Below are positions 1-64,000 of a stretch of 64,000 bases of DNA, one piece after another. Below the pieces are notes generated by a model. The model saw only the letters and a list, made by a program, of their open reading frames with translations. It was not told the DNA's origin and did not search any database. The translations under genes and the position numbers were made by a program. The first letter of the stretch is position 1; each line of letters begins with the position of its first letter. This stretch comes from a virus. The DNA is taken from IMG/VR virus record IMGVR_UViG_3300050491_000011; one strand, given 5' to 3'.

Positions 1-87
1 ACCACCAACCAAGCGGTCGACAAGCAGCTGGACGCAGCCGCTGAAGCCCTGCTGAACCAGGCTCAAGCTGACGCCGAACCGGTTTAA
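1..87 (+). CDS. 3' end of an upstream gene (partial, ...AAAEALLNQAQADAEPV*)
   Basis: Frame 1 is open from the window edge to TAA at 85-87, has phage-like codon usage, and is followed by a hairpin. Confidence 0.7.
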   Translation, partial: TTNQAVDKQLDAAAEALLNQAQADAEPV

Positions 88-100
88 TTACCGGCATGAC

Positions 101-118
101 AGGGAGCTTCGGCTCCCT
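101..118 (+). terminator. Stem-loop AGGGAGC-TTCG-GCTCCCT
   Basis: Perfect 7-bp stem with a UUCG tetraloop, directly after a stop codon. Confidence 0.6.
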
Positions 119-136
119 CGTCTCAAGGAGTTCTTT

Positions 137-838
137 ATGTCCCGCACTGGTTTACCTCGTGAAAGAAAGCCTGTAATCCGCAACAAGCCCCGTGAGGATC
201 TTGAGGATAAGGGCTCTGAAGCTTATCGGGCTTATGTCGCGGAAGGTCTGGAACGGATGGCTAAGGCTGCCACAGAGATCAACGACTCCACGGCTGAGCG
301 TAAGCGTAAAGTCCCTGAGCAATACTTCGTCAACATCCTACTGCCGGTTCTGCGTAAGTGGATTCGTCGGGAAGAAGTTGAAATCGGCCACTACCTGAAC
401 GTAGCCGATGGTCTCAACAATGAGATCGAAGTTGTCGATCAGGAAGGCGTGAAACTGTACGATGTGCCCCCATTGTTTGTAGACGTACCCACTCGAGTGG
501 CGCGTCATGAACCGGGTGTCAACATTCCGACCATCCACAAGATGGTTCAGATTCAGGGGATGCATGTTGATAACAACGACATGCGTCAGGTCTTTACGAT
601 CGAGAACGATCTGGTAGACATCCTGGCTCCGCGTGCAGAAGACGCCTCCAAGACGCGATGCTTGGTGATGTTGTGCCACATCTACGACCGCTATGAGCTA
701 CCTCTTGAGGAACTCGTTGGCGAAACCCTCGCTCCCGTTATTGCAGCGGCCTTACGGGCTGCTAAAAAGCCCGGCTCTAAAGCCATTGTAGAGAGCGGTA
801 ATAATGCAAGATCAGACGACGACTTTATCATCGACTAA
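137..838 (+). CDS. Conserved jumbo-phage hypothetical protein, upstream of SbcD, with an acidic C-terminus
   Basis: 233-aa ORF; AAGGAG RBS at 125-130; overlaps the start of sbcD. Confidence 0.8.
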   Translation: MSRTGLPRERKPVIRNKPREDLEDKGSEAYRAYVAEGLERMAKAATEINDSTAERKRKVPEQYFVNILLPVLRKWIRREEVEIGHYLNVADGLNNEIEVVDQEGVKLYDVPPLFVDVPTRVARHEPGVNIPTIHKMVQIQGMHVDNNDMRQVFTIENDLVDILAPRAEDASKTRCLVMLCHIYDRYELPLEELVGETLAPVIAAALRAAKKPGSKAIVESGNNARSDDDFIID

Positions 839-1991
839 AGGCACCGTCATTAAGGTGGGGCTTAGCCGCCTCACCTACGCTATCAGACAAGCGGGTGACC
901 TGCTTATCGCTGTTATCAGCGACGTACACCTCGGCCATAGCCGAGTCAAGTCTGCAAAGATTATCGATGTACTGGAGAAGACCTTCCACGAAGCGCGCAT
1001 GATTGCTCTGGATGTGATCATTATCTCCGGTGATCTGTTTGACAAGCGTCTGGCTTATGACAGCGATGACGCGTTTGTAATCACCCGGTGGATGGAACGG
1101 TTCCTGAGACTGGCTGCGAAACACAACGTAGCTATACGAATCCTTGAGGGTACGCCTAGCCACGACAACAGACAGTCCCGCTGGATGATTCAGTACAACG
1201 AAATGATTGAGGCTAACGCCGACATCAAGTACTACGAGAACATCGTCATTGATGAACTCATCCCCGGTGGTCCGACTGTTCTGTATATTCAGGATGAAGT
1301 GAACCACGACGCTAACAAGACCTGGAAGATGGTTCAGGAATTGATGCGGGAGCAAGGCGTAGATCAGGTAGACTTTGCCGTAATGCACGGCATGTTCACT
1401 TATCAGGAGCCTGTACGCAGTATCTCGAGCCACCTTGAGGAACGGTACGAAGCAATCGTGCGCCACTTGATCATCATTGGTCACAACCACCATCACACGA
1501 CCAGTGGAAAGATTCGAGTACCATCTTCTACAGAAAGACTTAGGTTTAACGAAGAGGATGACAAAGGACATCTCCAGTTCTGCTATTCCCCAACGGATGG
1601 CGTTTACGATGAGTTCTTTGTGGTCAATGAAGAAGCAACACTCTTCACGACAATAGATGTAGTGGGCAAGACACTCAACCAAGTGATCGCAACCCTCAAG
1701 AAACTCAATGGCAGCCCAGACGGTAGTTGGTTCCGTTTGAAGCTTAGCCGAAACGATGAGGCTTATACAGCCTTAACCCGAATAACCGTAGAGTTCCCGC
1801 AGTTCAACATCTCCACCAAAGTAGTGGATGGCGTTGGCGACCTCGATGTAGATGACACTGGATTGGTTGTTGAGACCGTGACCCTGACTTCGATCAGGCC
1901 AGACACGCTCATGCAGCTTATCCTCCCACGTCTCGATGGTACGCCTGATGACATCATGAGGGAGATCGTGAAGGTGCTGGAGAAAGGCTAA
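804..1991 (+). CDS. sbcD: SbcD/Mre11-like metallophosphoesterase nuclease (phiKZ gp65-like)
   Basis: Metallophosphoesterase motifs DVHLG, GDLFD, GTPSHD, MHG and GHNH. Confidence 0.9.
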   Translation: MQDQTTTLSSTKGTVIKVGLSRLTYAIRQAGDLLIAVISDVHLGHSRVKSAKIIDVLEKTFHEARMIALDVIIISGDLFDKRLAYDSDDAFVITRWMERFLRLAAKHNVAIRILEGTPSHDNRQSRWMIQYNEMIEANADIKYYENIVIDELIPGGPTVLYIQDEVNHDANKTWKMVQELMREQGVDQVDFAVMHGMFTYQEPVRSISSHLEERYEAIVRHLIIIGHNHHHTTSGKIRVPSSTERLRFNEEDDKGHLQFCYSPTDGVYDEFFVVNEEATLFTTIDVVGKTLNQVIATLKKLNGSPDGSWFRLKLSRNDEAYTALTRITVEFPQFNISTKVVDGVGDLDVDDTGLVVETVTLTSIRPDTLMQLILPRLDGTPDDIMREIVKVLEKG

Positions 1992-2004
1992 CAGGAAGAG
2001 ATAC

Positions 2005-2862
2005 ATGACCGTTGAGAATATTTCACGAGAGAAGCTGTCCGAAAGAGCCATGGGACAGTTTCCAATCTCCATTGCTACAAGTCTGGCAATTGAGTCTCTG
2101 GTCGGTATCCTTCCTGAGGCTCCTACGGACGCGCCTGAGATCTTCAAGCGCGACCTGCTACTGATCAACATCCGTACCCTTATCCGCAACCTACTGGGCT
2201 CTGTGGACAAGGAGGCACGCGCATTACTCGAAGAGTACACGATGGCTGAAGCCGTCAGTAACGAGATGCGTGTAATCGAAGAGATCATCTCTGAGACTTC
2301 GGATGGTCGCTGTGAAGTGAAGTTCTATCACTGCACTTACGGTGATGTTCCACGCAAGTACAAGCAAGCGTTGTTGAAAGGTCCAACCACAACAGCGCAA
2401 CACATGTACTGGGCTCAGAAGAATCTGGTGATCAAGAATCTCCTGACTCAATTCGAGAGCGGTTCTCCTATTGAACAGTGGACAACTGACTTCCCGGACT
2501 TCAATTACAAGACAGTGCTTCTGACGCATTATCCGGTGGACCTGCTACAAAGGTATCGGTTCACCTCGCTAGCGCTCTTAGAATCGCACACAGGGGCTAT
2601 AAAGACACCTCTTATGTGGAACACGAAGTTAGTCAGTGGGAAGGAACATCCGAACCTTCCTTTTGACAAGATGACCTTGCAGATGTTTGGTGATGGGATT
2701 CTATTCAGCCCGATGCCTATCAAGATCCGCAAACGTGTTCTGGAGCTAGCCGAGACCTACAAATGGACTCCGGCTACCACTAAGGCTTTGATCATCGACT
2801 CAGCTGCGTCTCGGAAAGACCCAGCCTTGGAGATGTTGATCAAGGATCTCTATAGTGCGTAA
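2005..2862 (+). CDS. Core jumbo-phage protein (phiKZ gp66-like position)
   Basis: 285-aa ORF with AGGAAG RBS; lies between sbcD and the chmC-like gene. Confidence 0.7.
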   Translation: MTVENISREKLSERAMGQFPISIATSLAIESLVGILPEAPTDAPEIFKRDLLLINIRTLIRNLLGSVDKEARALLEEYTMAEAVSNEMRVIEEIISETSDGRCEVKFYHCTYGDVPRKYKQALLKGPTTTAQHMYWAQKNLVIKNLLTQFESGSPIEQWTTDFPDFNYKTVLLTHYPVDLLQRYRFTSLALLESHTGAIKTPLMWNTKLVSGKEHPNLPFDKMTLQMFGDGILFSPMPIKIRKRVLELAETYKWTPATTKALIIDSAASRKDPALEMLIKDLYSA

Positions 2863-2927
2863 ATAGTTATGAATAGGGACAATGGAATGTCCAGAAACCA
2901 CATTCATCCTCCCTCAGGTGATTTTAC

Positions 2928-3740
2928 ATGTCGCAACAACCCGAAAAGAAACGCCGCGAACCAGAAGCCATTGACGACGGTAAACTCCGTCTGTACGGCG
3001 CTCCTCAAAAGGAAGGCGCACGTCAGACAATGATCCGGGTGAAGCTGGATTCGAACAACAACAACCCGATCATCGAGGTCGACTTCGGCTACAAGACCGA
3101 ACCGAAAGCGGGCAAGTCTGAAGGCTTCCCTGTCAAGATCGATACGCCGATGGCGCCGATCCCTTTCCGTACCCTGATGAACCTGATCGTCCGCGTTGCG
3201 AACTACAACGGCGAAGTGTCGTTCGAAGTCGACAACTGGGGCTTCCCATTCATGTGGGATGCGGATCAGCGTAAGAGCGTTCGTGCCAAAGAGAAGATGA
3301 TCATCTCTCGCTTCCAAGTGGCCAAACGTGAAGACGGCGTTGTAACCTTCGGCATCACTGCCAAAGGCAAGCCAGACATGGTTCACGAGTTCAAATCTGA
3401 CGAATACCACATGATCATGCAAAATGGTCAGCCGGTTGACGTGAAGATCTCCAGCCGTGAAGCAGCGATCGCTACAGCCGAAGCCTGGCTGGAAGTGTAC
3501 TACGAGCGTTTCACTAACAAGTGGGAAGAGCCTGAGTACCAGAAGAAGCGCCGCCTGGAAAACATGCAGAAAGCTCAAGGTGGTGGTGGCGGTTACCAAC
3601 AGCAGCGTCAGAACAATGGCGGCGGTGGTGGCAACTACAACAACAACCAACAGCAGCGTCCTCCTCAGCAACAGCAACAGCAATCTGCGCCGAACCTCGG
3701 CGACGGTGGCAACGGCTTTGACGACGATATCCCTTTCTAG
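2928..3740 (+). CDS. chmC: ChmC/Imp6-like (phiKZ gp67-like) phage-nucleus nucleic-acid-binding protein with a G/Q/N-rich disordered tail
   Basis: 270 aa; beta-rich N-terminal domain, then a G/Q/N low-complexity tail ending FDDDIPF; directly upstream of the gp68/gp69-like genes. Confidence 0.75.
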   Translation: MSQQPEKKRREPEAIDDGKLRLYGAPQKEGARQTMIRVKLDSNNNNPIIEVDFGYKTEPKAGKSEGFPVKIDTPMAPIPFRTLMNLIVRVANYNGEVSFEVDNWGFPFMWDADQRKSVRAKEKMIISRFQVAKREDGVVTFGITAKGKPDMVHEFKSDEYHMIMQNGQPVDVKISSREAAIATAEAWLEVYYERFTNKWEEPEYQKKRRLENMQKAQGGGGGYQQQRQNNGGGGGNYNNNQQQRPPQQQQQQSAPNLGDGGNGFDDDIPF

Positions 3741-3762
3741 GGTCTGAGAGCATTTAGCGTTT

Positions 3763-3792
3763 GTGATACAGGGCCTCACAGCCTTGTATCAC
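3763..3792 (+). terminator. Stem-loop after the chmC-like gene
   Basis: GTGATACAGGGC / GCCTTGTATCAC inverted repeat, followed by GGGCTTTATGCC. Confidence 0.6.
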
Positions 3793-3814
3793 GGGCTTTA
3801 TGCCGCCTTAACGT

Positions 3815-3837
3815 AAAAATACACAGGCATACATTAC
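3815..3837 (+). promoter_or_regulatory. Phage promoter-like motif (A-tract ... CATACATTAC)
   Basis: Motif recurs in six intergenic regions; resembles the phiKZ early consensus TATATTAC. Confidence 0.65.
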
Positions 3838-3880
3838 TTATTAGAGCAAGCACCATATAGTGACCAAGCGGAGTGTATTG

Positions 3881-5470
3881 ATGGAATTCAGCATCACTGG
3901 ATTTACCAAACGAAGTTTCTCAGCCGTCGCAGTTTCTCATCCCGGTGAAAACGATATCATCATCAATGCCGCAGGTTACGCTAACGCGAAACCCGGTGCA
4001 GTAAAGAATGATGAAGAGTTCGGAATGCGCGTCGAGCTGTTCAGCGAGATCAACGATCTCATCAGCCGTTATAGCAAGGGGGAACAACAAAAGCTGTACG
4101 ATTGCTACGCCCGCCTTGACACGGTGCTGGACTCGTACGGTACAGATGTGAAAGCCAGTGAGTTCATGGAGCTGTTGCAAGATATCGTTAAAGGTATCTT
4201 CGACATCGTGAAGTTCGAAGACCTGCGTGATTACCTGACCAGTAATAAGAACATCAAGTTCCCCGCAGAACTGGCTGACACTTACGTTACAGCAGATAAG
4301 ATCACTCCGATCTACATGGAGCGTACTTATCTGAAACGGGAATACATCGATCTGGCAGCAGTGGCATTGGGCCTGCGGTGCATGATTCCTGTTTGGGGTG
4401 CTTTCCTTCCAATCGCTATAAAGGAAGAAGGGCCGAAGAAGAAGGAGTACGTTGCGTACAAGCTTCTGGATACCTGCCTGCTTAAGGAGTGTCCTGCATT
4501 CGATCGTCTGGAAACTTACGTTCGGGCAAACACTACCGAGATGGAACACGAGATGGCTATCATCTTCGAGTTCCTGTCATCTGAGGAGATCCCTGTCTTC
4601 TTGATGGCATTGGCATTGATCCGTAAGGTTTCGATTGCACCGTTGTCCGCTGAGACGGATAAGGATCACTTGATGAAGGTGGTCTTCAACTACGTCTGCG
4701 GTAACAACAACAGACTTCCAGCGGCATTCGGCGGTAACATCCGTTCGAAGATCGATGTGGAAGCAGCAACAGACGACAATAGTTCGGTCTGGTGCTACTA
4801 CAAAATGAAGGAGCAGATCAGTACTGGCGACCTCTGCATCTTCCAGCTGTACATCACCGATTATCTTGAAGCGGCTCGCGCCATTGATCAAGAGATCACC
4901 GACGAACAAACCGAGATGTGCGTAGCACGCGCGCAGAAGCTGGCACGGTTTGATCCGAATGACGCACAGATCGCTCTCTGCATCTGGGTAATGTCTACAG
5001 TGGTAGCAGGTTGTGCGATCGAGATGTTCGACCGTAACACTCTGTTCACGGCCATGGGTATCTCCCAGACCGTACTGTGGAAGTGGGGTTTCCATCAATT
5101 GGCAATCCTGCAAACAGCAGCTCCCGTCCAGATGGCTGACGACGAGATGATGACCCCGGTTCCTAGAACCAAGATCAGCGACGAGAACATGAAACAACTG
5201 GAATACATCTATCCTTACACAATGCCGGAGAGCAAGAAGGATAGTGGTCAATCACCAAACGTTGGGGTACGTGGGGTAGAAGACGCGGCAAATGTATTCT
5301 TCAAGAACGAATGGGAACCTCAGTGCCCGCGCCAATTGGCAGCGAAGTTCGAAAGGTCAGACGTTACCCGGCGTCTCCAGGTTTCCAGTGACTTCCGCGA
5401 TGAGCTGGCTGAGTTGTTTATCAAGCTGGACGGTTACGTACGTCACATCCCTATCCCGGTAATGGACTGA
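3881..5470 (+). CDS. Non-virion RNA polymerase promoter-specificity subunit (phiKZ gp68-like)
   Basis: ~529-aa helical protein; ATG 3881 with GGAG RBS; size and position in the chmC-gp68-picA-gp70-nvRNAP block. Confidence 0.7.
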   Translation: MEFSITGFTKRSFSAVAVSHPGENDIIINAAGYANAKPGAVKNDEEFGMRVELFSEINDLISRYSKGEQQKLYDCYARLDTVLDSYGTDVKASEFMELLQDIVKGIFDIVKFEDLRDYLTSNKNIKFPAELADTYVTADKITPIYMERTYLKREYIDLAAVALGLRCMIPVWGAFLPIAIKEEGPKKKEYVAYKLLDTCLLKECPAFDRLETYVRANTTEMEHEMAIIFEFLSSEEIPVFLMALALIRKVSIAPLSAETDKDHLMKVVFNYVCGNNNRLPAAFGGNIRSKIDVEAATDDNSSVWCYYKMKEQISTGDLCIFQLYITDYLEAARAIDQEITDEQTEMCVARAQKLARFDPNDAQIALCIWVMSTVVAGCAIEMFDRNTLFTAMGISQTVLWKWGFHQLAILQTAAPVQMADDEMMTPVPRTKISDENMKQLEYIYPYTMPESKKDSGQSPNVGVRGVEDAANVFFKNEWEPQCPRQLAAKFERSDVTRRLQVSSDFRDELAELFIKLDGYVRHIPIPVMD

Positions 5471-5510
5471 AAAGTTCAATCCCCTAGAGTATTAAGCACA
5501 GGAGTAATTC

Positions 5511-7100
5511 ATGGAACTTGTTAAACTTATCTTCGTGGAAACTGAAGGCAGCGACACTCCAGTCATTCGCCCTTACGAAACCTCGTTGAAGAAAGACGAC
5601 CTCGATCTGTTTGCAAAGGCAACCGATGATGGTGCGAACCTCAGCACTATCCGGCTGGCCAAGGTTGTAGCTCCACTCCTCGGTCCATCGAACCGCCGGC
5701 AGCACAAGTCCCACATCGCCAACGGCTGGTCCGAATCCCGGATCATGTTCGGCATGGTTGTTAAGGTGATGAACCGTGACAACGCCAGCACCTACGAGTA
5801 TATCGTGGGCTATACCGACAACAGCGAACACGCCCGTCGTGGCGACACCGCGAAGTTCGATGCTGGCATGAAAATGTACTTCAATAACATTACGAGGGTT
5901 CACATGCAGGAATCCCGTCACCGTAATGATAACATCTGGGTGCCGAAGATTCAGGCGCATGACCAGATCCTCCTGCGTTCCAGCCTGACCGGTTCTGATC
6001 GTGGCACTACCCGTGGCGGCGATCGTCCAGTTACTCTGCGTCCTACCGACTTGTTCAAGCGCGGTGGTGCAGATGCGGCATTCGGGTCGTTCATGCGTGA
6101 TAACGATTCGAACGTAAACAATACCGTTGGTTCGTTCAGCTCGGCTATCCGTGCATCGAACGTTGTCAACAACAGCCAGACCGCATACGCGGCCCGTAAC
6201 CTGAATGCGTGGATGCAGGCGAGTAATTCGCCTAACGATGCGTACGTTGGTGACGGTAATGATGAAGACACCATCCAGGCAGCTTCTGATCGTTTGGCAG
6301 AGAACTCTCTGGAACTCGATCCGTATCTGGAGCGTATCAAGCGTGATACCAATATTCTCCGTGAAGGTTGCATTACTTTCGGCGAACTGATGGACATGAA
6401 CGAAGACTTCGATGAAGATCGTCAGTTGATGTTCGTTCCGTTGGACAAGCGTAAGCGCGGTGGTTTCATCAACAACTCCGCATGGGGTGAAGATACCAAC
6501 GAGGCAATCGCTGCGACCATCATCGCAAACTCCCTGCCCGGCATTCTGATCAACTCGATGTATTCGTCGGTATCTGGTCTGGTGCTGAACAGCCGTGCGC
6601 GCTTCGGCGAGTACAAAGTGGTCTGCTCTGAGCCAACTCCGTTTGCTCCAGGCATGTCGGTTAAGGCGAACTGGCCATACTTCGAAAGTCAGATCGAACA
6701 CGTTCTGATGGAAGAAGTTGGTTGCGGTGGTGCGTTTGAGTTTGAAGCGTACATCGACGCGAACATCGACCAGTACATCAAGATCCGTATCCGGATGGAT
6801 GGTGGTGAAGAAGCATCGTTCAACTTCCCAGCTTACGCGTCCAGTCTTCTGGCGCCTACGCAGGATAAAGACTTCAAGTCGCTGGACAAAATGTCGAAAG
6901 GCGTTATCGATCTGGCTTCCGGTCTGTCGAACATGCGGATGTCTCGCGCAGGCATCGGGTCTCAAGAAGATGGTCTCAACACTGGCAGCGAAAGCCGCAT
7001 CAAGTTGGGCGCCAGCAAAGAGCCTCGTTCTCGTGACAATGATTACAGAGCCGCTCCAGCAGCAGCCTCTGGCGATAAGAAAGGTGGTAAGGGCTGGTAA
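5511..7100 (+). CDS. picA: Phage-nucleus protein import factor PicA/Imp1-like (phiKZ gp69-like)
   Basis: 529 aa; AGGAG RBS; segments RPYET, IANGW, YIVGYTD and LRPTDLF as recalled for the family; directly follows the gp68-like gene. Confidence 0.7.
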   Translation: MELVKLIFVETEGSDTPVIRPYETSLKKDDLDLFAKATDDGANLSTIRLAKVVAPLLGPSNRRQHKSHIANGWSESRIMFGMVVKVMNRDNASTYEYIVGYTDNSEHARRGDTAKFDAGMKMYFNNITRVHMQESRHRNDNIWVPKIQAHDQILLRSSLTGSDRGTTRGGDRPVTLRPTDLFKRGGADAAFGSFMRDNDSNVNNTVGSFSSAIRASNVVNNSQTAYAARNLNAWMQASNSPNDAYVGDGNDEDTIQAASDRLAENSLELDPYLERIKRDTNILREGCITFGELMDMNEDFDEDRQLMFVPLDKRKRGGFINNSAWGEDTNEAIAATIIANSLPGILINSMYSSVSGLVLNSRARFGEYKVVCSEPTPFAPGMSVKANWPYFESQIEHVLMEEVGCGGAFEFEAYIDANIDQYIKIRIRMDGGEEASFNFPAYASSLLAPTQDKDFKSLDKMSKGVIDLASGLSNMRMSRAGIGSQEDGLNTGSESRIKLGASKEPRSRDNDYRAAPAAASGDKKGGKGW

Positions 7101-7140
7101 AGCCCTTTTCACAAAACCCTATTAATGACCACGGGAATCA

Positions 7141-8418
7141 GTGATGAGTGTAAGTAAGCTCGATCGAATGAATGCCTTCAATCGGAAGATCCTACTCGAA
7201 GTAGGCGTTTTCGAAGAAGAAGTTGATGATGGGCATCTGTCCTATCTGAAGGACGGTAAGCCGTCTCCAGTAACCTTGAACAAGACGCGCCTGTGCATTA
7301 CTGTACAGCGTATCCTGAAAGAAGGTCTGGGTGAAGAACGTACCGGGTTCCAGCCTCTTGCTGAGCAGATCACCGAAGGTCCAAGTCCTGTACTGAACGC
7401 CTTCAAGAACTACATCGGTGAGCGCATCAAGGCAACGGTTCGCCATATCGGCCTGTCGTTGATGGAACTGGCATCCGACTCCAAGCGGCATAAAGGCATG
7501 TCTGCCAAGGCTTCCAAGTATCTGACCGCTCTGGCAGGTATTGGTGAAGTCGATGAAAAGACTGTCGATACCATGCGCAAGGTGTTCGATGCGGTAAGTC
7601 AGGTTCCTGAGAAGCACCTGATCTCCATTATCCTGAAGGCTAAGACCGACGACGGTAGTCTGCGTCAATCGTTCGTATCCTTTCCGATCATGGATGAAGC
7701 CGATAGCGAAGAGACCGAAACCTTCTTTGGCGTGAAGATGCCACGGAAGACCAAGGACAAAGCGCTGATTGTATCGGTTCTCGAATACATCCTGGGCGAC
7801 GAGCCAGCTCGCAAGATGTACACCTCCGGCAGTAAGAACGGCAACTCGCCGTACTTCCACAGCCTGTTGTTGTCCTTCCACAAGCTGGCAACTCGGTTGA
7901 ACGACATCCTCAACGTGCATTCGGCCAAGTGCCCATCGTTCGAAGAGCTGAAGTTCAATCTGGACTGGACCGACGAACTCGATAACTTCGACGACTTCGC
8001 GAAGGTTTGCAGCCGAGCAGTTCCTGCTCTGCCGGGTAACACCGGTAAGGAAATCGACGAAGAACGTTCTGCGTTCGAAGCAAGTGCAAGTGATGTTGGT
8101 GCCGATGATGATCTGCCGTGGAATGAACCTAAAGCCAAACTCAGCATCGGTAGCGATGACGAGAAGCGTCCGGCCGCTGGTTCGAGTTTCCGCGACACTG
8201 TTAACAGCTCTCGTTCGAGCCGTGATCGTGATGATGATCGCTCGGATAGCCGTTCGAATCATGGAAGCTTCCGTGACCTGATGGGTGGCAAGAGCCGTGA
8301 CCGCGATCGTGATGATCGTGACAGCCGTCGTGAAAGCCCGAGCTGGCGCTCAGGCCGTGACCGTGACGACCGTGACCGTGATAGCGGCCGTGGTGGACGC
8401 GGTGGCCGTGGCTGGTAA
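7141..8418 (+). CDS. Core protein (phiKZ gp70-like position) with an R/D/S/G-rich disordered C-terminus
   Basis: 425-aa ORF; RD-repeat and RGG tail; gene order. Confidence 0.7.
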   Translation: MMSVSKLDRMNAFNRKILLEVGVFEEEVDDGHLSYLKDGKPSPVTLNKTRLCITVQRILKEGLGEERTGFQPLAEQITEGPSPVLNAFKNYIGERIKATVRHIGLSLMELASDSKRHKGMSAKASKYLTALAGIGEVDEKTVDTMRKVFDAVSQVPEKHLISIILKAKTDDGSLRQSFVSFPIMDEADSEETETFFGVKMPRKTKDKALIVSVLEYILGDEPARKMYTSGSKNGNSPYFHSLLLSFHKLATRLNDILNVHSAKCPSFEELKFNLDWTDELDNFDDFAKVCSRAVPALPGNTGKEIDEERSAFEASASDVGADDDLPWNEPKAKLSIGSDDEKRPAAGSSFRDTVNSSRSSRDRDDDRSDSRSNHGSFRDLMGGKSRDRDRDDRDSRRESPSWRSGRDRDDRDRDSGRGGRGGRGW

Positions 8419-8432
8419 TTAGCAGCATAGAG

Positions 8433-8469
8433 AGGCGGGGACTTCCCCGCCTATTCTACTTTTCTTTTT
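8433..8469. terminator. Intrinsic terminator between convergent genes
   Basis: AGGCGGGG-ACTT-CCCCGCCT followed by a T-rich tract. Confidence 0.75.
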
Positions 8470-8474
8470 GTCCC

Positions 8475-8816
8475 CTAACTAGCGTTCAGGCTAGTACGGT
8501 AGATTTGTTTAAACCGCGCAACCAAGGCCATGTCAGGCACGAGGATGTGGTTGATCGTTTCATCAATCTGGTGGATAGAGGTAAACCCGTTAACTCGCAT
8601 CACCAGATAATGATCCTCAAGTGGTACGCTGTTCGCTAAAAGGAACTGCGTTAGGTCGAACCTGTAGAGATATCCAGTCTCAGGAGCTACCGGTACTTGA
8701 CGGGTGGAATCCGATTCTCTGAAGTACATGATCAGAGAGTCTACGTACGTCCGATATTCTTGAGTGAGTGTGAAGCTTGAGGGAGACGCTACGATCCACT
8801 TGGAGATGCCAGTCAT
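8475..8816 (-). CDS. Small protein, putative LysM / T4 gp53-like baseplate wedge subunit
   Basis: 113 aa; AGGT RBS; pattern YLYRFDL...HYLVMRVNG...ILVPD resembles gp53/LysM-type wedge proteins. Confidence 0.5.
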   Translation of the reverse strand: MTGISKWIVASPSSFTLTQEYRTYVDSLIMYFRESDSTRQVPVAPETGYLYRFDLTQFLLANSVPLEDHYLVMRVNGFTSIHQIDETINHILVPDMALVARFKQIYRTSLNAS

Positions 8817-8828
8817 GTGCTTACCTAT

Positions 8829-8851
8829 AAAAGTCTTGAGTTATACATTAC
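8829..8851 (+). promoter_or_regulatory. Phage promoter-like motif (AAAAG ... TATACATTAC)
   Basis: Recurrent motif upstream of the nvRNAP beta gene. Confidence 0.65.
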
Positions 8852-8893
8852 CGAAATAGAATCTCAGCCCAAAGTAATAAGGAGACCGATTGA

Positions 8894-11074
8894 ATGAATC
8901 CATTTGATCCAACCGATCATTTACCTCAAGAGCGCTACACCATTCCGCCGGAGATGGTTCCGATCAGTGGTTTGAACTCTCAATTCAAATGTGTCTCTGG
9001 TGCCCGTCAGGCAATGTTCACCGGTAACCTGTCCCAAGTATTGATCGTGGATGGCCGTACCCGTAAACGCCAGCAGACTGGGTTGGAACGTGAGATTGCC
9101 AAAGCTACATTTAACCATCAGTTTCCTCGTGAAGCTGTGGTACTGGCAATCATCCCCCGCTTTACATCCCGTAACTTCGGCGATAAGTTCCAGATCAACC
9201 CGTTCGATCTGGTGATCTACGAGGATTGGGAAACGAAAGAACTGGACGTGGTTGAACTCAGCAAGTTTCACGTAATGCACCAGCATTACGGGTTTGAGTT
9301 CGAGTACGATCAGGACGTCTACGACGCCATCACCAAAGGTAAGCGCTTCAAGGCAGGTACTGTAATTGCTCGTTCTCCGGCTGTAACGGATGATGGCGAC
9401 TACATGTACGGTCTGGAAACCAACGTCTGCATGATCTCTGATCCGGCAGGTACTGAAGACGGTGTAAAGATCAGTCAGAGTTATGCCAAGCGTATTCGCT
9501 CGACAGGCTTTGAAAGTCGGATTGCTCGCTTCGGCGGCAGCCATTACCCGATTAACTGGAACGGTAACCTGGAAGAGTACAAACCTATTCCAGACATCGG
9601 TGATTTCATCCAGTCAAACGGTCTGATCTGCGCTTCACGGCCTTTCGATCCAAAGTACGATCCAGTCTACATGACTCGTACTAAGCTGCTTAAACCGCAG
9701 TATGGGTTGGATACACCGCTGTACGGCGTACCTAACGCTCAGGTCGTAGACATCCGAGTCCTTCATAACGATAGGCTGTCTTCCCCGAAACTACCTAAGG
9801 AAATGACTAAACAGTTCCTGAAGTACTACGAGGCTGACCAAGAGTTCTACACCAAGATCGTTAAGACGTGCCTCTGCCGGAAAGGTAACTTCCTGGCTGA
9901 CGACGTTGCAATGTCTCCACGTCTGCGCATCCTCCTGTACGAAGCAATCGCACGTAGCGGTGAGCGTCTGCTGGAAGAAGGCATCTGGCCGAAGAGCAAA
10001 GCCGACCAACTGCGTGTTCGCACGAAGTATCGCGGTGAGATCTTGGATGAGTTCCGTGTGGAAATCATCTATCAGTACAAGACCTCTGTGGGCGAAGGCC
10101 CTAAGGTTACTGACCAATCTGGTGGTAAAGGCGTTACTTCGGCGGTTGCTCCAGACGAAGACATGCCTACTGACGAGAACGGCGTACGCGCCGACGTAGT
10201 GATCTTCTCGAACTCTACGGTAAACCGCCTGAACAACGGTCGTCAGCATACTCAGGTTATCGGCGCTGCTGGTCGTGACATCATCAAACGTGTACGTAAG
10301 TCCTACGGTCTGCCACCTGTTGGCGCGATCGACAAGGCTGAAGTCAAGCGTGTGGTGACGTCTCAGAACAACGTGGCTGTGACCATGAAGAACTTTGCGT
10401 ACATCATCGGCTTCTATAAGCTGGTGGCTCCGGCGATGTACGAACGTCTTACTCGCAACGATATCATTCCGCAAGGTATTCACTTGCAGCATGTAATCGA
10501 AGTGATCATGGACGGTGAAGTTGACCACGGTCTGTTCCTGCAACTCGCTTCCAGTGATGAGGTCTACATGGACCAAGTCATCCGGGAGATCGAGGCTGGT
10601 CCGTACATGCCAGACTTGACTCCGGTTAAGTATCGGAATCTGGCTGGTGAGATGGTAACTACCAAGACCAAGATCCTGATCGGTCCTGACTACTACCTGC
10701 CTTTGGAGAAGACGGCTACCGACGGTTCCGGTGTATCGTCCTCCAAGACAAACCACTTCGGCGTTACTGCCCGTCTGACGAATGCTGACAAGTATTCCAG
10801 CCCTGGCCGTGAAACCGTAACCAAATCTACCGGTGAGTCCGAAGCGCGTAACCACGCTCACGCCTACGGTGCTGAGCCCCTTGCTCACATCATGGACTTG
10901 AACTACAACCCGGTGGTTCACAAAGAAGCCTGTATGACGATCCTCACTCACGAGACACCGACCAACATCGAATGTCTTGTTGACCGTGAGAAGTTTAAGC
11001 TTGGTGGACATCGTCCGCTGGCTTACGTTCGCCACATGATGGCCGTATCTGGTAAGAATATCTCCAGGGAGTAA
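8894..11074 (+). CDS. Non-virion RNA polymerase beta subunit, C-terminal part (phiKZ gp71-73-like), uninterrupted
   Basis: beta-like motifs GTEDG, KVTDQSGGKGV, NRLNNG and GESE; AAGGAG RBS. Confidence 0.9.
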   Translation: MNPFDPTDHLPQERYTIPPEMVPISGLNSQFKCVSGARQAMFTGNLSQVLIVDGRTRKRQQTGLEREIAKATFNHQFPREAVVLAIIPRFTSRNFGDKFQINPFDLVIYEDWETKELDVVELSKFHVMHQHYGFEFEYDQDVYDAITKGKRFKAGTVIARSPAVTDDGDYMYGLETNVCMISDPAGTEDGVKISQSYAKRIRSTGFESRIARFGGSHYPINWNGNLEEYKPIPDIGDFIQSNGLICASRPFDPKYDPVYMTRTKLLKPQYGLDTPLYGVPNAQVVDIRVLHNDRLSSPKLPKEMTKQFLKYYEADQEFYTKIVKTCLCRKGNFLADDVAMSPRLRILLYEAIARSGERLLEEGIWPKSKADQLRVRTKYRGEILDEFRVEIIYQYKTSVGEGPKVTDQSGGKGVTSAVAPDEDMPTDENGVRADVVIFSNSTVNRLNNGRQHTQVIGAAGRDIIKRVRKSYGLPPVGAIDKAEVKRVVTSQNNVAVTMKNFAYIIGFYKLVAPAMYERLTRNDIIPQGIHLQHVIEVIMDGEVDHGLFLQLASSDEVYMDQVIREIEAGPYMPDLTPVKYRNLAGEMVTTKTKILIGPDYYLPLEKTATDGSGVSSSKTNHFGVTARLTNADKYSSPGRETVTKSTGESEARNHAHAYGAEPLAHIMDLNYNPVVHKEACMTILTHETPTNIECLVDREKFKLGGHRPLAYVRHMMAVSGKNISRE

Positions 11075-11105
11075 TCCCTGGCGGTACAACGTAGGAGCGT
11101 GTTAA

Positions 11106-13085
11106 TTGGCAAGTCACCGTCGATTCAGAGCCCGTGATCTGTTCGAACAAATGGTACATCTTTGGCCGTGTAAAGAATACGAGGAGTTCATCCTCGAGTT
11201 TGATGACGGCGATACGATGACCACCACAACAATCAATACCCAGATCTCCCGCAAGCTCTGGTTGCCACACGAGGTGTACAACAAACTCGGCATCTATAAA
11301 CGTCACCACATCGGTAACGGTTCGATGTCCAATGAACGCATCCATGAAGTACAGGCTGCGATCACTGAAGACATGTACAACACGTACGGTGAGAAAGGCT
11401 TTAACCGTGAAGAGTTGTGGCGACACAACTATTACGGCACCAACCGTCTGTACAACGAATCGATCATCGAGTATGCGGCGTATGTTCGCGGCAGTAACTC
11501 GTTCGACTTCAGCCATCTGTACGAGTATCCGCCAATCCACAAGATCCGGACCGAATGTAAGCCTAACAAGCTATCAATCGAGAAGGCTTACGATGCGGCG
11601 AAGTTGGTTCTGGAACGTGACCCTGCATTGGCACGTAACGTAATCATCTCTGACCTGCGGGCTGGTCTGCTCAAGATGGAGCAGTTGCTTCAGATCCTCA
11701 TCGTGCGTGGCTACAACACCGACATCGATGGGCACGTATACAGCAAACCAATCATGGGCAACTACTTCGCAGGGATTCATGATCCAGCTGAAGCCATGAT
11801 GGAATCCACACTGGCCGCTAAGGCTATCATCTTTACTGGTGCGCCGCTCGAACAAACCGAGTATGCAAACCGGAAGATGCAGTTCACTACCCAGCAGGTT
11901 GACTTGCTGGTAATGGCTGACTGTGGATCGACTGAGTACGGAGAGATTGAGATCACCAAGTTCAGGTTCAAAGCCATGGACGGTCTCAACTATCTCGATC
12001 CTGATACCAACAAGCTGAAACCCCTGCGGATGGCTGACACTCACCTGATCGGTGAGACACGCAAGTTCCGTCTGGCGTTCAACTGTAAGTACCGGCATCA
12101 CAACAACGTCTGCAAGATGTGCTACGGCTTGCTGGCGTATAACGTGCCGTTCGGTGCTAACATCGGCCACATCGCATCTACAATGACCCAATCGGAAGTA
12201 TCTCAGGCAGTGTTGAAGGTTAAGCACTCTGAGGCGTCTGCTTCTTCTGATCCGATCATCATTCAAGATGAAGAAAGACCGTACATCCTCCCAGCATCTG
12301 AAGGTCACCAGATTCGTCTGAACCCAAGGCTGGGCGTTAAGGGTATTCCGCTGATGCTTCGCGGTGGTTACTCTCAGGGTGTTCACAACGCATCGAAGCT
12401 GCCTGTACTGAAACGTAACGATCTGCGTGCTGGCGTAAACATCGCCAAGTTCAGTCAGTTCCGTGAAGTCAGCTTTGAGCTGCCTAGCGAGAACAAGCAG
12501 TCGAACCGGGTACACGTCACGGTATCCCGTGGCGCTCGCATGTCGAACCTGACTCGTGAGTTCCTGGACTACTTCCTGAAGAAAGGCTTCCGAATCGATG
12601 ATGATGGTTATTATCGGATTGATCTGAAGGATTGGAACTTCGACCTGCCAGCCTTTGAAATGCCAAACCGTCACGGTAGCATGAAGGATCACGCAGCAGT
12701 AGTGGAAGTAATGATCCGCTCTACTCGTGACTCTAACCAGCGTCACCTCGGCCGGTTGAAGCAACTCAAGGACTATGCTAACCCAACTGAAGCAATGTTG
12801 GATACGCATGAACTGATCGCGCTGAAGGTTCCTGTTCACTTCACCCACGTCGCTATTGTGTTGCTGTCTATGATGGTATCCAGTACGAAGTCCGGTGATT
12901 ACAGGATTCCACCTCTGGGCGAACCTACACGGTTTGCTAAATACGATCACGTAATCAGTGGTCGTTCCATGGGTGCGTTCTTCGCCTATCAGGGTGGTCG
13001 TAACCTGCTAGATACACTTGAGCAGTACATGATGAACGAACGGGAACAACATCTGCTTGATCCACTGCTGATGCCCGGCTGGTAA
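11106..13085 (+). CDS. Non-virion RNA polymerase beta' subunit, C-terminal part (phiKZ gp74-like)
   Basis: TTG start with AGGAG RBS; bridge-helix-like TEYANRKMQ, DCGS, Zn site CKY...CKMCYG and trigger-loop-like SEVSQAVLKVKH. Confidence 0.9.
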   Translation: MASHRRFRARDLFEQMVHLWPCKEYEEFILEFDDGDTMTTTTINTQISRKLWLPHEVYNKLGIYKRHHIGNGSMSNERIHEVQAAITEDMYNTYGEKGFNREELWRHNYYGTNRLYNESIIEYAAYVRGSNSFDFSHLYEYPPIHKIRTECKPNKLSIEKAYDAAKLVLERDPALARNVIISDLRAGLLKMEQLLQILIVRGYNTDIDGHVYSKPIMGNYFAGIHDPAEAMMESTLAAKAIIFTGAPLEQTEYANRKMQFTTQQVDLLVMADCGSTEYGEIEITKFRFKAMDGLNYLDPDTNKLKPLRMADTHLIGETRKFRLAFNCKYRHHNNVCKMCYGLLAYNVPFGANIGHIASTMTQSEVSQAVLKVKHSEASASSDPIIIQDEERPYILPASEGHQIRLNPRLGVKGIPLMLRGGYSQGVHNASKLPVLKRNDLRAGVNIAKFSQFREVSFELPSENKQSNRVHVTVSRGARMSNLTREFLDYFLKKGFRIDDDGYYRIDLKDWNFDLPAFEMPNRHGSMKDHAAVVEVMIRSTRDSNQRHLGRLKQLKDYANPTEAMLDTHELIALKVPVHFTHVAIVLLSMMVSSTKSGDYRIPPLGEPTRFAKYDHVISGRSMGAFFAYQGGRNLLDTLEQYMMNEREQHLLDPLLMPGW

Positions 13086-13099
13086 TTGACAAACATATC

Positions 13100-13124
13100 G
13101 GCGGGGTAATCCCCGCCTTTATGC
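13100..13124 (+). terminator. Stem-loop GGCGGGG-TAAT-CCCCGCC followed by TTTATGC
   Basis: Perfect stem after a stop codon; member of the hairpin family. Confidence 0.7.
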
Positions 13125-13147
13125 TCCAATTTATAAGAGAGGTTGTA

Positions 13148-13564
13148 ATGGCTAAGCAACAATTTGTATCTGTAAGGTTTGAAGGGGATAGCGCCTCGAC
13201 TCTCTTCAGCGGAGTCGTTTATAAGAAGCTACCCGTTAAAGACGATGCGTTACGTTTCCTACATATCGAACGTAAAGGCAACACTAACTTCATCTTCGAT
13301 GCTACCCGCGCCGTAGACGAGCTTCCAGACTCTCTGGCGATAACTTGGGAACGTGAAGGTGCCGGCGCAACATTCACACTGGCCGAGCGTAAGTACGCGG
13401 TCAGCATCTATACGGTAATTGATGTTGAGCGTGACAGCCCGTTCTACTTCCTTGACGAACTTCCTGACGGCACATGGCGTCTATGCCACAGCAAGTTCTT
13501 TATCCCATGGCATCATGATTGCGTAGAAACAATCACAATCCAGAAGGTCCAATACACTGACTGA
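13148..13564 (+). CDS. Hypothetical protein
   Basis: ORF with GAGGT RBS before ATG 13148. Confidence 0.65.
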   Translation: MAKQQFVSVRFEGDSASTLFSGVVYKKLPVKDDALRFLHIERKGNTNFIFDATRAVDELPDSLAITWEREGAGATFTLAERKYAVSIYTVIDVERDSPFYFLDELPDGTWRLCHSKFFIPWHHDCVETITIQKVQYTD

Positions 13565-13592
13565 GTTGTCCAAGGAAGTCCAGTAGTGTCCG

Positions 13593-13612
13593 AGGCGGAG
13601 TGATCTCCGCCT
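13593..13612 (+). terminator. Stem-loop AGGCGGAG-TGAT-CTCCGCCT
   Basis: Perfect 8-bp stem, intergenic. Confidence 0.55.
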
Positions 13613-13715
13613 TAACTCTGGGTTTTCTTTTGTGGTAAGAACTAACTAGAGACGTATATCTATTATAGGCGAAGTGTGCCGTAAACGCACTAGGTAGATA
13701 TTTGGGGAGAACGTC

Positions 13716-15236
13716 TTGAAGATCGACGTCTATAGCCATTCGTTCATGGTCAGTGATTTGAACGAGCGACAGAAGAAAGCCGTCGAACAGTTCTGCAAAA
13801 CACTCATCCAGCATGAGATGGTTATTGAAGACGGCCGTAAGGAAATGGTGGCTGCACGGGTGTTCGCATCCTCTACAGCTGCCAGACAGTACTACCGTTT
13901 CCACATCAACATGAAGGTAGAATTCTTCCAGACCCTGAACTACAACTTCATTAAGTCTGATGAATTCACAATCGTTAAGCACGATAACACTCCAACGGAT
14001 CGCTTCAAGGTTGAACATGAAGTAATCCACTTGTGGCCACCCCGTCATCCTCAACCGGCTATCATTAACCACGTTGTGAATGAGGAGGGTAGTAACAAGG
14101 TCGTAACCCTCCAGACTGGTAAGGGTAAGACGGAGCTGACGAAGCACTGCATGCACCAACTGGGGCTACGCACTGCTATCTTCATGAAGGGTGGTTATCT
14201 AGACCGTTGGGTGCCTGACCTTGAGTCATCATTCAAACTGAAGCGCGGTCAACTCCTTGTTGTCCGAGGAAGTCCAGCGCTGAAGGGTCTGATGGAAATG
14301 GTGCTGGAGAAGCGTGACATCGGTAAGGTCATCCTTATCTCCACAAACACCTACGTCAACTACATCAAGGAATTCGAAGCGGAAGGGTACGATTCAGGTT
14401 TCCCTATCGCTCCTATCGACTTCTTTGAGATGTGCGGTATCGGTTTCGGTGTACTCGATGAGGGTCACCAATATCCACACGCCATCATGAAATTCTTCGC
14501 GTACATGAACATCCACAAGTTCCTGACCTTGTCTGCAACACTCGACACCAAAGACAAGTTCATGAACAAAATGTACGAGATCATGTACCCAAGGCCTGCT
14601 CGATATAACGGGGATTATTACGATGCGTTCATTGACGTGTCGGCAATCATCTACCAGTTGAGTAACGCCAAAGCGATTCGATGTAAGGGGTTCGGTGGAG
14701 CGTACAGCCACACGGCTTTCGAAGCGTCACTGATGTTGGCAAAGAACAAGAAGCTTCTTGAGAAGTATCTTGAGATGATTGCGTACTACCTCCAGACGGA
14801 CTTCGTCGATGTAATGGAGAAAGGACAAAAGTCAATCGTATTCTGCGCTACCATCAAACTCTGTACGATACTGACTAAGTTCTTGCAAAAGAAGTTCCCG
14901 AAGCTGCTCGTAGCTCGCTACGTGTCCGGGGACAAGATGTCTGTGTTGGAGCGCTCAGACATCGGCGTTAGTACAGTACTATCGGCAGGTACTGCGGTAG
15001 ACATCAAGAACCTCCGCTATAACCTGATGACAACTGCAATCGATTCGCAGCAATCGAACGAACAAACCTTGGGACGTACACGTCTGCTGAAAGACTGGCC
15101 TGACATTACTCCACGGTTCCGTTACTTCGTTTGCAGCAGCATTGAGAAGCACATGCTCTACCATCGCAACAAGCTTGACTACTTTAAAGGGAAGGTTAAG
15201 TCCCACGGTCAAGAGCAATCACCTTTCTACATTTAA
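13716..15236 (+). CDS. SF2 (DExH) helicase (phiKZ gp75-like)
   Basis: Motif I TGKGKT, motif II DEGH, motif III SAT, motif VI QTLGRTR; TTG start with GGGGAG RBS. Confidence 0.9.
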   Translation: MKIDVYSHSFMVSDLNERQKKAVEQFCKTLIQHEMVIEDGRKEMVAARVFASSTAARQYYRFHINMKVEFFQTLNYNFIKSDEFTIVKHDNTPTDRFKVEHEVIHLWPPRHPQPAIINHVVNEEGSNKVVTLQTGKGKTELTKHCMHQLGLRTAIFMKGGYLDRWVPDLESSFKLKRGQLLVVRGSPALKGLMEMVLEKRDIGKVILISTNTYVNYIKEFEAEGYDSGFPIAPIDFFEMCGIGFGVLDEGHQYPHAIMKFFAYMNIHKFLTLSATLDTKDKFMNKMYEIMYPRPARYNGDYYDAFIDVSAIIYQLSNAKAIRCKGFGGAYSHTAFEASLMLAKNKKLLEKYLEMIAYYLQTDFVDVMEKGQKSIVFCATIKLCTILTKFLQKKFPKLLVARYVSGDKMSVLERSDIGVSTVLSAGTAVDIKNLRYNLMTTAIDSQQSNEQTLGRTRLLKDWPDITPRFRYFVCSSIEKHMLYHRNKLDYFKGKVKSHGQEQSPFYI

Positions 15237-15239
15237 GAA

Positions 15240-15265
15240 GCGGGGAGAAATCCCCGCCTTTATGT
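15240..15265 (+). terminator. Stem-loop GCGGGGA-GAAA-TCCCCGC followed by CTTTATG
   Basis: GNRA-loop hairpin right after the helicase stop. Confidence 0.7.
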
Positions 15266-15282
15266 CCCCTTAGGAGGAAAAG

Positions 15283-15486
15283 ATGTCTCTGAATCAACTC
15301 ACCATGAAAGCTGAATACGTATTCAGTTCTATCGATCCTAATCGTGTACTGAGCGATGAATCAAAGCTTTACATGATTCACCGTCGAGCGCTTGTTCGTG
15401 GTGACGCTAAGGCTTGGGAGATCGATAACGAGGTTATCGCCAAGCGCACTACTCTGGCCGAACACTATTCGCTGGAGGATTACTGA
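15283..15486 (+). CDS. Hypothetical protein
   Basis: Strong AGGAGG RBS; 67 aa; stop overlaps the next start. Confidence 0.7.
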   Translation: MSLNQLTMKAEYVFSSIDPNRVLSDESKLYMIHRRALVRGDAKAWEIDNEVIAKRTTLAEHYSLEDY

Positions 15487-15869
15487 TGGCAGTGCTACTG
15501 ACCAATTCTACCGTAGTTGGGTTAGATGACATCCCAGAAGAGCTTTATCCCGGAGGTCCTGAATTCAAGGTCCACGTAGCCTTCTATCTGTCGAGTGTAA
15601 CCATCACACTTGTTAACCCGATGAATGGGATCATGCTCCGAGATAAGTTCACCGAGACGCGTACGAAGCTGTTGCGTGACCATCTCCACCCACTGCGTGA
15701 GAACGCCTTACTCACTAAGGCTCAGTTCATGTGTGAAGTGGAACGTATGACAGAAGTATTCTTCTGTCGTCTGCGGGAATACAAAGGGTTCATCGGTATC
15801 AACAGAACCGGAATGCATGATACAAACACCTACGACGAAGAATCTGAAACAAACGGGGAACGTGTATGA
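15486..15869 (+). CDS. Hypothetical protein
   Basis: GGAGG RBS; TGATG overlap with the previous gene. Confidence 0.7.
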   Translation: MAVLLTNSTVVGLDDIPEELYPGGPEFKVHVAFYLSSVTITLVNPMNGIMLRDKFTETRTKLLRDHLHPLRENALLTKAQFMCEVERMTEVFFCRLREYKGFIGINRTGMHDTNTYDEESETNGERV

Positions 15870-16126
15870 AGAATGAAATGGTTACAATCGAAGTACCTGA
15901 ACTGAATGAGTATCGTCAGATCGGTGAAATTATCTCAAGGGTGATTGGTGTAGAGATCGACGAGGGGAAGATGCTTGAGCTGATGACTACCCTCAACTAC
16001 CACAAGTACAACATCCTCAAGATGACTCAGACCCCTGAGCAGGTTGCTGAGATGGCTAAGTACTTGCTGGCTAAAGGTGGTGCGCAAGATCGACCGGTCG
16101 ATTGGCCGAAGTTTGTAAGAGAATAG
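15866..16126 (+). CDS. Hypothetical protein
   Basis: ATGA overlap with the previous gene; ends before a terminator. Confidence 0.7.
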   Translation: MKNEMVTIEVPELNEYRQIGEIISRVIGVEIDEGKMLELMTTLNYHKYNILKMTQTPEQVAEMAKYLLAKGGAQDRPVDWPKFVRE

Positions 16127-16133
16127 TAAACAG

Positions 16134-16179
16134 CATAAAGCCCGGCATTGAGCCGGGCTTTATGTCACTCTTTTTTTTT
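16134..16179. terminator. Terminator CATAAAGCCCGGC-ATTGA-GCCGGGCTTTATG plus T-tract
   Basis: 13-bp perfect stem between convergent genes; near-identical copy at 44795. Confidence 0.85.
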
Positions 16180-16185
16180 GCCGTA

Positions 16186-17892
16186 TTACTGAGCGTCAGC
16201 GTAGTACAGGATCACGTTCTGACGTTCTTCTTCGTTCGGCACGTAGCGCAGGATCTGGTCGAGCTTGTAGATCTTGGCTTCACGCTGACGGGTGCCTGGA
16301 GCGCGGGTGGTGATCAGCAACGATACCAGGTCTTCGAAGGTCAGTGCAGCAGACTTCGAAATACCCAGCTGGTTGTAACCACGGCGTGCAATTTCCGGCA
16401 GGAACAGCAGGGTGTAGTTGGTGTTGATGAAGTCCAGCAGGATGTTCCAGCCTTCTGTGAAGCCGACGCTGTCACGAGCCATCACTTGACGGATAGCTTT
16501 GTACAGCATGACTTGCGCTTTGCCGGCGGTATCGTCGGACAGGTTCTTGCCGTACTTGGACATTACGTCCTTGTATTCGTCAAGCTTGGATTTCAGCAGG
16601 ATGTTGTCCATGGATGCTTCCGTTGGAGTTTCAGCGAGGGTTTCGAGAATGCGTTGACCGCTGAACTCGTTGGACAGACCCAGACGAGCCTTCAGGCTGT
16701 CGACCAGATCTTCTTTCGGGAGATCAGTTTCGATCTGACCCAGCAGAGCCGAACGCAGTTCGAGGTGAGTCCACTGGGAAGCGGTCTTACGCTCGCGCAT
16801 GCGGTCTTCGATCAGAACGCCATGTTCGGTAACGGCTGGTTGCTCGCCGCTCTGTACGAACGCCTTGACGGCTTCGTGAGTCCAGTTGTTCGGCAGGCGA
16901 TAGCGTTTGTAGAGCTCATCGTAGATCAGCTCTTCGTCCATGCCCTTTGGAGTCAGGATCAGACCATCGACCCAGTCGGCCAGTTCGCCGCCAGTCCAGT
17001 TGATCATGGATTGACCACGACGCAAGTCGATAGGCCAGCTACCACGAGCAGTCTTGGTTGGTTGAGCTTTGGTTTCGACGTAGGTCAGCAGGGTGTCGCG
17101 ATCCCAGGCAGCCAGAGCATCAGCAGGCAGAACGCCGGTCAGAGTTGCACGCAGGCCTTCCAGAGAGGTAGGTTCGGCAGGAGTCGGATCTTCTTCTTCG
17201 TCAGGCTGCGCTTCGTCTTCTTCATCGACCTTGGCGTCTTCTTCGTCTTCAGCTTCCGGCGGAGGCTCGACAGGATCGACTTCGTCCACCGAAGAATCGG
17301 ATTCGACCGCGACTTCTTCAGCTGGTTCAACGATTTCGGCTGGTTCTTCAACCACATCACCAGCGGCCAGTTGCGCAGCAGCGGCAGCAGCTTCTTCGTC
17401 GAGAGCAGTGGTGAGGTCTTTGGCAGCGTCTTCGATGCTGACTTTCTCAGCCGCCGGGTCCATCTGTTCGATGTAACCGACCTTGGAAGCATCGATAGCC
17501 GCTTGCTCGTCTTCAACCGATTCTTCGGCAGGCTTGACTTCTTCTTCGTCAGCCATCAGTAGGCGAACCATTTCAACGGTGTTGGCTTCGCCTGCTTCGT
17601 CGAAGAAGTATTCCTTGAACAGACTGGTCACGTCAGCATCGAAGTGGTCAGTACCCAGGGAATCCTGATCAGCAACTGCCGCCAACTGGTCTTCGACAGC
17701 GCGTTTCAGGAACGCAGCGTCGGTGCCATTGGTATCCGCCGGCTCATCGCCCTCAGCTACGTCTACCGGCTCTTCAGAGCCTTCCTGTGCAACGATCGGA
17801 GCTACTTGCTCCGGTTGTGCCTGTTCTTGCTGCTGATCGACTACAGGAGTCTCAGGAGCGTTCTGATCAACAGCGTCGTTGTTCTGTTCCAT
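16186..17892 (-). CDS. Probable virion/head protein with a very acidic N-terminal half and an internally repeated C-terminal domain
   Basis: 568 aa; E/D/A/P-rich N-terminus with SxE motifs; follows the vRNAP subunit gene on the same strand. Confidence 0.7.
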   Translation of the reverse strand: MEQNNDAVDQNAPETPVVDQQQEQAQPEQVAPIVAQEGSEEPVDVAEGDEPADTNGTDAAFLKRAVEDQLAAVADQDSLGTDHFDADVTSLFKEYFFDEAGEANTVEMVRLLMADEEEVKPAEESVEDEQAAIDASKVGYIEQMDPAAEKVSIEDAAKDLTTALDEEAAAAAAQLAAGDVVEEPAEIVEPAEEVAVESDSSVDEVDPVEPPPEAEDEEDAKVDEEDEAQPDEEEDPTPAEPTSLEGLRATLTGVLPADALAAWDRDTLLTYVETKAQPTKTARGSWPIDLRRGQSMINWTGGELADWVDGLILTPKGMDEELIYDELYKRYRLPNNWTHEAVKAFVQSGEQPAVTEHGVLIEDRMRERKTASQWTHLELRSALLGQIETDLPKEDLVDSLKARLGLSNEFSGQRILETLAETPTEASMDNILLKSKLDEYKDVMSKYGKNLSDDTAGKAQVMLYKAIRQVMARDSVGFTEGWNILLDFINTNYTLLFLPEIARRGYNQLGISKSAALTFEDLVSLLITTRAPGTRQREAKIYKLDQILRYVPNEEERQNVILYYADAQ

Positions 17893-17897
17893 GGGGA

Positions 17898-19184
17898 TTA
17901 GTTCCTAAGGAATGTCTCTAAGAAGAGAGGAGTTGTTTTGAGTTCTTTAGCGTGAGCAGAACCCATCATTACGGCCATCATCGTGGAAGGGATCTCACCT
18001 ACCATCGAACCGATGGAATCAGGATAAGCGGAGAGCTTATCACCGAAGCACACCTCACAGCAGTCTGTGCGTGGAGTGATGCAGAACGCCGGACTGAACA
18101 TAGGGTAGACTTTACCCAAGTACTGACCGATGTTTTCGGCAGACAGCTTAACCGATTCCTTGCCGTCAACAATGGTGCGGCCAATGAGGTCTTCACTGAC
18201 CTTAATGTCAAGCTGATCGGTAGTACCGCAGAAGCCCTTAACTACACGGGCGTTCTGGAAGATACGACCCATCAAGTCCACGTCCTCACCGGCGAGTGCA
18301 GTCATCGCACCCCGGAAGTAAGAACCAGCACGCAACGAGTTCACCATGTGAGGGAACTTGGTTACGTCCAGACCTTCTTGAAGAGAAGTAGTAACGAGCG
18401 TTGCACGCCCACCTTCTTCGAAGCCGGCTTCAGGACCGTGAATCTGGAACATTCGTTTCAAAGCAGTGTTCAAGGATTTACGTTTGTACAGGAAGCCCTC
18501 AGACGGATCACCTTTAAGGTTGTCCGAATAGTCCTTAACCAACGCATCCTGAATACGTGCCTGAATAACTGGGTCGTCCAGCTGATCCTTATACAGCTCC
18601 AGCATTTCCTTCAGGATCTTATCCCGATTAGGAGACGGCTGAAGAGCATGCTCAGTAACGGATGGAACAAACATCTCGTAACCGGCCAAGTCAGATACAG
18701 CCTTACCGAAGCGCAGATAATGGCGGACGTAGATCACACCCGGCTTCTCTGGGACTTCGTTGTCAATCATCGCACCGATGATGAACCGCTCCAGACCACC
18801 GAGGTTGATTGGACCTTCGGCGTATTCAAACAGATCACCACCAGCGTAAACCAGAACACGGCTATTGAATAGCAGGTCACCCCAAGTACCGTCGGGAAGA
18901 TCCTTGGTCAGGTTCTCCACATCGCCAGCCTTGATAGGCCCGCAGGAGTCGTGATAGATGTAAGGGATCTCGTAAGGCTTAGCACCCTCCAGAACCGTCC
19001 AGCCCCACTTACCGTCACCATCAGGTACGTATACCTGAACGTTCTCCTTGGTGTGCTTCAAGCCCCACTGGAGGTCACCGTTCTTAACGTCGTCGATAAC
19101 GACGGAGAAGGCACGTAAGATCCACGCACGATTGTAGTGGACCTTTGCCTTCATCGATTGGATGAAGAAATCATACTTCCGCAT
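17898..19184 (-). CDS. Virion RNA polymerase beta' middle subunit (phiKZ gp80-like)
   Basis: Bridge-helix-like RGAMTALAG..., FCGT, Zn site SPAFC...CCEVCFG and trigger-loop-like MMGSAH. Confidence 0.85.
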   Translation of the reverse strand: MRKYDFFIQSMKAKVHYNRAWILRAFSVVIDDVKNGDLQWGLKHTKENVQVYVPDGDGKWGWTVLEGAKPYEIPYIYHDSCGPIKAGDVENLTKDLPDGTWGDLLFNSRVLVYAGGDLFEYAEGPINLGGLERFIIGAMIDNEVPEKPGVIYVRHYLRFGKAVSDLAGYEMFVPSVTEHALQPSPNRDKILKEMLELYKDQLDDPVIQARIQDALVKDYSDNLKGDPSEGFLYKRKSLNTALKRMFQIHGPEAGFEEGGRATLVTTSLQEGLDVTKFPHMVNSLRAGSYFRGAMTALAGEDVDLMGRIFQNARVVKGFCGTTDQLDIKVSEDLIGRTIVDGKESVKLSAENIGQYLGKVYPMFSPAFCITPRTDCCEVCFGDKLSAYPDSIGSMVGEIPSTMMAVMMGSAHAKELKTTPLFLETFLRN

Positions 19185-20067
19185 GTCCAGCTCCGAAGAT
19201 GGGTTGGTATACGTCGAACAGTTTAAGCTTCACCTGTTCAGCACGGCGGCGATCGTCCATCTCGTAGAACAGATCGTCGAGACAGTTACCGATAGAGACC
19301 TTGGCATCCTCGAAGCTCTCGTTAGAGATCACTGCGAGCGAGAAGATGTCGTTGATAGCCTCTTCCATTGGCTTCTCGATCAAACGCCCCACAGCCAAGC
19401 CGTAGAGTGCTTCCATCGATACACCCAGACCCTCATCGTTGCTGCCCATCTCTGCGCCGATCGAGTCTTTGTTAGTTTTCACCAAACGGGACAATCGTTT
19501 GAGTAACTCACCATCGCGAGTCATTGTAATCTCATTGACGTTGTCAGCTACAACCGCGGCTTTACAAACACGACGCACGTTCTTAGTGAAGTTGTCGTGG
19601 ATCTCGAGGATCTGCTCTTGCAGCAGGTCTTCGGAGTAAGTACCCAATTGTGCCACAAGCTTGACGAACGCTTCATCGACGTCTTCAGCGGAATCAAGAA
19701 GGTCGACAAGGATCGTGGGCGTATCCGTTGGGTCGAAGTTTACGATGATCTCGTAGATCTCCGCCAACATGGCGATAGGGATGTCAGGTGACAGTTCCAC
19801 ACCGCAAATATTCAGGGATGTTTCAGCTGCAATACGCAGCACTTCATCGAGACTGGAGACGATCTCCGTCGGATCGATGTTCTGATCATTCAACTTAGAG
19901 AACAGAAGATCCATCTCATCGAGATGGCTGGTCGTGTTGGATTTGATCAGCGACTTGTTCAGGTTAACGTAGATCTCTTCAAGCTCTGGAGAGCAGCGAT
20001 CCCGAGCGAGTGTCCGCACTGATAGTTCTGTGACGAAATCATCGTCGGCCTGCATTGGCTTGTCCAT
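19171..20067 (-). CDS. Virion-associated core protein (phiKZ gp79-like position)
   Basis: Acidic helical ORF overlapping the start of the vRNAP gene; GGGAGG RBS before ATG 20067. Confidence 0.65.
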   Translation of the reverse strand: MDKPMQADDDFVTELSVRTLARDRCSPELEEIYVNLNKSLIKSNTTSHLDEMDLLFSKLNDQNIDPTEIVSSLDEVLRIAAETSLNICGVELSPDIPIAMLAEIYEIIVNFDPTDTPTILVDLLDSAEDVDEAFVKLVAQLGTYSEDLLQEQILEIHDNFTKNVRRVCKAAVVADNVNEITMTRDGELLKRLSRLVKTNKDSIGAEMGSNDEGLGVSMEALYGLAVGRLIEKPMEEAINDIFSLAVISNESFEDAKVSIGNCLDDLFYEMDDRRRAEQVKLKLFDVYQPIFGAGHAEV

Positions 20068-20155
20068 CAAAGCCCTCCCGGTTAAACCGTACATTAATAG
20101 ATATAGCTACCCTATATATGGGTTCGCTTAAAGCTTCATACTAGAGAGGTTCAGT

Positions 20156-20635
20156 ATGCGTAATAATAATTCCGAGCGATTCGTTGCTCACGGAAACTCG
20201 ATCGAAGCTACTAATGCTGAAGTTGAGAAAGAAGTTCAGGGTTATCAGGATACTTTGGCCGTCAGTCTGAATGCTGCGATTCAGCCAGTAAAAGACCTCG
20301 CCGAGTCCATCAACGTATTGCATGCCGAAGGTCGTCAAGAGGACGTGCCTAAATTGACCGGCCTGGTGAAGATGCTCGCTCGTGACGCTGACGTCTTGAT
20401 TGCCGAGAAGAAAGTGGTTGATGAGGAACTGGCCAAGCTTCAGGCTAATCCACCAACCAAGAAGCGCCATCTGTCGAACCACCACGCCGGCCTGATGGCT
20501 GCTGGTGCTAAGTACCTCGGTCTGTCCCAGCGTGCGACGAACACCGTAGGTAACATCCTCGGCGATTACATGGATTTGATCGATCCGCTCAAATCTAAAC
20601 CTGAAACCGCAGAACAAAGTGAGGCTGTATCGTGA
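20156..20635 (+). CDS. Hypothetical helical protein
   Basis: GAGGT RBS; GTGA overlap with the next gene. Confidence 0.75.
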   Translation: MRNNNSERFVAHGNSIEATNAEVEKEVQGYQDTLAVSLNAAIQPVKDLAESINVLHAEGRQEDVPKLTGLVKMLARDADVLIAEKKVVDEELAKLQANPPTKKRHLSNHHAGLMAAGAKYLGLSQRATNTVGNILGDYMDLIDPLKSKPETAEQSEAVS

Positions 20636-22476
20636 GTGACGAACAGATCGTAGATCAACCTGAAGAAGAACGCCCGGTCGTATTGGAAGAGCAGATCTCC
20701 AAACCGGCTGAGTTCACTCCGACTCCTGCTGAAGAGCCTGTAGATCTCAGCGAGCCTCAGTGGCAAGCGATCGATGAACTACCATCGGGCTTCGCTCACG
20801 AGCCAGCACATGAGCATCCAGCGCAAGAAGCTGAAGCTCTGGGTGACCTGATGGCCGCGCTTCCTGTCAGTGAGCAGATCGTCGATCTGTCCGTACCGAC
20901 TCCGGAAGCTGACCCTACGCCAACTCGCGAAATGATCGGCGACTACACGCCGAACATGAACGTCAATGACGATCAGGGTATCTTGACCGTATTGACCGAC
21001 GAACAACTGGCGAAGTTCTCTCGCGACAATCCGTCCGTTCTGCTGTCCAACTTCTCGGCTTCCGAACTGGACGTCATGTACGACCAGATCGAGCGTCAAG
21101 TAGCAGCCGCTCAAGCATCTCGTGAAGAACTCGTGAAGAACGGCGGTGGTGCCGGTCTCTACGCTGGCCGTACTGACGATGGCGAAGTGATCTACATCAC
21201 CGTCAACGAAGGTAAGGCGATGGGTGCGATTGACGACTATCGCAAAACCACCGCCCCATACCGCGACAACGATGATCTCTTCGGCGACGACAGCGAATGG
21301 ACCAACCTGCCTAAGGTCGGTGATACTCCGATTGCTCCTGGCCGTCTGGACCACGAGAAGTCGAAAGACCCGGTCATGCGTATCCGTGGTCGTCTGGGTA
21401 TGGCTGTTGAATACACCAACCCGTTCTGGGCGTCAGGCCTACACATGGTTATCGAAGGCGCTGGTGCGCTGGAAGAACTCTCTCTGGATCAGAAGATCCT
21501 GACTGAGAAAGCCGAGATGGGTCGTGACAGCAGCGGTTATGTCTACAGTGCTTCGGCTCTGTACCTGAACCGTCCTGTGGTTGACTTCGCTCTGAGTCAA
21601 GTGCGTAGCACCACCATCGGTACTACTGATCCGCAAGTGCTGAAGAGCCTCCTGCTGATTACTGATATCGATCCGCTGGCGCTGGCCATGGCTTCTGCCA
21701 ACATGCCTAACGGCTTCCTGCTGGAACGTCCTTGCCTGGAACAGATCGGCGGTTGCGGTTACGTTACCAAGCGTCAGGTGAACCTGCGCCGTATGCTGAT
21801 GGTTCGTCGTTCGAAGTTGTCGGATGACCAAGCTCAGTTCATGAGCAAGCGTGCTGGTACTGTTGACATCAAGACTGTTCTCGGCTACCAAGCCAAGATG
21901 CGTCCTGAGATCAGCCGTATCGTCCAACTGAAAGGCGGCATGATCCTGCGCTTCAAGGTTCCTACCATCGCTGAATACGAGCGTATCGCTTCGGCATGGC
22001 TGGACTACATGGATCAGCAGTCCCGTAAGGTTGCTGCCAGCAATGCTAACCAGCAAGAGCGTGAAGCGTTCCTGTTGAAGGCATCTCGTGTCTCCGTTCT
22101 GATGGCCTACGGTCACTGGATCGAAGCTATCCTCGAAACCAACCCTGACGATCTGGCTGCTGAGCCTAAAGTAATGATCGAACGCGTTGGCGAAGAAGGT
22201 AGTCCTGAGCAGTACCAGTCTGACGTTCAAATGCAGCGTCTGTTGGTATCTCTGGCTGTCGATCAGGATCTGAGCGATCAGATCATCGAAGAGCTCAGCG
22301 AGTTCATCAACCAGATGACCATGTCTACACCGGTTATCCCGAAGATGAAGTGCCCGAACTGCGGTAAACAGATGCACGGCGACGATGCTTCGAAGCATCC
22401 ACACCTTGTAAACCTGAACGCCGTAGAAGTTTTTTTTACCCTACTCCGCCTCAGAATGCAAAAGCTGTCAAGCTAA
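20632..22476 (+). CDS. Putative T4 gp26-like baseplate hub / tail assembly chaperone with a C-terminal Zn-ribbon half-site
   Basis: 614 aa; acidic N-terminus, internal CLEQIGGC and C-terminal KCPNCGK; ends ...NAVEVFF over a T8 run. Confidence 0.55.
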   Translation: MSDEQIVDQPEEERPVVLEEQISKPAEFTPTPAEEPVDLSEPQWQAIDELPSGFAHEPAHEHPAQEAEALGDLMAALPVSEQIVDLSVPTPEADPTPTREMIGDYTPNMNVNDDQGILTVLTDEQLAKFSRDNPSVLLSNFSASELDVMYDQIERQVAAAQASREELVKNGGGAGLYAGRTDDGEVIYITVNEGKAMGAIDDYRKTTAPYRDNDDLFGDDSEWTNLPKVGDTPIAPGRLDHEKSKDPVMRIRGRLGMAVEYTNPFWASGLHMVIEGAGALEELSLDQKILTEKAEMGRDSSGYVYSASALYLNRPVVDFALSQVRSTTIGTTDPQVLKSLLLITDIDPLALAMASANMPNGFLLERPCLEQIGGCGYVTKRQVNLRRMLMVRRSKLSDDQAQFMSKRAGTVDIKTVLGYQAKMRPEISRIVQLKGGMILRFKVPTIAEYERIASAWLDYMDQQSRKVAASNANQQEREAFLLKASRVSVLMAYGHWIEAILETNPDDLAAEPKVMIERVGEEGSPEQYQSDVQMQRLLVSLAVDQDLSDQIIEELSEFINQMTMSTPVIPKMKCPNCGKQMHGDDASKHPHLVNLNAVEVFFTLLRLRMQKLSS

Positions 22477-22955
22477 CTCCCAACGGCGAAGTGTATCACC
22501 ACATCGGCCTCCACGATTTCGGCAGAGAGATCACTCCGTTCACGGAAGGTACTCCTCTGTACAACTTAATCATGGGTAAGACCGTGAAGGACGACTTCAC
22601 TTCGCAGTTGATGTTCCTTGAAGCTTACGACGAAACCTTCGGTATCTTCGACCACGCCACATTCGACCACAACGACCCAATGTCTATCATCGCGATGCAT
22701 CCATCCGAAGATATGATCACTGGGTCACGGTTGGTGTCGTACTCGAGGGAACTGATGGCCTGTCGTATTCCTGAGCTGACCAATAAGCCTATCGATGAAC
22801 TGATGAGATTACCCAAGTGGTATTTGGATGATCTTCTGAAGGATGGGCGTAAGGCACGGACTCGGGAAGATGCTGAAGTGGAGAAGATGCAGAACGATCT
22901 CAAGGCTAGTGCCGAAGCTGCGGCTGAACGTTCGCAGAACGGTGAGAAACCGTAG
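22437..22955 (+). CDS. Start-less ORF, probably translated as the -1 frameshift extension of 20632..22476 (gp51/GT-like tail)
   Basis: The -1 frame is open from the T8 run to TAG 22955; no RBS before GTG 22491; C-terminal IDELMRLPKWYLDDLL. Confidence 0.65.
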   Translation, partial: YPTPPQNAKAVKLTPNGEVYHHIGLHDFGREITPFTEGTPLYNLIMGKTVKDDFTSQLMFLEAYDETFGIFDHATFDHNDPMSIIAMHPSEDMITGSRLVSYSRELMACRIPELTNKPIDELMRLPKWYLDDLLKDGRKARTREDAEVEKMQNDLKASAEAAAERSQNGEKP

Positions 22956-22958
22956 ACA

Positions 22959-22992
22959 GCATAAAGGGCGGGGTAATCCCCGCCCTTTATGC
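22959..22992. terminator. Bidirectional terminator GCATAAAGGGCGGGG-TAAT-CCCCGCCCTTTATGC
   Basis: Perfect 15-bp stem between convergent genes. Confidence 0.85.
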
Positions 22993-22996
22993 CCTA

Positions 22997-24331
22997 TCAG
23001 TCTTTCAGTACCGATGCAACGTCTTTGCGGTGAACCGAGATCGCAGTGTTCTCGATCAGGGTCAGCTTCGACTTGTTATCGATAGCAAAGCCATCGATCT
23101 TCTTCACGACCACGAGGGTAGCCTTACAGAGATCGTACGAAACCTTGTTACGGGTATCGGTCAAGAAGCCCATGCACTGACTGATCGACGTGAAGCCGGT
23201 CAATACAGAGGACAGCGACTTGAGGAACGGTACGAGCTTGTTGGCGTAGACTTGTTCCAACCCAGGCTTGAGACCTTTGTTGTTGAAGCCCTTAACCTTA
23301 GCCAACACTGGATCGGTACGCCCACGAGCCCAGCTGATCGTGCCGCTGATCTCTTCCGCCCACTTGGTAGGCTTGTAGTCGATGATGAGCTTCTTGAAGT
23401 CATCTTCTTTGATCTGCGTGCGTTCGTTCATCTGGCTGCGGTAAGCGCCCTTAACGTAACTGGCGATCGACTCGAACGAAGTCAACTTACCGTTGACGTT
23501 CATCTGCTTGACGTTATAGCCGTAGCTAAGCGCCAGCTTGAACATGGCCGCGTTGGTCATGTCGAACAGTTCCATCTTGGCGATGGCCACGTCAACGTCA
23601 GCTTCGGTCTCAGCCTTAGCCAGACCGATCAGGAAGTCTTCAACAGCTTCGGCGAATGGAGGAAGCTTGGTCTTGATGACACCACAGAGGAGTACCATCT
23701 CTTCAAGCTGCTTCTCAGGAGCCAGCAGTTGGCGATCCTTGAAGCTGTTCCACTTACCGTTGATGTTGCGCATCTCGCTGGCGATAGTACCGTCACGAAC
23801 ACGACGAGCCATCTGAGAGACGGCTGAGTTGTTCGACAGGATCTTGTCGACTTCGATGATGTACTTCTGGAGGGAACCGAGCTTCTGCTCAAGATCGTCC
23901 ACCGCCGCAGTCGCTTGACCAGCCTGACTCAACCAGTTCCAAAGCTTATTGCAAGCTTCGATGATGTAAGCCAGCACGCTGCCCAGCGCATTCACTACCG
24001 CCTCGTAGGCGGTCTTAACGAAGCTCTCAGTGGATACTTCGTAGTTGGTGCGACTAGGCTCCTGCGTGAAGCTGTTGATCGGGTAACGATCGATCAACTT
24101 GCCAAGCACTGGGTAAGTACCAGTCAGTGCTTTGATGTTCTCCATGTCGCTACGGCAAACGTATTTACGCTTGACGATTGTTTCGTACGTTTCGAAGACC
24201 AGCATCATGTCGTCGAATTCTTTCGCGTGGACGGGGTTAGGCGTCTCATCGATGATCGCAACAGGGGTGTCGTCGTTCTCAATCTCGGCGGATTCAACCG
24301 AGAGGTCGGCTAATGTGATACTGGCATTCAT
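22997..24331 (-). CDS. Virion head protein (phiKZ gp86-like)
   Basis: 444 aa; SVE and STE (EVSTES) prohead-protease-type motifs; gene order. Confidence 0.65.
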   Translation of the reverse strand: MNASITLADLSVESAEIENDDTPVAIIDETPNPVHAKEFDDMMLVFETYETIVKRKYVCRSDMENIKALTGTYPVLGKLIDRYPINSFTQEPSRTNYEVSTESFVKTAYEAVVNALGSVLAYIIEACNKLWNWLSQAGQATAAVDDLEQKLGSLQKYIIEVDKILSNNSAVSQMARRVRDGTIASEMRNINGKWNSFKDRQLLAPEKQLEEMVLLCGVIKTKLPPFAEAVEDFLIGLAKAETEADVDVAIAKMELFDMTNAAMFKLALSYGYNVKQMNVNGKLTSFESIASYVKGAYRSQMNERTQIKEDDFKKLIIDYKPTKWAEEISGTISWARGRTDPVLAKVKGFNNKGLKPGLEQVYANKLVPFLKSLSSVLTGFTSISQCMGFLTDTRNKVSYDLCKATLVVVKKIDGFAIDNKSKLTLIENTAISVHRKDVASVLKD

Positions 24332-24368
24332 GTTCTCGTCCCTCAGGTCATGCAGATGAAAGGTGTAA

Positions 24369-24803
24369 TCAGGCAGCAGCTTCAGCGTCTGCTTTCAAGA
24401 TGTTCACCGCTTGGGTGATCTTGTACTTGTTAACGCCGCTGGAGGCGTACTCAGGCATTACCTTAATCAGGGTAGCCGCGAATGGAGCTTCACCGACCAG
24501 CTCATCGATGCAGCAGCCGTATACCAGCTGGTAACGACGCGACCACAGCTGGAAGCCGTACTCGACAGCGCGATCAACGTCGAACGGAGCGACTTCGTTG
24601 ATCTGGTACATGGTGCTACGAACTTCGCCGACGTTCTGGGTGTAGTAGTCACGAACAGCACTGTCTTGCAGTGGAGCGCCTGGCAGGGTAACCAGAGTTG
24701 CAGCCGCGCAGCCCAGAACCGAAGCCAGCAGGTAACGACGGTTTTCGATCTCGGTGCCTTCAGTGAGAGTGGCAACGAGGGCATTAACTTTAAGTGGGTT
24801 CAT
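24369..24803 (-). CDS. Virion head protein (phiKZ gp85-like)
   Basis: 144 aa; ATGA overlap with the upstream gene; size and gene order. Confidence 0.6.
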   Translation of the reverse strand: MNPLKVNALVATLTEGTEIENRRYLLASVLGCAAATLVTLPGAPLQDSAVRDYYTQNVGEVRSTMYQINEVAPFDVDRAVEYGFQLWSRRYQLVYGCCIDELVGEAPFAATLIKVMPEYASSGVNKYKITQAVNILKADAEAAA

Positions 24804-26116
24804 TGGTTCAATCCTTTCAGGGAAGCGGACAGTTCGTACAAACGATTGTTAGCGAGGTCTTCCTTCAGATCGTTGGAAGCATGATCTTGACGAATACCGC
24901 GAATCATCTCATAGGTAAAAGCGCCGATCTTCCGAATCACATCGCCGAAGCCATGGATCTTAGAAATCTCATCGTCGATTACCGCGAGGTCTTCAAGAGC
25001 CGCATTACGCGTCTTCTTATCAAGCTTTGGATCTTTGAGCAGGGTTACCAGCTCACGGCGAATCATAGCGATCCGTTGCTCCGGTTGTGGATACGAAGCA
25101 CCGTCCAACATCCCGAGACCAGACGTGAAGATCACGTTGATGGAGAAGGTCTTGGCAACGCTCCAGATGGACGCAAGTGCAAAGGCCGCACGTCCGGCTT
25201 CCGACAGCGCCTTAAATGGCAGGCCGACGATCTGAAGGCCGTTAGACAGAAGACCTACCCACTTGGCGTCAAAGCCTGAGCGAGCAAAGACACCTTTGGC
25301 ACGTTCACGCTTGGCAATGGCACGTACCAGCGCAGCACCCAGCATCCAGCGAGCAGAGAATTGATCCGCTACTGTTTCGGCAAGACGCTTATCGTACCAG
25401 CGAGTACCAGCCTTCTCTTGCATACGAACAACCTGACCTTGCAATACAAGAGCAGTGATCTCAGCAGGAGAGGCATCATCAGGCAGAACCTTGGGGTCCA
25501 TTGCCGACAGCTTCATGGCAGCCTTACCGATGAGGATACGCTTCTCAAGAGGTACGTCTGGATTGATGGCGCCAACAACCTCAGCAAGGATGATGTTGGT
25601 ACGCAGCGTTTCACACATGAACTCGTAGTTAGTCCAAGCGTGGCCGACCTCATGGAAGTAGAGAGCTGTCAGTTCGTCAGGTTCAAACAAACCCTCGAAC
25701 ATAGACTTACTCATCTCCATGTCGTTACGCAGCTTCGTGAAGAAACCTGTAACACGACCTTTCTTGAGATCGATCGTACCCGTTACCAACTGAGCGCCGG
25801 TCAGGTTGTTGAAGTCGTACTTCTCGATACGCTTGAGCGCATCAAGGTTGATCGGGTTGATAGCGTTCAGGTTTGGGAGGTGACACTCGACACGATACGA
25901 TTCGAGGAAGTTCAACTCTTCAACGTAGACCGCTTCCATCCAGACGCCAGTAGCGTCTTTGGTCAACATGGTGATCTCAGCCAAGTACTGACGCACCGCA
26001 TGGGGGTCGTCGAGATTATCCTGAACTTGAGCAAACAGCTTGGTGATTTGTTTCGGCAACTCGGAGTTCGTTTGGAATGCAATAGCCTCCAACGACTCGT
26101 CAATCTTACTGGACAT
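24800..26116 (-). CDS. Virion head protein (phiKZ gp84-like) with an HExxH zinc-peptidase-like motif
   Basis: 438 aa; N-terminal SLE; HEVGH; ETVADQFS; YP..EQR; AGGAG RBS. Confidence 0.7.
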   Translation of the reverse strand: MSSKIDESLEAIAFQTNSELPKQITKLFAQVQDNLDDPHAVRQYLAEITMLTKDATGVWMEAVYVEELNFLESYRVECHLPNLNAINPINLDALKRIEKYDFNNLTGAQLVTGTIDLKKGRVTGFFTKLRNDMEMSKSMFEGLFEPDELTALYFHEVGHAWTNYEFMCETLRTNIILAEVVGAINPDVPLEKRILIGKAAMKLSAMDPKVLPDDASPAEITALVLQGQVVRMQEKAGTRWYDKRLAETVADQFSARWMLGAALVRAIAKRERAKGVFARSGFDAKWVGLLSNGLQIVGLPFKALSEAGRAAFALASIWSVAKTFSINVIFTSGLGMLDGASYPQPEQRIAMIRRELVTLLKDPKLDKKTRNAALEDLAVIDDEISKIHGFGDVIRKIGAFTYEMIRGIRQDHASNDLKEDLANNRLYELSASLKGLNQ

Positions 26117-26224
26117 AAATCGACTCCTGCCCCAGTGGGTATCATAGCAATTAGAGGAACTGTTAATCGTACAAATTTAATCGCGTGACCAATGCTTTAC
26201 AGGAACGTAGATTCGAGGTTAGCA

Positions 26225-28045
26225 ATGAAGAAGTTTCTCACACCAGCAGAGATCGATGTACATCTCGCACACATTCCAAAAGATCAAATTGTATCCCGTG
26301 AGTGCAAGCATGCCACTTACGTTCGTCACCGTGGTGGCGATCAGCAAGACTGTCTGGTGATCAAAGAGTGGGTCACCCTTAAAGACGGTTCACGGTTCCC
26401 ACGCGTCAGGATGGTTGAGAACTACAAGCGTCCGTACTGGGTAACGAAAGAACCATTCCGTACTCACCCTGACAAGATTCAGTTCGAAGAGCTGAAGCGT
26501 CTGGACATGTTCCGTGTACCGCAGTGCAAACTGCGTCAAGACATCTGCTTCCGCATTCGTGGGCTGCAACCAAACAACCCAATGAAGGTGTTGGCTCGCA
26601 GTCCTTACTTGTACGGGCTCGACACTGGCCCTGAAGTCTTCATGAAGCAGAGCTACGCCGACAAGTGGCCCAATGCCTTCCAGCCGAACAGAGTGTCCGT
26701 AATCGACGCCGAGACCGACGTGAACGGTCTGCTGCACTCTAAGCTACAGTTGCCGATTCTTTGGTCATTGGTTAGCGATGATGAGATCGTCCTCTACGTG
26801 AACGATACGTGGGCGTTTGACATCGACAACTACGAAGAGCAGATCCACAAAGAATACCAATCGGTAATCGGACAGTGGGCTGCGGCCATCCGTAAGAAGA
26901 TGACCAACAAGAAGACTGGCGAGTGTCCTGATTGGGTGGACATGATCGAGAAGATCCCAGTCCGCGTCGAGCGTCTGAAGAATGACTTCGACATCACTAA
27001 GGGGATGGTCGATCGTCTGCATGAAACACAACCGGATCTGGTAACAGGCTGGAACGTATTCTTCGATGCTAAATGTATCGAGAACTCCGTAACCAACGCT
27101 GGCTACGATTTGGCTGACGTCATGTCTGATCCTCGTGTTCCTTACGAGTGGCGCGGTGCGTTGCTGACTGAAGGTCAGGCTGTTAAACGTACGTCGTCTG
27201 GACGTGAGATGCGTCTTGATCCGCAAGAACGTTGGAACAAGGTACTCAACACAGCCTCATGGCGCATGCAGGACATGATGCAGCTGTATTGGCAGTTGCG
27301 TAAGGCCAAGGGTAAGGAATCTGGTGGTTACGGCTTAGACGCTGTTCTAGACCGTCAGTTGTCTGTGGGTAAGCTCAAGTACGATACCGAAGATACTTCG
27401 GTGCCGCCTGGGACACTTCACTGGCACATGGACATGCAGCGGAACTACAAGGTTCGCTACGGCGTGTACAACATCATCGACTCCTTGGCAGTTTGGGCGC
27501 TCGATAAGAAGAACCAAGACTTGAGTTCTCAGATCTCATCTCTTGCAGGTCCACTGGATTACTCCAACTTCAACTCGCAGCCGAAGATCAACGTCACTGA
27601 CATGCTCTTCAGCACGATCAAGAAGCTGGGCAAAGTAATCTGCTCCACATCTGATCAAATGGCCGATGAGAACGATGCGCTGCTCTCCGGTAAGGATGGG
27701 TGGATCGTAACCTTCCCAAGCCACATTGTTGCGGATACGGGACTGTTCTTATTTGAGGACATGCCTGAGATCCGATCAATGATCCACATGTTCAACGCGG
27801 ATGCTGACGTGGAAACTACGTATCCGATTTCTGAGATCATTCAGAACCTCTCCAGTGAGACGACAATTGCAGAACCTTGTCGTGTGATGGGTGTAGGGCG
27901 TGAAGCACTGCGTCTTGCAAGTATCAACCTTACTGGTGGTCGTGTGAACTCGGTCGAGATTGTGGAATCCATCTGTAAGATGCCGATGTTCGATGAATGG
28001 CTGGAACAAGCTACCATTGACATCGAAGAGATCAAAGCAGCATAA
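26225..28045 (+). CDS. Split family-B DNA polymerase, 3'-5' exonuclease plus motif A part (phiKZ gp82-like)
   Basis: ExoI DAETD, ExoII GWNVFFD, ExoIII YNIIDS; motif A-like DADVETTYP near the C-terminus; no motif B or C; GAGGT RBS before ATG 26225. Confidence 0.85.
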   Translation: MKKFLTPAEIDVHLAHIPKDQIVSRECKHATYVRHRGGDQQDCLVIKEWVTLKDGSRFPRVRMVENYKRPYWVTKEPFRTHPDKIQFEELKRLDMFRVPQCKLRQDICFRIRGLQPNNPMKVLARSPYLYGLDTGPEVFMKQSYADKWPNAFQPNRVSVIDAETDVNGLLHSKLQLPILWSLVSDDEIVLYVNDTWAFDIDNYEEQIHKEYQSVIGQWAAAIRKKMTNKKTGECPDWVDMIEKIPVRVERLKNDFDITKGMVDRLHETQPDLVTGWNVFFDAKCIENSVTNAGYDLADVMSDPRVPYEWRGALLTEGQAVKRTSSGREMRLDPQERWNKVLNTASWRMQDMMQLYWQLRKAKGKESGGYGLDAVLDRQLSVGKLKYDTEDTSVPPGTLHWHMDMQRNYKVRYGVYNIIDSLAVWALDKKNQDLSSQISSLAGPLDYSNFNSQPKINVTDMLFSTIKKLGKVICSTSDQMADENDALLSGKDGWIVTFPSHIVADTGLFLFEDMPEIRSMIHMFNADADVETTYPISEIIQNLSSETTIAEPCRVMGVGREALRLASINLTGGRVNSVEIVESICKMPMFDEWLEQATIDIEEIKAA

Positions 28046-28092
28046 GGAACCAGCACACTACAGAGTGATCTGTAGTGTGCTGGGGTTTATGC
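28040..28092. terminator. Bidirectional terminator CCAGCACACTACAGA-GTGA-TCTGTAGTGTGCTGG with GCATAA/TTATGC flanks
   Basis: 15-bp perfect stem; flanks contain the stop codons of both convergent genes. Confidence 0.8.
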
Positions 28093-31029
28093 CTGCATTG
28101 GCTGGTGAAGCTTGAAGTTCACTTCGATAGCGTCAACAACCGAGTACGTGCCATCGGCCTGAGATTCCAGAGCCTTAGCAATACACAGACGAGACGAAGC
28201 ATCCATCAAGGTGATCACGTCGTAGTCTTTATCAGCACCACCCAACCCAGTGAGACTAGCGCCGATAACGTCGTTAGCACCAAGGTTGTTGTAGATGTCG
28301 GTTTCGATCACGTTACGAGATACACGCTGGTTATCAAGACCTGCCACCACACGAGCAATCGTAGTGACTTCCATCGCGTCCCGAAGGTCAGTATTACCGT
28401 ACACCTCTTTGCTGACCCAGAGGGTCACTGTCAGAGACTGAGACGTGTGCAGGGTTACCAGCTCACTGTCTTGTACAGTTGCTTCCACGAACTTCAGAGT
28501 GTTGCGAGGCTGGAAGAACAAGTCGGTACGTTCGAACAGTTCTTGACGAACCGGAGCAAGCACTTCGTTGATCCACTCATTGAGGATCTGAGGTACTTCC
28601 TTCACGTAAGTCAGATCACCACCTTTGGTAGCGTAGCGATACACGCCATCGAACAAGCAGACATCCCACCAGTGGATAACGTTACGTTCCGATTCGTAGA
28701 TCGGGTTACCGTTCTCGTCGAGGACTGCGTCGTTGATGTAGTGCAGGACTGTCTTGTTGCCGTCGGCATTAAGAACGAAGTCGCCTTTCCTGTGCTTGAT
28801 CTTGAGTTGCTTGATACCATCAACCACTTCAAAGACCGGCTGCTTGTCAGCATCGAACTCGTAGTAGTTCTTATCCCACGTCTGATACACAACTGCATCG
28901 TAGGTCTGAACTTTACGCAGGCCTGCCAAGTCACGGCAAAGCGCCCACAGACCAGTCAGCTCATCGCCCAGCTTGATCGTCAGCTCTTCGTGGTAAATAC
29001 CAGTCGAACCATCAGGTAAGAGGAAGTCACCCAACACCTGATCCACTTCAGTAGTCTTCGCATCTTCAACAGCGTAATCGGACACCGACCAGATCAGCGA
29101 GAACTGGTTGGTCAGGTAAGTAGACAGATTACGTGCTTCAGGTTCGTACATGCTGAAGTTAGACAACGTCAGCTCATGGTCACCGTTGATGTCCCAGTTA
29201 CTGTCGAGACGGAACGTGTAGATACGCTCACCGTTCTTAGCGATCTGCACACCGTTAACGTAAGCGTAGTCACTCTCACCAACAGGTTTGAATGCAAGCT
29301 GTACGTGAACCTGATCATCTCTCAGCGCTTGCCACGCATCGTTAGACGAGCTGCGAACTGTCAGCAGATAACCAGCATCATCGCGAACGACAGACATGGT
29401 GTTGCTGGAGCTTACAGTCAAGCCCAAGGTATCGTTACTGGCGAGGAACGACTTGACGTCGATCTCTGGAGCGTTCAAGTAGTACGGCCGTACTTCGAAG
29501 TTGAAGTTGGCAGTGTCGAGAACGTAGTGCAGTGGAGTCCAGAGGTAAGTGCCATCGGAGACCTTGTTGATCAGTGGATCACCTTTCAACAGATCGATCG
29601 CTTTACGATCAGCATCCTTAACGATAGTCAACACGCCATCGATGTACCGATACAGAGTCTTCGGAGTCACCGTGAAACGCTGACCATTGTCGACGACCGT
29701 TTCGTATTGCAGCAGATCAGCGATAGCGAACTTGGCCGTGATAACAGCGGAGTCGATACCTGTGGTCGCTACACCTGCTTCGTTCACCGGCATGGCGCGA
29801 GTGGCGAGGAAGGTACGTTCGGTAACCACGTCTGTAGGCTTCATCGAGTCGAAACCCAATTCGTCCAGAGTGGTCTTCATCTGCAAGTCACTGACCGGGA
29901 TAACCGCATCACCAACTGCGTTGTTGAGAACACGACTACGACGCTGTTCAAACGTCGGAGCATCAGCACCACCACTGATCAGATCGGTGGAAACAATGCT
30001 GATTGTGTTCATCGTAGACAACGGAGCCTTATAGACACCAGCATCATCGTTATCAAGGTCGCTGTAAGTCGCTACGAACGCTTCCGGCGGCAGACCTGAC
30101 AAAGACATCGTCATCTGGCCTTTCGTCGTGTATACGTCAACACGGATGTCTTTCGTGGTGAGGTTGGTTGCGAAGTAAACGTACGGCAGCTCAATCGTCA
30201 GCTCGTTGTTCACCAACTTGTACAGCAGAGTCGGGTCAGTCGGGTCGAACGATTGGATGCTGTTGGTCGTCTTGATCTCATCCCACCCTTTGGTGGCAGT
30301 GTTACGAGAGAACGCCCGAACGTAGTAGAACTTATCAGTCAGGGTCAGAACCTTCTTCAGGGACTTGGCGCCAGACAGACTGTAGGTGTACGACGTCAGC
30401 AACATCTGCTTGATCGGCACATCCACACGAAGCATCTCAACGACACCGCCGTTGTTTGGATCAACGAGAGTCCTGACAGGTTGTGTCTTGACCTTGTTAC
30501 CCGAAAGCTTCTGAAGAGGCGATGGGCGACTGCCATCGTAAACCACATCGATACCACCGTTACGCTTCACGATGAAGTTGATAGCGTATTGGAAAGTGAA
30601 CGCGACGTTGTTCACGACAATCCGAGTGTGCTTCGGAATGGTCAGGCGCTTAGTGCCGGTATTGCCGACAGGTACAGCGCTAGCGATGATCTCATCGACC
30701 GAGAAGAACCAACTGAAGGTTCCGTCAGCAGGAGTATCGAACATCCCCTCGAAGTCTTTGTCGGACAGGTGATAGAACAGAGTCTCATCGTCCACAGCCT
30801 GAATCGGATACTGGCGTGTGTTGAGAACCTGGTCTTCCTGAATGCCAGCCAACCCTAGGACGACAGACATTTCCATCAAGTGAGGAAACGGCGCGGATGG
30901 GTTGGTTACAATCGTTGCACCGTCGAACGCTTCCTCGGTCATTCCCATCAGTAGAGGAATGATTCGAGTTGGTTCGTACTGCATCTCCGCCATCTCATCG
31001 AGAATGGTGGTGTGATCAATTGTAGTCAT
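28087..31029 (-). CDS. Large baseplate/tail structural protein (phiKZ gp87-like; T4 gp6-like wedge inferred)
   Basis: 980 aa, beta-rich; GGADAPTFEQRR resembles the gp6/baseplate-J GGxDxE motif; size and gene order. Confidence 0.65.
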   Translation of the reverse strand: MTTIDHTTILDEMAEMQYEPTRIIPLLMGMTEEAFDGATIVTNPSAPFPHLMEMSVVLGLAGIQEDQVLNTRQYPIQAVDDETLFYHLSDKDFEGMFDTPADGTFSWFFSVDEIIASAVPVGNTGTKRLTIPKHTRIVVNNVAFTFQYAINFIVKRNGGIDVVYDGSRPSPLQKLSGNKVKTQPVRTLVDPNNGGVVEMLRVDVPIKQMLLTSYTYSLSGAKSLKKVLTLTDKFYYVRAFSRNTATKGWDEIKTTNSIQSFDPTDPTLLYKLVNNELTIELPYVYFATNLTTKDIRVDVYTTKGQMTMSLSGLPPEAFVATYSDLDNDDAGVYKAPLSTMNTISIVSTDLISGGADAPTFEQRRSRVLNNAVGDAVIPVSDLQMKTTLDELGFDSMKPTDVVTERTFLATRAMPVNEAGVATTGIDSAVITAKFAIADLLQYETVVDNGQRFTVTPKTLYRYIDGVLTIVKDADRKAIDLLKGDPLINKVSDGTYLWTPLHYVLDTANFNFEVRPYYLNAPEIDVKSFLASNDTLGLTVSSSNTMSVVRDDAGYLLTVRSSSNDAWQALRDDQVHVQLAFKPVGESDYAYVNGVQIAKNGERIYTFRLDSNWDINGDHELTLSNFSMYEPEARNLSTYLTNQFSLIWSVSDYAVEDAKTTEVDQVLGDFLLPDGSTGIYHEELTIKLGDELTGLWALCRDLAGLRKVQTYDAVVYQTWDKNYYEFDADKQPVFEVVDGIKQLKIKHRKGDFVLNADGNKTVLHYINDAVLDENGNPIYESERNVIHWWDVCLFDGVYRYATKGGDLTYVKEVPQILNEWINEVLAPVRQELFERTDLFFQPRNTLKFVEATVQDSELVTLHTSQSLTVTLWVSKEVYGNTDLRDAMEVTTIARVVAGLDNQRVSRNVIETDIYNNLGANDVIGASLTGLGGADKDYDVITLMDASSRLCIAKALESQADGTYSVVDAIEVNFKLHQPMQA

Positions 31030-31031
31030 GA

Positions 31032-32102
31032 TTAGAGACCCTTCGTCAGAGCTTTGTACTGTTCGTTTTCAATCCACCACTGGAGTTCGTTCGTTTCCAG
31101 ATCGATCCATGGATAGCCGTTGTAGTTTGTCGCAGCGTAGAAGGCATAAGGCACTTTGGTGTATTTCTGAGTGCGGGTGGAATCTTGCATGCCTTTGTTA
31201 GTGCGAGCAATCCGGTAGTTGAATTCAAGCAACTGGATCGGATCGTTGTACACAGCGCCAACCGAGGTGAAGGTTACGGAGAGTTGCTTGTTCTCAAACT
31301 CAGCCGCTTCCTCACGGTTAAAGCCGAAGCCTGCACCGATGGAAAGGTTGGTCGGTACGGAAGCACCGGTGTGGAACCACTGAACGATCTTCTGCCCATT
31401 CGTATCCAACTTGAAGCGTTCAATACGAGTGAAGTAATCCATCTCGTTCTGAACACGTTGAGCTGGATGGGGGATGATCGGACCAATCCGAAGATAGGTC
31501 ATGTACAACAACCAAGTGTGGAACAATGCGAGAACCGCGTTGCCCTTAAAGTTGTTGAACGTACAGGTCAAGTCAAACCGACCATTATACTCAGCGATCG
31601 AGTCGTTCATAATCCAGGTCTCTTTAGCGATACCTTCAGGACTACTATAGATGTTGACGCCGATGTCAGGCGGTGAGCTCATGGTCATGATGCTGTTTGT
31701 CAGCAACGTGATGTAAGGATTCAGGTTATCCACGAGGGCCGATTGTTTGGCCGTCTTGTATGTTGTGGGGTCCAACATCATCCTTACAGCGTATTGATAT
31801 GACAGAGGGTCTTGCGTCATAAGCGCAGCGAGTTGTCGGACGGGCGATATGTTATCGTACGACAGGTTGAGGTTTGGGCGTGTAAACAACACCAAGCCTT
31901 GCAACTCTCTATGAAGCGGTAAAGGCGCTAAGTTGGGCAGTCGGTTGAGTCCGAAGAACATGTCGCTATAGCGGCTGAACTCGGCACCGGCACCCATAGT
32001 CCTGGAGATGCTATCAAGTAATGCGTAAGAGTTGTCGAGTCCGCCAGCGTCAGCAACGGACTTCATAATCGTGTTATAGAGAAAATCATCTGCTGTGGAC
32101 AT
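31032..32102 (-). CDS. Virion structural protein (phiKZ gp88-like; tail-tube-fold baseplate component inferred)
   Basis: 356 aa; GAGGT RBS; GLVLFTRPNLNL segment; gene order. Confidence 0.6.
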   Translation of the reverse strand: MSTADDFLYNTIMKSVADAGGLDNSYALLDSISRTMGAGAEFSRYSDMFFGLNRLPNLAPLPLHRELQGLVLFTRPNLNLSYDNISPVRQLAALMTQDPLSYQYAVRMMLDPTTYKTAKQSALVDNLNPYITLLTNSIMTMSSPPDIGVNIYSSPEGIAKETWIMNDSIAEYNGRFDLTCTFNNFKGNAVLALFHTWLLYMTYLRIGPIIPHPAQRVQNEMDYFTRIERFKLDTNGQKIVQWFHTGASVPTNLSIGAGFGFNREEAAEFENKQLSVTFTSVGAVYNDPIQLLEFNYRIARTNKGMQDSTRTQKYTKVPYAFYAATNYNGYPWIDLETNELQWWIENEQYKALTKGL

Positions 32103-32237
32103 GGGAAACCTCAGTCTTTCGTTTATTCCTAGAAATACAAAGAGAAGGGATGCGCCCCTTCACTGAAAACCATCACCATCCCCATCTATGCAGGCGGTTT
32201 ATCCATCGGCGATAATTGCCTTAGGAGTAAAATAAAG

Positions 32238-33446
32238 ATGATTGCTGAAATCCTCAAAGCTGCGGGTGCTGTTGCCGGAGGTGCGATCCTTCATGCAACT
32301 GCAAAGGCTATTGGCGAGAACGTAGCCACCAAAGTCGTTGACACCTCGCTCAATAAAATGGTCGATGTCTTGACTGGCCAATGGGCCGGCGGCGCTGGTC
32401 AGAACTACATCTCCAAAACCCAATCCGTGCGTATCGAACCGTTCACTCTGATCGATTCGCGTGCAGTGCGTTTGCCGTACATGAAGGACGTGATGAACGT
32501 CGCTCAGCGGCTGTTCACTTCGTACTATCTGTTGTCGGTTGCTTCTGACAACAAGGTTGGCGGCGTGCGCGTTGCGAAGTACCTCGACAAATTTGCACCT
32601 GATCGTGACTTGCACGAAGCGACGAAAGAGTTTCTTTCGATGGAGTCATATCAATTCGGCCTGCCTTTCGTTGGCGAAGCCGCTGGCCTGAACCGCTATT
32701 CGGACTACACCACCGAAGCGTTCGATCCAACCAAAGGCCCAGGCGCGCCAGCCCAAGGTAATGGCGCTACCTACGCTGCTGGCACCGCTAGCACCCTGAA
32801 AGACGTCGGTAACCTGGCTGTTGGTCAGATCGTTGACGTGAAGATTCAGGACGGTCAGAACTCCGCCACCATCCCAGTCTCCATTCGCATGCGCACCATC
32901 GGCATGGAACCGGTTACTCTGGTTGAACTGCTATCTCTGGTCGGCGCTGATCAAAGCACCTCCACCCGGTGGCGTAAGTTCAAGGTCGGCGAACTGACCT
33001 TGTGGAAAGACCTGGTTATGGCTCAAGACCGTATCGACGATTATCGCCGTGCAGTTGTGAACGACAAGTCGGGCTACTTCCGCAAAGCTCACAAGCGCCA
33101 GAACCGCGGCATCGTCGCCAACCTGCTGACTTCCCGCCCATCGATCGGCGACGCCACTTCGGTCTGCATCATCACCAAAGATACACAGCGTGAAGTTGAA
33201 GGCAAGATGAACGGTCGCTTCTCTGACTTCGCTACACGTCAGCAGATGTTCGAAGGCGGTCTGATGATGCTCCTGTTCGTTATCGACCCGGACATGGAAA
33301 CTCTGACCATCTACACCCGCGACATCGAAGACTACGGTGTTTACACTATGTCCGATATCAAGTCGGCTGGTCCTTCGAGCGGCAACACCGATCTGTCCGA
33401 GATCATGCGTTCCTATCTGGAAGGCAAAGTCCCAGGCCGTCTGTAA
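32238..33446 (+). CDS. Inner-head protein (phiKZ gp89-like)
   Basis: 402 aa; AGGAG RBS; SME cleavage-type motif; high-expression codon bias; gene order. Confidence 0.65.
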   Translation: MIAEILKAAGAVAGGAILHATAKAIGENVATKVVDTSLNKMVDVLTGQWAGGAGQNYISKTQSVRIEPFTLIDSRAVRLPYMKDVMNVAQRLFTSYYLLSVASDNKVGGVRVAKYLDKFAPDRDLHEATKEFLSMESYQFGLPFVGEAAGLNRYSDYTTEAFDPTKGPGAPAQGNGATYAAGTASTLKDVGNLAVGQIVDVKIQDGQNSATIPVSIRMRTIGMEPVTLVELLSLVGADQSTSTRWRKFKVGELTLWKDLVMAQDRIDDYRRAVVNDKSGYFRKAHKRQNRGIVANLLTSRPSIGDATSVCIITKDTQREVEGKMNGRFSDFATRQQMFEGGLMMLLFVIDPDMETLTIYTRDIEDYGVYTMSDIKSAGPSSGNTDLSEIMRSYLEGKVPGRL

Positions 33447-33472
33447 TCATCACGAAATAAGAGAAGAGTCCA

Positions 33473-34375
33473 ATGGATATCTTAAGCTGGGTTAGTTCCA
33501 TCCTCCCGACCTTCGGGAAGAAAGACGTGCGTGAGAAGTTGCGCACCATCTCGAAGAAACTGACGGACATCGTCAAGCCTTCGGTTGAGCTGTTTCGTGA
33601 AGAGATCAAGGAACGCCAACTGAAGTCTGCTTACGGTAAGTCCTTCTTCAAGGACATCGTGGGCGTTCTTCCGTCGCGTCTCCAAGGCGGCGATAGCCCG
33701 TTCAGCTTCGTGCTGACCATGGCGATCGACAACGCGGTCAAGCTGCTCGACCAGCTCGAGCAGTACGTTACCAAGAACATGGGTGAGACCATCCATATCG
33801 AAGGTATCACGTACCAGAAGGCGTCGGTGATTCGTCTCATCGAGATGATCGACTTCTTCGCGGATTACTCCAACCGGAACCTGTCCTACCTTGTTGCGTC
33901 TGAGACCAACATCGAAGCGTTCGACAAGCCCGACGGTAATCCGTTTACGCCTTTCGCCTTGAAGTATCTTCAGAACAACAAGCTGCCCTACATTCAAATG
34001 TTGGGCCTATTGCTGAATGACCCGAAGAAGATCATGGGCGACATCAACGGCATCCCGGAAGTCGTAATGACTGACGCCGGTGTCGGTGAAGTGCCTGCTC
34101 TGGCAGGCGGTGCTGCTGACCCTCTTCGTCTGGGCGCGTTCCCGATCGTTACCAGTGTGTTCCACTGGGTTGGCCTGCGTAACGTCGATTACGATATCGA
34201 GCGCTACGAGTTGGCCAAGAAAGAACGCCGTGACATCGAGATGCGTCTCGAGACTCTGCGTCAGCGTCGCTCGGGCAACCAAGACGCTCAGGCCGAAGTC
34301 ATCATCGGCAACTACGAGCGTGAGCTGACTCTGGCCCGTGCCAAGGTCACCACGATGGAGGAGAAGCTGCGATGA
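33473..34375 (+). CDS. Inner-head protein (phiKZ gp90-like) with a C-terminal coiled coil
   Basis: 300 aa; size and gene order. Confidence 0.65.
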   Translation: MDILSWVSSILPTFGKKDVREKLRTISKKLTDIVKPSVELFREEIKERQLKSAYGKSFFKDIVGVLPSRLQGGDSPFSFVLTMAIDNAVKLLDQLEQYVTKNMGETIHIEGITYQKASVIRLIEMIDFFADYSNRNLSYLVASETNIEAFDKPDGNPFTPFALKYLQNNKLPYIQMLGLLLNDPKKIMGDINGIPEVVMTDAGVGEVPALAGGAADPLRLGAFPIVTSVFHWVGLRNVDYDIERYELAKKERRDIEMRLETLRQRRSGNQDAQAEVIIGNYERELTLARAKVTTMEEKLR

Positions 34376-34887
34376 GCAACCTCGTATATACACACCGTGG
34401 CTTCCCATGCGTGATGGATATCGAGATTTCCCAAGGGGCTGTTTACGAAGCCCCTGAGGTCAGCACGATCTATCGTGAACGCATGCAGCAAACTCGCCCT
34501 GGGTTTGAAGTCGAACTCGATCAGGTTGAAATGCTATTAGGTGAGTGGACTCGTACTGGTGGCTTCTTCACCCCGAGTCTGCACCCGTCGGTACGTCTGA
34601 GCGGCTCTGTGCAGTCGTTCATTGCCGAGACAGCGCTCTTCCTGACCAAGCGTATCACTCGCCGTCGCGTCAGCTTCCAAGACCGCGGTATGCTGATGAA
34701 GCAAGACATCGCTGTGGCCACACGTCTCCCAACCTTCACTGATGACGAGCGTGCGGCATTGACTGAACTCTCTGGTATGAAACCAGAAGTTCTGATCCAG
34801 TTCTGGATCACCCGGCTGGGCCTGGACGATCTGTCTTGCTCCATGCAGTTGTATGTAGGTGACCGTTCCAATTCGGACATGATGTAA
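34372..34887 (+). CDS. Virion-associated protein (phiKZ gp91-like)
   Basis: 171 aa; ATGA overlap with the previous gene. Confidence 0.6.
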   Translation: MSNLVYTHRGFPCVMDIEISQGAVYEAPEVSTIYRERMQQTRPGFEVELDQVEMLLGEWTRTGGFFTPSLHPSVRLSGSVQSFIAETALFLTKRITRRRVSFQDRGMLMKQDIAVATRLPTFTDDERAALTELSGMKPEVLIQFWITRLGLDDLSCSMQLYVGDRSNSDMM

Positions 34888-34945
34888 TAATGTGCGTATA
34901 CGCCGTCGGTTGCGCACCGACGATTAATATCCCTAGGAGTTTCAC

Positions 34946-36283
34946 ATGAGCAAATCTCTGCACGCAGCCCTTCTTCAATACGGCGTCGAATCCGGCGAGA
35001 TCGAGCCAGAAGAAGTGATCTACCCGGCCGGTGAAGAAGAAATCACCGTCATCACCGACGAAACCATGTCGGACCTGGAAGAAGCCGTTGCCGAACTGGC
35101 CGACGACGTCGAAAAGGTTGAAGACCACGAAAACGGCGCCGAAAAGGTGATCGAGGCTGTTGAATCCCTGGAAGCCTACGTTGTTCAGTTCGAACGTCTG
35201 GGCGAAGCCGGCATCAGCATCAACACCACCGCGGCCAACTTCGCGCTGCAAGGCATCGTCGCTTCCCTGGAAGGCCGCAACATTCCTGCCGCCGTCTACA
35301 GCACCGAAGCCTTCGCGCTGCAAGAGTCGTTCGAAGCTGACGACAAAGAAGCCGACAAAGGTCCTGGCCTGCTGGGCAAGGGTAAAGCCCTGCTGACCAA
35401 GCTGTGGAACATGTTGAAAGCCGCTGCTGGCGCTGTGAAGCAAGCCATCATCGACTTCTTCGCCACCATGGGCAAATCCGCTGCCGCCATCAAGGCCGGC
35501 GGTGAGAAGCTGAAGCGTGTTGGCGCATCGATCAAAGACAGCAAAACTGTCTCCCTGAAAGGTGGCTCGTATAGCGCTCTGACCGTTGGCGGTTCGGTTG
35601 ATCCGATCAAGGCAATGGGTGACGTTAATAGCGGCTACAAGACCGCTGTTGTTGACAACATCACCAAGCTGCGCATCGTGGTTAACCCACTGGTGAAAGC
35701 TCTGCGCAACCCAACTCCAGGCGGCGTCAAGTCGGCTGCTGAAGGTATCGACGTCAAGTCGCTGGCTTCCGCAAGCGCTTCCCTGCCAGGCGGCTTCGTT
35801 GCTCACTTCACCGTTGGTTCGGGTGAAGGCGTTGCAGCTCTGACCGGCACTACCTTCAAGATCGAGAAGACCAAAGGCGGCGAAGCTGCTAAGGACTTCA
35901 ACGCTCTGTCCGGTGGTGACATCGTCAAGCTGGGTACTGCTGTTGTTGCCACTGCTGACCTGATGGTCAAAGCCAAGTCCGACGCTGACGCCATCATCAA
36001 GTCGAACGACGAGCTGCTGTCGGCCGCTACCACCGCGATCAACGCTGCCAAGGACGACGAAGCTCAGGGCGCTGCTCGCGAGCTGCTGAAGACCGCTACC
36101 AAGCTGATGTCCGTTACCAAGGGCTTCGTACCTACCTACGTTCGCTACATGGCTACCACTGCCAAGGTTGCGTACAAAGCTGGTATGGCCTCGGCTTCGG
36201 CTCACGGCAAGAAAGACAAAGCTGAAGACGGCGCGGCTGATAAGCCAGCTGACCCAAAGCTGCTGAAAAACGAGGACAAGTAA
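34946..36283 (+). CDS. Inner-head/ejection protein paralogue (phiKZ gp92-97-like family) with an acidic propeptide
   Basis: 445 aa; AGGAG RBS; GVE, SLE, STE and SFE motifs, then a K/A-rich mature domain. Confidence 0.75.
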   Translation: MSKSLHAALLQYGVESGEIEPEEVIYPAGEEEITVITDETMSDLEEAVAELADDVEKVEDHENGAEKVIEAVESLEAYVVQFERLGEAGISINTTAANFALQGIVASLEGRNIPAAVYSTEAFALQESFEADDKEADKGPGLLGKGKALLTKLWNMLKAAAGAVKQAIIDFFATMGKSAAAIKAGGEKLKRVGASIKDSKTVSLKGGSYSALTVGGSVDPIKAMGDVNSGYKTAVVDNITKLRIVVNPLVKALRNPTPGGVKSAAEGIDVKSLASASASLPGGFVAHFTVGSGEGVAALTGTTFKIEKTKGGEAAKDFNALSGGDIVKLGTAVVATADLMVKAKSDADAIIKSNDELLSAATTAINAAKDDEAQGAARELLKTATKLMSVTKGFVPTYVRYMATTAKVAYKAGMASASAHGKKDKAEDGAADKPADPKLLKNEDK

Positions 36284-36621
36284 AATCCGCCGAGGACGCT
36301 CCGGCGTCCGTCACCTCGAACGTTGAAAAGTTCGTTAAAGAAGGTGACTTGGACCACATTCGTACAGCTCTACGTTTGGAGCTGAACAATGCGAAGTTGT
36401 CCTCGAAGGATTTCGTTGAGATGGTTAAGTGGGTGAAGGCCAACGTCAAAGGGTTGTTCGTACCTTACGATGAAGGTTCCTTCGCCAGGGAGATGAAAGA
36501 GAGTAAGTCGGATTGGGACGAGGACTACTTCCATATGCAAGTAGTCTACCTGAAAACCAACTTCTCTGAAAAGCGTCTCCAACACCTCATCCGTGTTAAC
36601 GAGCACTTGTCGAAGAAGTGA
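36253..36621 (+). CDS. Start-less ~120-aa domain, probably the -1 frameshift extension of 34946..36283
   Basis: The -1 frame opens exactly at the slippery C_CCA_AAG (36253-36259); TTG 36349 has no properly spaced RBS. Confidence 0.7.
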   Translation, partial: PKAAEKRGQVKSAEDAPASVTSNVEKFVKEGDLDHIRTALRLELNNAKLSSKDFVEMVKWVKANVKGLFVPYDEGSFAREMKESKSDWDEDYFHMQVVYLKTNFSEKRLQHLIRVNEHLSKK

Positions 36622-36640
36622 TCTAATCGCTTCTAGTATA

Positions 36641-36670
36641 GCGGGGGTGGAAACACCCCCGTTCTATGCC
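36641..36670 (+). terminator. Stem-loop GCGGGGGTG-GAAA-CACCCCCGT followed by TCTATGCC
   Basis: GNRA hairpin after the extension ORF, not after the stop at 36283. Confidence 0.7.
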
Positions 36671-36729
36671 GCGTTTATGATATAGCTTCCGCTATCAACA
36701 CCATCCTACTTGTGCAACGGGTGATAACA

Positions 36730-38037
36730 ATGACACGGTTCTCCGACGAATTCAAACAGTCGATGCTTGGCGACGGTTCTTTCGAATCCGCCATCGTCGA
36801 TGAAAGCGCTTACCAAGAAACAGGCATCACTCCTGAGCTGGTTATCCAGACTCAAGAAGAACGTGCAGAGCTCGCTGATGCTCTGGATCAGGTTGATGAA
36901 ATCGGTGATGACCGTAAAGACATCGACGCTGCCGCTGCTGTAACTGACGCTGTTGTATCGGCAGTAAGCGCTGCTGAAACCATGCCCGCTGCTGCATCGG
37001 AAACCTTCGCTGAGATTGCGAACGTAACCATCGCTTCGGCTGCTCAAGTGCTGGACATGGAAATGCCTCGTCTCGAGACTGATCCACACACCGGCGCTAT
37101 CACCGAAGCATCCATGGAAAGCTTCAGCAGCTGGTTCTCCGGCGCTGCCAAGTCCTTCATGGAAGCCAGTGCGAACTTCTTTGCTCGTATCGGTCTGGGT
37201 ATCTCCCGTCTGAACGACAGCTCCCAAGGTCTGACTAAGCGCTGCATGCGCGTTCGTACCGTGATGGGTGATCGTAAAGGCAACGGCGGTAAGCCAATCA
37301 AGCTGAGCTCCGGCGTGCAGCGCCATCTGGTGCTGGGTGATGGTTATGCCTCCAGTCCTATCGAAGCTCTCACCGAGTTCTCGGTTACCAACATCAGCGT
37401 TACTCGTGTAATCAACGAGTACCACAAGCGTCTGGGTGATCTGATCAAGGATCGTATCTTCGCAGCTGTTGCGTCTGGTCAGAAGAACGACATCTTCGTT
37501 GACCTGAAGAGTTCCGACCTGCTGGAAGATCTCGAGAAGATCCTCGGCCGTCAGCCGAAGAACCTGATGGGTAACCAGATCTACGGGTTCAACGATCGCC
37601 CTGTCAACAAGGTGCTGACCGTAACCCTGCAATCGGGCATGCCTAACGCCATCGACCTGATCCGTCACCTCGATGCTCCGAACTCTCTGAGCAACGAACA
37701 GATCAGCGCGATGCTGGGTTCTCTGGAAGGTTTGATCGCTGAGCAACTGATTGCTCTCGAGAAGATCACCAGTCAGTCCAAGGCTTCGTTCAAGTCCCTG
37801 CAAGACGTGATCAAGAAGTTCAACGGCATGGCTGAAGAAGCTGAGATCGCTCAGCTCAAAGCCGGCGGCGCTGAAGCACCTGTTGCCATCAACTCGATGG
37901 AACTGCTGCGCGTCGAGAACCAACTGGTTTCCGAACTCGGCCGCGTCTGCGACCGTCTGGTTGATTACCAGCGTGACATGATCGACCGTATCGACTCGTT
38001 GTTGACTTTGGTCGAAGAGTCGGTCTTCCAAGACTGA
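36730..38037 (+). CDS. Inner-head protein with an acidic propeptide
   Basis: ~435 aa; SFE and ASMES motifs followed by an amphipathic FSSWF...FF segment. Confidence 0.7.
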   Translation: MTRFSDEFKQSMLGDGSFESAIVDESAYQETGITPELVIQTQEERAELADALDQVDEIGDDRKDIDAAAAVTDAVVSAVSAAETMPAAASETFAEIANVTIASAAQVLDMEMPRLETDPHTGAITEASMESFSSWFSGAAKSFMEASANFFARIGLGISRLNDSSQGLTKRCMRVRTVMGDRKGNGGKPIKLSSGVQRHLVLGDGYASSPIEALTEFSVTNISVTRVINEYHKRLGDLIKDRIFAAVASGQKNDIFVDLKSSDLLEDLEKILGRQPKNLMGNQIYGFNDRPVNKVLTVTLQSGMPNAIDLIRHLDAPNSLSNEQISAMLGSLEGLIAEQLIALEKITSQSKASFKSLQDVIKKFNGMAEEAEIAQLKAGGAEAPVAINSMELLRVENQLVSELGRVCDRLVDYQRDMIDRIDSLLTLVEESVFQD

Positions 38038-38054
38038 TCTCACTGACCTGCGTG

Positions 38055-38085
38055 GGGAGGGGTCAGCCCCTCCCTTCGTATGCCG
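38055..38085 (+). terminator. Stem-loop GGGAGGGG-TCAG-CCCCTCCC followed by TTCGTATGCC
   Basis: Perfect 8-bp stem, intergenic. Confidence 0.6.
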
Positions 38086-38105
38086 CTTATTCAAGGTGCT
38101 AGACC

Positions 38106-39869
38106 ATGCCTAAAATCACAGTGGAGCTGGCTTCTAACTACGAGAACATCACACGCCCTGTTGCGATGTCGATCGCTCGTGACGTGATGAAGCTTTGCAA
38201 CATCGATCCTAATACTCCTCTGTACATGCCGGGTGAGTTCGACCAGATTAATCAGGCTGGTACTACTCTAGACGGTGAAGCCCCGATGTCTTTTGGTGGT
38301 AACCAGAAGATCAAGGTGGTCGTCGAAGAAACCCTTCGTAATGAATCGGTCATGCAGCAGGTCATTAAGCAAAATGAAATGCCTGCAATGTTTGAAGACA
38401 GGAGGTTGGGTATCAGTATCCGTCCTGTCTACATGCAGTCTGACCTGACTCTTACTTTCCAGTACACTTGCGCTAGCCGTCAGCAAGCCAAGAAGTGGCA
38501 GGATGGGTTTGCAGCTCGACGTGCAGAGAACCGTACTTCGACCTCTCATCAGATCGAATACGAGATCCCAATTCAAGAAGGTGTGTTAGCGTTGCTTGCG
38601 CACTTGCATTCGTTGAGGGAGAAGATTGCCGGATATGGCGAGACAGTAGCTGAGTGGTTCAAGTCGTGTCAAAGACGACCGTTCCAATTACTCGCTACTC
38701 AAGACAAGGACATGAAGAAGTCCATGGTGTCTGTTCCTGAGACTCAGGTTCAGATTACGGGGTGGTGGGATTTCACTGACATTCCGAAGGAGCAGAAGAA
38801 CGGTGACACCAGTACGTGGAACATTGAGTTCTCGTATCGCGTCATGTATCACCGCTGCACTCATCTGTACCTTGTCTATCCACTGGTAGTTCACCAGTCG
38901 CACATCTCTCGGAACTACTTCGATTCTAAGCCTCGGTTCAGTCTTGAAGATCTCCCCAAGGAAAGTGCTATCGGTATCCGTGCGCTGGACTACATGGATC
39001 ATTACGTCGATTCGTTCCCACAACCGGCGGATGGTCTGCGTTACCCGACGTACGATGAATGGATTCCGGGAAAGGCTCAGCAGCCTCCGAAGAGTATTCC
39101 CGCTGCAAGTTGGATGCTCTCGCTTGATCCGAAAGATCCTCAGAAGATCGGCAACCTTACTCAACTACCCGATATCCGTTTCACTAAAGAGATGGATACG
39201 TACATGCGTGCAAACTACGCAGGTCTGGGTAAGCGGGGACAGGCAACGGTTCTGTTCACGATCTATCAAGACGACACGCCAATGGGTGAGTCGTGGATCG
39301 AGATCGATAAGGATCTGAACATCAGAGCGACCGACGTTCTGGATCTGCGTAAGCAGTACCACTTGCGGATGTCTTTCCCGACGTACTATCCGAAGTTCAC
39401 CAAAGACGCTGTAAGGCAGATGCAGCTCAACAGCATGGCCACACTGCAAGTCTTCCAGTCAATCCTCCCACGATTGAACGTGGAGTACGCCAAGGCCATC
39501 TTCCTTGATGACCAGTATCTCCCGATCGATTACATCGTCTGGTTCTACAAGTACCTGCAAGATCACGGCCTCGGTTACAACAACGACGGTGGTGGCAATC
39601 AGGATAACGGTGGGGCTTCTGGTGGCGGACACGTCAATACCGGCACTGGTGTTCCGGGTTACGTGGGTGGTCCTGGTGGTAATCACAACGGTGATGGATC
39701 TAACGGTTCTGGCAGTAACGGTCACACCGGCGGTAACATCGGCAATGGTGGTGATCGTGATCCGGGGGTTCCTTATCCTGACGATTGGACCAACGGTGGC
39801 GTCTGGACTAAACGCAGCATGAGTGGTGCGCGTTACGTGCAGTTCCTGTACATCGTCCATAAGAAGTAA
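38106..39869 (+). CDS. Virion structural protein (phiKZ gp98-like) with a Gly/Asn-rich insertion
   Basis: 587 aa; AAGGTG RBS; first gene of a four-gene block. Confidence 0.6.
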   Translation: MPKITVELASNYENITRPVAMSIARDVMKLCNIDPNTPLYMPGEFDQINQAGTTLDGEAPMSFGGNQKIKVVVEETLRNESVMQQVIKQNEMPAMFEDRRLGISIRPVYMQSDLTLTFQYTCASRQQAKKWQDGFAARRAENRTSTSHQIEYEIPIQEGVLALLAHLHSLREKIAGYGETVAEWFKSCQRRPFQLLATQDKDMKKSMVSVPETQVQITGWWDFTDIPKEQKNGDTSTWNIEFSYRVMYHRCTHLYLVYPLVVHQSHISRNYFDSKPRFSLEDLPKESAIGIRALDYMDHYVDSFPQPADGLRYPTYDEWIPGKAQQPPKSIPAASWMLSLDPKDPQKIGNLTQLPDIRFTKEMDTYMRANYAGLGKRGQATVLFTIYQDDTPMGESWIEIDKDLNIRATDVLDLRKQYHLRMSFPTYYPKFTKDAVRQMQLNSMATLQVFQSILPRLNVEYAKAIFLDDQYLPIDYIVWFYKYLQDHGLGYNNDGGGNQDNGGASGGGHVNTGTGVPGYVGGPGGNHNGDGSNGSGSNGHTGGNIGNGGDRDPGVPYPDDWTNGGVWTKRSMSGARYVQFLYIVHKK

Positions 39870-39878
39870 TCGGTTATG

Positions 39879-39910
39879 GAGAGTGGGGTAATCCCACTCT
39901 CTTTTATTTT
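39879..39910 (+). terminator. Intrinsic terminator GAGAGTGGG-GTAAT-CCCACTCTC plus T-tract
   Basis: 9-bp stem followed by TTTTATTTT. Confidence 0.75.
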
Positions 39911-39924
39911 GTTGGAGGACCATC

Positions 39925-41283
39925 ATGTCGTTTATTGAAATCCCGGACGAAGTTCCGGTAGTGAAACCGAATCTTAAGATCGCTGATTCTACTTATCACG
40001 GTCAAGTCGTAGAAACCCGTAAACAGGACTTCTTCTCGCTGGCCACTTTTGGCTCTGGCATGAAGATGGCTTGCGACTATTACTCGCAGGTTGCAGGTAA
40101 GGATAACGCAGCGGCATCTTACCAAGATGACCTACCGCCAGTCTTTGGCCAATACCACCTCGTCCGCGGCTTTGAGCTGATCATCACCACGCCTCTGTCT
40201 CACCAACAGAACAACGATGGCGCAGGGGAATGGGTATCGACTGGCTCCGGTACTGTCTACAGCTGTATCACGCCACAGAACGGCGAGATGTTCATTGCCG
40301 ACATCGGTAACGGACAGGAAGCATTCTTCCAAGTCAACAACCCGCGTCGTCAGGGCATCTATCCTGAATCCCCAACCGAGATCGATTTCAAGATCACGTT
40401 CCCTGCAACCAAGGAGCTGATCGAGCGTCTCAATAAGTACCGCGTAGTTGAGACCTTCTACTTCCATCGTGAGAACTATCGCAATGGCGTGAAGTGTCTG
40501 CTGCGTCGTGAAGAGGTAGATATCAACCGCCGTCTGGTTGATGCGTTCCGTCGGATGGTTCCTCTGTACTTCCGTGACTTCTTCGCCGATCGCTTCAACA
40601 CCTTCTTGGTGCCGGGTCAGCTCACCAGCACTTACGATCCGAACGTCGTCAAGTTCCTGAAGTCGATCCTCGGGACTGAGCATCATCACCTGATGAACAC
40701 GCTCACAGAACTCGGCGTAGCACATGACGTATATTCTAACCAGATTACGTTATTTGATGTAATTGCTAAGCGTGACTACAACCTCCTGTACAGCGCCTCA
40801 CGCCATCTTCAGGTCGCACACGTTGAACGCATGCGCCAACACGCTCTCATGCGCTCTATCGTCTTCAGCGGCGTTAAACAGATGCTTATCGCGGTTGATG
40901 TCGCTAATAGCAACAACAATCCGATCTGCCCACCGGGCGCGTGGGGTCAATTGCAGGACGGTGGTGTACGTCAGCCAAACATGCGCTCGATTCTTCCTAA
41001 CTTGGATCTGACTGATCCTGCCCCAGCTGGTCCGCCAGTAACTGAATTGGTCAAGCCTATCTTGGTTGACGACTTCTACGTTCTGAGCCAGCAGTTCTAC
41101 GACGATGTTCCTGGGCAGAGCAAGTTGGAAGTTCTGGTTGGACAGACCCTGCGTGGTCAGGCAATCGATCTGGAAGTGTTGGCCGACGTGGCTGATGCAT
41201 CCATCAAGTTCGATAACCTCGAGCGGTTCTATTACACGCCGATCATTCTGGCTCTCATCAAGATGGCCTCAGGTGTACTCTAA
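39925..41283 (+). CDS. Virion structural protein (phiKZ gp99-like)
   Basis: 452 aa; GGAGG RBS; C-terminal LERFYYTP; gene order. Confidence 0.6.
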   Translation: MSFIEIPDEVPVVKPNLKIADSTYHGQVVETRKQDFFSLATFGSGMKMACDYYSQVAGKDNAAASYQDDLPPVFGQYHLVRGFELIITTPLSHQQNNDGAGEWVSTGSGTVYSCITPQNGEMFIADIGNGQEAFFQVNNPRRQGIYPESPTEIDFKITFPATKELIERLNKYRVVETFYFHRENYRNGVKCLLRREEVDINRRLVDAFRRMVPLYFRDFFADRFNTFLVPGQLTSTYDPNVVKFLKSILGTEHHHLMNTLTELGVAHDVYSNQITLFDVIAKRDYNLLYSASRHLQVAHVERMRQHALMRSIVFSGVKQMLIAVDVANSNNNPICPPGAWGQLQDGGVRQPNMRSILPNLDLTDPAPAGPPVTELVKPILVDDFYVLSQQFYDDVPGQSKLEVLVGQTLRGQAIDLEVLADVADASIKFDNLERFYYTPIILALIKMASGVL

Positions 41284-41906
41284 TGAGATCACAACCGATT
41301 TCCAAGTCTGCGAACTTCAGGTTCTCAGCGGATACCGTGCATGATACCGACGATACGTCGTTCCTGATCTTCAACAAGCAGGCGCTTCATCTGTACGAGA
41401 TCGACTACAGTCACTTCAAGGCCATGAACGGAATCCTGAACCAACCTATCGTTGGCCGGTATACCGAACGTGAGATGGATAACCTGACGAAGGAGATGGT
41501 TCCTACGGCGAGTTGTATCTGGGATATGGTTAAGCAGTTTCTGGACGGAGCCCACATTCGGATTCCCTGCCCAAAGACAGCTGCGCTTATCTACAAGACG
41601 ATTGCTCGTCACGTTGAGGCTCACCTACTGGCTATGCGAACTATCAAGATGTACGAGGCTCCAGATCCTGAGGACTTCCGTGCATTGACAGAGTTCGCTG
41701 TCGGCATTCGCACCAACGCCATGCGTAGCGATCTTGACATCGACGGCAAGCAGGCTCAAGGCATCAACCGTACTCAGCTCCCAGTCCGTGCGTCGTTCAG
41801 TCGTCAAACGGTTACTGAGGACCTTGAGAAGAAGCCTGACATTCCAAGAGTGATGCAGAAGATGGACTGCATCGATCGGTATCTGGAGTCGATAGGTGGC
41901 CGTTGA
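41283..41906 (+). CDS. Core hypothetical protein (phiKZ gp100-like position)
   Basis: 207 aa; TAATG coupling to the previous gene. Confidence 0.6.
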   Translation: MRSQPISKSANFRFSADTVHDTDDTSFLIFNKQALHLYEIDYSHFKAMNGILNQPIVGRYTEREMDNLTKEMVPTASCIWDMVKQFLDGAHIRIPCPKTAALIYKTIARHVEAHLLAMRTIKMYEAPDPEDFRALTEFAVGIRTNAMRSDLDIDGKQAQGINRTQLPVRASFSRQTVTEDLEKKPDIPRVMQKMDCIDRYLESIGGR

Positions 41907-43311
41907 ATTAGATTCCTCGCCGATTGCCCAAGAGCTCGCCCTCATCGTTAAGGAAGGTGGTAGTCCTTACTTCTTGTTCGCAGTGACCATCCACTGTGGC
42001 GGTAAAGACATTGCCCCTCACCAAGTGTTGAGGTTCGACGTTGGGCGCAACTACCGTGGCGCTTACACGGATGACCTATCTATCGTGCTGGCGCTTGGCG
42101 CCGGTACATTGATGAACGACATTGGTCCGTATCAAGACGACATCAAGATCACCATCAACATCTCCAATGCTGATACAACCGGTACGCAGAAGACCGATCA
42201 AGCGGTGATGTCCAGAACGTACGTCGCGTATCTGGGTGATGAGATCCCACGTCCATCCGATACAGCGTATAACCCATCGTTGCAGGATACCGAGACAGCT
42301 AACCGCAGCTCTATCAAGAACACGACGTTTGTGTTGGAGATGGCAGCCGTTAGTCAGTTGAGGAAGCAAAGCCTCGGAACGATCGGTAAAGCATGCCCTC
42401 CTTACGAGCTCATGCGTACGCTGATGACGAAAGCGTGTCAAGCGTTGAAGTTGGGTAAGGATGAAGTCATCGACAAGTTCGATATGACCGAGGCCAACAA
42501 CCAGACTCCTCGTGACCACGTCATCGTTCCGGATAACACGCCTGTCTTGGAGATCCCTGATTACATCCAGAACAAGTCTGGTGGGATTTACTCGACAGGT
42601 CTTGGGTTCTATATCCAAGGACAATGTCTGTTCACTTGGCCGATGTACGATACCACCCGTCAAGACTCCGCTAAGCGAGTGTTGCAGGTTGTGATGGCTC
42701 CTAGTCGTCACTCTGCTGTTCTCGATAAAACGTGGCGTGACGGTGGGCGGATGATCAGCATTTACTCGGCTGGTGTTTCTAAGATCCTCGACGATTCATT
42801 GGGTCAGCTGAACATCGGGGGTAACGCCGTTCGTTACACCAACGCTAACCAGTTGGTAGACGGTGGTCCTGTAGTTGCCGGTAACAAGATGACAGCCAGT
42901 CGTACAACCAACAACCAAGAGTTCTCGACAACGGTTGTGGGTAACGGTCAGAACCTCGCTAAAGCCGCTGGATCGAAAGTAACCGATAACGTGTACTTGG
43001 AGGCCAGCAAGCTGGCGAAACGTTCAGGTGCGATGATGGTGATCCCTTGGAAGCGAAGTAATCCAGAGCTCATCACTCCGGGTATGGCTACCGAGATCAA
43101 TTACGATCATGATGGCATTATCCGGACGATCGAAGGTACTGTGGTTTCATGCTACAGCTCTTACGAGTTGGAAGGTCAAGGCATGAACGCTGGTCGGTGG
43201 TACGCTGCATCTGTAGTAACGGTCTTCATCGATCGGAATGATCCTGACTATATCGCTTACCTACAAGGTGGCGGTACGATCAGTGCTGTTCCAGAGATGG
43301 GTGAGATCTAA
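41896..43311 (+). CDS. Virion structural protein (phiKZ gp101-like; baseplate hub-like inferred)
   Basis: 471 aa, beta-rich; GGAG RBS before the GTG start; gene order. Confidence 0.6.
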   Translation: MAVELDSSPIAQELALIVKEGGSPYFLFAVTIHCGGKDIAPHQVLRFDVGRNYRGAYTDDLSIVLALGAGTLMNDIGPYQDDIKITINISNADTTGTQKTDQAVMSRTYVAYLGDEIPRPSDTAYNPSLQDTETANRSSIKNTTFVLEMAAVSQLRKQSLGTIGKACPPYELMRTLMTKACQALKLGKDEVIDKFDMTEANNQTPRDHVIVPDNTPVLEIPDYIQNKSGGIYSTGLGFYIQGQCLFTWPMYDTTRQDSAKRVLQVVMAPSRHSAVLDKTWRDGGRMISIYSAGVSKILDDSLGQLNIGGNAVRYTNANQLVDGGPVVAGNKMTASRTTNNQEFSTTVVGNGQNLAKAAGSKVTDNVYLEASKLAKRSGAMMVIPWKRSNPELITPGMATEINYDHDGIIRTIEGTVVSCYSSYELEGQGMNAGRWYAASVVTVFIDRNDPDYIAYLQGGGTISAVPEMGEI

Positions 43312-43323
43312 CAATCGCTGAGT

Positions 43324-43333
43324 CACACATTAC
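43324..43333 (+). promoter_or_regulatory. Promoter-like motif CACACATTAC
   Basis: Variant of the recurrent motif, upstream of accessory genes. Confidence 0.5.
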
Positions 43334-43351
43334 CGACGTAGAATCTAATCA

Positions 43352-43379
43352 CCGGGGGAGTAATTCCCCGGCCTTTTTC
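43352..43379 (+). terminator. Stem-loop CCGGGGGA-GTAA-TTCCCCGG plus T-tract
   Basis: GNRA hairpin followed by CCTTTTT. Confidence 0.65.
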
Positions 43380-43434
43380 TGCATCGGTAAGAAGGAACCA
43401 TTTTGAATGCATTCTAATTTCAAGGAACTTAACC

Positions 43435-44190
43435 ATGAACACTACTCTGTCCCCAGACAGACCTGTAGTTGAGAGGAATACAATACTCAACTTAATTGTC
43501 AGAACCGACAACGGCAAACAAGAGTACGGACTCTTCCTCGTCCTCGAAAGCTTTGATTATAACGACGCAATGGCAGAAGTTCGTATCGACGGCGCTGTGA
43601 AGTCCGAAGATGTATTCTCCAAGCTCACACGGCAGCTTGTGGAACGCAAAACGATCATGCCTGTTGAATCGTACACTTTGGATTTAGGAGAGCGTGGGCG
43701 AGCTTGTGGAGCCTTGAAGGATAGCTACCATCATCAGCTCAACGACTGGTCTAGCATGGCCAAGGTGTTGATGACTGAAGTTGAGAAACATCACTTCGAC
43801 TTCATGGGTCCTGAAGGACTCCTCCATCTACTCAAGGTCAATAACGGCCCGACGCTTGGACAGGTCTTCATCGAAATCAAAACGGGGAACTACGAATACA
43901 CAACGCTGGACATCATCGGACCTGAAGGGGCTGACTACCCTGAAGACTTCAAAGGCATGATTCAGCGGGAGATCACACGTTTCCTCAGAGACAAGTACAG
44001 CGACGTTCCATTCGAGCTCATGGTTAGTATCCGCCAGTCGGATCTGTCCAAAGCTATCGAGGTGTTACATGTCGTCAAGTCAAGCTCTAATCACAGACAT
44101 TTTCAAATCGGAGTTACTAAACGATTTAGACGGCCCGATGCTGGTGTCGTTGGCAATACAAGCGTGGCTCACCAATCACTTACTGGATGA
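43435..44190 (+). CDS. Hypothetical protein
   Basis: 251-aa ORF; AAGGA RBS. Confidence 0.65.
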   Translation: MNTTLSPDRPVVERNTILNLIVRTDNGKQEYGLFLVLESFDYNDAMAEVRIDGAVKSEDVFSKLTRQLVERKTIMPVESYTLDLGERGRACGALKDSYHHQLNDWSSMAKVLMTEVEKHHFDFMGPEGLLHLLKVNNGPTLGQVFIEIKTGNYEYTTLDIIGPEGADYPEDFKGMIQREITRFLRDKYSDVPFELMVSIRQSDLSKAIEVLHVVKSSSNHRHFQIGVTKRFRRPDAGVVGNTSVAHQSLTG

Positions 44191-44347
44191 CTTGCTTTAC
44201 TCGTTTCAACTGAACAACATCACCTTCATTCAAACAGACCAATTCCTTCACTTATACGTTCGAGGACAAAGATTGAAAGTCCCACTCATCAACTTCATTA
44301 CAGGAGAACGCTATGGCCAAGCGGAGAACACCGGACGAGATCAGTAA
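44069..44347 (+). CDS. Hypothetical protein overlapping both neighbours
   Basis: GAGGTG RBS just before ATG 44069; globular-looking sequence; fills the gap 44190-44313. Confidence 0.5.
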   Translation: MSSSQALITDIFKSELLNDLDGPMLVSLAIQAWLTNHLLDDLLYSFQLNNITFIQTDQFLHLYVRGQRLKVPLINFITGERYGQAENTGRDQ

Positions 44348-44789
44348 AGCCAAGGATGACATCATCACTACGCTTTCCATCGCGGCTCTCTCAGGGGCTG
44401 ATAACGCCAAGATCCAACAGATCGCTTACTCGCTAATCGACAGAGCGCCAGGCGCTATGAAGAAAAGCTTCCTCCTTCCGTTGGCTCAGAGTGAAGAAGC
44501 TCTGGACATCGTGTTGGAAGAGATGTGCTTCCCTCAGACAGAGAAGTGGATCGGCACTGCCCGCATTAACGATTACGAATATGACATCACCTTGAAGTGG
44601 ACTGACACTTTGACGTATGTCCAATCCGAAGTCGTCGAACTCATCGCATCACAATTCCTTCAACGTGGTTTCACATCGGGTCGCCTTTACCTTCGCTTCA
44701 CCCATCCTCAATACCGCTTCGAAGATAGCACCAGCGTCGACATGCAAACCTTCTGTGACCAAACACAGATGGGCTTGAAAGTTGCCTGA
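44313..44789 (+). CDS. Hypothetical protein
   Basis: 158 aa; AGGAG RBS. Confidence 0.7.
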   Translation: MAKRRTPDEISKAKDDIITTLSIAALSGADNAKIQQIAYSLIDRAPGAMKKSFLLPLAQSEEALDIVLEEMCFPQTEKWIGTARINDYEYDITLKWTDTLTYVQSEVVELIASQFLQRGFTSGRLYLRFTHPQYRFEDSTSVDMQTFCDQTQMGLKVA

Positions 44790-44794
44790 CACGA

Positions 44795-44840
44795 CATAAA
44801 GCCCGGCATTGCGCCGGGCTTTATGCTCACTCTTTTTTTT
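44795..44840. terminator. Terminator CATAAAGCCCGGC-ATTGC-GCCGGGCTTTATG plus T-tract
   Basis: 13-bp perfect stem between convergent genes; near-identical to 16134. Confidence 0.85.
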
Positions 44841-44842
44841 GC

Positions 44843-46033
44843 TTACTCTGGGTCTTTGTCGCTGTACTGACGAAGACTTGCGTTGGCGTGCAGATACGCC
44901 GACTGAGCAATGCCACCCAGAACCGGGAGGATGGTGCGAGGACCAGTACCGATACGCCCCATGATCTTCGATACGATTGCCGGACCTTGCTTAACCCGGT
45001 TCTTGTCGATGCCGCCGCTCATGGACTTCAGGTCGCTGATAGCGATACGCAGATCACGCTTGATGTCGCCCATCAGCTTACCAACGTTACCGAGACCACG
45101 GCAGATGTCACGGATCTCGCCGAAACCGCAGACGAAGGTGCCTTCATTGATCTTGGTGGACGAGCGGGTAACTTTGATAGCGGCGTTCAGCACGTTGATA
45201 TCGTTGTCACCAGCGGATACGGCCACGTCATTCAGACCTGGGTACTCGTAGAACTCGTTGGTGCCGTTCGGAGTGCCTTGCGGCAGATCGGCTTCAGCGA
45301 CTTCCTGACCACCCTTCAACTTGTCAGTGACAGTCTTGGAGAGCTTGGAGTACATCTTGATCCAGTCTTCAGTCAGGGTCTTACTGAAGTTGCAGGCGGT
45401 GTCCAAAGACTGAGCTGGTGTCAGGGTCTTCGAACTGGTCTGCAAGTAAGCAGCCCACTTAGGCGCGCCGTCGAACTTGTCTTTCTTCAGAGTGCCAGCG
45501 GCCTGGTTCTGACGAGAGATCAAGTTGTCGCGCATCTTGTAGACAGCGCTTTCGGTCTTGCCGTAGTTGTTCATCAGACCGGTCAGCATCTCGGCCAGCT
45601 TAGCGCAAGCGGCTTTGAAAGCTTCCCACATGCGAGCGATCAGGCCTTTCGATTTGCCTTCAGTTTCCTGACGGTTCTCGAAGCTGGTCTGATGTACGCC
45701 GATGGATTCGAACGACGCAGAGAACACCGCATCAGGAACTGGCAGGTCAGCGGCACGCAGGATGTTACCCACACCCAGTTGGTATTGACGTGCAGTCTTC
45801 GAGTTCCAGTTATCAGCCGGTACGCGTTCCATGAAGCTCGAAACGAACGACTCCAGGGATACGGTTACTTCAGCGATGCTTTCAACGTTGCGGCTACCTT
45901 CAGCGATTTCAACGTCGCTAGCAACAGCGTCGGATACGCAATCAGCCATCTCGTTGATGACCACGTCAGTTGGGTTCTCTTCCAACATCATGGCGTCAGC
46001 GGCTTGCTGTAGTGGATCATCGTGTACAATCAT
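44843..46033 (-). CDS. Inner-head protein paralogue
   Basis: SLE and ASFES motifs, GLIARMWEAF segment; GAGGT RBS before ATG 46033. Confidence 0.75.
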   Translation of the reverse strand: MIVHDDPLQQAADAMMLEENPTDVVINEMADCVSDAVASDVEIAEGSRNVESIAEVTVSLESFVSSFMERVPADNWNSKTARQYQLGVGNILRAADLPVPDAVFSASFESIGVHQTSFENRQETEGKSKGLIARMWEAFKAACAKLAEMLTGLMNNYGKTESAVYKMRDNLISRQNQAAGTLKKDKFDGAPKWAAYLQTSSKTLTPAQSLDTACNFSKTLTEDWIKMYSKLSKTVTDKLKGGQEVAEADLPQGTPNGTNEFYEYPGLNDVAVSAGDNDINVLNAAIKVTRSSTKINEGTFVCGFGEIRDICRGLGNVGKLMGDIKRDLRIAISDLKSMSGGIDKNRVKQGPAIVSKIMGRIGTGPRTILPVLGGIAQSAYLHANASLRQYSDKDPE

Positions 46034-46043
46034 GGAAAAGACC

Positions 46044-47273
46044 TCAGTTGTAAGCGTTGGCACATTCGTCAATGTAACGAATGCTTGCCTTGATGGTTTT
46101 GAGGAAGTACGGGGTGGAGTTAATCCAGCCCTGTGCTGCCAAGCTACATGCTTTGTTCAGGGTGCCGAGTGCAGTCCGGAGTACTGCCACATCAGTCTTC
46201 TCGTTGTGCTCTGTAACGCTCTTCGAGAGTTTGCCGACCTTATCGGTAATGGCTGTGAAAGCACTCATCTCACGCTTGAGCTGATGGAGGACATTGAGCC
46301 CATCATTGCAAACGGAGACACCTGTCTTCAGTTCAGCTACAGAAAGCAGATCAGCTTTCGTGTTGTTGACCATGGCAGCTTGATGGATCTTGATCTTAGT
46401 CCCCATGATCGGGTTATCGCCAGCACCCGGAGTAAGCTCCAGATAGTGGTTCGGCGTAACGTCGAGCTTGATCGCCTTAACGGAGACAGACTTCTTCGCA
46501 AACTCGGTAATACTCTTACCGATCTGATCAGCCTTTACTCCAGCGATATTGGTTGGCAGCGGGAACTCAACCAAACTCTTCCAGCCATTACGCCATTCAA
46601 CCGCGAAGTCTTCGAAGACAGCAACCGTCTGAACAACGTGACGGCTAGGCGGTTCGATACGAGAGTGTTTGTCCGTAAGATAGGCAGCAGCCTTACCCAC
46701 GTTAACATCCTCGACCGTAGCCTTAGCGTCAGCCTTGATTGAGGAGACCTTCTCCTTAACCTTCTCGAGATAGTTCTCGACAGACTTGCCGCTGTCAGTC
46801 AGGTTCTCCCAGAAGGACACAAACGCATCAGCCACAGCTTTCATCGCCGTGTGCAGCCACGTCAGAATACGACGGAGGATACCTTCCTTCTTCTCAGCCA
46901 CTTCAGTGCTGTAGTTGCGGTTACCTGCTTCGAACGAAGGTACGATCATTGTCACGGGGATGTAGATATCTGCGTTAACGAGAATGGCTTCAACCGACAG
47001 ACGTAGAAGATCTGCGTCGCCTTCATCGAGTCCATCCGCGCCGCATGCAGCGATACTCTTGTCCACCAATTCAGTCAGGTTATCAGCCACACCAGCAGCA
47101 GTGGAGATCTCATCGGAATGACCCTCCACTACAGCCGCAATATGAGACAGCTTCTCGATATTGCCGTCCGCATCACCCGAAGCCGCGATAATGGAATCCT
47201 CGAGGCTCAGGTGAATGATCGGACGTGGGGTCGACGCCGACTGTGCGAGTCTTTGAAGAATGCTAGCAGTCAT
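46044..47273 (-). CDS. Inner-head protein paralogue
   Basis: VPSFE...YSTE...GILRRILTW signature. Confidence 0.8.
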   Translation of the reverse strand: MTASILQRLAQSASTPRPIIHLSLEDSIIAASGDADGNIEKLSHIAAVVEGHSDEISTAAGVADNLTELVDKSIAACGADGLDEGDADLLRLSVEAILVNADIYIPVTMIVPSFEAGNRNYSTEVAEKKEGILRRILTWLHTAMKAVADAFVSFWENLTDSGKSVENYLEKVKEKVSSIKADAKATVEDVNVGKAAAYLTDKHSRIEPPSRHVVQTVAVFEDFAVEWRNGWKSLVEFPLPTNIAGVKADQIGKSITEFAKKSVSVKAIKLDVTPNHYLELTPGAGDNPIMGTKIKIHQAAMVNNTKADLLSVAELKTGVSVCNDGLNVLHQLKREMSAFTAITDKVGKLSKSVTEHNEKTDVAVLRTALGTLNKACSLAAQGWINSTPYFLKTIKASIRYIDECANAYN

Positions 47274-47286
47274 TGTCGGTCACCGG

Positions 47287-48717
47287 TTACTTGGCGTGGT
47301 CGTAGGTATTGCCCTGGTTGTTGCCAGCAGCATTCGCACGATAGCGCTCAGGACGAACCACTTCAGGTTCATCATTCTTGGTATCGCTACCACCAGCGCC
47401 ACCTTTGATCTTGCTGGCCGACAGGTCGCAATAGCGCATGTTGGCTTTGAGCATCATCAGGAAGTCAGGGACGGCTTTGGTCCAGCCCTGAGACATGCAG
47501 CGGCAACCGCCGAGGATACCGTTGACCCACTGGCGCAGCTCAGGATCGATCTTCGCACCGGCCATGGATTCAGCCATCTTCAGACGGCTCAACAGAGTGT
47601 TGCAGGTCTTGACGACCGCATCAGCGCTCTTGGTCCATGCCGATACATCTTTCTCGATGACCTTCATGATGTCGAGGGCTTTCAGAGCCAGCGTGCAACC
47701 GCTCAGCATTTCAGCGTGCTTCAGCACCTTACCGGTGTGAGCAGCCTTTTCCTTGATGACAGCGCGATGCAACTCAACCTTGGCGCCGTTGAGAGGCCAC
47801 TTGCTATCTTCGCCCGGAGTCAGCTTGATGCTGCTGGTTTCGGAGATCTTGATGTCCTTCAGCTTGGACATGTCGTTCTTCATCGAACGGGTCAGCTCAG
47901 CTGCCGCAAGGTTCAGGAACTCCATGATCGGGCCAACATCGTTCATGTTGCTTGGCGGCTTGATGTCGATCAGATCTTCGAACGCGCCATGCCAGGCCGA
48001 GGTGAAGTTCTTGAACAGACCCATGTTGGTCTGAACGATCGAAGCAGGTGGCTTAACCTGACCAGAGCCGTTGGAGCAGTACGCGCCAATGCTTGCACCG
48101 AGGTTGATGGTGCCTTCTTCGGTTTCGCCTTTGTTCTTGTTGATCTTCGCCAGTACGCCTTCGCCGTACTTGCCGATCGACTTGCTGTTGTTGAACAGGC
48201 GATGCCAGAACTTGGCAACCATGTCCATCAAGCTCTTGAACGCTTCAGCTACCCAGGCGAGGATACGGCCGATAACGCCCTTCTTCTTTTCTTCAGCTTC
48301 AGTCGAGTAGTCCGCACGGCTAGCGCAGGATTCGAAAGAAGGAACCACGACGCCGACTGGGATACCCAGACCGGAGACCTTCAGGACAGCTTCCACCGAC
48401 AGGGTCATCAGTGCAGCACCTTCTTCGGTGATGCCGCTGTCGCCGTAAGTTTCGATGGTCTGATCAACGATCGACTCGATGGAGCCTGCCGCAGCTTCAG
48501 CTTTATCGATGGAGGCGTTTTGCCCACTGATGTCTTCAGCGATCGCATTGATCTCGCCGACTTCGGCCATGATGTCTTGCGACAGCTGTTCGAGGTCATC
48601 GCCTTCGACCGGTGGTGCTGGTGGTTCCTCGAAAGGAAGGTTGGCGAGGTCCGGCGCAGCTGGAAGCTCGGACGATTCAACGCCATAGTTGGCAAGTTGC
48701 TGCAAGATAGATCGCAT
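47287..48717 (-). CDS. Inner-head protein paralogue
   Basis: VPSFE...YSTEAEE...GVIGRILAW signature; AAGGA RBS before ATG 48717. Confidence 0.8.
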   Translation of the reverse strand: MRSILQQLANYGVESSELPAAPDLANLPFEEPPAPPVEGDDLEQLSQDIMAEVGEINAIAEDISGQNASIDKAEAAAGSIESIVDQTIETYGDSGITEEGAALMTLSVEAVLKVSGLGIPVGVVVPSFESCASRADYSTEAEEKKKGVIGRILAWVAEAFKSLMDMVAKFWHRLFNNSKSIGKYGEGVLAKINKNKGETEEGTINLGASIGAYCSNGSGQVKPPASIVQTNMGLFKNFTSAWHGAFEDLIDIKPPSNMNDVGPIMEFLNLAAAELTRSMKNDMSKLKDIKISETSSIKLTPGEDSKWPLNGAKVELHRAVIKEKAAHTGKVLKHAEMLSGCTLALKALDIMKVIEKDVSAWTKSADAVVKTCNTLLSRLKMAESMAGAKIDPELRQWVNGILGGCRCMSQGWTKAVPDFLMMLKANMRYCDLSASKIKGGAGGSDTKNDEPEVVRPERYRANAAGNNQGNTYDHAK

Positions 48718-48754
48718 GGCTATGTCCTTGGTAATGTTGAACGTGGAACGATGA

Positions 48755-50116
48755 TTAAGCGGCTTTGGAGTACGCCGATGCACTGGCGCTGACGTAGCCA
48801 TCGAGTGCTGACTTAACAGCCCAGATAGTTTTGATCAACTTAGGAGGAAGCAACCCAAGATCGTAGACGATGTCAACGGCCAATTTGTAGGCGTCGCACG
48901 CTTCTTTGATCGAGGTGGTATCTTCGTTGGCCGCTTTCTTCTTGGTGTACAGCGAGTTAAGCTGGGCACTCATGTCGTAAAGCTTGGTAGCCAGACCGTC
49001 GATTTCTTCAGCAGCATCCTGAAGAGGTTTGATGAAGTCACCAACATGGTCGGTCCACGCCGGAACTGCATCGGTGTAGTCTTCCATATCCTGAGCGCTG
49101 AGAGCTGGATATTCACCACCCTCGGCTTCTTTGTGAACGACCATAGCGCTGGTCAAGTTCATGGTGTTGCCTTTCTTCTCGCCAGTCAGGACGATGTCGA
49201 TGTTCTGGCAGATGTTGAACTCGACTTCCTTGTTCTGCGAAAGGCCGACCGCATTAACCAGAGCAGTGAACACACGAGGGAGTTCGCTTTCCTTGGTAGG
49301 TTGTACGCCATTTACGATCTGACTTACCTTCCGAACGATCTCCAGAACGCGGGAAGCGGATTCCTTGCCGAAACCTTTGAGATTCTTGAGGGTCTCAGTA
49401 GGCTTCTTAGCCCGGCCGTCTTGTCCGATGATGAACTTCGGATCTTTGACAGTGACCTTAGTAGAACTGGAAGGCGCAGCAGGCTTCGGAGTTTCCTTTA
49501 CCGGCTCTGGTTTCTTCTCAGGTTCTTTCTTCGATGCAGGAGAGACTGGTTTCTCAGCCGGCTTCTCAACAGGCTTCTCCGGTTCCTTTTCCTCTGTAGG
49601 TTCAGGTTCCGACTTACCGTTAACGGCGTCATCAACCTTCTTCTTCAGAGCTTCGTTCTTTGCCTGGTCGTTCTTCTTGAACAGACCGAGCTTTTGGAAG
49701 AAGGCTTTCAACATCCCCATCAGAGTAGTGAAGGTACGCTTGATCCATGCCCAGATCTTGCCGATGAACCCCTCACTCTTCTCCTCAGCTTCCGTGGAGT
49801 AGTTCTCCTCGTTACTGGATTCAAAGGACGGTGCAATCATCGTGACTGGAAGATCGAGATCCGACGCCATCAACACCGACTCCATGCAGACACGATAAAG
49901 CGCAGCACGCTCTACGTCCATGGATGGCTTATCTTTGAGGAAAGCATCGCGAATGTTCGTCACCGAAGCGAGTGCTGTACGAGCGCGAACAATCTGGTTT
50001 TGAAGCGCATCGATCTCACGGAACTCCGATTGGAGATCCACGCTTTCGAAGCTATAAGTAGCCTCTACTCGTTCGATGTTATTAGTAGCAAGTTGTTTCA
50101 AAATGCTCGCGGTCAT
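48755..50116 (-). CDS. Inner-head protein paralogue with an E/K/P-rich linker
   Basis: APSFE...YSTEAEE...GFIGKIWAW signature; EKP repeats. Confidence 0.8.
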   Translation of the reverse strand: MTASILKQLATNNIERVEATYSFESVDLQSEFREIDALQNQIVRARTALASVTNIRDAFLKDKPSMDVERAALYRVCMESVLMASDLDLPVTMIAPSFESSNEENYSTEAEEKSEGFIGKIWAWIKRTFTTLMGMLKAFFQKLGLFKKNDQAKNEALKKKVDDAVNGKSEPEPTEEKEPEKPVEKPAEKPVSPASKKEPEKKPEPVKETPKPAAPSSSTKVTVKDPKFIIGQDGRAKKPTETLKNLKGFGKESASRVLEIVRKVSQIVNGVQPTKESELPRVFTALVNAVGLSQNKEVEFNICQNIDIVLTGEKKGNTMNLTSAMVVHKEAEGGEYPALSAQDMEDYTDAVPAWTDHVGDFIKPLQDAAEEIDGLATKLYDMSAQLNSLYTKKKAANEDTTSIKEACDAYKLAVDIVYDLGLLPPKLIKTIWAVKSALDGYVSASASAYSKAA

Positions 50117-50209
50117 TTTACACACTCGACTAGAGTATTATGCAAAGATCGAGAAGACCTCGCTCGGCGGATTATTACTTACATAAGATCTCCCTAAAGG
50201 AACGATTAA

Positions 50210-50557
50210 ATGCATATTGGATCGGTCCACGATGTTGAGTTTGAGACGACTCCACACGGCAATGTAATCCCTGTTCTGAAGATTCATTCTGGAAGAACAA
50301 AGGTCGACTGGGTGTTACCGAATATCCATGTCCTTCAAGAAATGAAGTTGTGGATGGCTGACATCGTCTGCATGACTGAGAAAGCCGGTAAGACTAGCAT
50401 TGAGGTTCTTCATGAGAATCGCCCTATAGATGCTAGTCCAGTAGAGTTACCACACGTCTGCCAATCGTGTGGAGAAGAACTCCACATCTATCTAGAACGG
50501 CGACTGATCGTCAAGTGCGTTAATCAGTCTGGTTGTAAGGCTCAGAATGTAGGATGA
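50210..50557 (+). CDS. Stand-alone OB-fold plus C4 zinc-finger protein resembling the NAD-dependent DNA ligase internal domains
   Basis: Pattern VEFETTPHGNVIPV...LPN...RP...LPHVCQSCG...CVNQSGCKAQ follows the LigA OB/Zn region; AAGGA RBS. Confidence 0.65.
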   Translation: MHIGSVHDVEFETTPHGNVIPVLKIHSGRTKVDWVLPNIHVLQEMKLWMADIVCMTEKAGKTSIEVLHENRPIDASPVELPHVCQSCGEELHIYLERRLIVKCVNQSGCKAQNVG

Positions 50558-50561
50558 CGCT

Positions 50562-51014
50562 ATGCTACTGGATGTCAAAGGAGACATGCTCAAGCGCGCT
50601 CCGAAAGGATCGCTAATAGGCATACCCGTTAACACCGTCGGCGTTGGTGGAAAGGGTCTGGCACGCTTAATGAAGATACGTTGGCCAGAAGCGTACAAGA
50701 AGTACTGCAAAGATTGTAGACGCGGCAGGATCGCATCAGGAGAGCTCTGTGTGTATGACGTAGGTGAGTATCGTCTCGCCATGCTGCCCACTAAGTACTA
50801 CTGGGGTAATCCTTCCGATAAAGGCCTGATCACAATCACGGCTAAGAGACTCCTTGCCTACATGGAAGGGAACTTCGAGTCTGATTGCTACATCCCTCAG
50901 ATCGGGTGTGGTGAAAGGACTGGAACGCTGGACTACGAAGTTGATGTTCGTCCTATCCTCGAGGAAGTGTTTGGGGAGTCTGACGAAACCATTCACGTAT
51001 TCGATTGGAGCTGA
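50562..51014 (+). CDS. Macrodomain protein (TARG1/DarG/Poa1p-like ADP-ribose processing)
   Basis: KGDM, PVNTVGVGGKGLA, LPTKYYW and IPQIGCG. Confidence 0.85.
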   Translation: MLLDVKGDMLKRAPKGSLIGIPVNTVGVGGKGLARLMKIRWPEAYKKYCKDCRRGRIASGELCVYDVGEYRLAMLPTKYYWGNPSDKGLITITAKRLLAYMEGNFESDCYIPQIGCGERTGTLDYEVDVRPILEEVFGESDETIHVFDWS

Positions 51015-51017
51015 CGA

Positions 51018-51272
51018 ATGTTCAAAGAACTAGATGCGAAGATACAGCAAGATCTGATCTCACTCGGTAAGGAAGTTTGGGCTGATCTCAATACAGATAA
51101 AGCCGTTCCTAAAGAAGTGTATATAGCGAGAGTTGATGAATTCCTCAGCCGTCTACATGCGCGCACTGCTCCAGAGTTCGAAGCAGTCATGAATCCAGAC
51201 GGATCATTCACCGCCTACATCCCTAGGAGCAAACCCCTATGTCAACTGACAATAGTAGCAACACGCAAGTAA
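51018..51272 (+). CDS. Hypothetical protein
   Basis: 84 aa; GGAG RBS; tight gene packing. Confidence 0.6.
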   Translation: MFKELDAKIQQDLISLGKEVWADLNTDKAVPKEVYIARVDEFLSRLHARTAPEFEAVMNPDGSFTAYIPRSKPLCQLTIVATRK

Positions 51273-51277
51273 AGACC

Positions 51278-51634
51278 ATGGCCTTTGAGAGCGCTCAGAT
51301 TGAACGTATCGAAGCATGGCTGATTGAAGAAGGTTGGACGGTTAATCGTTTCGATTACTCCCTAACCCCTTCTTGCGCTGAAGTTAACTACCGTGCCAAG
51401 ACATTCCGTTCCAACATCAGCAGCGCCTACTACTGTGCTCAGGTGTTTGAACGGGTTGAGAACAACCTCAAGACAAAAGGAGTAACGACCGTTGGAGGAT
51501 ACATGTACGTCTTCAGTGGCGGAGAAACGCACAGGCGGCACGATGGTGGCGATCTTTACCAACACAAAGCGCTATCTATCCACCCGGTGGAGTTACCGCG
51601 TTCGCAACCTAAGGCTATTGATGAGCTGATCTGA
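51278..51634 (+). CDS. Hypothetical protein
   Basis: ATG 51278 just after the previous stop; ends before a hairpin. Confidence 0.6.
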   Translation: MAFESAQIERIEAWLIEEGWTVNRFDYSLTPSCAEVNYRAKTFRSNISSAYYCAQVFERVENNLKTKGVTTVGGYMYVFSGGETHRRHDGGDLYQHKALSIHPVELPRSQPKAIDELI

Positions 51635-51641
51635 CAGCAGA

Positions 51642-51672
51642 CATAAGGCCCGGCTCAGGCCGGGCTTTGTGC
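51642..51672 (+). terminator. Stem-loop CATAAGGCCCGGC-TCAG-GCCGGGCTTTGTG
   Basis: Member of the hairpin family. Confidence 0.7.
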
Positions 51673-51742
51673 TGTAATCGTAATCAAAGAATTTACAGTC
51701 ACATATAGTCAACACGAATCTATACCTTAAAGGAGAAACACC

Positions 51743-51838
51743 ATGGCAAACTTTGCCCGCGCTGTAGCTGTAGGTGTCACTGTCGTAGTGGTATCGCAGA
51801 TCATCCTGAAACAACTTAGCAAACGCGGCTACATTTAA
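51743..51838 (+). CDS. 31-aa single-TM microprotein MANFARAVAVGVTVVVVSQIILKQLSKRGYI (not in the ORF track)
   Basis: Strong AAGGAG RBS; hydrophobic helix with a basic C-terminus. Confidence 0.7.
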   Translation: MANFARAVAVGVTVVVVSQIILKQLSKRGYI

Positions 51839-51869
51839 CTCACCCCTAACGACCGAGGAGGTCTGTAAC

Positions 51870-51998
51870 ATGAAACAAGTTAAACTGGTACTCGTTGGCA
51901 TGATCCTGAGCATTGGCGTATCGACTGCATACTCGACCGGTATCTTCGACGAAGCTGGGCAATACAAGGCACAGCACGCAGCATTCGCAGCGCAGTAA
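51870..51998 (+). CDS. 42-aa signal-peptide-like microprotein MKQVKLVLVGMILSIGVSTAYSTG... (not in the ORF track)
   Basis: GAGGAGG RBS; n-h-c signal-peptide-like N-terminus. Confidence 0.7.
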   Translation: MKQVKLVLVGMILSIGVSTAYSTGIFDEAGQYKAQHAAFAAQ

Positions 51999-52010
51999 TT
52001 ATTGCAATCT

Positions 52011-52033
52011 AAAAATATTCATGCATACATTAC
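52011..52033 (+). promoter_or_regulatory. Promoter-like motif (AAAAA ... CATACATTAC)
   Basis: Recurrent motif. Confidence 0.65.
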
Positions 52034-52085
52034 TAACGTAGTCATGCGCTGACTTTTGATACCCACTGTCCGTGGAGGACGCCCC

Positions 52086-52412
52086 ATGAATTTCCAAACC
52101 GTAGCAGACATCATCATCTGCCTACTCTTCATCTACTTCGCTACAGTACGTACCCGCGTAGTCTGGAAGCATTTGAAGGATAACGGCGCAGTAACAGTCA
52201 CCCGCATCTACGGCTGCTGCTGCGTCACTATCGGTTGGAATGGGAAGATAGCCCGATACGTTAAAGTGACTCTGCCGATACTCGCAGTGCTGCTTTACGG
52301 ATCGTGGTCTTTCCACTTGATCGGCACTCTTAGCTTCTTAGCTATTGAGCAAGCCATCGCACTCGTTGTAGCTTTATCGCTGTACCTTGCTGCGCGCTTT
52401 GTAACTCGTTGA
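52086..52412 (+). CDS. Small multi-pass membrane protein
   Basis: GGAGGA RBS; about three hydrophobic segments. Confidence 0.7.
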   Translation: MNFQTVADIIICLLFIYFATVRTRVVWKHLKDNGAVTVTRIYGCCCVTIGWNGKIARYVKVTLPILAVLLYGSWSFHLIGTLSFLAIEQAIALVVALSLYLAARFVTR

Positions 52413-52467
52413 ACCCAAACCCCTATCGTAATACCCTTTGTAATTAACGTCCGTGGAGGACAAACAA

Positions 52468-52818
52468 ATGCTCGATATCATCTTCACTATCCCAGCTGTA
52501 ATCATGTTCATGATCATCACCATGGTGGCCGGCTACATCATCGGTAAACTGAAACCAGAAGAACGCTGGGAAGAAGTTGCCATGGCTTTCTTCACTCTCG
52601 GTGACTGGGGCTTCAAGACCACCTTCGCTCGCCGCATGATGCTTCTGTTAAACATCGTAATCGCAGCCGTCTGGATCTACTACATCGACACTCCAGTCTT
52701 CGTAGCTTTCTGCATGAGTATCATCATCGGTTCCTACATCGGCGCCTACATCTTGAACACCCGTTGCGACATCCCATACCCAGACCGTGACGCTCTGAAA
52801 ATGATGTTCGTCAAGTAA
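52468..52818 (+). CDS. Small multi-pass membrane protein, probable paralogue of 52086..52412
   Basis: Same GTCCGTGGAGGAC leader; about three hydrophobic segments. Confidence 0.7.
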   Translation: MLDIIFTIPAVIMFMIITMVAGYIIGKLKPEERWEEVAMAFFTLGDWGFKTTFARRMMLLLNIVIAAVWIYYIDTPVFVAFCMSIIIGSYIGAYILNTRCDIPYPDRDALKMMFVK

Positions 52819-52831
52819 ATGTAACGATATG

Positions 52832-52872
52832 TGAGGGTGGCCTAGCCACCCTCATTGTTAATCTTTTTTTTT
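52832..52872 (+). terminator. Stem-loop TGAGGGTGGC-CTA-GCCACCCTCA plus T-tract
   Basis: 10-bp perfect stem. Confidence 0.7.
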
Positions 52873-52886
52873 GGTCGAGGTGTGGG

Positions 52887-53927
52887 ATGCCTAGTAATAG
52901 TAAGAAGCAATATGATCTCATGAAGATCGCTTCGTATAACAAAGAGTTTGCAGAGAAACGCCACATCGATCAGGATGCTGCTCGGGAATGGCACAAGGCC
53001 GACAAGGAGATGGAGAAGAAGAATAAAGACTTCTACAAGAATCTCCCTGACCACGCCGAAGATTCGAAGAAGAAACCGAAGAAGAAGCGTACCAGCCAAC
53101 GTCGTAAACGTGAGAAGGGCGAAGCTCACGAGAAGGCTAGCGATGCTTCGATGGAAGGCGTTGTATCGTCTATCTTGGATCTGTTCAAGTCCAGTAAGAC
53201 TATCGACGACATTCCAGACAACGTCAGCGACGCTATGATCGAGAAGCTGTCTAACGATCCTAATGCATTGGCCGGTATGGAACTGCGTGAAGGTCCGATC
53301 GACGTGCGTGGCGCCAACACCCACTTCTATCTGAAGCATTGGTCGAACAACTGGCTGTCTGATGTCGAGACCCATGCCAAGCAGATCGAAGCCTTCTACA
53401 AGAAGTTCATCCCTGCGCGTGTAGCGTATGGCAATGCGCTTGAGAAGATCTATAAGCAATGCGAGAAGATGTCTCCTAAAGAAGCACTGGAGTACGCCAA
53501 GCCTCGCGTTGACATGGAGAAGATCAAGCTCGGCCGTATTGAGCTGCCTGACTTCCGTAACCTGGCTGTCGATGTCCGTTACTCTGGTCATGGCGCTAAG
53601 CTGTCCCTCGGTAGCCCAGGCAAAGGTCCTGAAACCATGGGCGCTCTCAGCGAAGGCGCTATCCGTAAGATCGTTTCCATCCTGAGTATCCTTGTCCGTA
53701 GCCACGACTACGAAGAAGACGACTACGGCTGGAACCTCGACGATACGGATGAAGCGAAGTTCTGGATGCATCACTTCCCTGATGACGATCGTACTTGGGG
53801 TCAGATGCTTGGCCTGTTCCCATGCGCTGGTGACTGGTACGAGTTCTCGTACGATGACGTTCTGAACATGGTTGTCAACAAGATGTACCTCGGCTTGAAA
53901 GGCTTGGTCGTTAAGTCCGTCAAGTAA
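52887..53927 (+). CDS. Probable virion head protein with a basic propeptide and an ASME cleavage-type motif
   Basis: 346 aa; GAGGTG RBS; ASMEGVVSSILDLF resembles the SxE plus amphipathic pattern of the head proteins. Confidence 0.6.
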   Translation: MPSNSKKQYDLMKIASYNKEFAEKRHIDQDAAREWHKADKEMEKKNKDFYKNLPDHAEDSKKKPKKKRTSQRRKREKGEAHEKASDASMEGVVSSILDLFKSSKTIDDIPDNVSDAMIEKLSNDPNALAGMELREGPIDVRGANTHFYLKHWSNNWLSDVETHAKQIEAFYKKFIPARVAYGNALEKIYKQCEKMSPKEALEYAKPRVDMEKIKLGRIELPDFRNLAVDVRYSGHGAKLSLGSPGKGPETMGALSEGAIRKIVSILSILVRSHDYEEDDYGWNLDDTDEAKFWMHHFPDDDRTWGQMLGLFPCAGDWYEFSYDDVLNMVVNKMYLGLKGLVVKSVK

Positions 53928-53958
53928 CATAAGCCCGGCTTCGGCCGGGCTCTATGCC
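53928..53958 (+). terminator. Stem-loop AGCCCGGC-TTCG-GCCGGGCT followed by CTATGCC
   Basis: UUCG hairpin; member of the hairpin family. Confidence 0.75.
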
Positions 53959-53975
53959 GTCAACTTATTTACAAG

Positions 53976-53985
53976 CATACATTAC
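53976..53985 (+). promoter_or_regulatory. Promoter-like motif CATACATTAC upstream of the AmrZ-like gene
   Basis: Recurrent motif. Confidence 0.65.
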
Positions 53986-54026
53986 CGAATTGTCACTTAA
54001 CCATTAATCTAGATCGGAGTTACAGT

Positions 54027-54419
54027 ATGAAACCATTGAAACAAGCAACCTACTCTTCGCGTTCGGCTGATAAGTTCGTAGTTCGTCTTCCAGACGGCAT
54101 GCGCGAAACTATCGCTGAGGTTGCAAGGGGTCACCACCGCAGCATGAACTCGGAAATCATTGCACGACTCCAGAAGTCGTTGATGGACGAAGGCATCGTA
54201 CCTGTGGAAGAGGGTGAGTTGGAAGCATTGCCGCCTGAAGGTTGGATGCCGGGTACTGGTCAATTTGTTTATAAGATCGCTGGTGGTAAGAAGATCTACG
54301 GAACCATCAAGTCTATTTATATTAACGAGATGGGTGAGATGACAGCTAAGGTCACTAACGACCTGCTGGGTAACTTCACCGAATCGTTGAAGAAGCTACG
54401 TCCAGTCATCATGAAGTAA
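54027..54419 (+). CDS. amrZ: AmrZ/AlgZ-like ribbon-helix-helix (Arc family) regulator with a non-host C-terminal domain
   Basis: [48 protein letters not shown] closely matches the Pseudomonas AmrZ N-domain as recalled. Confidence 0.85.
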
Positions 54420-54472
54420 TTCGTTACCGAGTGATCTCATGGTTTGTATTCCCCTATTAAGAGAATCGAACC

Positions 54473-54784
54473 ATGAGTCTTAAAGTCCGCGATTTCTTCA
54501 CAACGAGTTGGATGTACCCGATCCCTGGCGTCAGCATCTGTTTCAAGGAACCCGAAGACCAGGTCGGTGAAGGTGAGTTGATTCCTACCCACAAGGTTCA
54601 TGTTTCTGTCAAGACGGCGGGAATGGCGGTCGACCTGGTAGGTAACGTTTACGTGGATTGGTCTGAAGAGCAATTCGCTCAGCGTGACGACACTGCGTTC
54701 AAGGCTGTCGTTAAGCAGGTCATCACCAGCAAACTGGTTCCTTACGTTCAACTCACCGCTGATCCAGTCGTGGTGAAGATCTAA
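54473..54784 (+). CDS. Hypothetical protein
   Basis: 103-aa ORF ending before a hairpin. Confidence 0.65.
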   Translation: MSLKVRDFFTTSWMYPIPGVSICFKEPEDQVGEGELIPTHKVHVSVKTAGMAVDLVGNVYVDWSEEQFAQRDDTAFKAVVKQVITSKLVPYVQLTADPVVVKI

Positions 54785-54800
54785 CAGCTGTAAACATGAC

Positions 54801-54836
54801 GCCCCACTTCGGTGGGGCTTTGTGTCCTTTCTTTTT
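54801..54836 (+). terminator. Stem-loop GCCCCAC-TTCG-GTGGGGC followed by TTTGTG
   Basis: UUCG hairpin with a T-rich tail. Confidence 0.7.
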
Positions 54837-54851
54837 ATTGAGGGTGGGGTT

Positions 54852-55307
54852 ATGTCAATCATCAATGTCCATGACGTCATGGAAACCAAAGACGGTGGAG
54901 TGATTCACCACGCAAGTTTTGTTATTGAATCGTCGGGTGGTCTTAATGAAGTCAGTATCCTCCCTGGGTTAACATTGACTCTCGATTCTCCGAACGATTC
55001 GCTTGATGGCGCTACTGTTTGCGGATGGGTCGTTGTCCAACTGAGTAAAGATTCTGTCTCTACGAAGATGGCGCGGGTCTACTTCATGCTGACGTCCCAT
55101 TTCTACACCTGTTCCGAAACACGTTCGTTACTGAACGGGCCGTTCCTCGGCAAACTCATCGCCAACTATATCCAGAAGACCTACGGCGTACAAGTCGGTC
55201 TTACTTACCTTACGGAAGACTGGAAGGTTGGTGGCCACATCTCAGCGCGCGGTGATTCCAATGGCCGTGGCGAATACCTTTACTACATTAGCAATCGTTG
55301 CAAATAG
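54852..55307 (+). CDS. Hypothetical protein
   Basis: ORF with a G-rich RBS before ATG 54852. Confidence 0.6.
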   Translation: MSIINVHDVMETKDGGVIHHASFVIESSGGLNEVSILPGLTLTLDSPNDSLDGATVCGWVVVQLSKDSVSTKMARVYFMLTSHFYTCSETRSLLNGPFLGKLIANYIQKTYGVQVGLTYLTEDWKVGGHISARGDSNGRGEYLYYISNRCK

Positions 55308-55316
55308 GAGCTGTAC

Positions 55317-56969
55317 ATGTCTTTGAATGAAGTAGATCGTATCCAACACAACCTCTATCAAACACTGATGGAATCCGGTTACCTTAAAGGCGACCGTACT
55401 GGCGTGGGCACTCTCATGCTGCCTGGCCTTGTAATGGACTACGACATCAGCGACAAGAAGATCCCGCTGCCGTCGACCAAAGAAGTCTTCAACAAGTCGT
55501 GGGGCTGGGAGAACCTGATGTTCATCTCGGGTTCCAGCAACCTGAAGCTTCTGAAAGACAACAACGTCTCAATCTGGGACAACTGGTTCATTCCGGGCAC
55601 TGCCGTCTACGACGAACCGAAGCGTGTTGTGTATTCGCTCGATGAGCGTATTCAGGTGGCTGTTGATGCCGGTCATCGCGACATCATCATCCAACACATC
55701 CTCGAGTACAAGAAGTTCAACGGCAGCATCGGCAGTTACGCGGTTGTTGTGCAGGATGCCGATGGCAATCTGGTCGAATACTTCAACCGCCCTAAAGCGT
55801 ATCTCGATGCACTGTGGACCTTCCTCGGTAATCTCGGTATTCCTGAGTACAACGAGAACGGTGGTGGTAAGCCTGTCGGTATCCAGACTCGACTGAAGCG
55901 TGTTGCGAAGAACATGACCCTCTGCTGGCACGAGATCAACAAGATCGTCTTCAACTTCGGTGATGTAGTCGCCCTAGGTGATAAGCCGTACAAGGTCGTC
56001 GTCTTCCACAAAGGTAAGTTTGTTGACGTCGAGATCAGTTCGACTAAAGTCACCGCTATCAACAAGATCATGGACAACTTCGATATTCCGAAGTACCCAC
56101 TTCTGGAAGCTGATATCGGTCAAGGCAGCTACGGCGTGCAATGGCGCCGTTGGCAGGATACTCAGATCGTCAGCAGCGATCAGATCGACGAGTACGTCGC
56201 GCAAGGTTACGAGATCGCCGGTAACCTGACCTCTGATAGTGCGTGGGGTCGTGGGATGCCAGGACCTGTCAAGATGTATCACGTCATGCACCGCGAGATC
56301 GACCAGTTGCAGAACTGCATCGACATGCTGCGCAAGAACCCTGACGATCGCCGTATGATCGTTAACGCATGGAACCCAGGTCGTACATGGCAAGCTGCTT
56401 TACCTCCATGCCATCTGTACTTCCAGTTCATCAGCTATCCGAAGAAAGCTGGCCAGATCCTCGATGACCTCGAGAAAGCTGGCATGCTGCAAAGTCTACG
56501 CCAAGCAATCAGCGAAGACTACGGCACTCACGTAATCGAGACTGTTCAGTCCTTCGAGAAGAAGTACGAAGAAGATGAAGAGTTCTACGGTTATGTGAAG
56601 CGTTTCTGCGAACACGCTGTAGTTGGCGTTAATCCACGCCTTATCTCGACGCTGATGGTAATGCGCAGCAACGACTACGCTTTGGGTATGCCGTTCAACG
56701 TAGCGCAGTATGCGGCCTTGACGCACATGGTTGCACACGTCACCGGCCATGACACTGACCGTCTGATCATTGTAGGTGGTGATTGCCACCTGTACGTGAA
56801 TCAGCTGGAAGGTATCACCAAGCAGTTGGCTCGTGAGTCCAGCGAAGATAGTGATCCTCGGTTCATTATCAAACGCAAGATTGCCGAGATTGATGACTTC
56901 ACTTTCGAGGACTTCAAGATCGAGGGCTACAAACCTCAGCCAAACATCCCAATGCCTGTTGCGGTGTAA
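55317..56969 (+). CDS. thyA: Thymidylate synthase (ThyA) with large insertions
   Basis: DRTGVGT, IWDNW, YGVQWR, RRMIV.AWNP, ALPPCH, RSND...GMPFN and GDCHLYVN. Confidence 0.95.
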   Translation: MSLNEVDRIQHNLYQTLMESGYLKGDRTGVGTLMLPGLVMDYDISDKKIPLPSTKEVFNKSWGWENLMFISGSSNLKLLKDNNVSIWDNWFIPGTAVYDEPKRVVYSLDERIQVAVDAGHRDIIIQHILEYKKFNGSIGSYAVVVQDADGNLVEYFNRPKAYLDALWTFLGNLGIPEYNENGGGKPVGIQTRLKRVAKNMTLCWHEINKIVFNFGDVVALGDKPYKVVVFHKGKFVDVEISSTKVTAINKIMDNFDIPKYPLLEADIGQGSYGVQWRRWQDTQIVSSDQIDEYVAQGYEIAGNLTSDSAWGRGMPGPVKMYHVMHREIDQLQNCIDMLRKNPDDRRMIVNAWNPGRTWQAALPPCHLYFQFISYPKKAGQILDDLEKAGMLQSLRQAISEDYGTHVIETVQSFEKKYEEDEEFYGYVKRFCEHAVVGVNPRLISTLMVMRSNDYALGMPFNVAQYAALTHMVAHVTGHDTDRLIIVGGDCHLYVNQLEGITKQLARESSEDSDPRFIIKRKIAEIDDFTFEDFKIEGYKPQPNIPMPVAV

Positions 56970-56974
56970 CGGCC

Positions 56975-57352
56975 ATGATCCATTATCGTGAGTATTGGCC
57001 AGCGTTTATAGATATCGCTAGAGCGCCCATTGAGGGAGATGTTGAAACTCTCGATGACGTACTGGACATTGCTTTCATCAGGGAACGTACGGTACGGGGT
57101 GAGGTCACCTGTAAGTACGCCTTGAGTCCACACGGCACTCATGGGCATTTGTTGCGCGAGTACAACAAGGATGAGTGGTGGGTATGCGCCACTCTCTCGT
57201 CTGATGTAGATCTCGTTCCAACTGACAAGATCCCGCTCTGGGTAGCTCCTCCCAAGGTAACTATCCCGATCGAACCACCTAAGGAACTAGGACCTCCTGT
57301 TCCTCTGGATGATCTCTTCGCAAGCGGTGTCGTTAAACGGACCGTTCGTTGA
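56975..57352 (+). CDS. Hypothetical protein
   Basis: 125-aa ORF in tight same-strand packing. Confidence 0.6.
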   Translation: MIHYREYWPAFIDIARAPIEGDVETLDDVLDIAFIRERTVRGEVTCKYALSPHGTHGHLLREYNKDEWWVCATLSSDVDLVPTDKIPLWVAPPKVTIPIEPPKELGPPVPLDDLFASGVVKRTVR

Positions 57353-57543
57353 GCGGTAAGGCGCCGCATCCAATCGATGACCCTGAGATAAGGTTTAAAG
57401 CCAAACTCTTAGGGTTCACCGATGAAGCTCTCGAATCCATACGCGACTCACAACTGAAAGCCTGTCTAGCGTGCCAGTTAGTCGGGAAGAAGAAGTGTGT
57501 TCGCGTATGTCAAGCGATGCGGAATAGGAATGAACTCGAATGA
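57349..57543 (+). CDS. Small Cys-rich protein (CxxC...C...C)
   Basis: TTG start; overlaps both neighbours by 4 nt. Confidence 0.45.
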   Translation: MSGKAPHPIDDPEIRFKAKLLGFTDEALESIRDSQLKACLACQLVGKKKCVRVCQAMRNRNELE

Positions 57544-58379
57544 ACCAACAACCGTTTACCCTTGACGGAATGGCTTTCTATAAACTCTGGAGAGAGAAAC
57601 GCGATCAAGGCGCTCCATCGTACACACTCGACTCTATCACTAACTTCGCCCAACCAGGTAAGGTTGAGTATAAGCTAGACTACGAGAACCTAGAGAAACA
57701 TAAAGCTGACTACAGCGCCTACCATGAAGCAGATGCTGAAATAACTGAACGTGCTGCTAGGTTCCGTGAAACAAACCCCAACGCAACATTCATCGAAGCA
57801 CTCACCCATTTACTACCCGGAGTAAGATTCATGACCAAAGAAACATTTCAATCACCAAAACCAAAAGACATCATCGACCTGTCGGACGAGTTCCGGATGA
57901 CCCTGATCCCAAACTCGGATGAAATCCCGGTGGCTCACGTAGCCACCATCACCACCATCGAAGAACTGTGCGAAGATCGTACAGATGTCCTGAACGTCTT
58001 CCCAGTTCAGGCTGCCTTCACTATCGACAAACGCCTTGACGGCGAGTGGGTTCAGTTGCAAGAAGCTGACTTCACGGAAACCATGTACGGCACCCTGAAA
58101 CCGTTGATCGAAGCTGAGCATCGCCGTGGCTGTGAAGCTCACGGCACTGCGTTCGATCAGCGCATGACCCCTGAATACGTCCACGTCCCAATCATCGGCC
58201 ACCGCAAACATGCGGCTGAACTGATGGCGAGTCTGTCCAACAACCGTGGCAATGTCGGCGGTCACCTCAGCGTGCAGCTCGATCCAAACGATCCAGATCC
58301 ACTGATGTCCAAGAAGGCTCAGATCTTCACTGACGCGCCAATTGAACAAACCGAATACCCGGCGAAGCCAGCCGAGTAA
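57540..58379 (+). CDS. Hypothetical protein
   Basis: 279 aa; AGGA RBS; ATGA overlap. Confidence 0.7.
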   Translation: MNQQPFTLDGMAFYKLWREKRDQGAPSYTLDSITNFAQPGKVEYKLDYENLEKHKADYSAYHEADAEITERAARFRETNPNATFIEALTHLLPGVRFMTKETFQSPKPKDIIDLSDEFRMTLIPNSDEIPVAHVATITTIEELCEDRTDVLNVFPVQAAFTIDKRLDGEWVQLQEADFTETMYGTLKPLIEAEHRRGCEAHGTAFDQRMTPEYVHVPIIGHRKHAAELMASLSNNRGNVGGHLSVQLDPNDPDPLMSKKAQIFTDAPIEQTEYPAKPAE

Positions 58380-58391
58380 TCACATCGAGTG

Positions 58392-58411
58392 CGCCGGGGA
58401 ATTCCCCGGCG
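58392..58411 (+). terminator. Palindrome CGCCGGGGAATTCCCCGGCG
   Basis: Perfect 20-nt palindrome after a stop codon. Confidence 0.6.
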
Positions 58412-58465
58412 TAACTATCAACCTTTTTTGCTTACCCTATAGAACCAATTTCTTATCGGAGCTTC

Positions 58466-58678
58466 ATGATGTTGCGAGCATTTCTCTTTGTTGTAATCGG
58501 CGCTGCTGCTGGAAGTGCCATTCAAGCCTCTATCCACAAACCTACTGTCCAACTTAATGACGCTGCCAAACGAATGGCTGACTGTGTTGAGAAGGACAGC
58601 GTCGGCGTTATCGGCCCTGCTGAACTGAACAACGTTTATAAGCTCTGCTGGAACCACGCCACAATAACCAAGCGATAA
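58466..58678 (+). CDS. Small secreted or membrane-anchored protein
   Basis: GGAG RBS; N-terminal hydrophobic segment; two Cys. Confidence 0.6.
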   Translation: MMLRAFLFVVIGAAAGSAIQASIHKPTVQLNDAAKRMADCVEKDSVGVIGPAELNNVYKLCWNHATITKR

Positions 58679-58687
58679 GGATAACCC

Positions 58688-59299
58688 ATGCGTTACGGAC
58701 AAGAACCACAAGTAATCGGCGAATTCCCTATCGACTTGGTTAAGGCTAAGGTCGAGATGTGTTTCGTGCAATATCTCCCGATTTTCATGCCGGGTATGGA
58801 TCGCGTGTTCATCCCAAAGAACCTGAACTGGATTCGCCCACTGGTACGTCAGATTCCATGGGAAGAAGAGACGTCGTATGTCTACGTCTCAGTGAAACAC
58901 CTGTTCGTTACTCCTGACAACATGGGTAACCGCCCAGGCTGGCATTCGGATGGCTTCGGCACAGATGACCTCAACTACATCTGGACTGACCACTTCCCAA
59001 CCGAGTTCTCCATTCAGGACTTCGAGCTGAGCGAAGATCACCACCTGTCTCTGATCGAACTGGAGCAGCAAGTTAAGCCTGAGAGTATCCGCACTTACGG
59101 CGAGAACAAGCTGGTGCGTCTGGATAAGTACAACATCCACCGCCCGCCGGTTCAGGACAAGTCTGGCTTCCGTACTTTCGTGAAGATCTCGGTCTCCAAA
59201 GAACGATACAACCTGCAAGGTAATGCTCACAACGACCTGATCGATTATGATTGGGAGATGAAGCCTCGTGACGCTATCCGCAATCCTACGTCGGCATGA
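58688..59299 (+). CDS. 2OG-Fe(II) dioxygenase-like protein
   Basis: HxD in RPGWHSDG, distal H in IHRPP and R in RTFVKIS. Confidence 0.7.
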   Translation: MRYGQEPQVIGEFPIDLVKAKVEMCFVQYLPIFMPGMDRVFIPKNLNWIRPLVRQIPWEEETSYVYVSVKHLFVTPDNMGNRPGWHSDGFGTDDLNYIWTDHFPTEFSIQDFELSEDHHLSLIELEQQVKPESIRTYGENKLVRLDKYNIHRPPVQDKSGFRTFVKISVSKERYNLQGNAHNDLIDYDWEMKPRDAIRNPTSA

Positions 59300-59526
59300 G
59301 TAAGACAGCTCAACGCAACCGCCAACTTTACCAGTACGGTTATAAGGTCGGACTCGGTAAAGAGAAGTTCAACTGGACTAGACGTTCCCGTAACGATGGG
59401 TGGGAAGCATTCGACCGCGGTAAGGCTGCTGGTAAGGCTGAGAGGCTACGTCGGCAGTTACTCAATGCTAATCCATGGCTTGACTTCAAGCGGTGGTTTA
59501 AGCGCATCCTACGTAAACTGTTTTAA
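59296..59526 (+). CDS. Small basic hypothetical protein
   Basis: ATGA overlap; ends before a hairpin. Confidence 0.6.
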   Translation: MSKTAQRNRQLYQYGYKVGLGKEKFNWTRRSRNDGWEAFDRGKAAGKAERLRRQLLNANPWLDFKRWFKRILRKLF

Positions 59527-59528
59527 CA

Positions 59529-59561
59529 GCATACAGCCGGGGTCAATCCCCGGCTTTGTGT
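59529..59561 (+). terminator. Stem-loop AGCCGGGG-TCAAT-CCCCGGCT with GCATAC/TTGTG flanks
   Basis: Member of the hairpin family. Confidence 0.7.
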
Positions 59562-59574
59562 CAGGAGAGTTCGC

Positions 59575-59685
59575 ATGAATAAGCTACAGATCGTTCTGGC
59601 TGTTCCAGTCGGTATCGCAGTAGTGATGGGTATTGGTCACGCTGCAATCTGGGTACATGAAATGATCAGGGCGGGTTGGCTATGA
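59575..59685 (+). CDS. 36-aa single-TM microprotein MNKLQIVLAVPVGIAVVMGIGHAAIWVHEMIRAGWL (not in the ORF track)
   Basis: AGGAG RBS; ATGA coupling to the next gene. Confidence 0.7.
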   Translation: MNKLQIVLAVPVGIAVVMGIGHAAIWVHEMIRAGWL

Positions 59686-59957
59686 CCGCCGCTACAGAAG
59701 TCTGGACTAAACCAGAAGACCTCACTGACGCACAGAAGGCTATTAAAGTAGTCATGCGTTGGCGTTGTCTTGAGGTGCTTCCAGATGGATGCATGAAGAC
59801 TGTCGATGAGATCACCGGCGTCCTGTCTAACTTCACTCCTGCGATCATTACACTGCAAGGGTTGGAGATTGGTGATTCCGTAGAAGTACGGGAAGGTGCT
59901 ACCCGTGACCTCGATGTGGTTATTCTTTACAAAAGCGGAGTGAAGTATGAGTCTTGA
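59682..59957 (+). CDS. Hypothetical protein
   Basis: Coupled start at ATG 59682. Confidence 0.6.
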   Translation: MTAATEVWTKPEDLTDAQKAIKVVMRWRCLEVLPDGCMKTVDEITGVLSNFTPAIITLQGLEIGDSVEVREGATRDLDVVILYKSGVKYES

Positions 59958-60216
59958 CCTAGCGATCTATGACGGCAACGGTCTGGAAGAAGCCTGTTTC
60001 ATCAATTTCACGAACGATGGGTTCCGAGAATTAATTACTCTCGGTCTTGGGCAGGTTCCTCACTGCATCACTAACGACGGCAGTCGTGCCATAGACCTCC
60101 AGATCTTCCGCCCTAAGGTCGTGAGTATTCTGGAGCAGCGTAAGATCCAGCATCCACAAACCCGTGAAATGCTCCGGGCTATTGAGCAGTATCGTTATCT
60201 GGCTATTAACCCGTAG
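59947..60216 (+). CDS. Hypothetical protein
   Basis: GGAG RBS; overlaps the previous gene. Confidence 0.6.
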   Translation: MSLDLAIYDGNGLEEACFINFTNDGFRELITLGLGQVPHCITNDGSRAIDLQIFRPKVVSILEQRKIQHPQTREMLRAIEQYRYLAINP

Positions 60217-60226
60217 GAGGCTGTAA

Positions 60227-61024
60227 ATGCCGATCATAAAGAAACACGTAATTATCTTCGGCGATCTGGAAGAGTACATCAAGCACATCAACCGGCCGAT
60301 CGAAGAACATCTCGTACTCACGCCGTTGATTGATGCGGTGAAGAAGACTCACCCTCAGGTCGTTGAACGCTCGGCTGACCTCCTGGATTTCTTCAACACT
60401 ATCGAAGAACCTGTCAGCATTACTCTTCTTGAGTTCTTCAAGGATAAGGCTGAGCTGATCCGGTCGATGGAGACTCGTGACGACTCTATCTTCGAAGACG
60501 ATGAAGAGATGGAGAACCATTGGTTCGTCTACTCCATCGCTAAGCAGTTCTTCACCGTGGCTTATGACTCCAGCTCGCTGAACGACGTACTCCGCTTCAA
60601 GCAGAGTCGTTTCCCAGCTACATGGGAGAGTGCTACTGTACCATTGCTGTTGAAGGATGGCTCTGTCGAAGAGATGTCGGAAGGCTTCGCAAACATGCTG
60701 GACATGCGGGCGTTGAGTTACAACATGTACCGTGAGGTCGACAAGCTCGCTGATACTGACGGTCGTGTCGAACTGCCGTACAAGTCGATCTTCGACATGC
60801 AGTGCATTAACGATGAGGCTCTCCACGCCGATCCAAACGTGAAGTTCACCATCATGGTCAATCCTAATTGGGTAGATCCGGTAAAGAAGCATCGTGAGGA
60901 GCAAGAGAAGGAAGAGCTCCAACCGGTAGCACTTAGCGTTGACCGCGTTGATCAATACCTCGATGAGCTCAGCGATGCCCTAAGAGGCATGGACCCAAAG
61001 ACCACTACGGTCATTAAGTTCTAA
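60227..61024 (+). CDS. Acidic hypothetical protein
   Basis: 265 aa; AGGAGG RBS. Confidence 0.75.
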   Translation: MPIIKKHVIIFGDLEEYIKHINRPIEEHLVLTPLIDAVKKTHPQVVERSADLLDFFNTIEEPVSITLLEFFKDKAELIRSMETRDDSIFEDDEEMENHWFVYSIAKQFFTVAYDSSSLNDVLRFKQSRFPATWESATVPLLLKDGSVEEMSEGFANMLDMRALSYNMYREVDKLADTDGRVELPYKSIFDMQCINDEALHADPNVKFTIMVNPNWVDPVKKHREEQEKEELQPVALSVDRVDQYLDELSDALRGMDPKTTTVIKF

Positions 61025-61026
61025 GT

Positions 61027-61050
61027 AAAAGAAACATAGGCACACATTAC
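61027..61050 (+). promoter_or_regulatory. Promoter-like motif (AAAAG ... GGCACACATTAC)
   Basis: Variant of the recurrent motif. Confidence 0.55.
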
Positions 61051-61093
61051 AAAAGAGACCAAGCACTTAACGCTGTTCATGGGGAAATCCATC

Positions 61094-61519
61094 ATGAGTA
61101 CATTGATTCCGGAGCGTTTCTACACGCACCGAACTCTGGGCAAGATGTCGCTGTTCATCATGACCAAGTACGACGGGAAGAACGCAGACAAGATCGAAGC
61201 TATGCTTACGAACCTGTGCCCTCAGTACTCGGGTAATATCAAGAGCGGTTTCAATCTGCCTGATCGTCGCCTGTTCCTACACACCGGTGATTATCTGACA
61301 TTCTCGTACGCGACTGGATTCCAGGTGTTCAGCGAGAAAGAAATCGAACGTAACTTCAATAAAGAACCGATCCTTACTCGGCGAGCGACCTTCTGGTTGG
61401 CTGGGTTCGTAGTCGTGCTTGCTATCGTCGGAGCTGTTATCTGGCAGATGCACGACTACGGTATTGGTTGTCCAACTCCTGCCGACACTGGTCAGCAGGT
61501 AGGGTCTATCTTCAAATGA
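61094..61519 (+). CDS. Hypothetical protein with a C-terminal TM helix
   Basis: FWLAGFVVVLAIVGAVIW; GGGG RBS before ATG 61094. Confidence 0.65.
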   Translation: MSTLIPERFYTHRTLGKMSLFIMTKYDGKNADKIEAMLTNLCPQYSGNIKSGFNLPDRRLFLHTGDYLTFSYATGFQVFSEKEIERNFNKEPILTRRATFWLAGFVVVLAIVGAVIWQMHDYGIGCPTPADTGQQVGSIFK

Positions 61520-61593
61520 TCGCAATCTTCTAAACACAGCGCTCATCGACGGAAACGTCGGTGGGCGTTCTTTACTGCCATACGGGAGGATTT

Positions 61594-61965
61594 ATGCCTT
61601 ACGACATAGTCAGGAAAAACCTGACGAGGTTGGGCACGTTGACCGGGGGTAAGTTAGGCGCCATCGACGTTATACGTGAACTGAAACAAGGTGGTCTGAG
61701 CATCTGGCTTTCTGAAGATGCGCTTAACTACACGCGTCACACGCTGCACGAGTACAAGTATGCTGAACAGGTAACTGATGAACGAATCATTGTGTCTTGG
61801 TTGGATCTTCCCCCACACCAGATTGGTATTCGTAGTCACTTCTACCTGCAATCAGCTGCTGGCTTATTGATGTCCGCAATGAATGATTGGCCCATGGGCT
61901 TTCGTGCTTTAATGATTCGCCGAGCTGAACAATCCCTACAACTTTACGACAACATCGACTATTAG
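61594..61965 (+). CDS. Hypothetical protein
   Basis: GGAGGA RBS before ATG 61594. Confidence 0.6.
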   Translation: MPYDIVRKNLTRLGTLTGGKLGAIDVIRELKQGGLSIWLSEDALNYTRHTLHEYKYAEQVTDERIIVSWLDLPPHQIGIRSHFYLQSAAGLLMSAMNDWPMGFRALMIRRAEQSLQLYDNIDY

Positions 61966-61976
61966 GAAAACATCGC

Positions 61977-63047
61977 ATGCCACGCACTACCCCTACCACT
62001 TCTAAATCTGAAGTTAAGAAACCAGCCGCAGCTAAAGCTACTGTAAAGCCAGCTGTTAAACCCGCCGTTAAGCCTGCTGGCGCTAAACCTGGTCCTAAAC
62101 CCGGCGCGAAGGCAGCAGCAGCTAAACCTGCCGTCAAAGAGCCTGTCCAGAAACCAACCCGCAACATCGGCGAAGTTGAAGTGGGTCTGAAGACCGAACT
62201 CGGCGCTCTACCGAAAGGTCTGACTGATGTCCTGCCGGAAGCCATGCTGGAAATCCTCGACAGCGTCAAGGGTGATGACAAGGTCGTCAACTTCGGTGTC
62301 GGCACTCTGCCGAATGACCTCGGCTTTGTCCGCGTTTACGCCGAAGACAAACTGGTGACGATTACCGATCCAGAACATCTGCCGCGCGGGTGGGTCACTC
62401 TGGAATCGAACAAGACCCTCGGGTCGAAAGTGTTCTACATTCACACGACAAAACTGCCAGGTCACCCGCAAGAAGGCGAATACACCACAGCCCTGCGCAA
62501 TGCGTACGACGTGGCAATCAGCGAAGCTCTGCGTGATGGTGGTTACAGCGATTACATCCCAGCCGCTGTTGCAACCATCGGTACTGTGGAAGAGTTCAAT
62601 CCGATGCTGACTTCGATGGAACCTATGCATCGTCGCATGCGTCGTCTTGGCCCACCGCCACAGCAATATCTCGCTCGACCTATCGGCGAACACTACAATC
62701 GTAACACCATGTCGGTATTGACCCGCAATGGTGAGACCGACTACATGTTCGTTCTCGACAACCTGATGGAAGTCAACACTTCCCGCGCCGCAGTCAATCA
62801 GGCAATCGAACGAGGCCATCAACTGGTGATCGTAACCATCGGTGAACGCAGTTTCACTGCCGCTGTGACTTTGGAAAGCTATCCAATCGCACTCAGCACG
62901 TTGAACCAGACCCTGCTGCTCGAGTACCTCAACGATGCAGTACGTGCATTGTTGGTAACAGCGTGGTTTGACAAGATGATTACCGACGTGGTTGTCACCG
63001 AGTTCAATACCAAGTTCGCCTACGTCACAACCGCACCAACCGCTTAA
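61977..63047 (+). CDS. Hypothetical protein with an N-terminal K/P/A-rich (AlgP/histone H1-like) tail
   Basis: KPAAAK, KPAVKPAVKPAG and KPG repeats; AGGA RBS. Confidence 0.75.
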   Translation: MPRTTPTTSKSEVKKPAAAKATVKPAVKPAVKPAGAKPGPKPGAKAAAAKPAVKEPVQKPTRNIGEVEVGLKTELGALPKGLTDVLPEAMLEILDSVKGDDKVVNFGVGTLPNDLGFVRVYAEDKLVTITDPEHLPRGWVTLESNKTLGSKVFYIHTTKLPGHPQEGEYTTALRNAYDVAISEALRDGGYSDYIPAAVATIGTVEEFNPMLTSMEPMHRRMRRLGPPPQQYLARPIGEHYNRNTMSVLTRNGETDYMFVLDNLMEVNTSRAAVNQAIERGHQLVIVTIGERSFTAAVTLESYPIALSTLNQTLLLEYLNDAVRALLVTAWFDKMITDVVVTEFNTKFAYVTTAPTA

Positions 63048-63055
63048 CCGGTATA

Positions 63056-63082
63056 CCCCACGCCAGCAGTTAGGGCGTGGGG
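63056..63082 (+). terminator. Stem-loop CCCCACGCC ... GGCGTGGGG
   Basis: 9-bp stem after a stop codon, with T-rich sequence downstream. Confidence 0.55.
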
Positions 63083-63139
63083 CTACATCTACATTTTAAT
63101 TTTTGTTTGCAGTAACTTTTATTAAGGGGAGTTTAATTA

Positions 63140-63946
63140 ATGGATACTCGAGTTCGCCACCGGCCTCAACTTGTCCACATCGTCAAGTACAAGAAGACTG
63201 GCCATTACTTCATCGTTATCAGCGCCACTCAAACACTCAACCTCGACTCCATCATTAAGCGTGTCCACGATGCTGAAGCGATGGGGCCTAAACGAAGCGT
63301 CATCAACTGGCCGTTGAAAGACTTCGCCGATACTCACGCACCTGTTGTTCCTGCTGACTTTGAAGTCACCACAATGAACGGGACGTTTGATACCAGTAAG
63401 GAAGCCGCTAAAGTCGCTACAGCGCTCGCGCAACTTGAACTCGGTACAAAGCTTCTGCTCAGCACTCAAGTCGTTGACAGGTCTGAATGGGAAGCTTATG
63501 CGCCGGCTAAAGAACGGGTGATTCGTCGTCAGTTCGAAAGAGCCAACATCGATAACCTCTCAGCACCAACGGCTGCCCTTACATGGTTCGGTGAGTTCAA
63601 GCGCTCTAATGTAGAGACAGGTATCGTCGTCTGCAAGAAAGGCGTAGAAGGTAGTCTCGTGATGTGGGCGGCTAACAGCTCATTCACGCTTCTGACGCCG
63701 GACGTTATCGAACAGTCGAATAAGTGCATTGCTGTCGAGAAGATCGTAATGATCTCCGTCTACCTCGATCTGGTATTCAAAGACACTCGCCGCTTCCATT
63801 CCGGTAACGTCATTAAGCCGATCAAGTTCGCTCACTTCGCACCTGATCTCGTTACAGCAATGTCTGAGCTTAAAGAGTATATCGCCGATGTCCGGAGAAG
63901 TCATACCGGCGATAGCGAATACCCGTCGTACAAGCATTGGGGCTAA
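63140..63946 (+). CDS. Hypothetical protein
   Basis: 268 aa; AAGGGGAG RBS. Confidence 0.7.
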   Translation: MDTRVRHRPQLVHIVKYKKTGHYFIVISATQTLNLDSIIKRVHDAEAMGPKRSVINWPLKDFADTHAPVVPADFEVTTMNGTFDTSKEAAKVATALAQLELGTKLLLSTQVVDRSEWEAYAPAKERVIRRQFERANIDNLSAPTAALTWFGEFKRSNVETGIVVCKKGVEGSLVMWAANSSFTLLTPDVIEQSNKCIAVEKIVMISVYLDLVFKDTRRFHSGNVIKPIKFAHFAPDLVTAMSELKEYIADVRRSHTGDSEYPSYKHWG

Positions 63947-64000
63947 GTGTCATGGTTAGCCTCTCGCTGCAACTGTTCCGCGCAAGACATTATTTCAAGA

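Follow-up and report, generated by a model that had tools for sequence, protein, structure and literature searches.

The window analysed here, a 64,000-nucleotide stretch of DNA from an uncultured giant soil phage (IMG/VR record IMGVR_UViG_3300050491_000011), contains a gene for an internal head protein (IHP) whose 3' end overlaps an open reading frame in the -1 frame, and this second frame encodes a conserved helical domain. The locus raises the question of how that domain is translated: by ribosomes that slip back while reading the IHP gene, as the initial annotation proposed, or from a start codon of its own. The features at the overlap are as follows.

34946..36283, + strand, IHP gene of 445 codons, zero frame (PF12699 phiKZ_IP and phrog_2497)
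36250..36252, + strand, TGA that closes the -1 frame just 5' of the heptamer (sequence)
36253..36259, + strand, slippery heptamer C_CCA_AAG, read as GAC CCA AAG at 36251-36259 (sequence)
36253..36621, + strand, ORF in the -1 frame, 122 codons followed by TGA; its product has a linker and then a helical domain of ~100 residues (sequence, homologues, AF2)

The upstream gene is a member of PF12699. Residues 45-409 of its product scored 65.7 bits, above the Pfam gathering cut-off of 27, with profile positions 3-381 of 387 aligned, and the product also matched phrog_2497 (internal head protein) with an E of 1.8e-5. These matches bore out the reading of the gene as one for a phiKZ-type inner-head protein and place it in the phiKZ_IP family together with the internal head proteins of phiKZ, 201phi2-1, PhiPA3, and SPN3US. 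According to a passage of PMC10052503, the head is packed with proteins of this type, which are believed to pass into the cell. Among the GenBank phages available for searching, a set that may lack close records, we found no DNA or protein match for the region, for the IHP, or for a 171-aa neighbour, and a search of genome contigs with the 171-aa neighbour protein also gave no match.

The proposed arrangement of heptamer and frames was confirmed, and our translation was identical to the one first quoted. C_CCA_AAG is a canonical site in the zero frame of the IHP gene, located seven codons ahead of the TAA at 36281-36283, and it is the sole in-frame X_XXY_YYZ in the 445 codons. The -1 frame, which is indeed closed immediately upstream and opens at the heptamer, continues far past the zero-frame stop into conserved coding sequence, with 122 open codons between 36253 and the TGA at 36619-36621. 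By our own calculation, 122 random codons would lack a stop with a chance of ~0.3%. The GC3 of this ORF is 0.62, compared with 0.59-0.73 for neighbouring phage genes. The predicted slip product would consist of 438 residues of the head protein plus 120 from the -1 frame, 558 in all.

A genome-wide count over 56,253 codon positions gave 65 X_XXY_YYZ heptamers, including 10 of the XXXAAAG type; the ORF set behind this background was crude, omitting the IHP gene and including at least one antisense ORF. The chance expectation of a heptamer in a productive stretch of ~10 codons, within which C_CCA_AAG falls, is ~1%, and for the XXXAAAG type it is ~0.2%. The gene encodes Asp with 25 GAC and 2 GAT codons, and given the residues D-P-K and GAC as the default codon, the heptamer would be expected from codon bias alone. 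Transcriptional slippage was rejected, as no A run nearby exceeds 5. A second -1 candidate in the window (22429-22437) has the appearance of a normal gene in its own right.

Searches with the -1 ORF domain yielded 471 homologues at E≤1e-3, and they revealed that other jumbo phages have many PF12699 proteins into which the domain is built in frame. Of 21 long domain-bearing homologues, 15 scored above the PF12699 cut-off (P0045, P0046, P0047, and 12 of the 18 others); in-frame IHP-domain proteins of 448-585 residues exist in other phages, and one fusion (L079, 1894..3321) was verified in the DNA as a single ORF. In P0045-P0047, the 12 further cluster representatives, and L079, the two parts share one frame, whereas in the window they occupy frames 0 and -1. 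Cultured phages also carry in-frame versions: pEt-SU gp029, in which PF12699 scores 31 bits, and Kc263 QYN80000, with a weaker score of 17.7 bits. No further cultured phage was found by tblastn with P0096 and P0113, and a literature search on pEt-SU returned no relevant paper. The published description of Kc263 includes no mass spectrometry. The IP part of P0045 is 42-45% identical to the internal head proteins of 201phi2-1 and Viktualia, and none of the 65 matching records from cultured Pseudomonas phages covers its C-terminal domain (≥80% cover). A viral-contig search with P0189 gave no match. Pfam, PHROGs, PADLOC, and NCBIfam contained no family for the added domain. Comparisons with known structures were likewise negative: the best hit had an E of 1.1 for Foldseek against the PDB with the domain model and an E of 0.79 for a PDB profile search with the domain, and a wide structure search with VIA-align gave a best Z of 5.8, below the level that is meaningful for helical proteins.

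Whether the domain could start independently depends on two further features.

36316..36342, + strand, codons of helix 1 (residues 22-30 of the -1 ORF), located 5' of any start codon (AF2)
36342..36351, + strand, SD-like AGGTGA plus TTG 36349, a rival start that would give a 90-residue product without helix 1 (sequence)

The AF2 model of the -1 ORF product has a mean pLDDT of 86.4 and includes a helix at residues 22-30, where the block of residues 21-30 has a pLDDT of 91. Residues 23-32 (NVEKFVKEGD) align with the family motif N.xKF[VI].EGD, F27 is nearly invariant in the family alignment, and helix 1 is present in every aligned full-length homologue. With a family HMM that was built excluding the window, the alignment to the window ORF begins at residue 20; the full ORF scored 144.8 bits and the TTG product 124.0 bits, so that residues 1-32, which precede the TTG and hold helix 1, add 20.8 bits. 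When these 32 residues were shuffled 200 times, the score never reached 144.8 bits (maximum, 130.4). The ~32 codons 5' of the TTG, which the initial annotation had called well-formed, include those of a conserved helix. The -1 frame lacks ATG, GTG, TTG, CTG, and ATH codons throughout 36253-36348, the first being the TTG at 36349; non-canonical starts for the domain were rejected because none is in frame over that interval. The TTG had also been said to have no properly spaced ribosome binding site, which is partly right: an SD-like AGGTGA is present (36342-36347), but it lies 1 nt ahead of the TTG, and its bases double as codons of the domain's conserved E-G-D. The database entry P0003 is the 90-aa call from this TTG, and P0125, a relative closer than L003 (see below), is likewise called from an internal Leu codon. 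Altogether, seven short database calls start inside the domain. Stand-alone homologues that start with ATG (P0005, P0006, and P0007) have 101-115 residues, and the shortest of these, P0005 and P0007, begin 8 residues ahead of the TTG position.

We also looked for stimulators around the heptamer, and in this region found a single hairpin.

36294..36309, + strand, 6-bp hairpin GGACGC-TCCG-GCGTCC, 35 nt 3' of the heptamer (sequence)

This hairpin, to which attention had been drawn at the outset, does exist, but, 35 nt from the heptamer, it lies beyond the spacing of a canonical stimulator. No stimulatory structure was found 5-9 nt 3' of the window heptamer, as the fold of 36253-36345 was no better than that of shuffles (z of -0.43, with 62 of 200 shuffles equal), and no SD-like element was seen 5' of it. 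Since no stimulator was seen, any slippage at this site in the host would probably occur at a low percentage.

Relatives of the window provided a view of how the junction varies, in particular over one segment.

36284..36656, + strand, 373-nt segment replaced by ~45 nt in the closest relatives (L021 alignment, X14, X17)

The junction is the same in independent assemblies and is no assembly artefact. No indel was seen where contigs of two further studies cross it: X5, which covers 36177-36375 with 3 substitutions, and X6, which covers 36185-36370 with 1 substitution. Runs X2, X3, X4, and X7, of each of which about half was read, gave little or no cover there, and two RNA runs contained 6-8% of the sampled sequence words. 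The domain ORF is accessory, being missing in four of five related phage contigs (L021, L022, L023, and L025). The X14 contig skips 36284-36656 and carries 45 other letters in its place, and the loose ends of X17 do likewise. The heptamer is kept in all three ORF-bearing forms (the window, X5, and X6), which are near-identical to one another. Among four insert-less variants, three read GAT CCA AAG (L021, X14, and X17 record 4) and one, X17 record 5, keeps GAC CCA AAG without the domain ORF. Over the last ~110 nt of the IHP gene, divergence from L021 is 10.8-14.3% per bin, compared with 1-4% over the preceding 600 nt.

The branch that leads to the window copy of the domain is long (0.55 changes per column, identity ≤55%). 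Nearest to this copy in the tree is L003, whose domain is 55% identical and whose layout is the same, with an IHP gene followed by a -1 ORF. The L003 heptamer differs, being G_GGA_AAC directly ahead of the IHP stop. A hairpin begins 7 nt past this heptamer (z of -2.44; 5 of 200 shuffles fold equally well). The L003 CTG aligns with the ATG of P0006, so translational coupling could explain L003. The -1 layout is seen in both L003 and L005, which come from different metagenomes. The last codon of the L003 heptamer is AAC, a point against the frameshift reading.

We consider it fairly probable that a -1 frameshift at C_CCA_AAG makes a minor 558-residue fusion of the head protein and the domain, as the initial annotation suggested. 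The presence of a helix 1 without a start codon, the in-frame fusions in other phages, the layout of L003, and a sole tRNA-Lys(UUU) (see below) strengthen the case for such a shift, and the distance of the hairpin argues against it. A possible but less likely explanation is that the domain is made solely as a 90-residue protein from TTG 36349 via AGGTGA, perhaps by initiation after termination at the IHP stop 66 nt upstream; the codons ahead of the TTG would then be a relic of a longer ancestral gene, and the heptamer would be a by-product of the preferred codons for D-P-K. Such a start would agree with the AGGTGA that adjoins the TTG, the existence of ATG-started stand-alone homologues, and the database calls that begin inside the domain, and also with the heptamer in the insert-less X17 record 5, the strong GAC preference of the IHP gene, and the lack of a stimulator. 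However, its product would lack helix 1, with its high pLDDT, its contribution to the HMM score, and its presence in every full-length homologue aligned, and even P0005 and P0007 still start upstream of the TTG position. In addition, TTG is a weak start codon, the SD-like bases are accounted for as E-G-D codons, and on so long a branch an untranslated relic should have decayed, unless loss of the start was recent. Some initiation at TTG 36349 may take place beside the frameshift.

The same arrangement could also have arisen if an IHP-domain fusion was recently broken or recombined, leaving the domain out of frame and expressed only as translational noise. The in-frame fusion is the common form elsewhere, 36284-36656 is polymorphic among close relatives, and the higher divergence of the last ~110 nt of the IHP gene is as one would see near a recombination joint. 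We nevertheless think this improbable, given that the ORF is intact over 122 codons, is unchanged in three assemblies from different studies, and has a GC3 like that of phage genes; moreover, retention of the -1 layout in L003, a more distant lineage, speaks against a recent accident. Finally, an assembly or sequencing indel might have split one in-frame gene, the artefact against which the initial annotation had cautioned. In-frame fusions of similar length in other phages (448-585 residues) would fit with this, but the indel is absent from X5 and X6, and L003 and L005 show the -1 layout as well, making an error of this kind extremely improbable.

The preferred reading, a frameshift, has parallels among known systems. 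In T7, a -1 frameshift extends a structural protein, the capsid protein 10A, to give 10B. In lambda, gpG and gpGT are related by a -1 frameshift at G_GGA_AAG (PMC5009743). As in these phages, the heptamer in the window lies near the end of a virion gene and is predicted to give a minor, C-terminally extended form. What sets the window apart from lambda and T7 is that a phiKZ-like jumbo phage would here be extending an internal head protein of the ejection type, that the added part is a folded domain related to bacterial proteins, and that no stimulator was seen beside the heptamer. The heptamer C_CCA_AAG itself is used by E. coli copA, where a downstream structure and the nascent peptide act as stimulators; no counterpart of these was seen in the window. 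The CopA frameshift is mentioned in PMC9548414. A passage of Atkins et al. 2016 (PMC5009743) describes C_CCA_AAG as highly shift-prone in E. coli and ties this to the sole tRNA-Lys; the site in the window would share with the E. coli case both the heptamer and the reliance on a single tRNA-Lys(UUU) for AAA and AAG. We scanned one Pseudomonas fluorescens genome, which may not be that of the host, and found that, as in E. coli, tRNA-Lys was UUU only, among 58 tRNA hits. Literature searches found no paper joining phiKZ, inner body, and frameshift, and none, among the matches listed, joining ribosomal frameshift with internal head protein. Should the slip prove real, no earlier recoding event would have been reported for a phiKZ-like internal head or ejection protein, and the slip would show a way for phiKZ-like phages to determine how many copies of a cargo are injected.

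A route for the fusion protein can be proposed, and it includes short motifs in the linker.

36259..36294, + strand, linker codons A-A-E (36259-36267) and S-A-E (36286-36294), possible prohead-protease sites (inferred from sequence)

A fraction of ribosomes would slip back one base at 36253-36259, adding 120 residues to the head protein. The head-protein part would carry the domain into the prohead, as we infer by likeness to the natural IHP-domain fusions, and the prohead protease would possibly free the domain at A-A-E or S-A-E. The domain would then be ejected together with the DNA and might act on a host dynamin-like GTPase/HerA module. A comparable case is T4 IPI*, a protein that is packed in the capsid by means of an N-terminal capsid targeting peptide, is injected, and blocks a host restriction system. 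The idea proposed here, head-loaded anti-defence cargo delivered with the DNA, is shared with IPI*, although the cargo would be loaded by fusion to an inner-body protein rather than by a targeting peptide. The cleavage motif of the SPN3US prohead protease is given as AXE in PMC10052503; this motif is short and frequent, and the occurrence of A-A-E and S-A-E is no test of cleavage.

The possible target is suggested by the bacterial relatives of the domain. An Atlas search with the domain matched bacterial two-domain clusters only. At the bacterial loci, the homologue is the middle protein (~295 aa) of a four-gene module that also encodes a 189-aa protein, a dynamin-family GTPase (~750 aa), and a HerA/DUF87 ATPase (≥927 aa). 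The module was seen at all 14 loci, complete where the contig allows; the homologue directly follows the GTPase gene in 14 of 14 and lies ahead of the ATPase gene in 13 of 14, in keeping with the suggestion of the initial annotation that such relatives are encoded beside GTPase/dynamin-like genes. The middle protein has two tandem copies of the domain and a C-terminal membrane anchor. Homology with the phage domain extends to both of its halves, with 40-56% identity to the second domain, but phage copies consist of a single domain, lack the anchor, and form a separate clade; the window, with one copy, no anchor, and a phage context, does not encode a two-domain membrane protein of this type. 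The initial annotation had suggested that the domain could be a captured anti-defence decoy; a recent capture from bacteria was rejected, since the tree sets the phage copies in a clade of their own and the GC3 of the window ORF is phage-like.

Eleos (LeoA/LeoBC) is a dynamin-like anti-phage system. In PADLOC, the L011 GTPase matched LeoBC weakly (E of 2.1e-6, 25 bits) and the L019 GTPase had no match, whereas both of the module ATPases examined gave mad8/HerA matches. A literature search found no paper joining dynamin-like, HerA, and anti-phage. A broader reading, which we put forward tentatively and regard as rather unlikely, is that inner-body proteins carry a cargo domain, that the frameshift doses it to a few copies per head, and that it is injected to disarm the host dynamin/HerA module before phage genes are expressed. 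Within the same joint reading, and just as doubtful, the cargo domain of jumbo phages would be a previously undescribed copy of a building block of the membrane-anchored middle protein.

Independently of any frameshift, the analysis establishes a domain family missing from all of the libraries searched. This family is fused to PF12699 in at least 15 protein clusters and is common to phage head proteins and a conserved bacterial module that combines a dynamin-like GTPase with a two-domain membrane protein and an ATPase of the HerA type. Phage proteins delivered from the capsid are thereby connected, in a concrete and testable way, with a bacterial system that is uncharacterised and may serve in defence. 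Kc263 and pEt-SU, as cultured phages with in-frame versions, can be used for experiments at once.

The 3' boundary of the region is marked by one last feature.

36640..36663, + strand, GC-rich hairpin after the -1 ORF, likely transcript end (sequence)

Its position agrees with the earlier statement that a terminator comes only past 36621. Lacking a T run, it was passed over by a simple terminator scan; equivalent hairpins are found 3' of the last ORF in L003 and L021.

The gene at 34946..36283 on the + strand is, by family match, that of a phiKZ-type internal head protein (IHP): its product covers nearly the whole phiKZ_IP model of Pfam (PF12699) at 65.7 bits (cut-off 27) and also matches phrog_2497. 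The source is a phiKZ-like jumbo phage distant from the cultured ones, to which a neighbouring virion protein has at most 34% identity. The 445 codons of the IHP ORF end in GCT GAC CCA AAG CTG CTG AAA AAC GAG GAC AAG TAA, and the slippery heptamer and open -1 frame reported there by the initial annotation are present as described:

36250-36252, + strand: TGA in the -1 frame, upstream of the heptamer
36253-36259, + strand: slippery heptamer C_CCA_AAG, the only in-frame X_XXY_YYZ of the IHP gene
From the 36250-36252 TGA to the TGA at 36619-36621, + strand: -1 ORF with 122 open codons

A slip at the heptamer is predicted to give a product of 438 + 120 = 558 residues. The domain encoded in the -1 frame had no family match in Pfam, PHROGs, PADLOC or NCBIfam. 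Among 1.84 billion cluster representatives, profile searching picked out 471 relatives at E<=1e-3, and an AF2 model based on a 16-sequence alignment has five helices (mean pLDDT 86.4). No solved structure was a convincing relative (best Foldseek E 1.1, VIA Z 5.8, PDB profile E 0.79).

A stand-alone product could start at TTG 36349, which is residue 33 of the -1 ORF. Homologue alignments begin at about residue 20; the family motif N.xKF[VI].EGD occupies residues 23-32, with F27 nearly invariant, and AF2 places a helix at residues 22-30 (pLDDT 91 for the block 21-30). An HMM trained on the 15 remaining sequences, without the window, aligned from residue 20 and gave the full ORF 144.8 bits, compared to 124.0 bits for the TTG product. 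When the upstream 32 residues were shuffled, none of 200 versions reached the full-ORF score (mean 125.7, maximum 130.4 bits). Scanning the open part of the -1 frame revealed no ATG, GTG, TTG, CTG or ATH upstream of TTG 36349. Because the conserved helix 1 is encoded before the only start codon, ordinary initiation cannot yield the complete domain here. In six further short database proteins (P0107, P0143, P0159, P0170, P0175 and P0189) the called product starts with an M within the domain (profile positions 25-47), and these may be start-less ORFs too; two come from contigs 86 and 248 kb long.

Elsewhere the domain is found fused in frame. It makes up the last third, at the C-terminus, of a 333-aa protein in the cultured phage Kc263 and of a 345-aa protein in the cultured phage pEt-SU; the N-terminal parts match PF12699 at 17.7 bits (under the cut-off) and 31 bits, respectively. 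Three other long homologues match at 174 bits (P0045, 574 aa), 46.5 bits (P0046, 458 aa) and 161 bits (P0047, 565 aa). At the DNA level the P0046 locus is a single ORF (1894..3321 of L079, a 233-kb viral contig). P0045 matched 65 records of cultured Pseudomonas phages, and its domain is covered by none of them. Eighteen further long domain-bearing proteins, chosen from the 150 best of the 471 relatives, carry one copy each except for one with several; PF12699 scored above the cut-off in 12, below it in 2 and gave no match in 4. Altogether, 15 of the 21 long homologues tested are bona fide fusions, with the domain mostly at the C-terminus and sometimes mid-protein. Their internal head protein (IP) parts are related to the window IHP at the family level only, and the domain has therefore joined different IP paralogues. 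P0178 (617 aa), which has no PF12699 match, carries three tandem copies after an N-terminus resembling an IP targeting helix.

The nearest row in the domain tree (55% identity) is L003, a 243-kb contig whose sequence recurs identically in another metagenome (L005). Its IHP gene (2739..4064) ends GCG GGA AAC TGA, and the domain again lies in the -1 frame, open from 3986. A canonical heptamer, G_GGA_AAC, is present at 4055-4061, with a hairpin starting 7 nt downstream (folding z -2.44; 5 of 200 shuffles as good). The conserved N-terminus, LTGSDNVDKFI, reads from CTG 4061, overlapping the IHP stop, and the first canonical start comes 27 codons later. A protein from a related 243-kb contig, P0006, has ATG in place of this CTG, so L003 could derive from an ancestral ATGA stop-start overlap, with coupling at CTG, and need no frameshift. 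An internal Leu codon is likewise the called start of P0125, a sequence closer to L003. The tree separates 10 phage rows from 17 bacterial rows with support 98/97. This separation, together with GC3 like that of neighbouring genes, argues for long residence in phages and disfavours recent capture from bacteria.

We compared five viral contigs with the neighbouring 171-aa gene (L021-L025, where L024 is the same contig as L003). The IHP gene is present without the domain ORF in L021 (95% identity in the 171-aa protein), L022, L023 and L025; L024 has the ORF. Relative to L021, the window carries 373 extra bases directly after the IHP stop (36284-36656) in place of ~45 bases. This segment is a presence/absence polymorphism in natural populations: L021 and further contigs, those of X14 and X17, have ~45 nt with a different GC-rich hairpin. 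The window and L021 differ in a mosaic fashion, by 0-25% per 90-nt bin. L021 has no heptamer because its codons read GAT CCA AAG, and its AAC GAT GAC places a TGA in the -1 frame. The GAT codon also occurs in two insert-less contigs, X14 (13 kb) and X17 record 4. X17 record 5, likewise insert-less, keeps GAC CCA AAG. Contigs from X5 and X6 contain the window junction with the heptamer intact and without an indel, so the assembly indel considered by the initial annotation as joining the two ORFs was not seen. X5 and X6 are near-identical to the window, and X17 record 5 shows that the heptamer is not exclusive to the ORF-bearing form. The rare GAT in three of four insert-less forms is compatible with shifty-site avoidance, although the three may share one origin.

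Asp is encoded by GAC at 25 sites of the IHP gene and by GAT at two, so GAC at the heptamer is what codon bias alone predicts; this and the insert-less heptamer weaken the heptamer argument. A crude set of 207 ORFs, taken from the phage's 188,198-base genome and lacking the IHP gene, contains 65 in-frame X_XXY_YYZ heptamers in 56,253 codon positions, 10 being of the XXXAAAG type; these rates are rough because a longer antisense ORF displaced the IHP gene from the set. From them, the chance of a heptamer within a productive stretch of ~10 codons is roughly 1%. The antisense ORF (34808-36205, minus strand, 465 codons) exceeds the gene it overlaps in length and is taken to be a by-product of that gene's strong codon bias. 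According to one review, C_CCA_AAG is highly shift-prone in E. coli because the sole tRNA-Lys pairs weakly with AAG, and about half of bacteria have one tRNA-Lys only (PMC5009743). Pseudomonas supplies the domain's closest bacterial homologues, and in one Pseudomonas fluorescens genome, for which all 58 tRNA hits were read, tRNA-Lys(UUU) is the only tRNA-Lys. The phage encodes tRNAs for Asn, Ser and Asp only. Since no stimulatory structure was found after the window's heptamer, shifting is expected to be low, not high, which would fit a low-copy cargo.

Of 16 metagenome loci returned for the domain, 14 are bacterial and encode ~290-310-residue proteins with two tandem copies and a C-terminal hydrophobic anchor; the remaining two are L003, recovered a second time, and a spurious partial match. 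A dynamin-family GTPase lies immediately upstream in all 14 (PF00350 at 62-63 bits in two tested), bearing out the dynamin-like neighbours suggested in the initial annotation. A HerA/DUF87 ATPase lies immediately downstream in 13, the 14th locus ending too early, and a 189-aa gene is found further upstream wherever the contig extends there. The arrangement is:

L006-L019 and L026-L031: four-gene module of a 189-aa protein, a dynamin-family GTPase (~750 aa), a two-domain membrane-anchored protein (~295 aa) and a HerA/DUF87 ATPase (at least 927 aa)

The module occurs in Pseudomonas and other Proteobacteria; named genomes with the two-domain gene include several Pseudomonas species, Paraburkholderia, Stutzerimonas, Halomonas and Delftia. 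The two-domain protein had no family match in Pfam, NCBIfam or PADLOC. PADLOC assigned mad8/HerA to both ATPases tested and a weak LeoBC to one of two GTPases. We found no paper treating dynamin-like proteins, HerA and anti-phage activity together, and we regard the module as a candidate for an uncharacterised system.

What was directly observed comprises the order and frames of the genes, the heptamer, the conserved helix 1 without a start, the family memberships and the natural fusions; the best single explanation, probable if unproven, is a -1 frameshift. A minority of ribosomes would shift at C_CCA_AAG, and the IP part would carry the 558-residue fusion into the prohead, as with the in-frame fusions. 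The linker sequences A-A-E and S-A-E fit the AXE-type sites attributed to jumbo-phage prohead proteases (PMC10052503), and the domain may be freed in the head; the motif occurs too often to be taken as evidence. The domain would then exit with the DNA and meet the host dynamin/HerA module. A decoy role of the phage domain, like any function of the module, is putative.

A truncated stand-alone product of 90 residues, made from TTG 36349 instead of a fusion, is a less likely alternative; that TTG is the one start available, and such a product would lack helix 1. A broken fusion, in which the domain once continued the IHP in frame, we regard as improbable. Extension of a virion protein by -1 frameshifting is of a known kind. 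What would be new is that it concerns the internal head protein of a jumbo phage and attaches an undescribed domain that also occurs in a bacterial module.

A second -1 candidate in the window is the T run GTT TTT TTT ACC (22429-22437), 13 codons upstream of the stop of a 617-aa ORF (20623..22476), past which the -1 ORF 22368..22955 extends 479 nt. The latter contains a GTG near 22490, aligns with phrog_12109 from its residue 21 onward and matches stand-alone genes such as PhiPA3 gp073; most probably it is a separate gene of the ordinary sort. The IHP locus itself is an array of IP-like genes, with further head-protein paralogues 3' of the domain ORF in the window (36712-38037, no Pfam match) and in L003 (4482-5648, PF12699 at 44.9 bits). 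The intergenic sequence TATGCCGCGTTTATGATATAGCTTCCGCTAT (36664-36698) is nearly the same in L021 as in the window despite differing flanks, and could act as a phage promoter for the head gene that follows.
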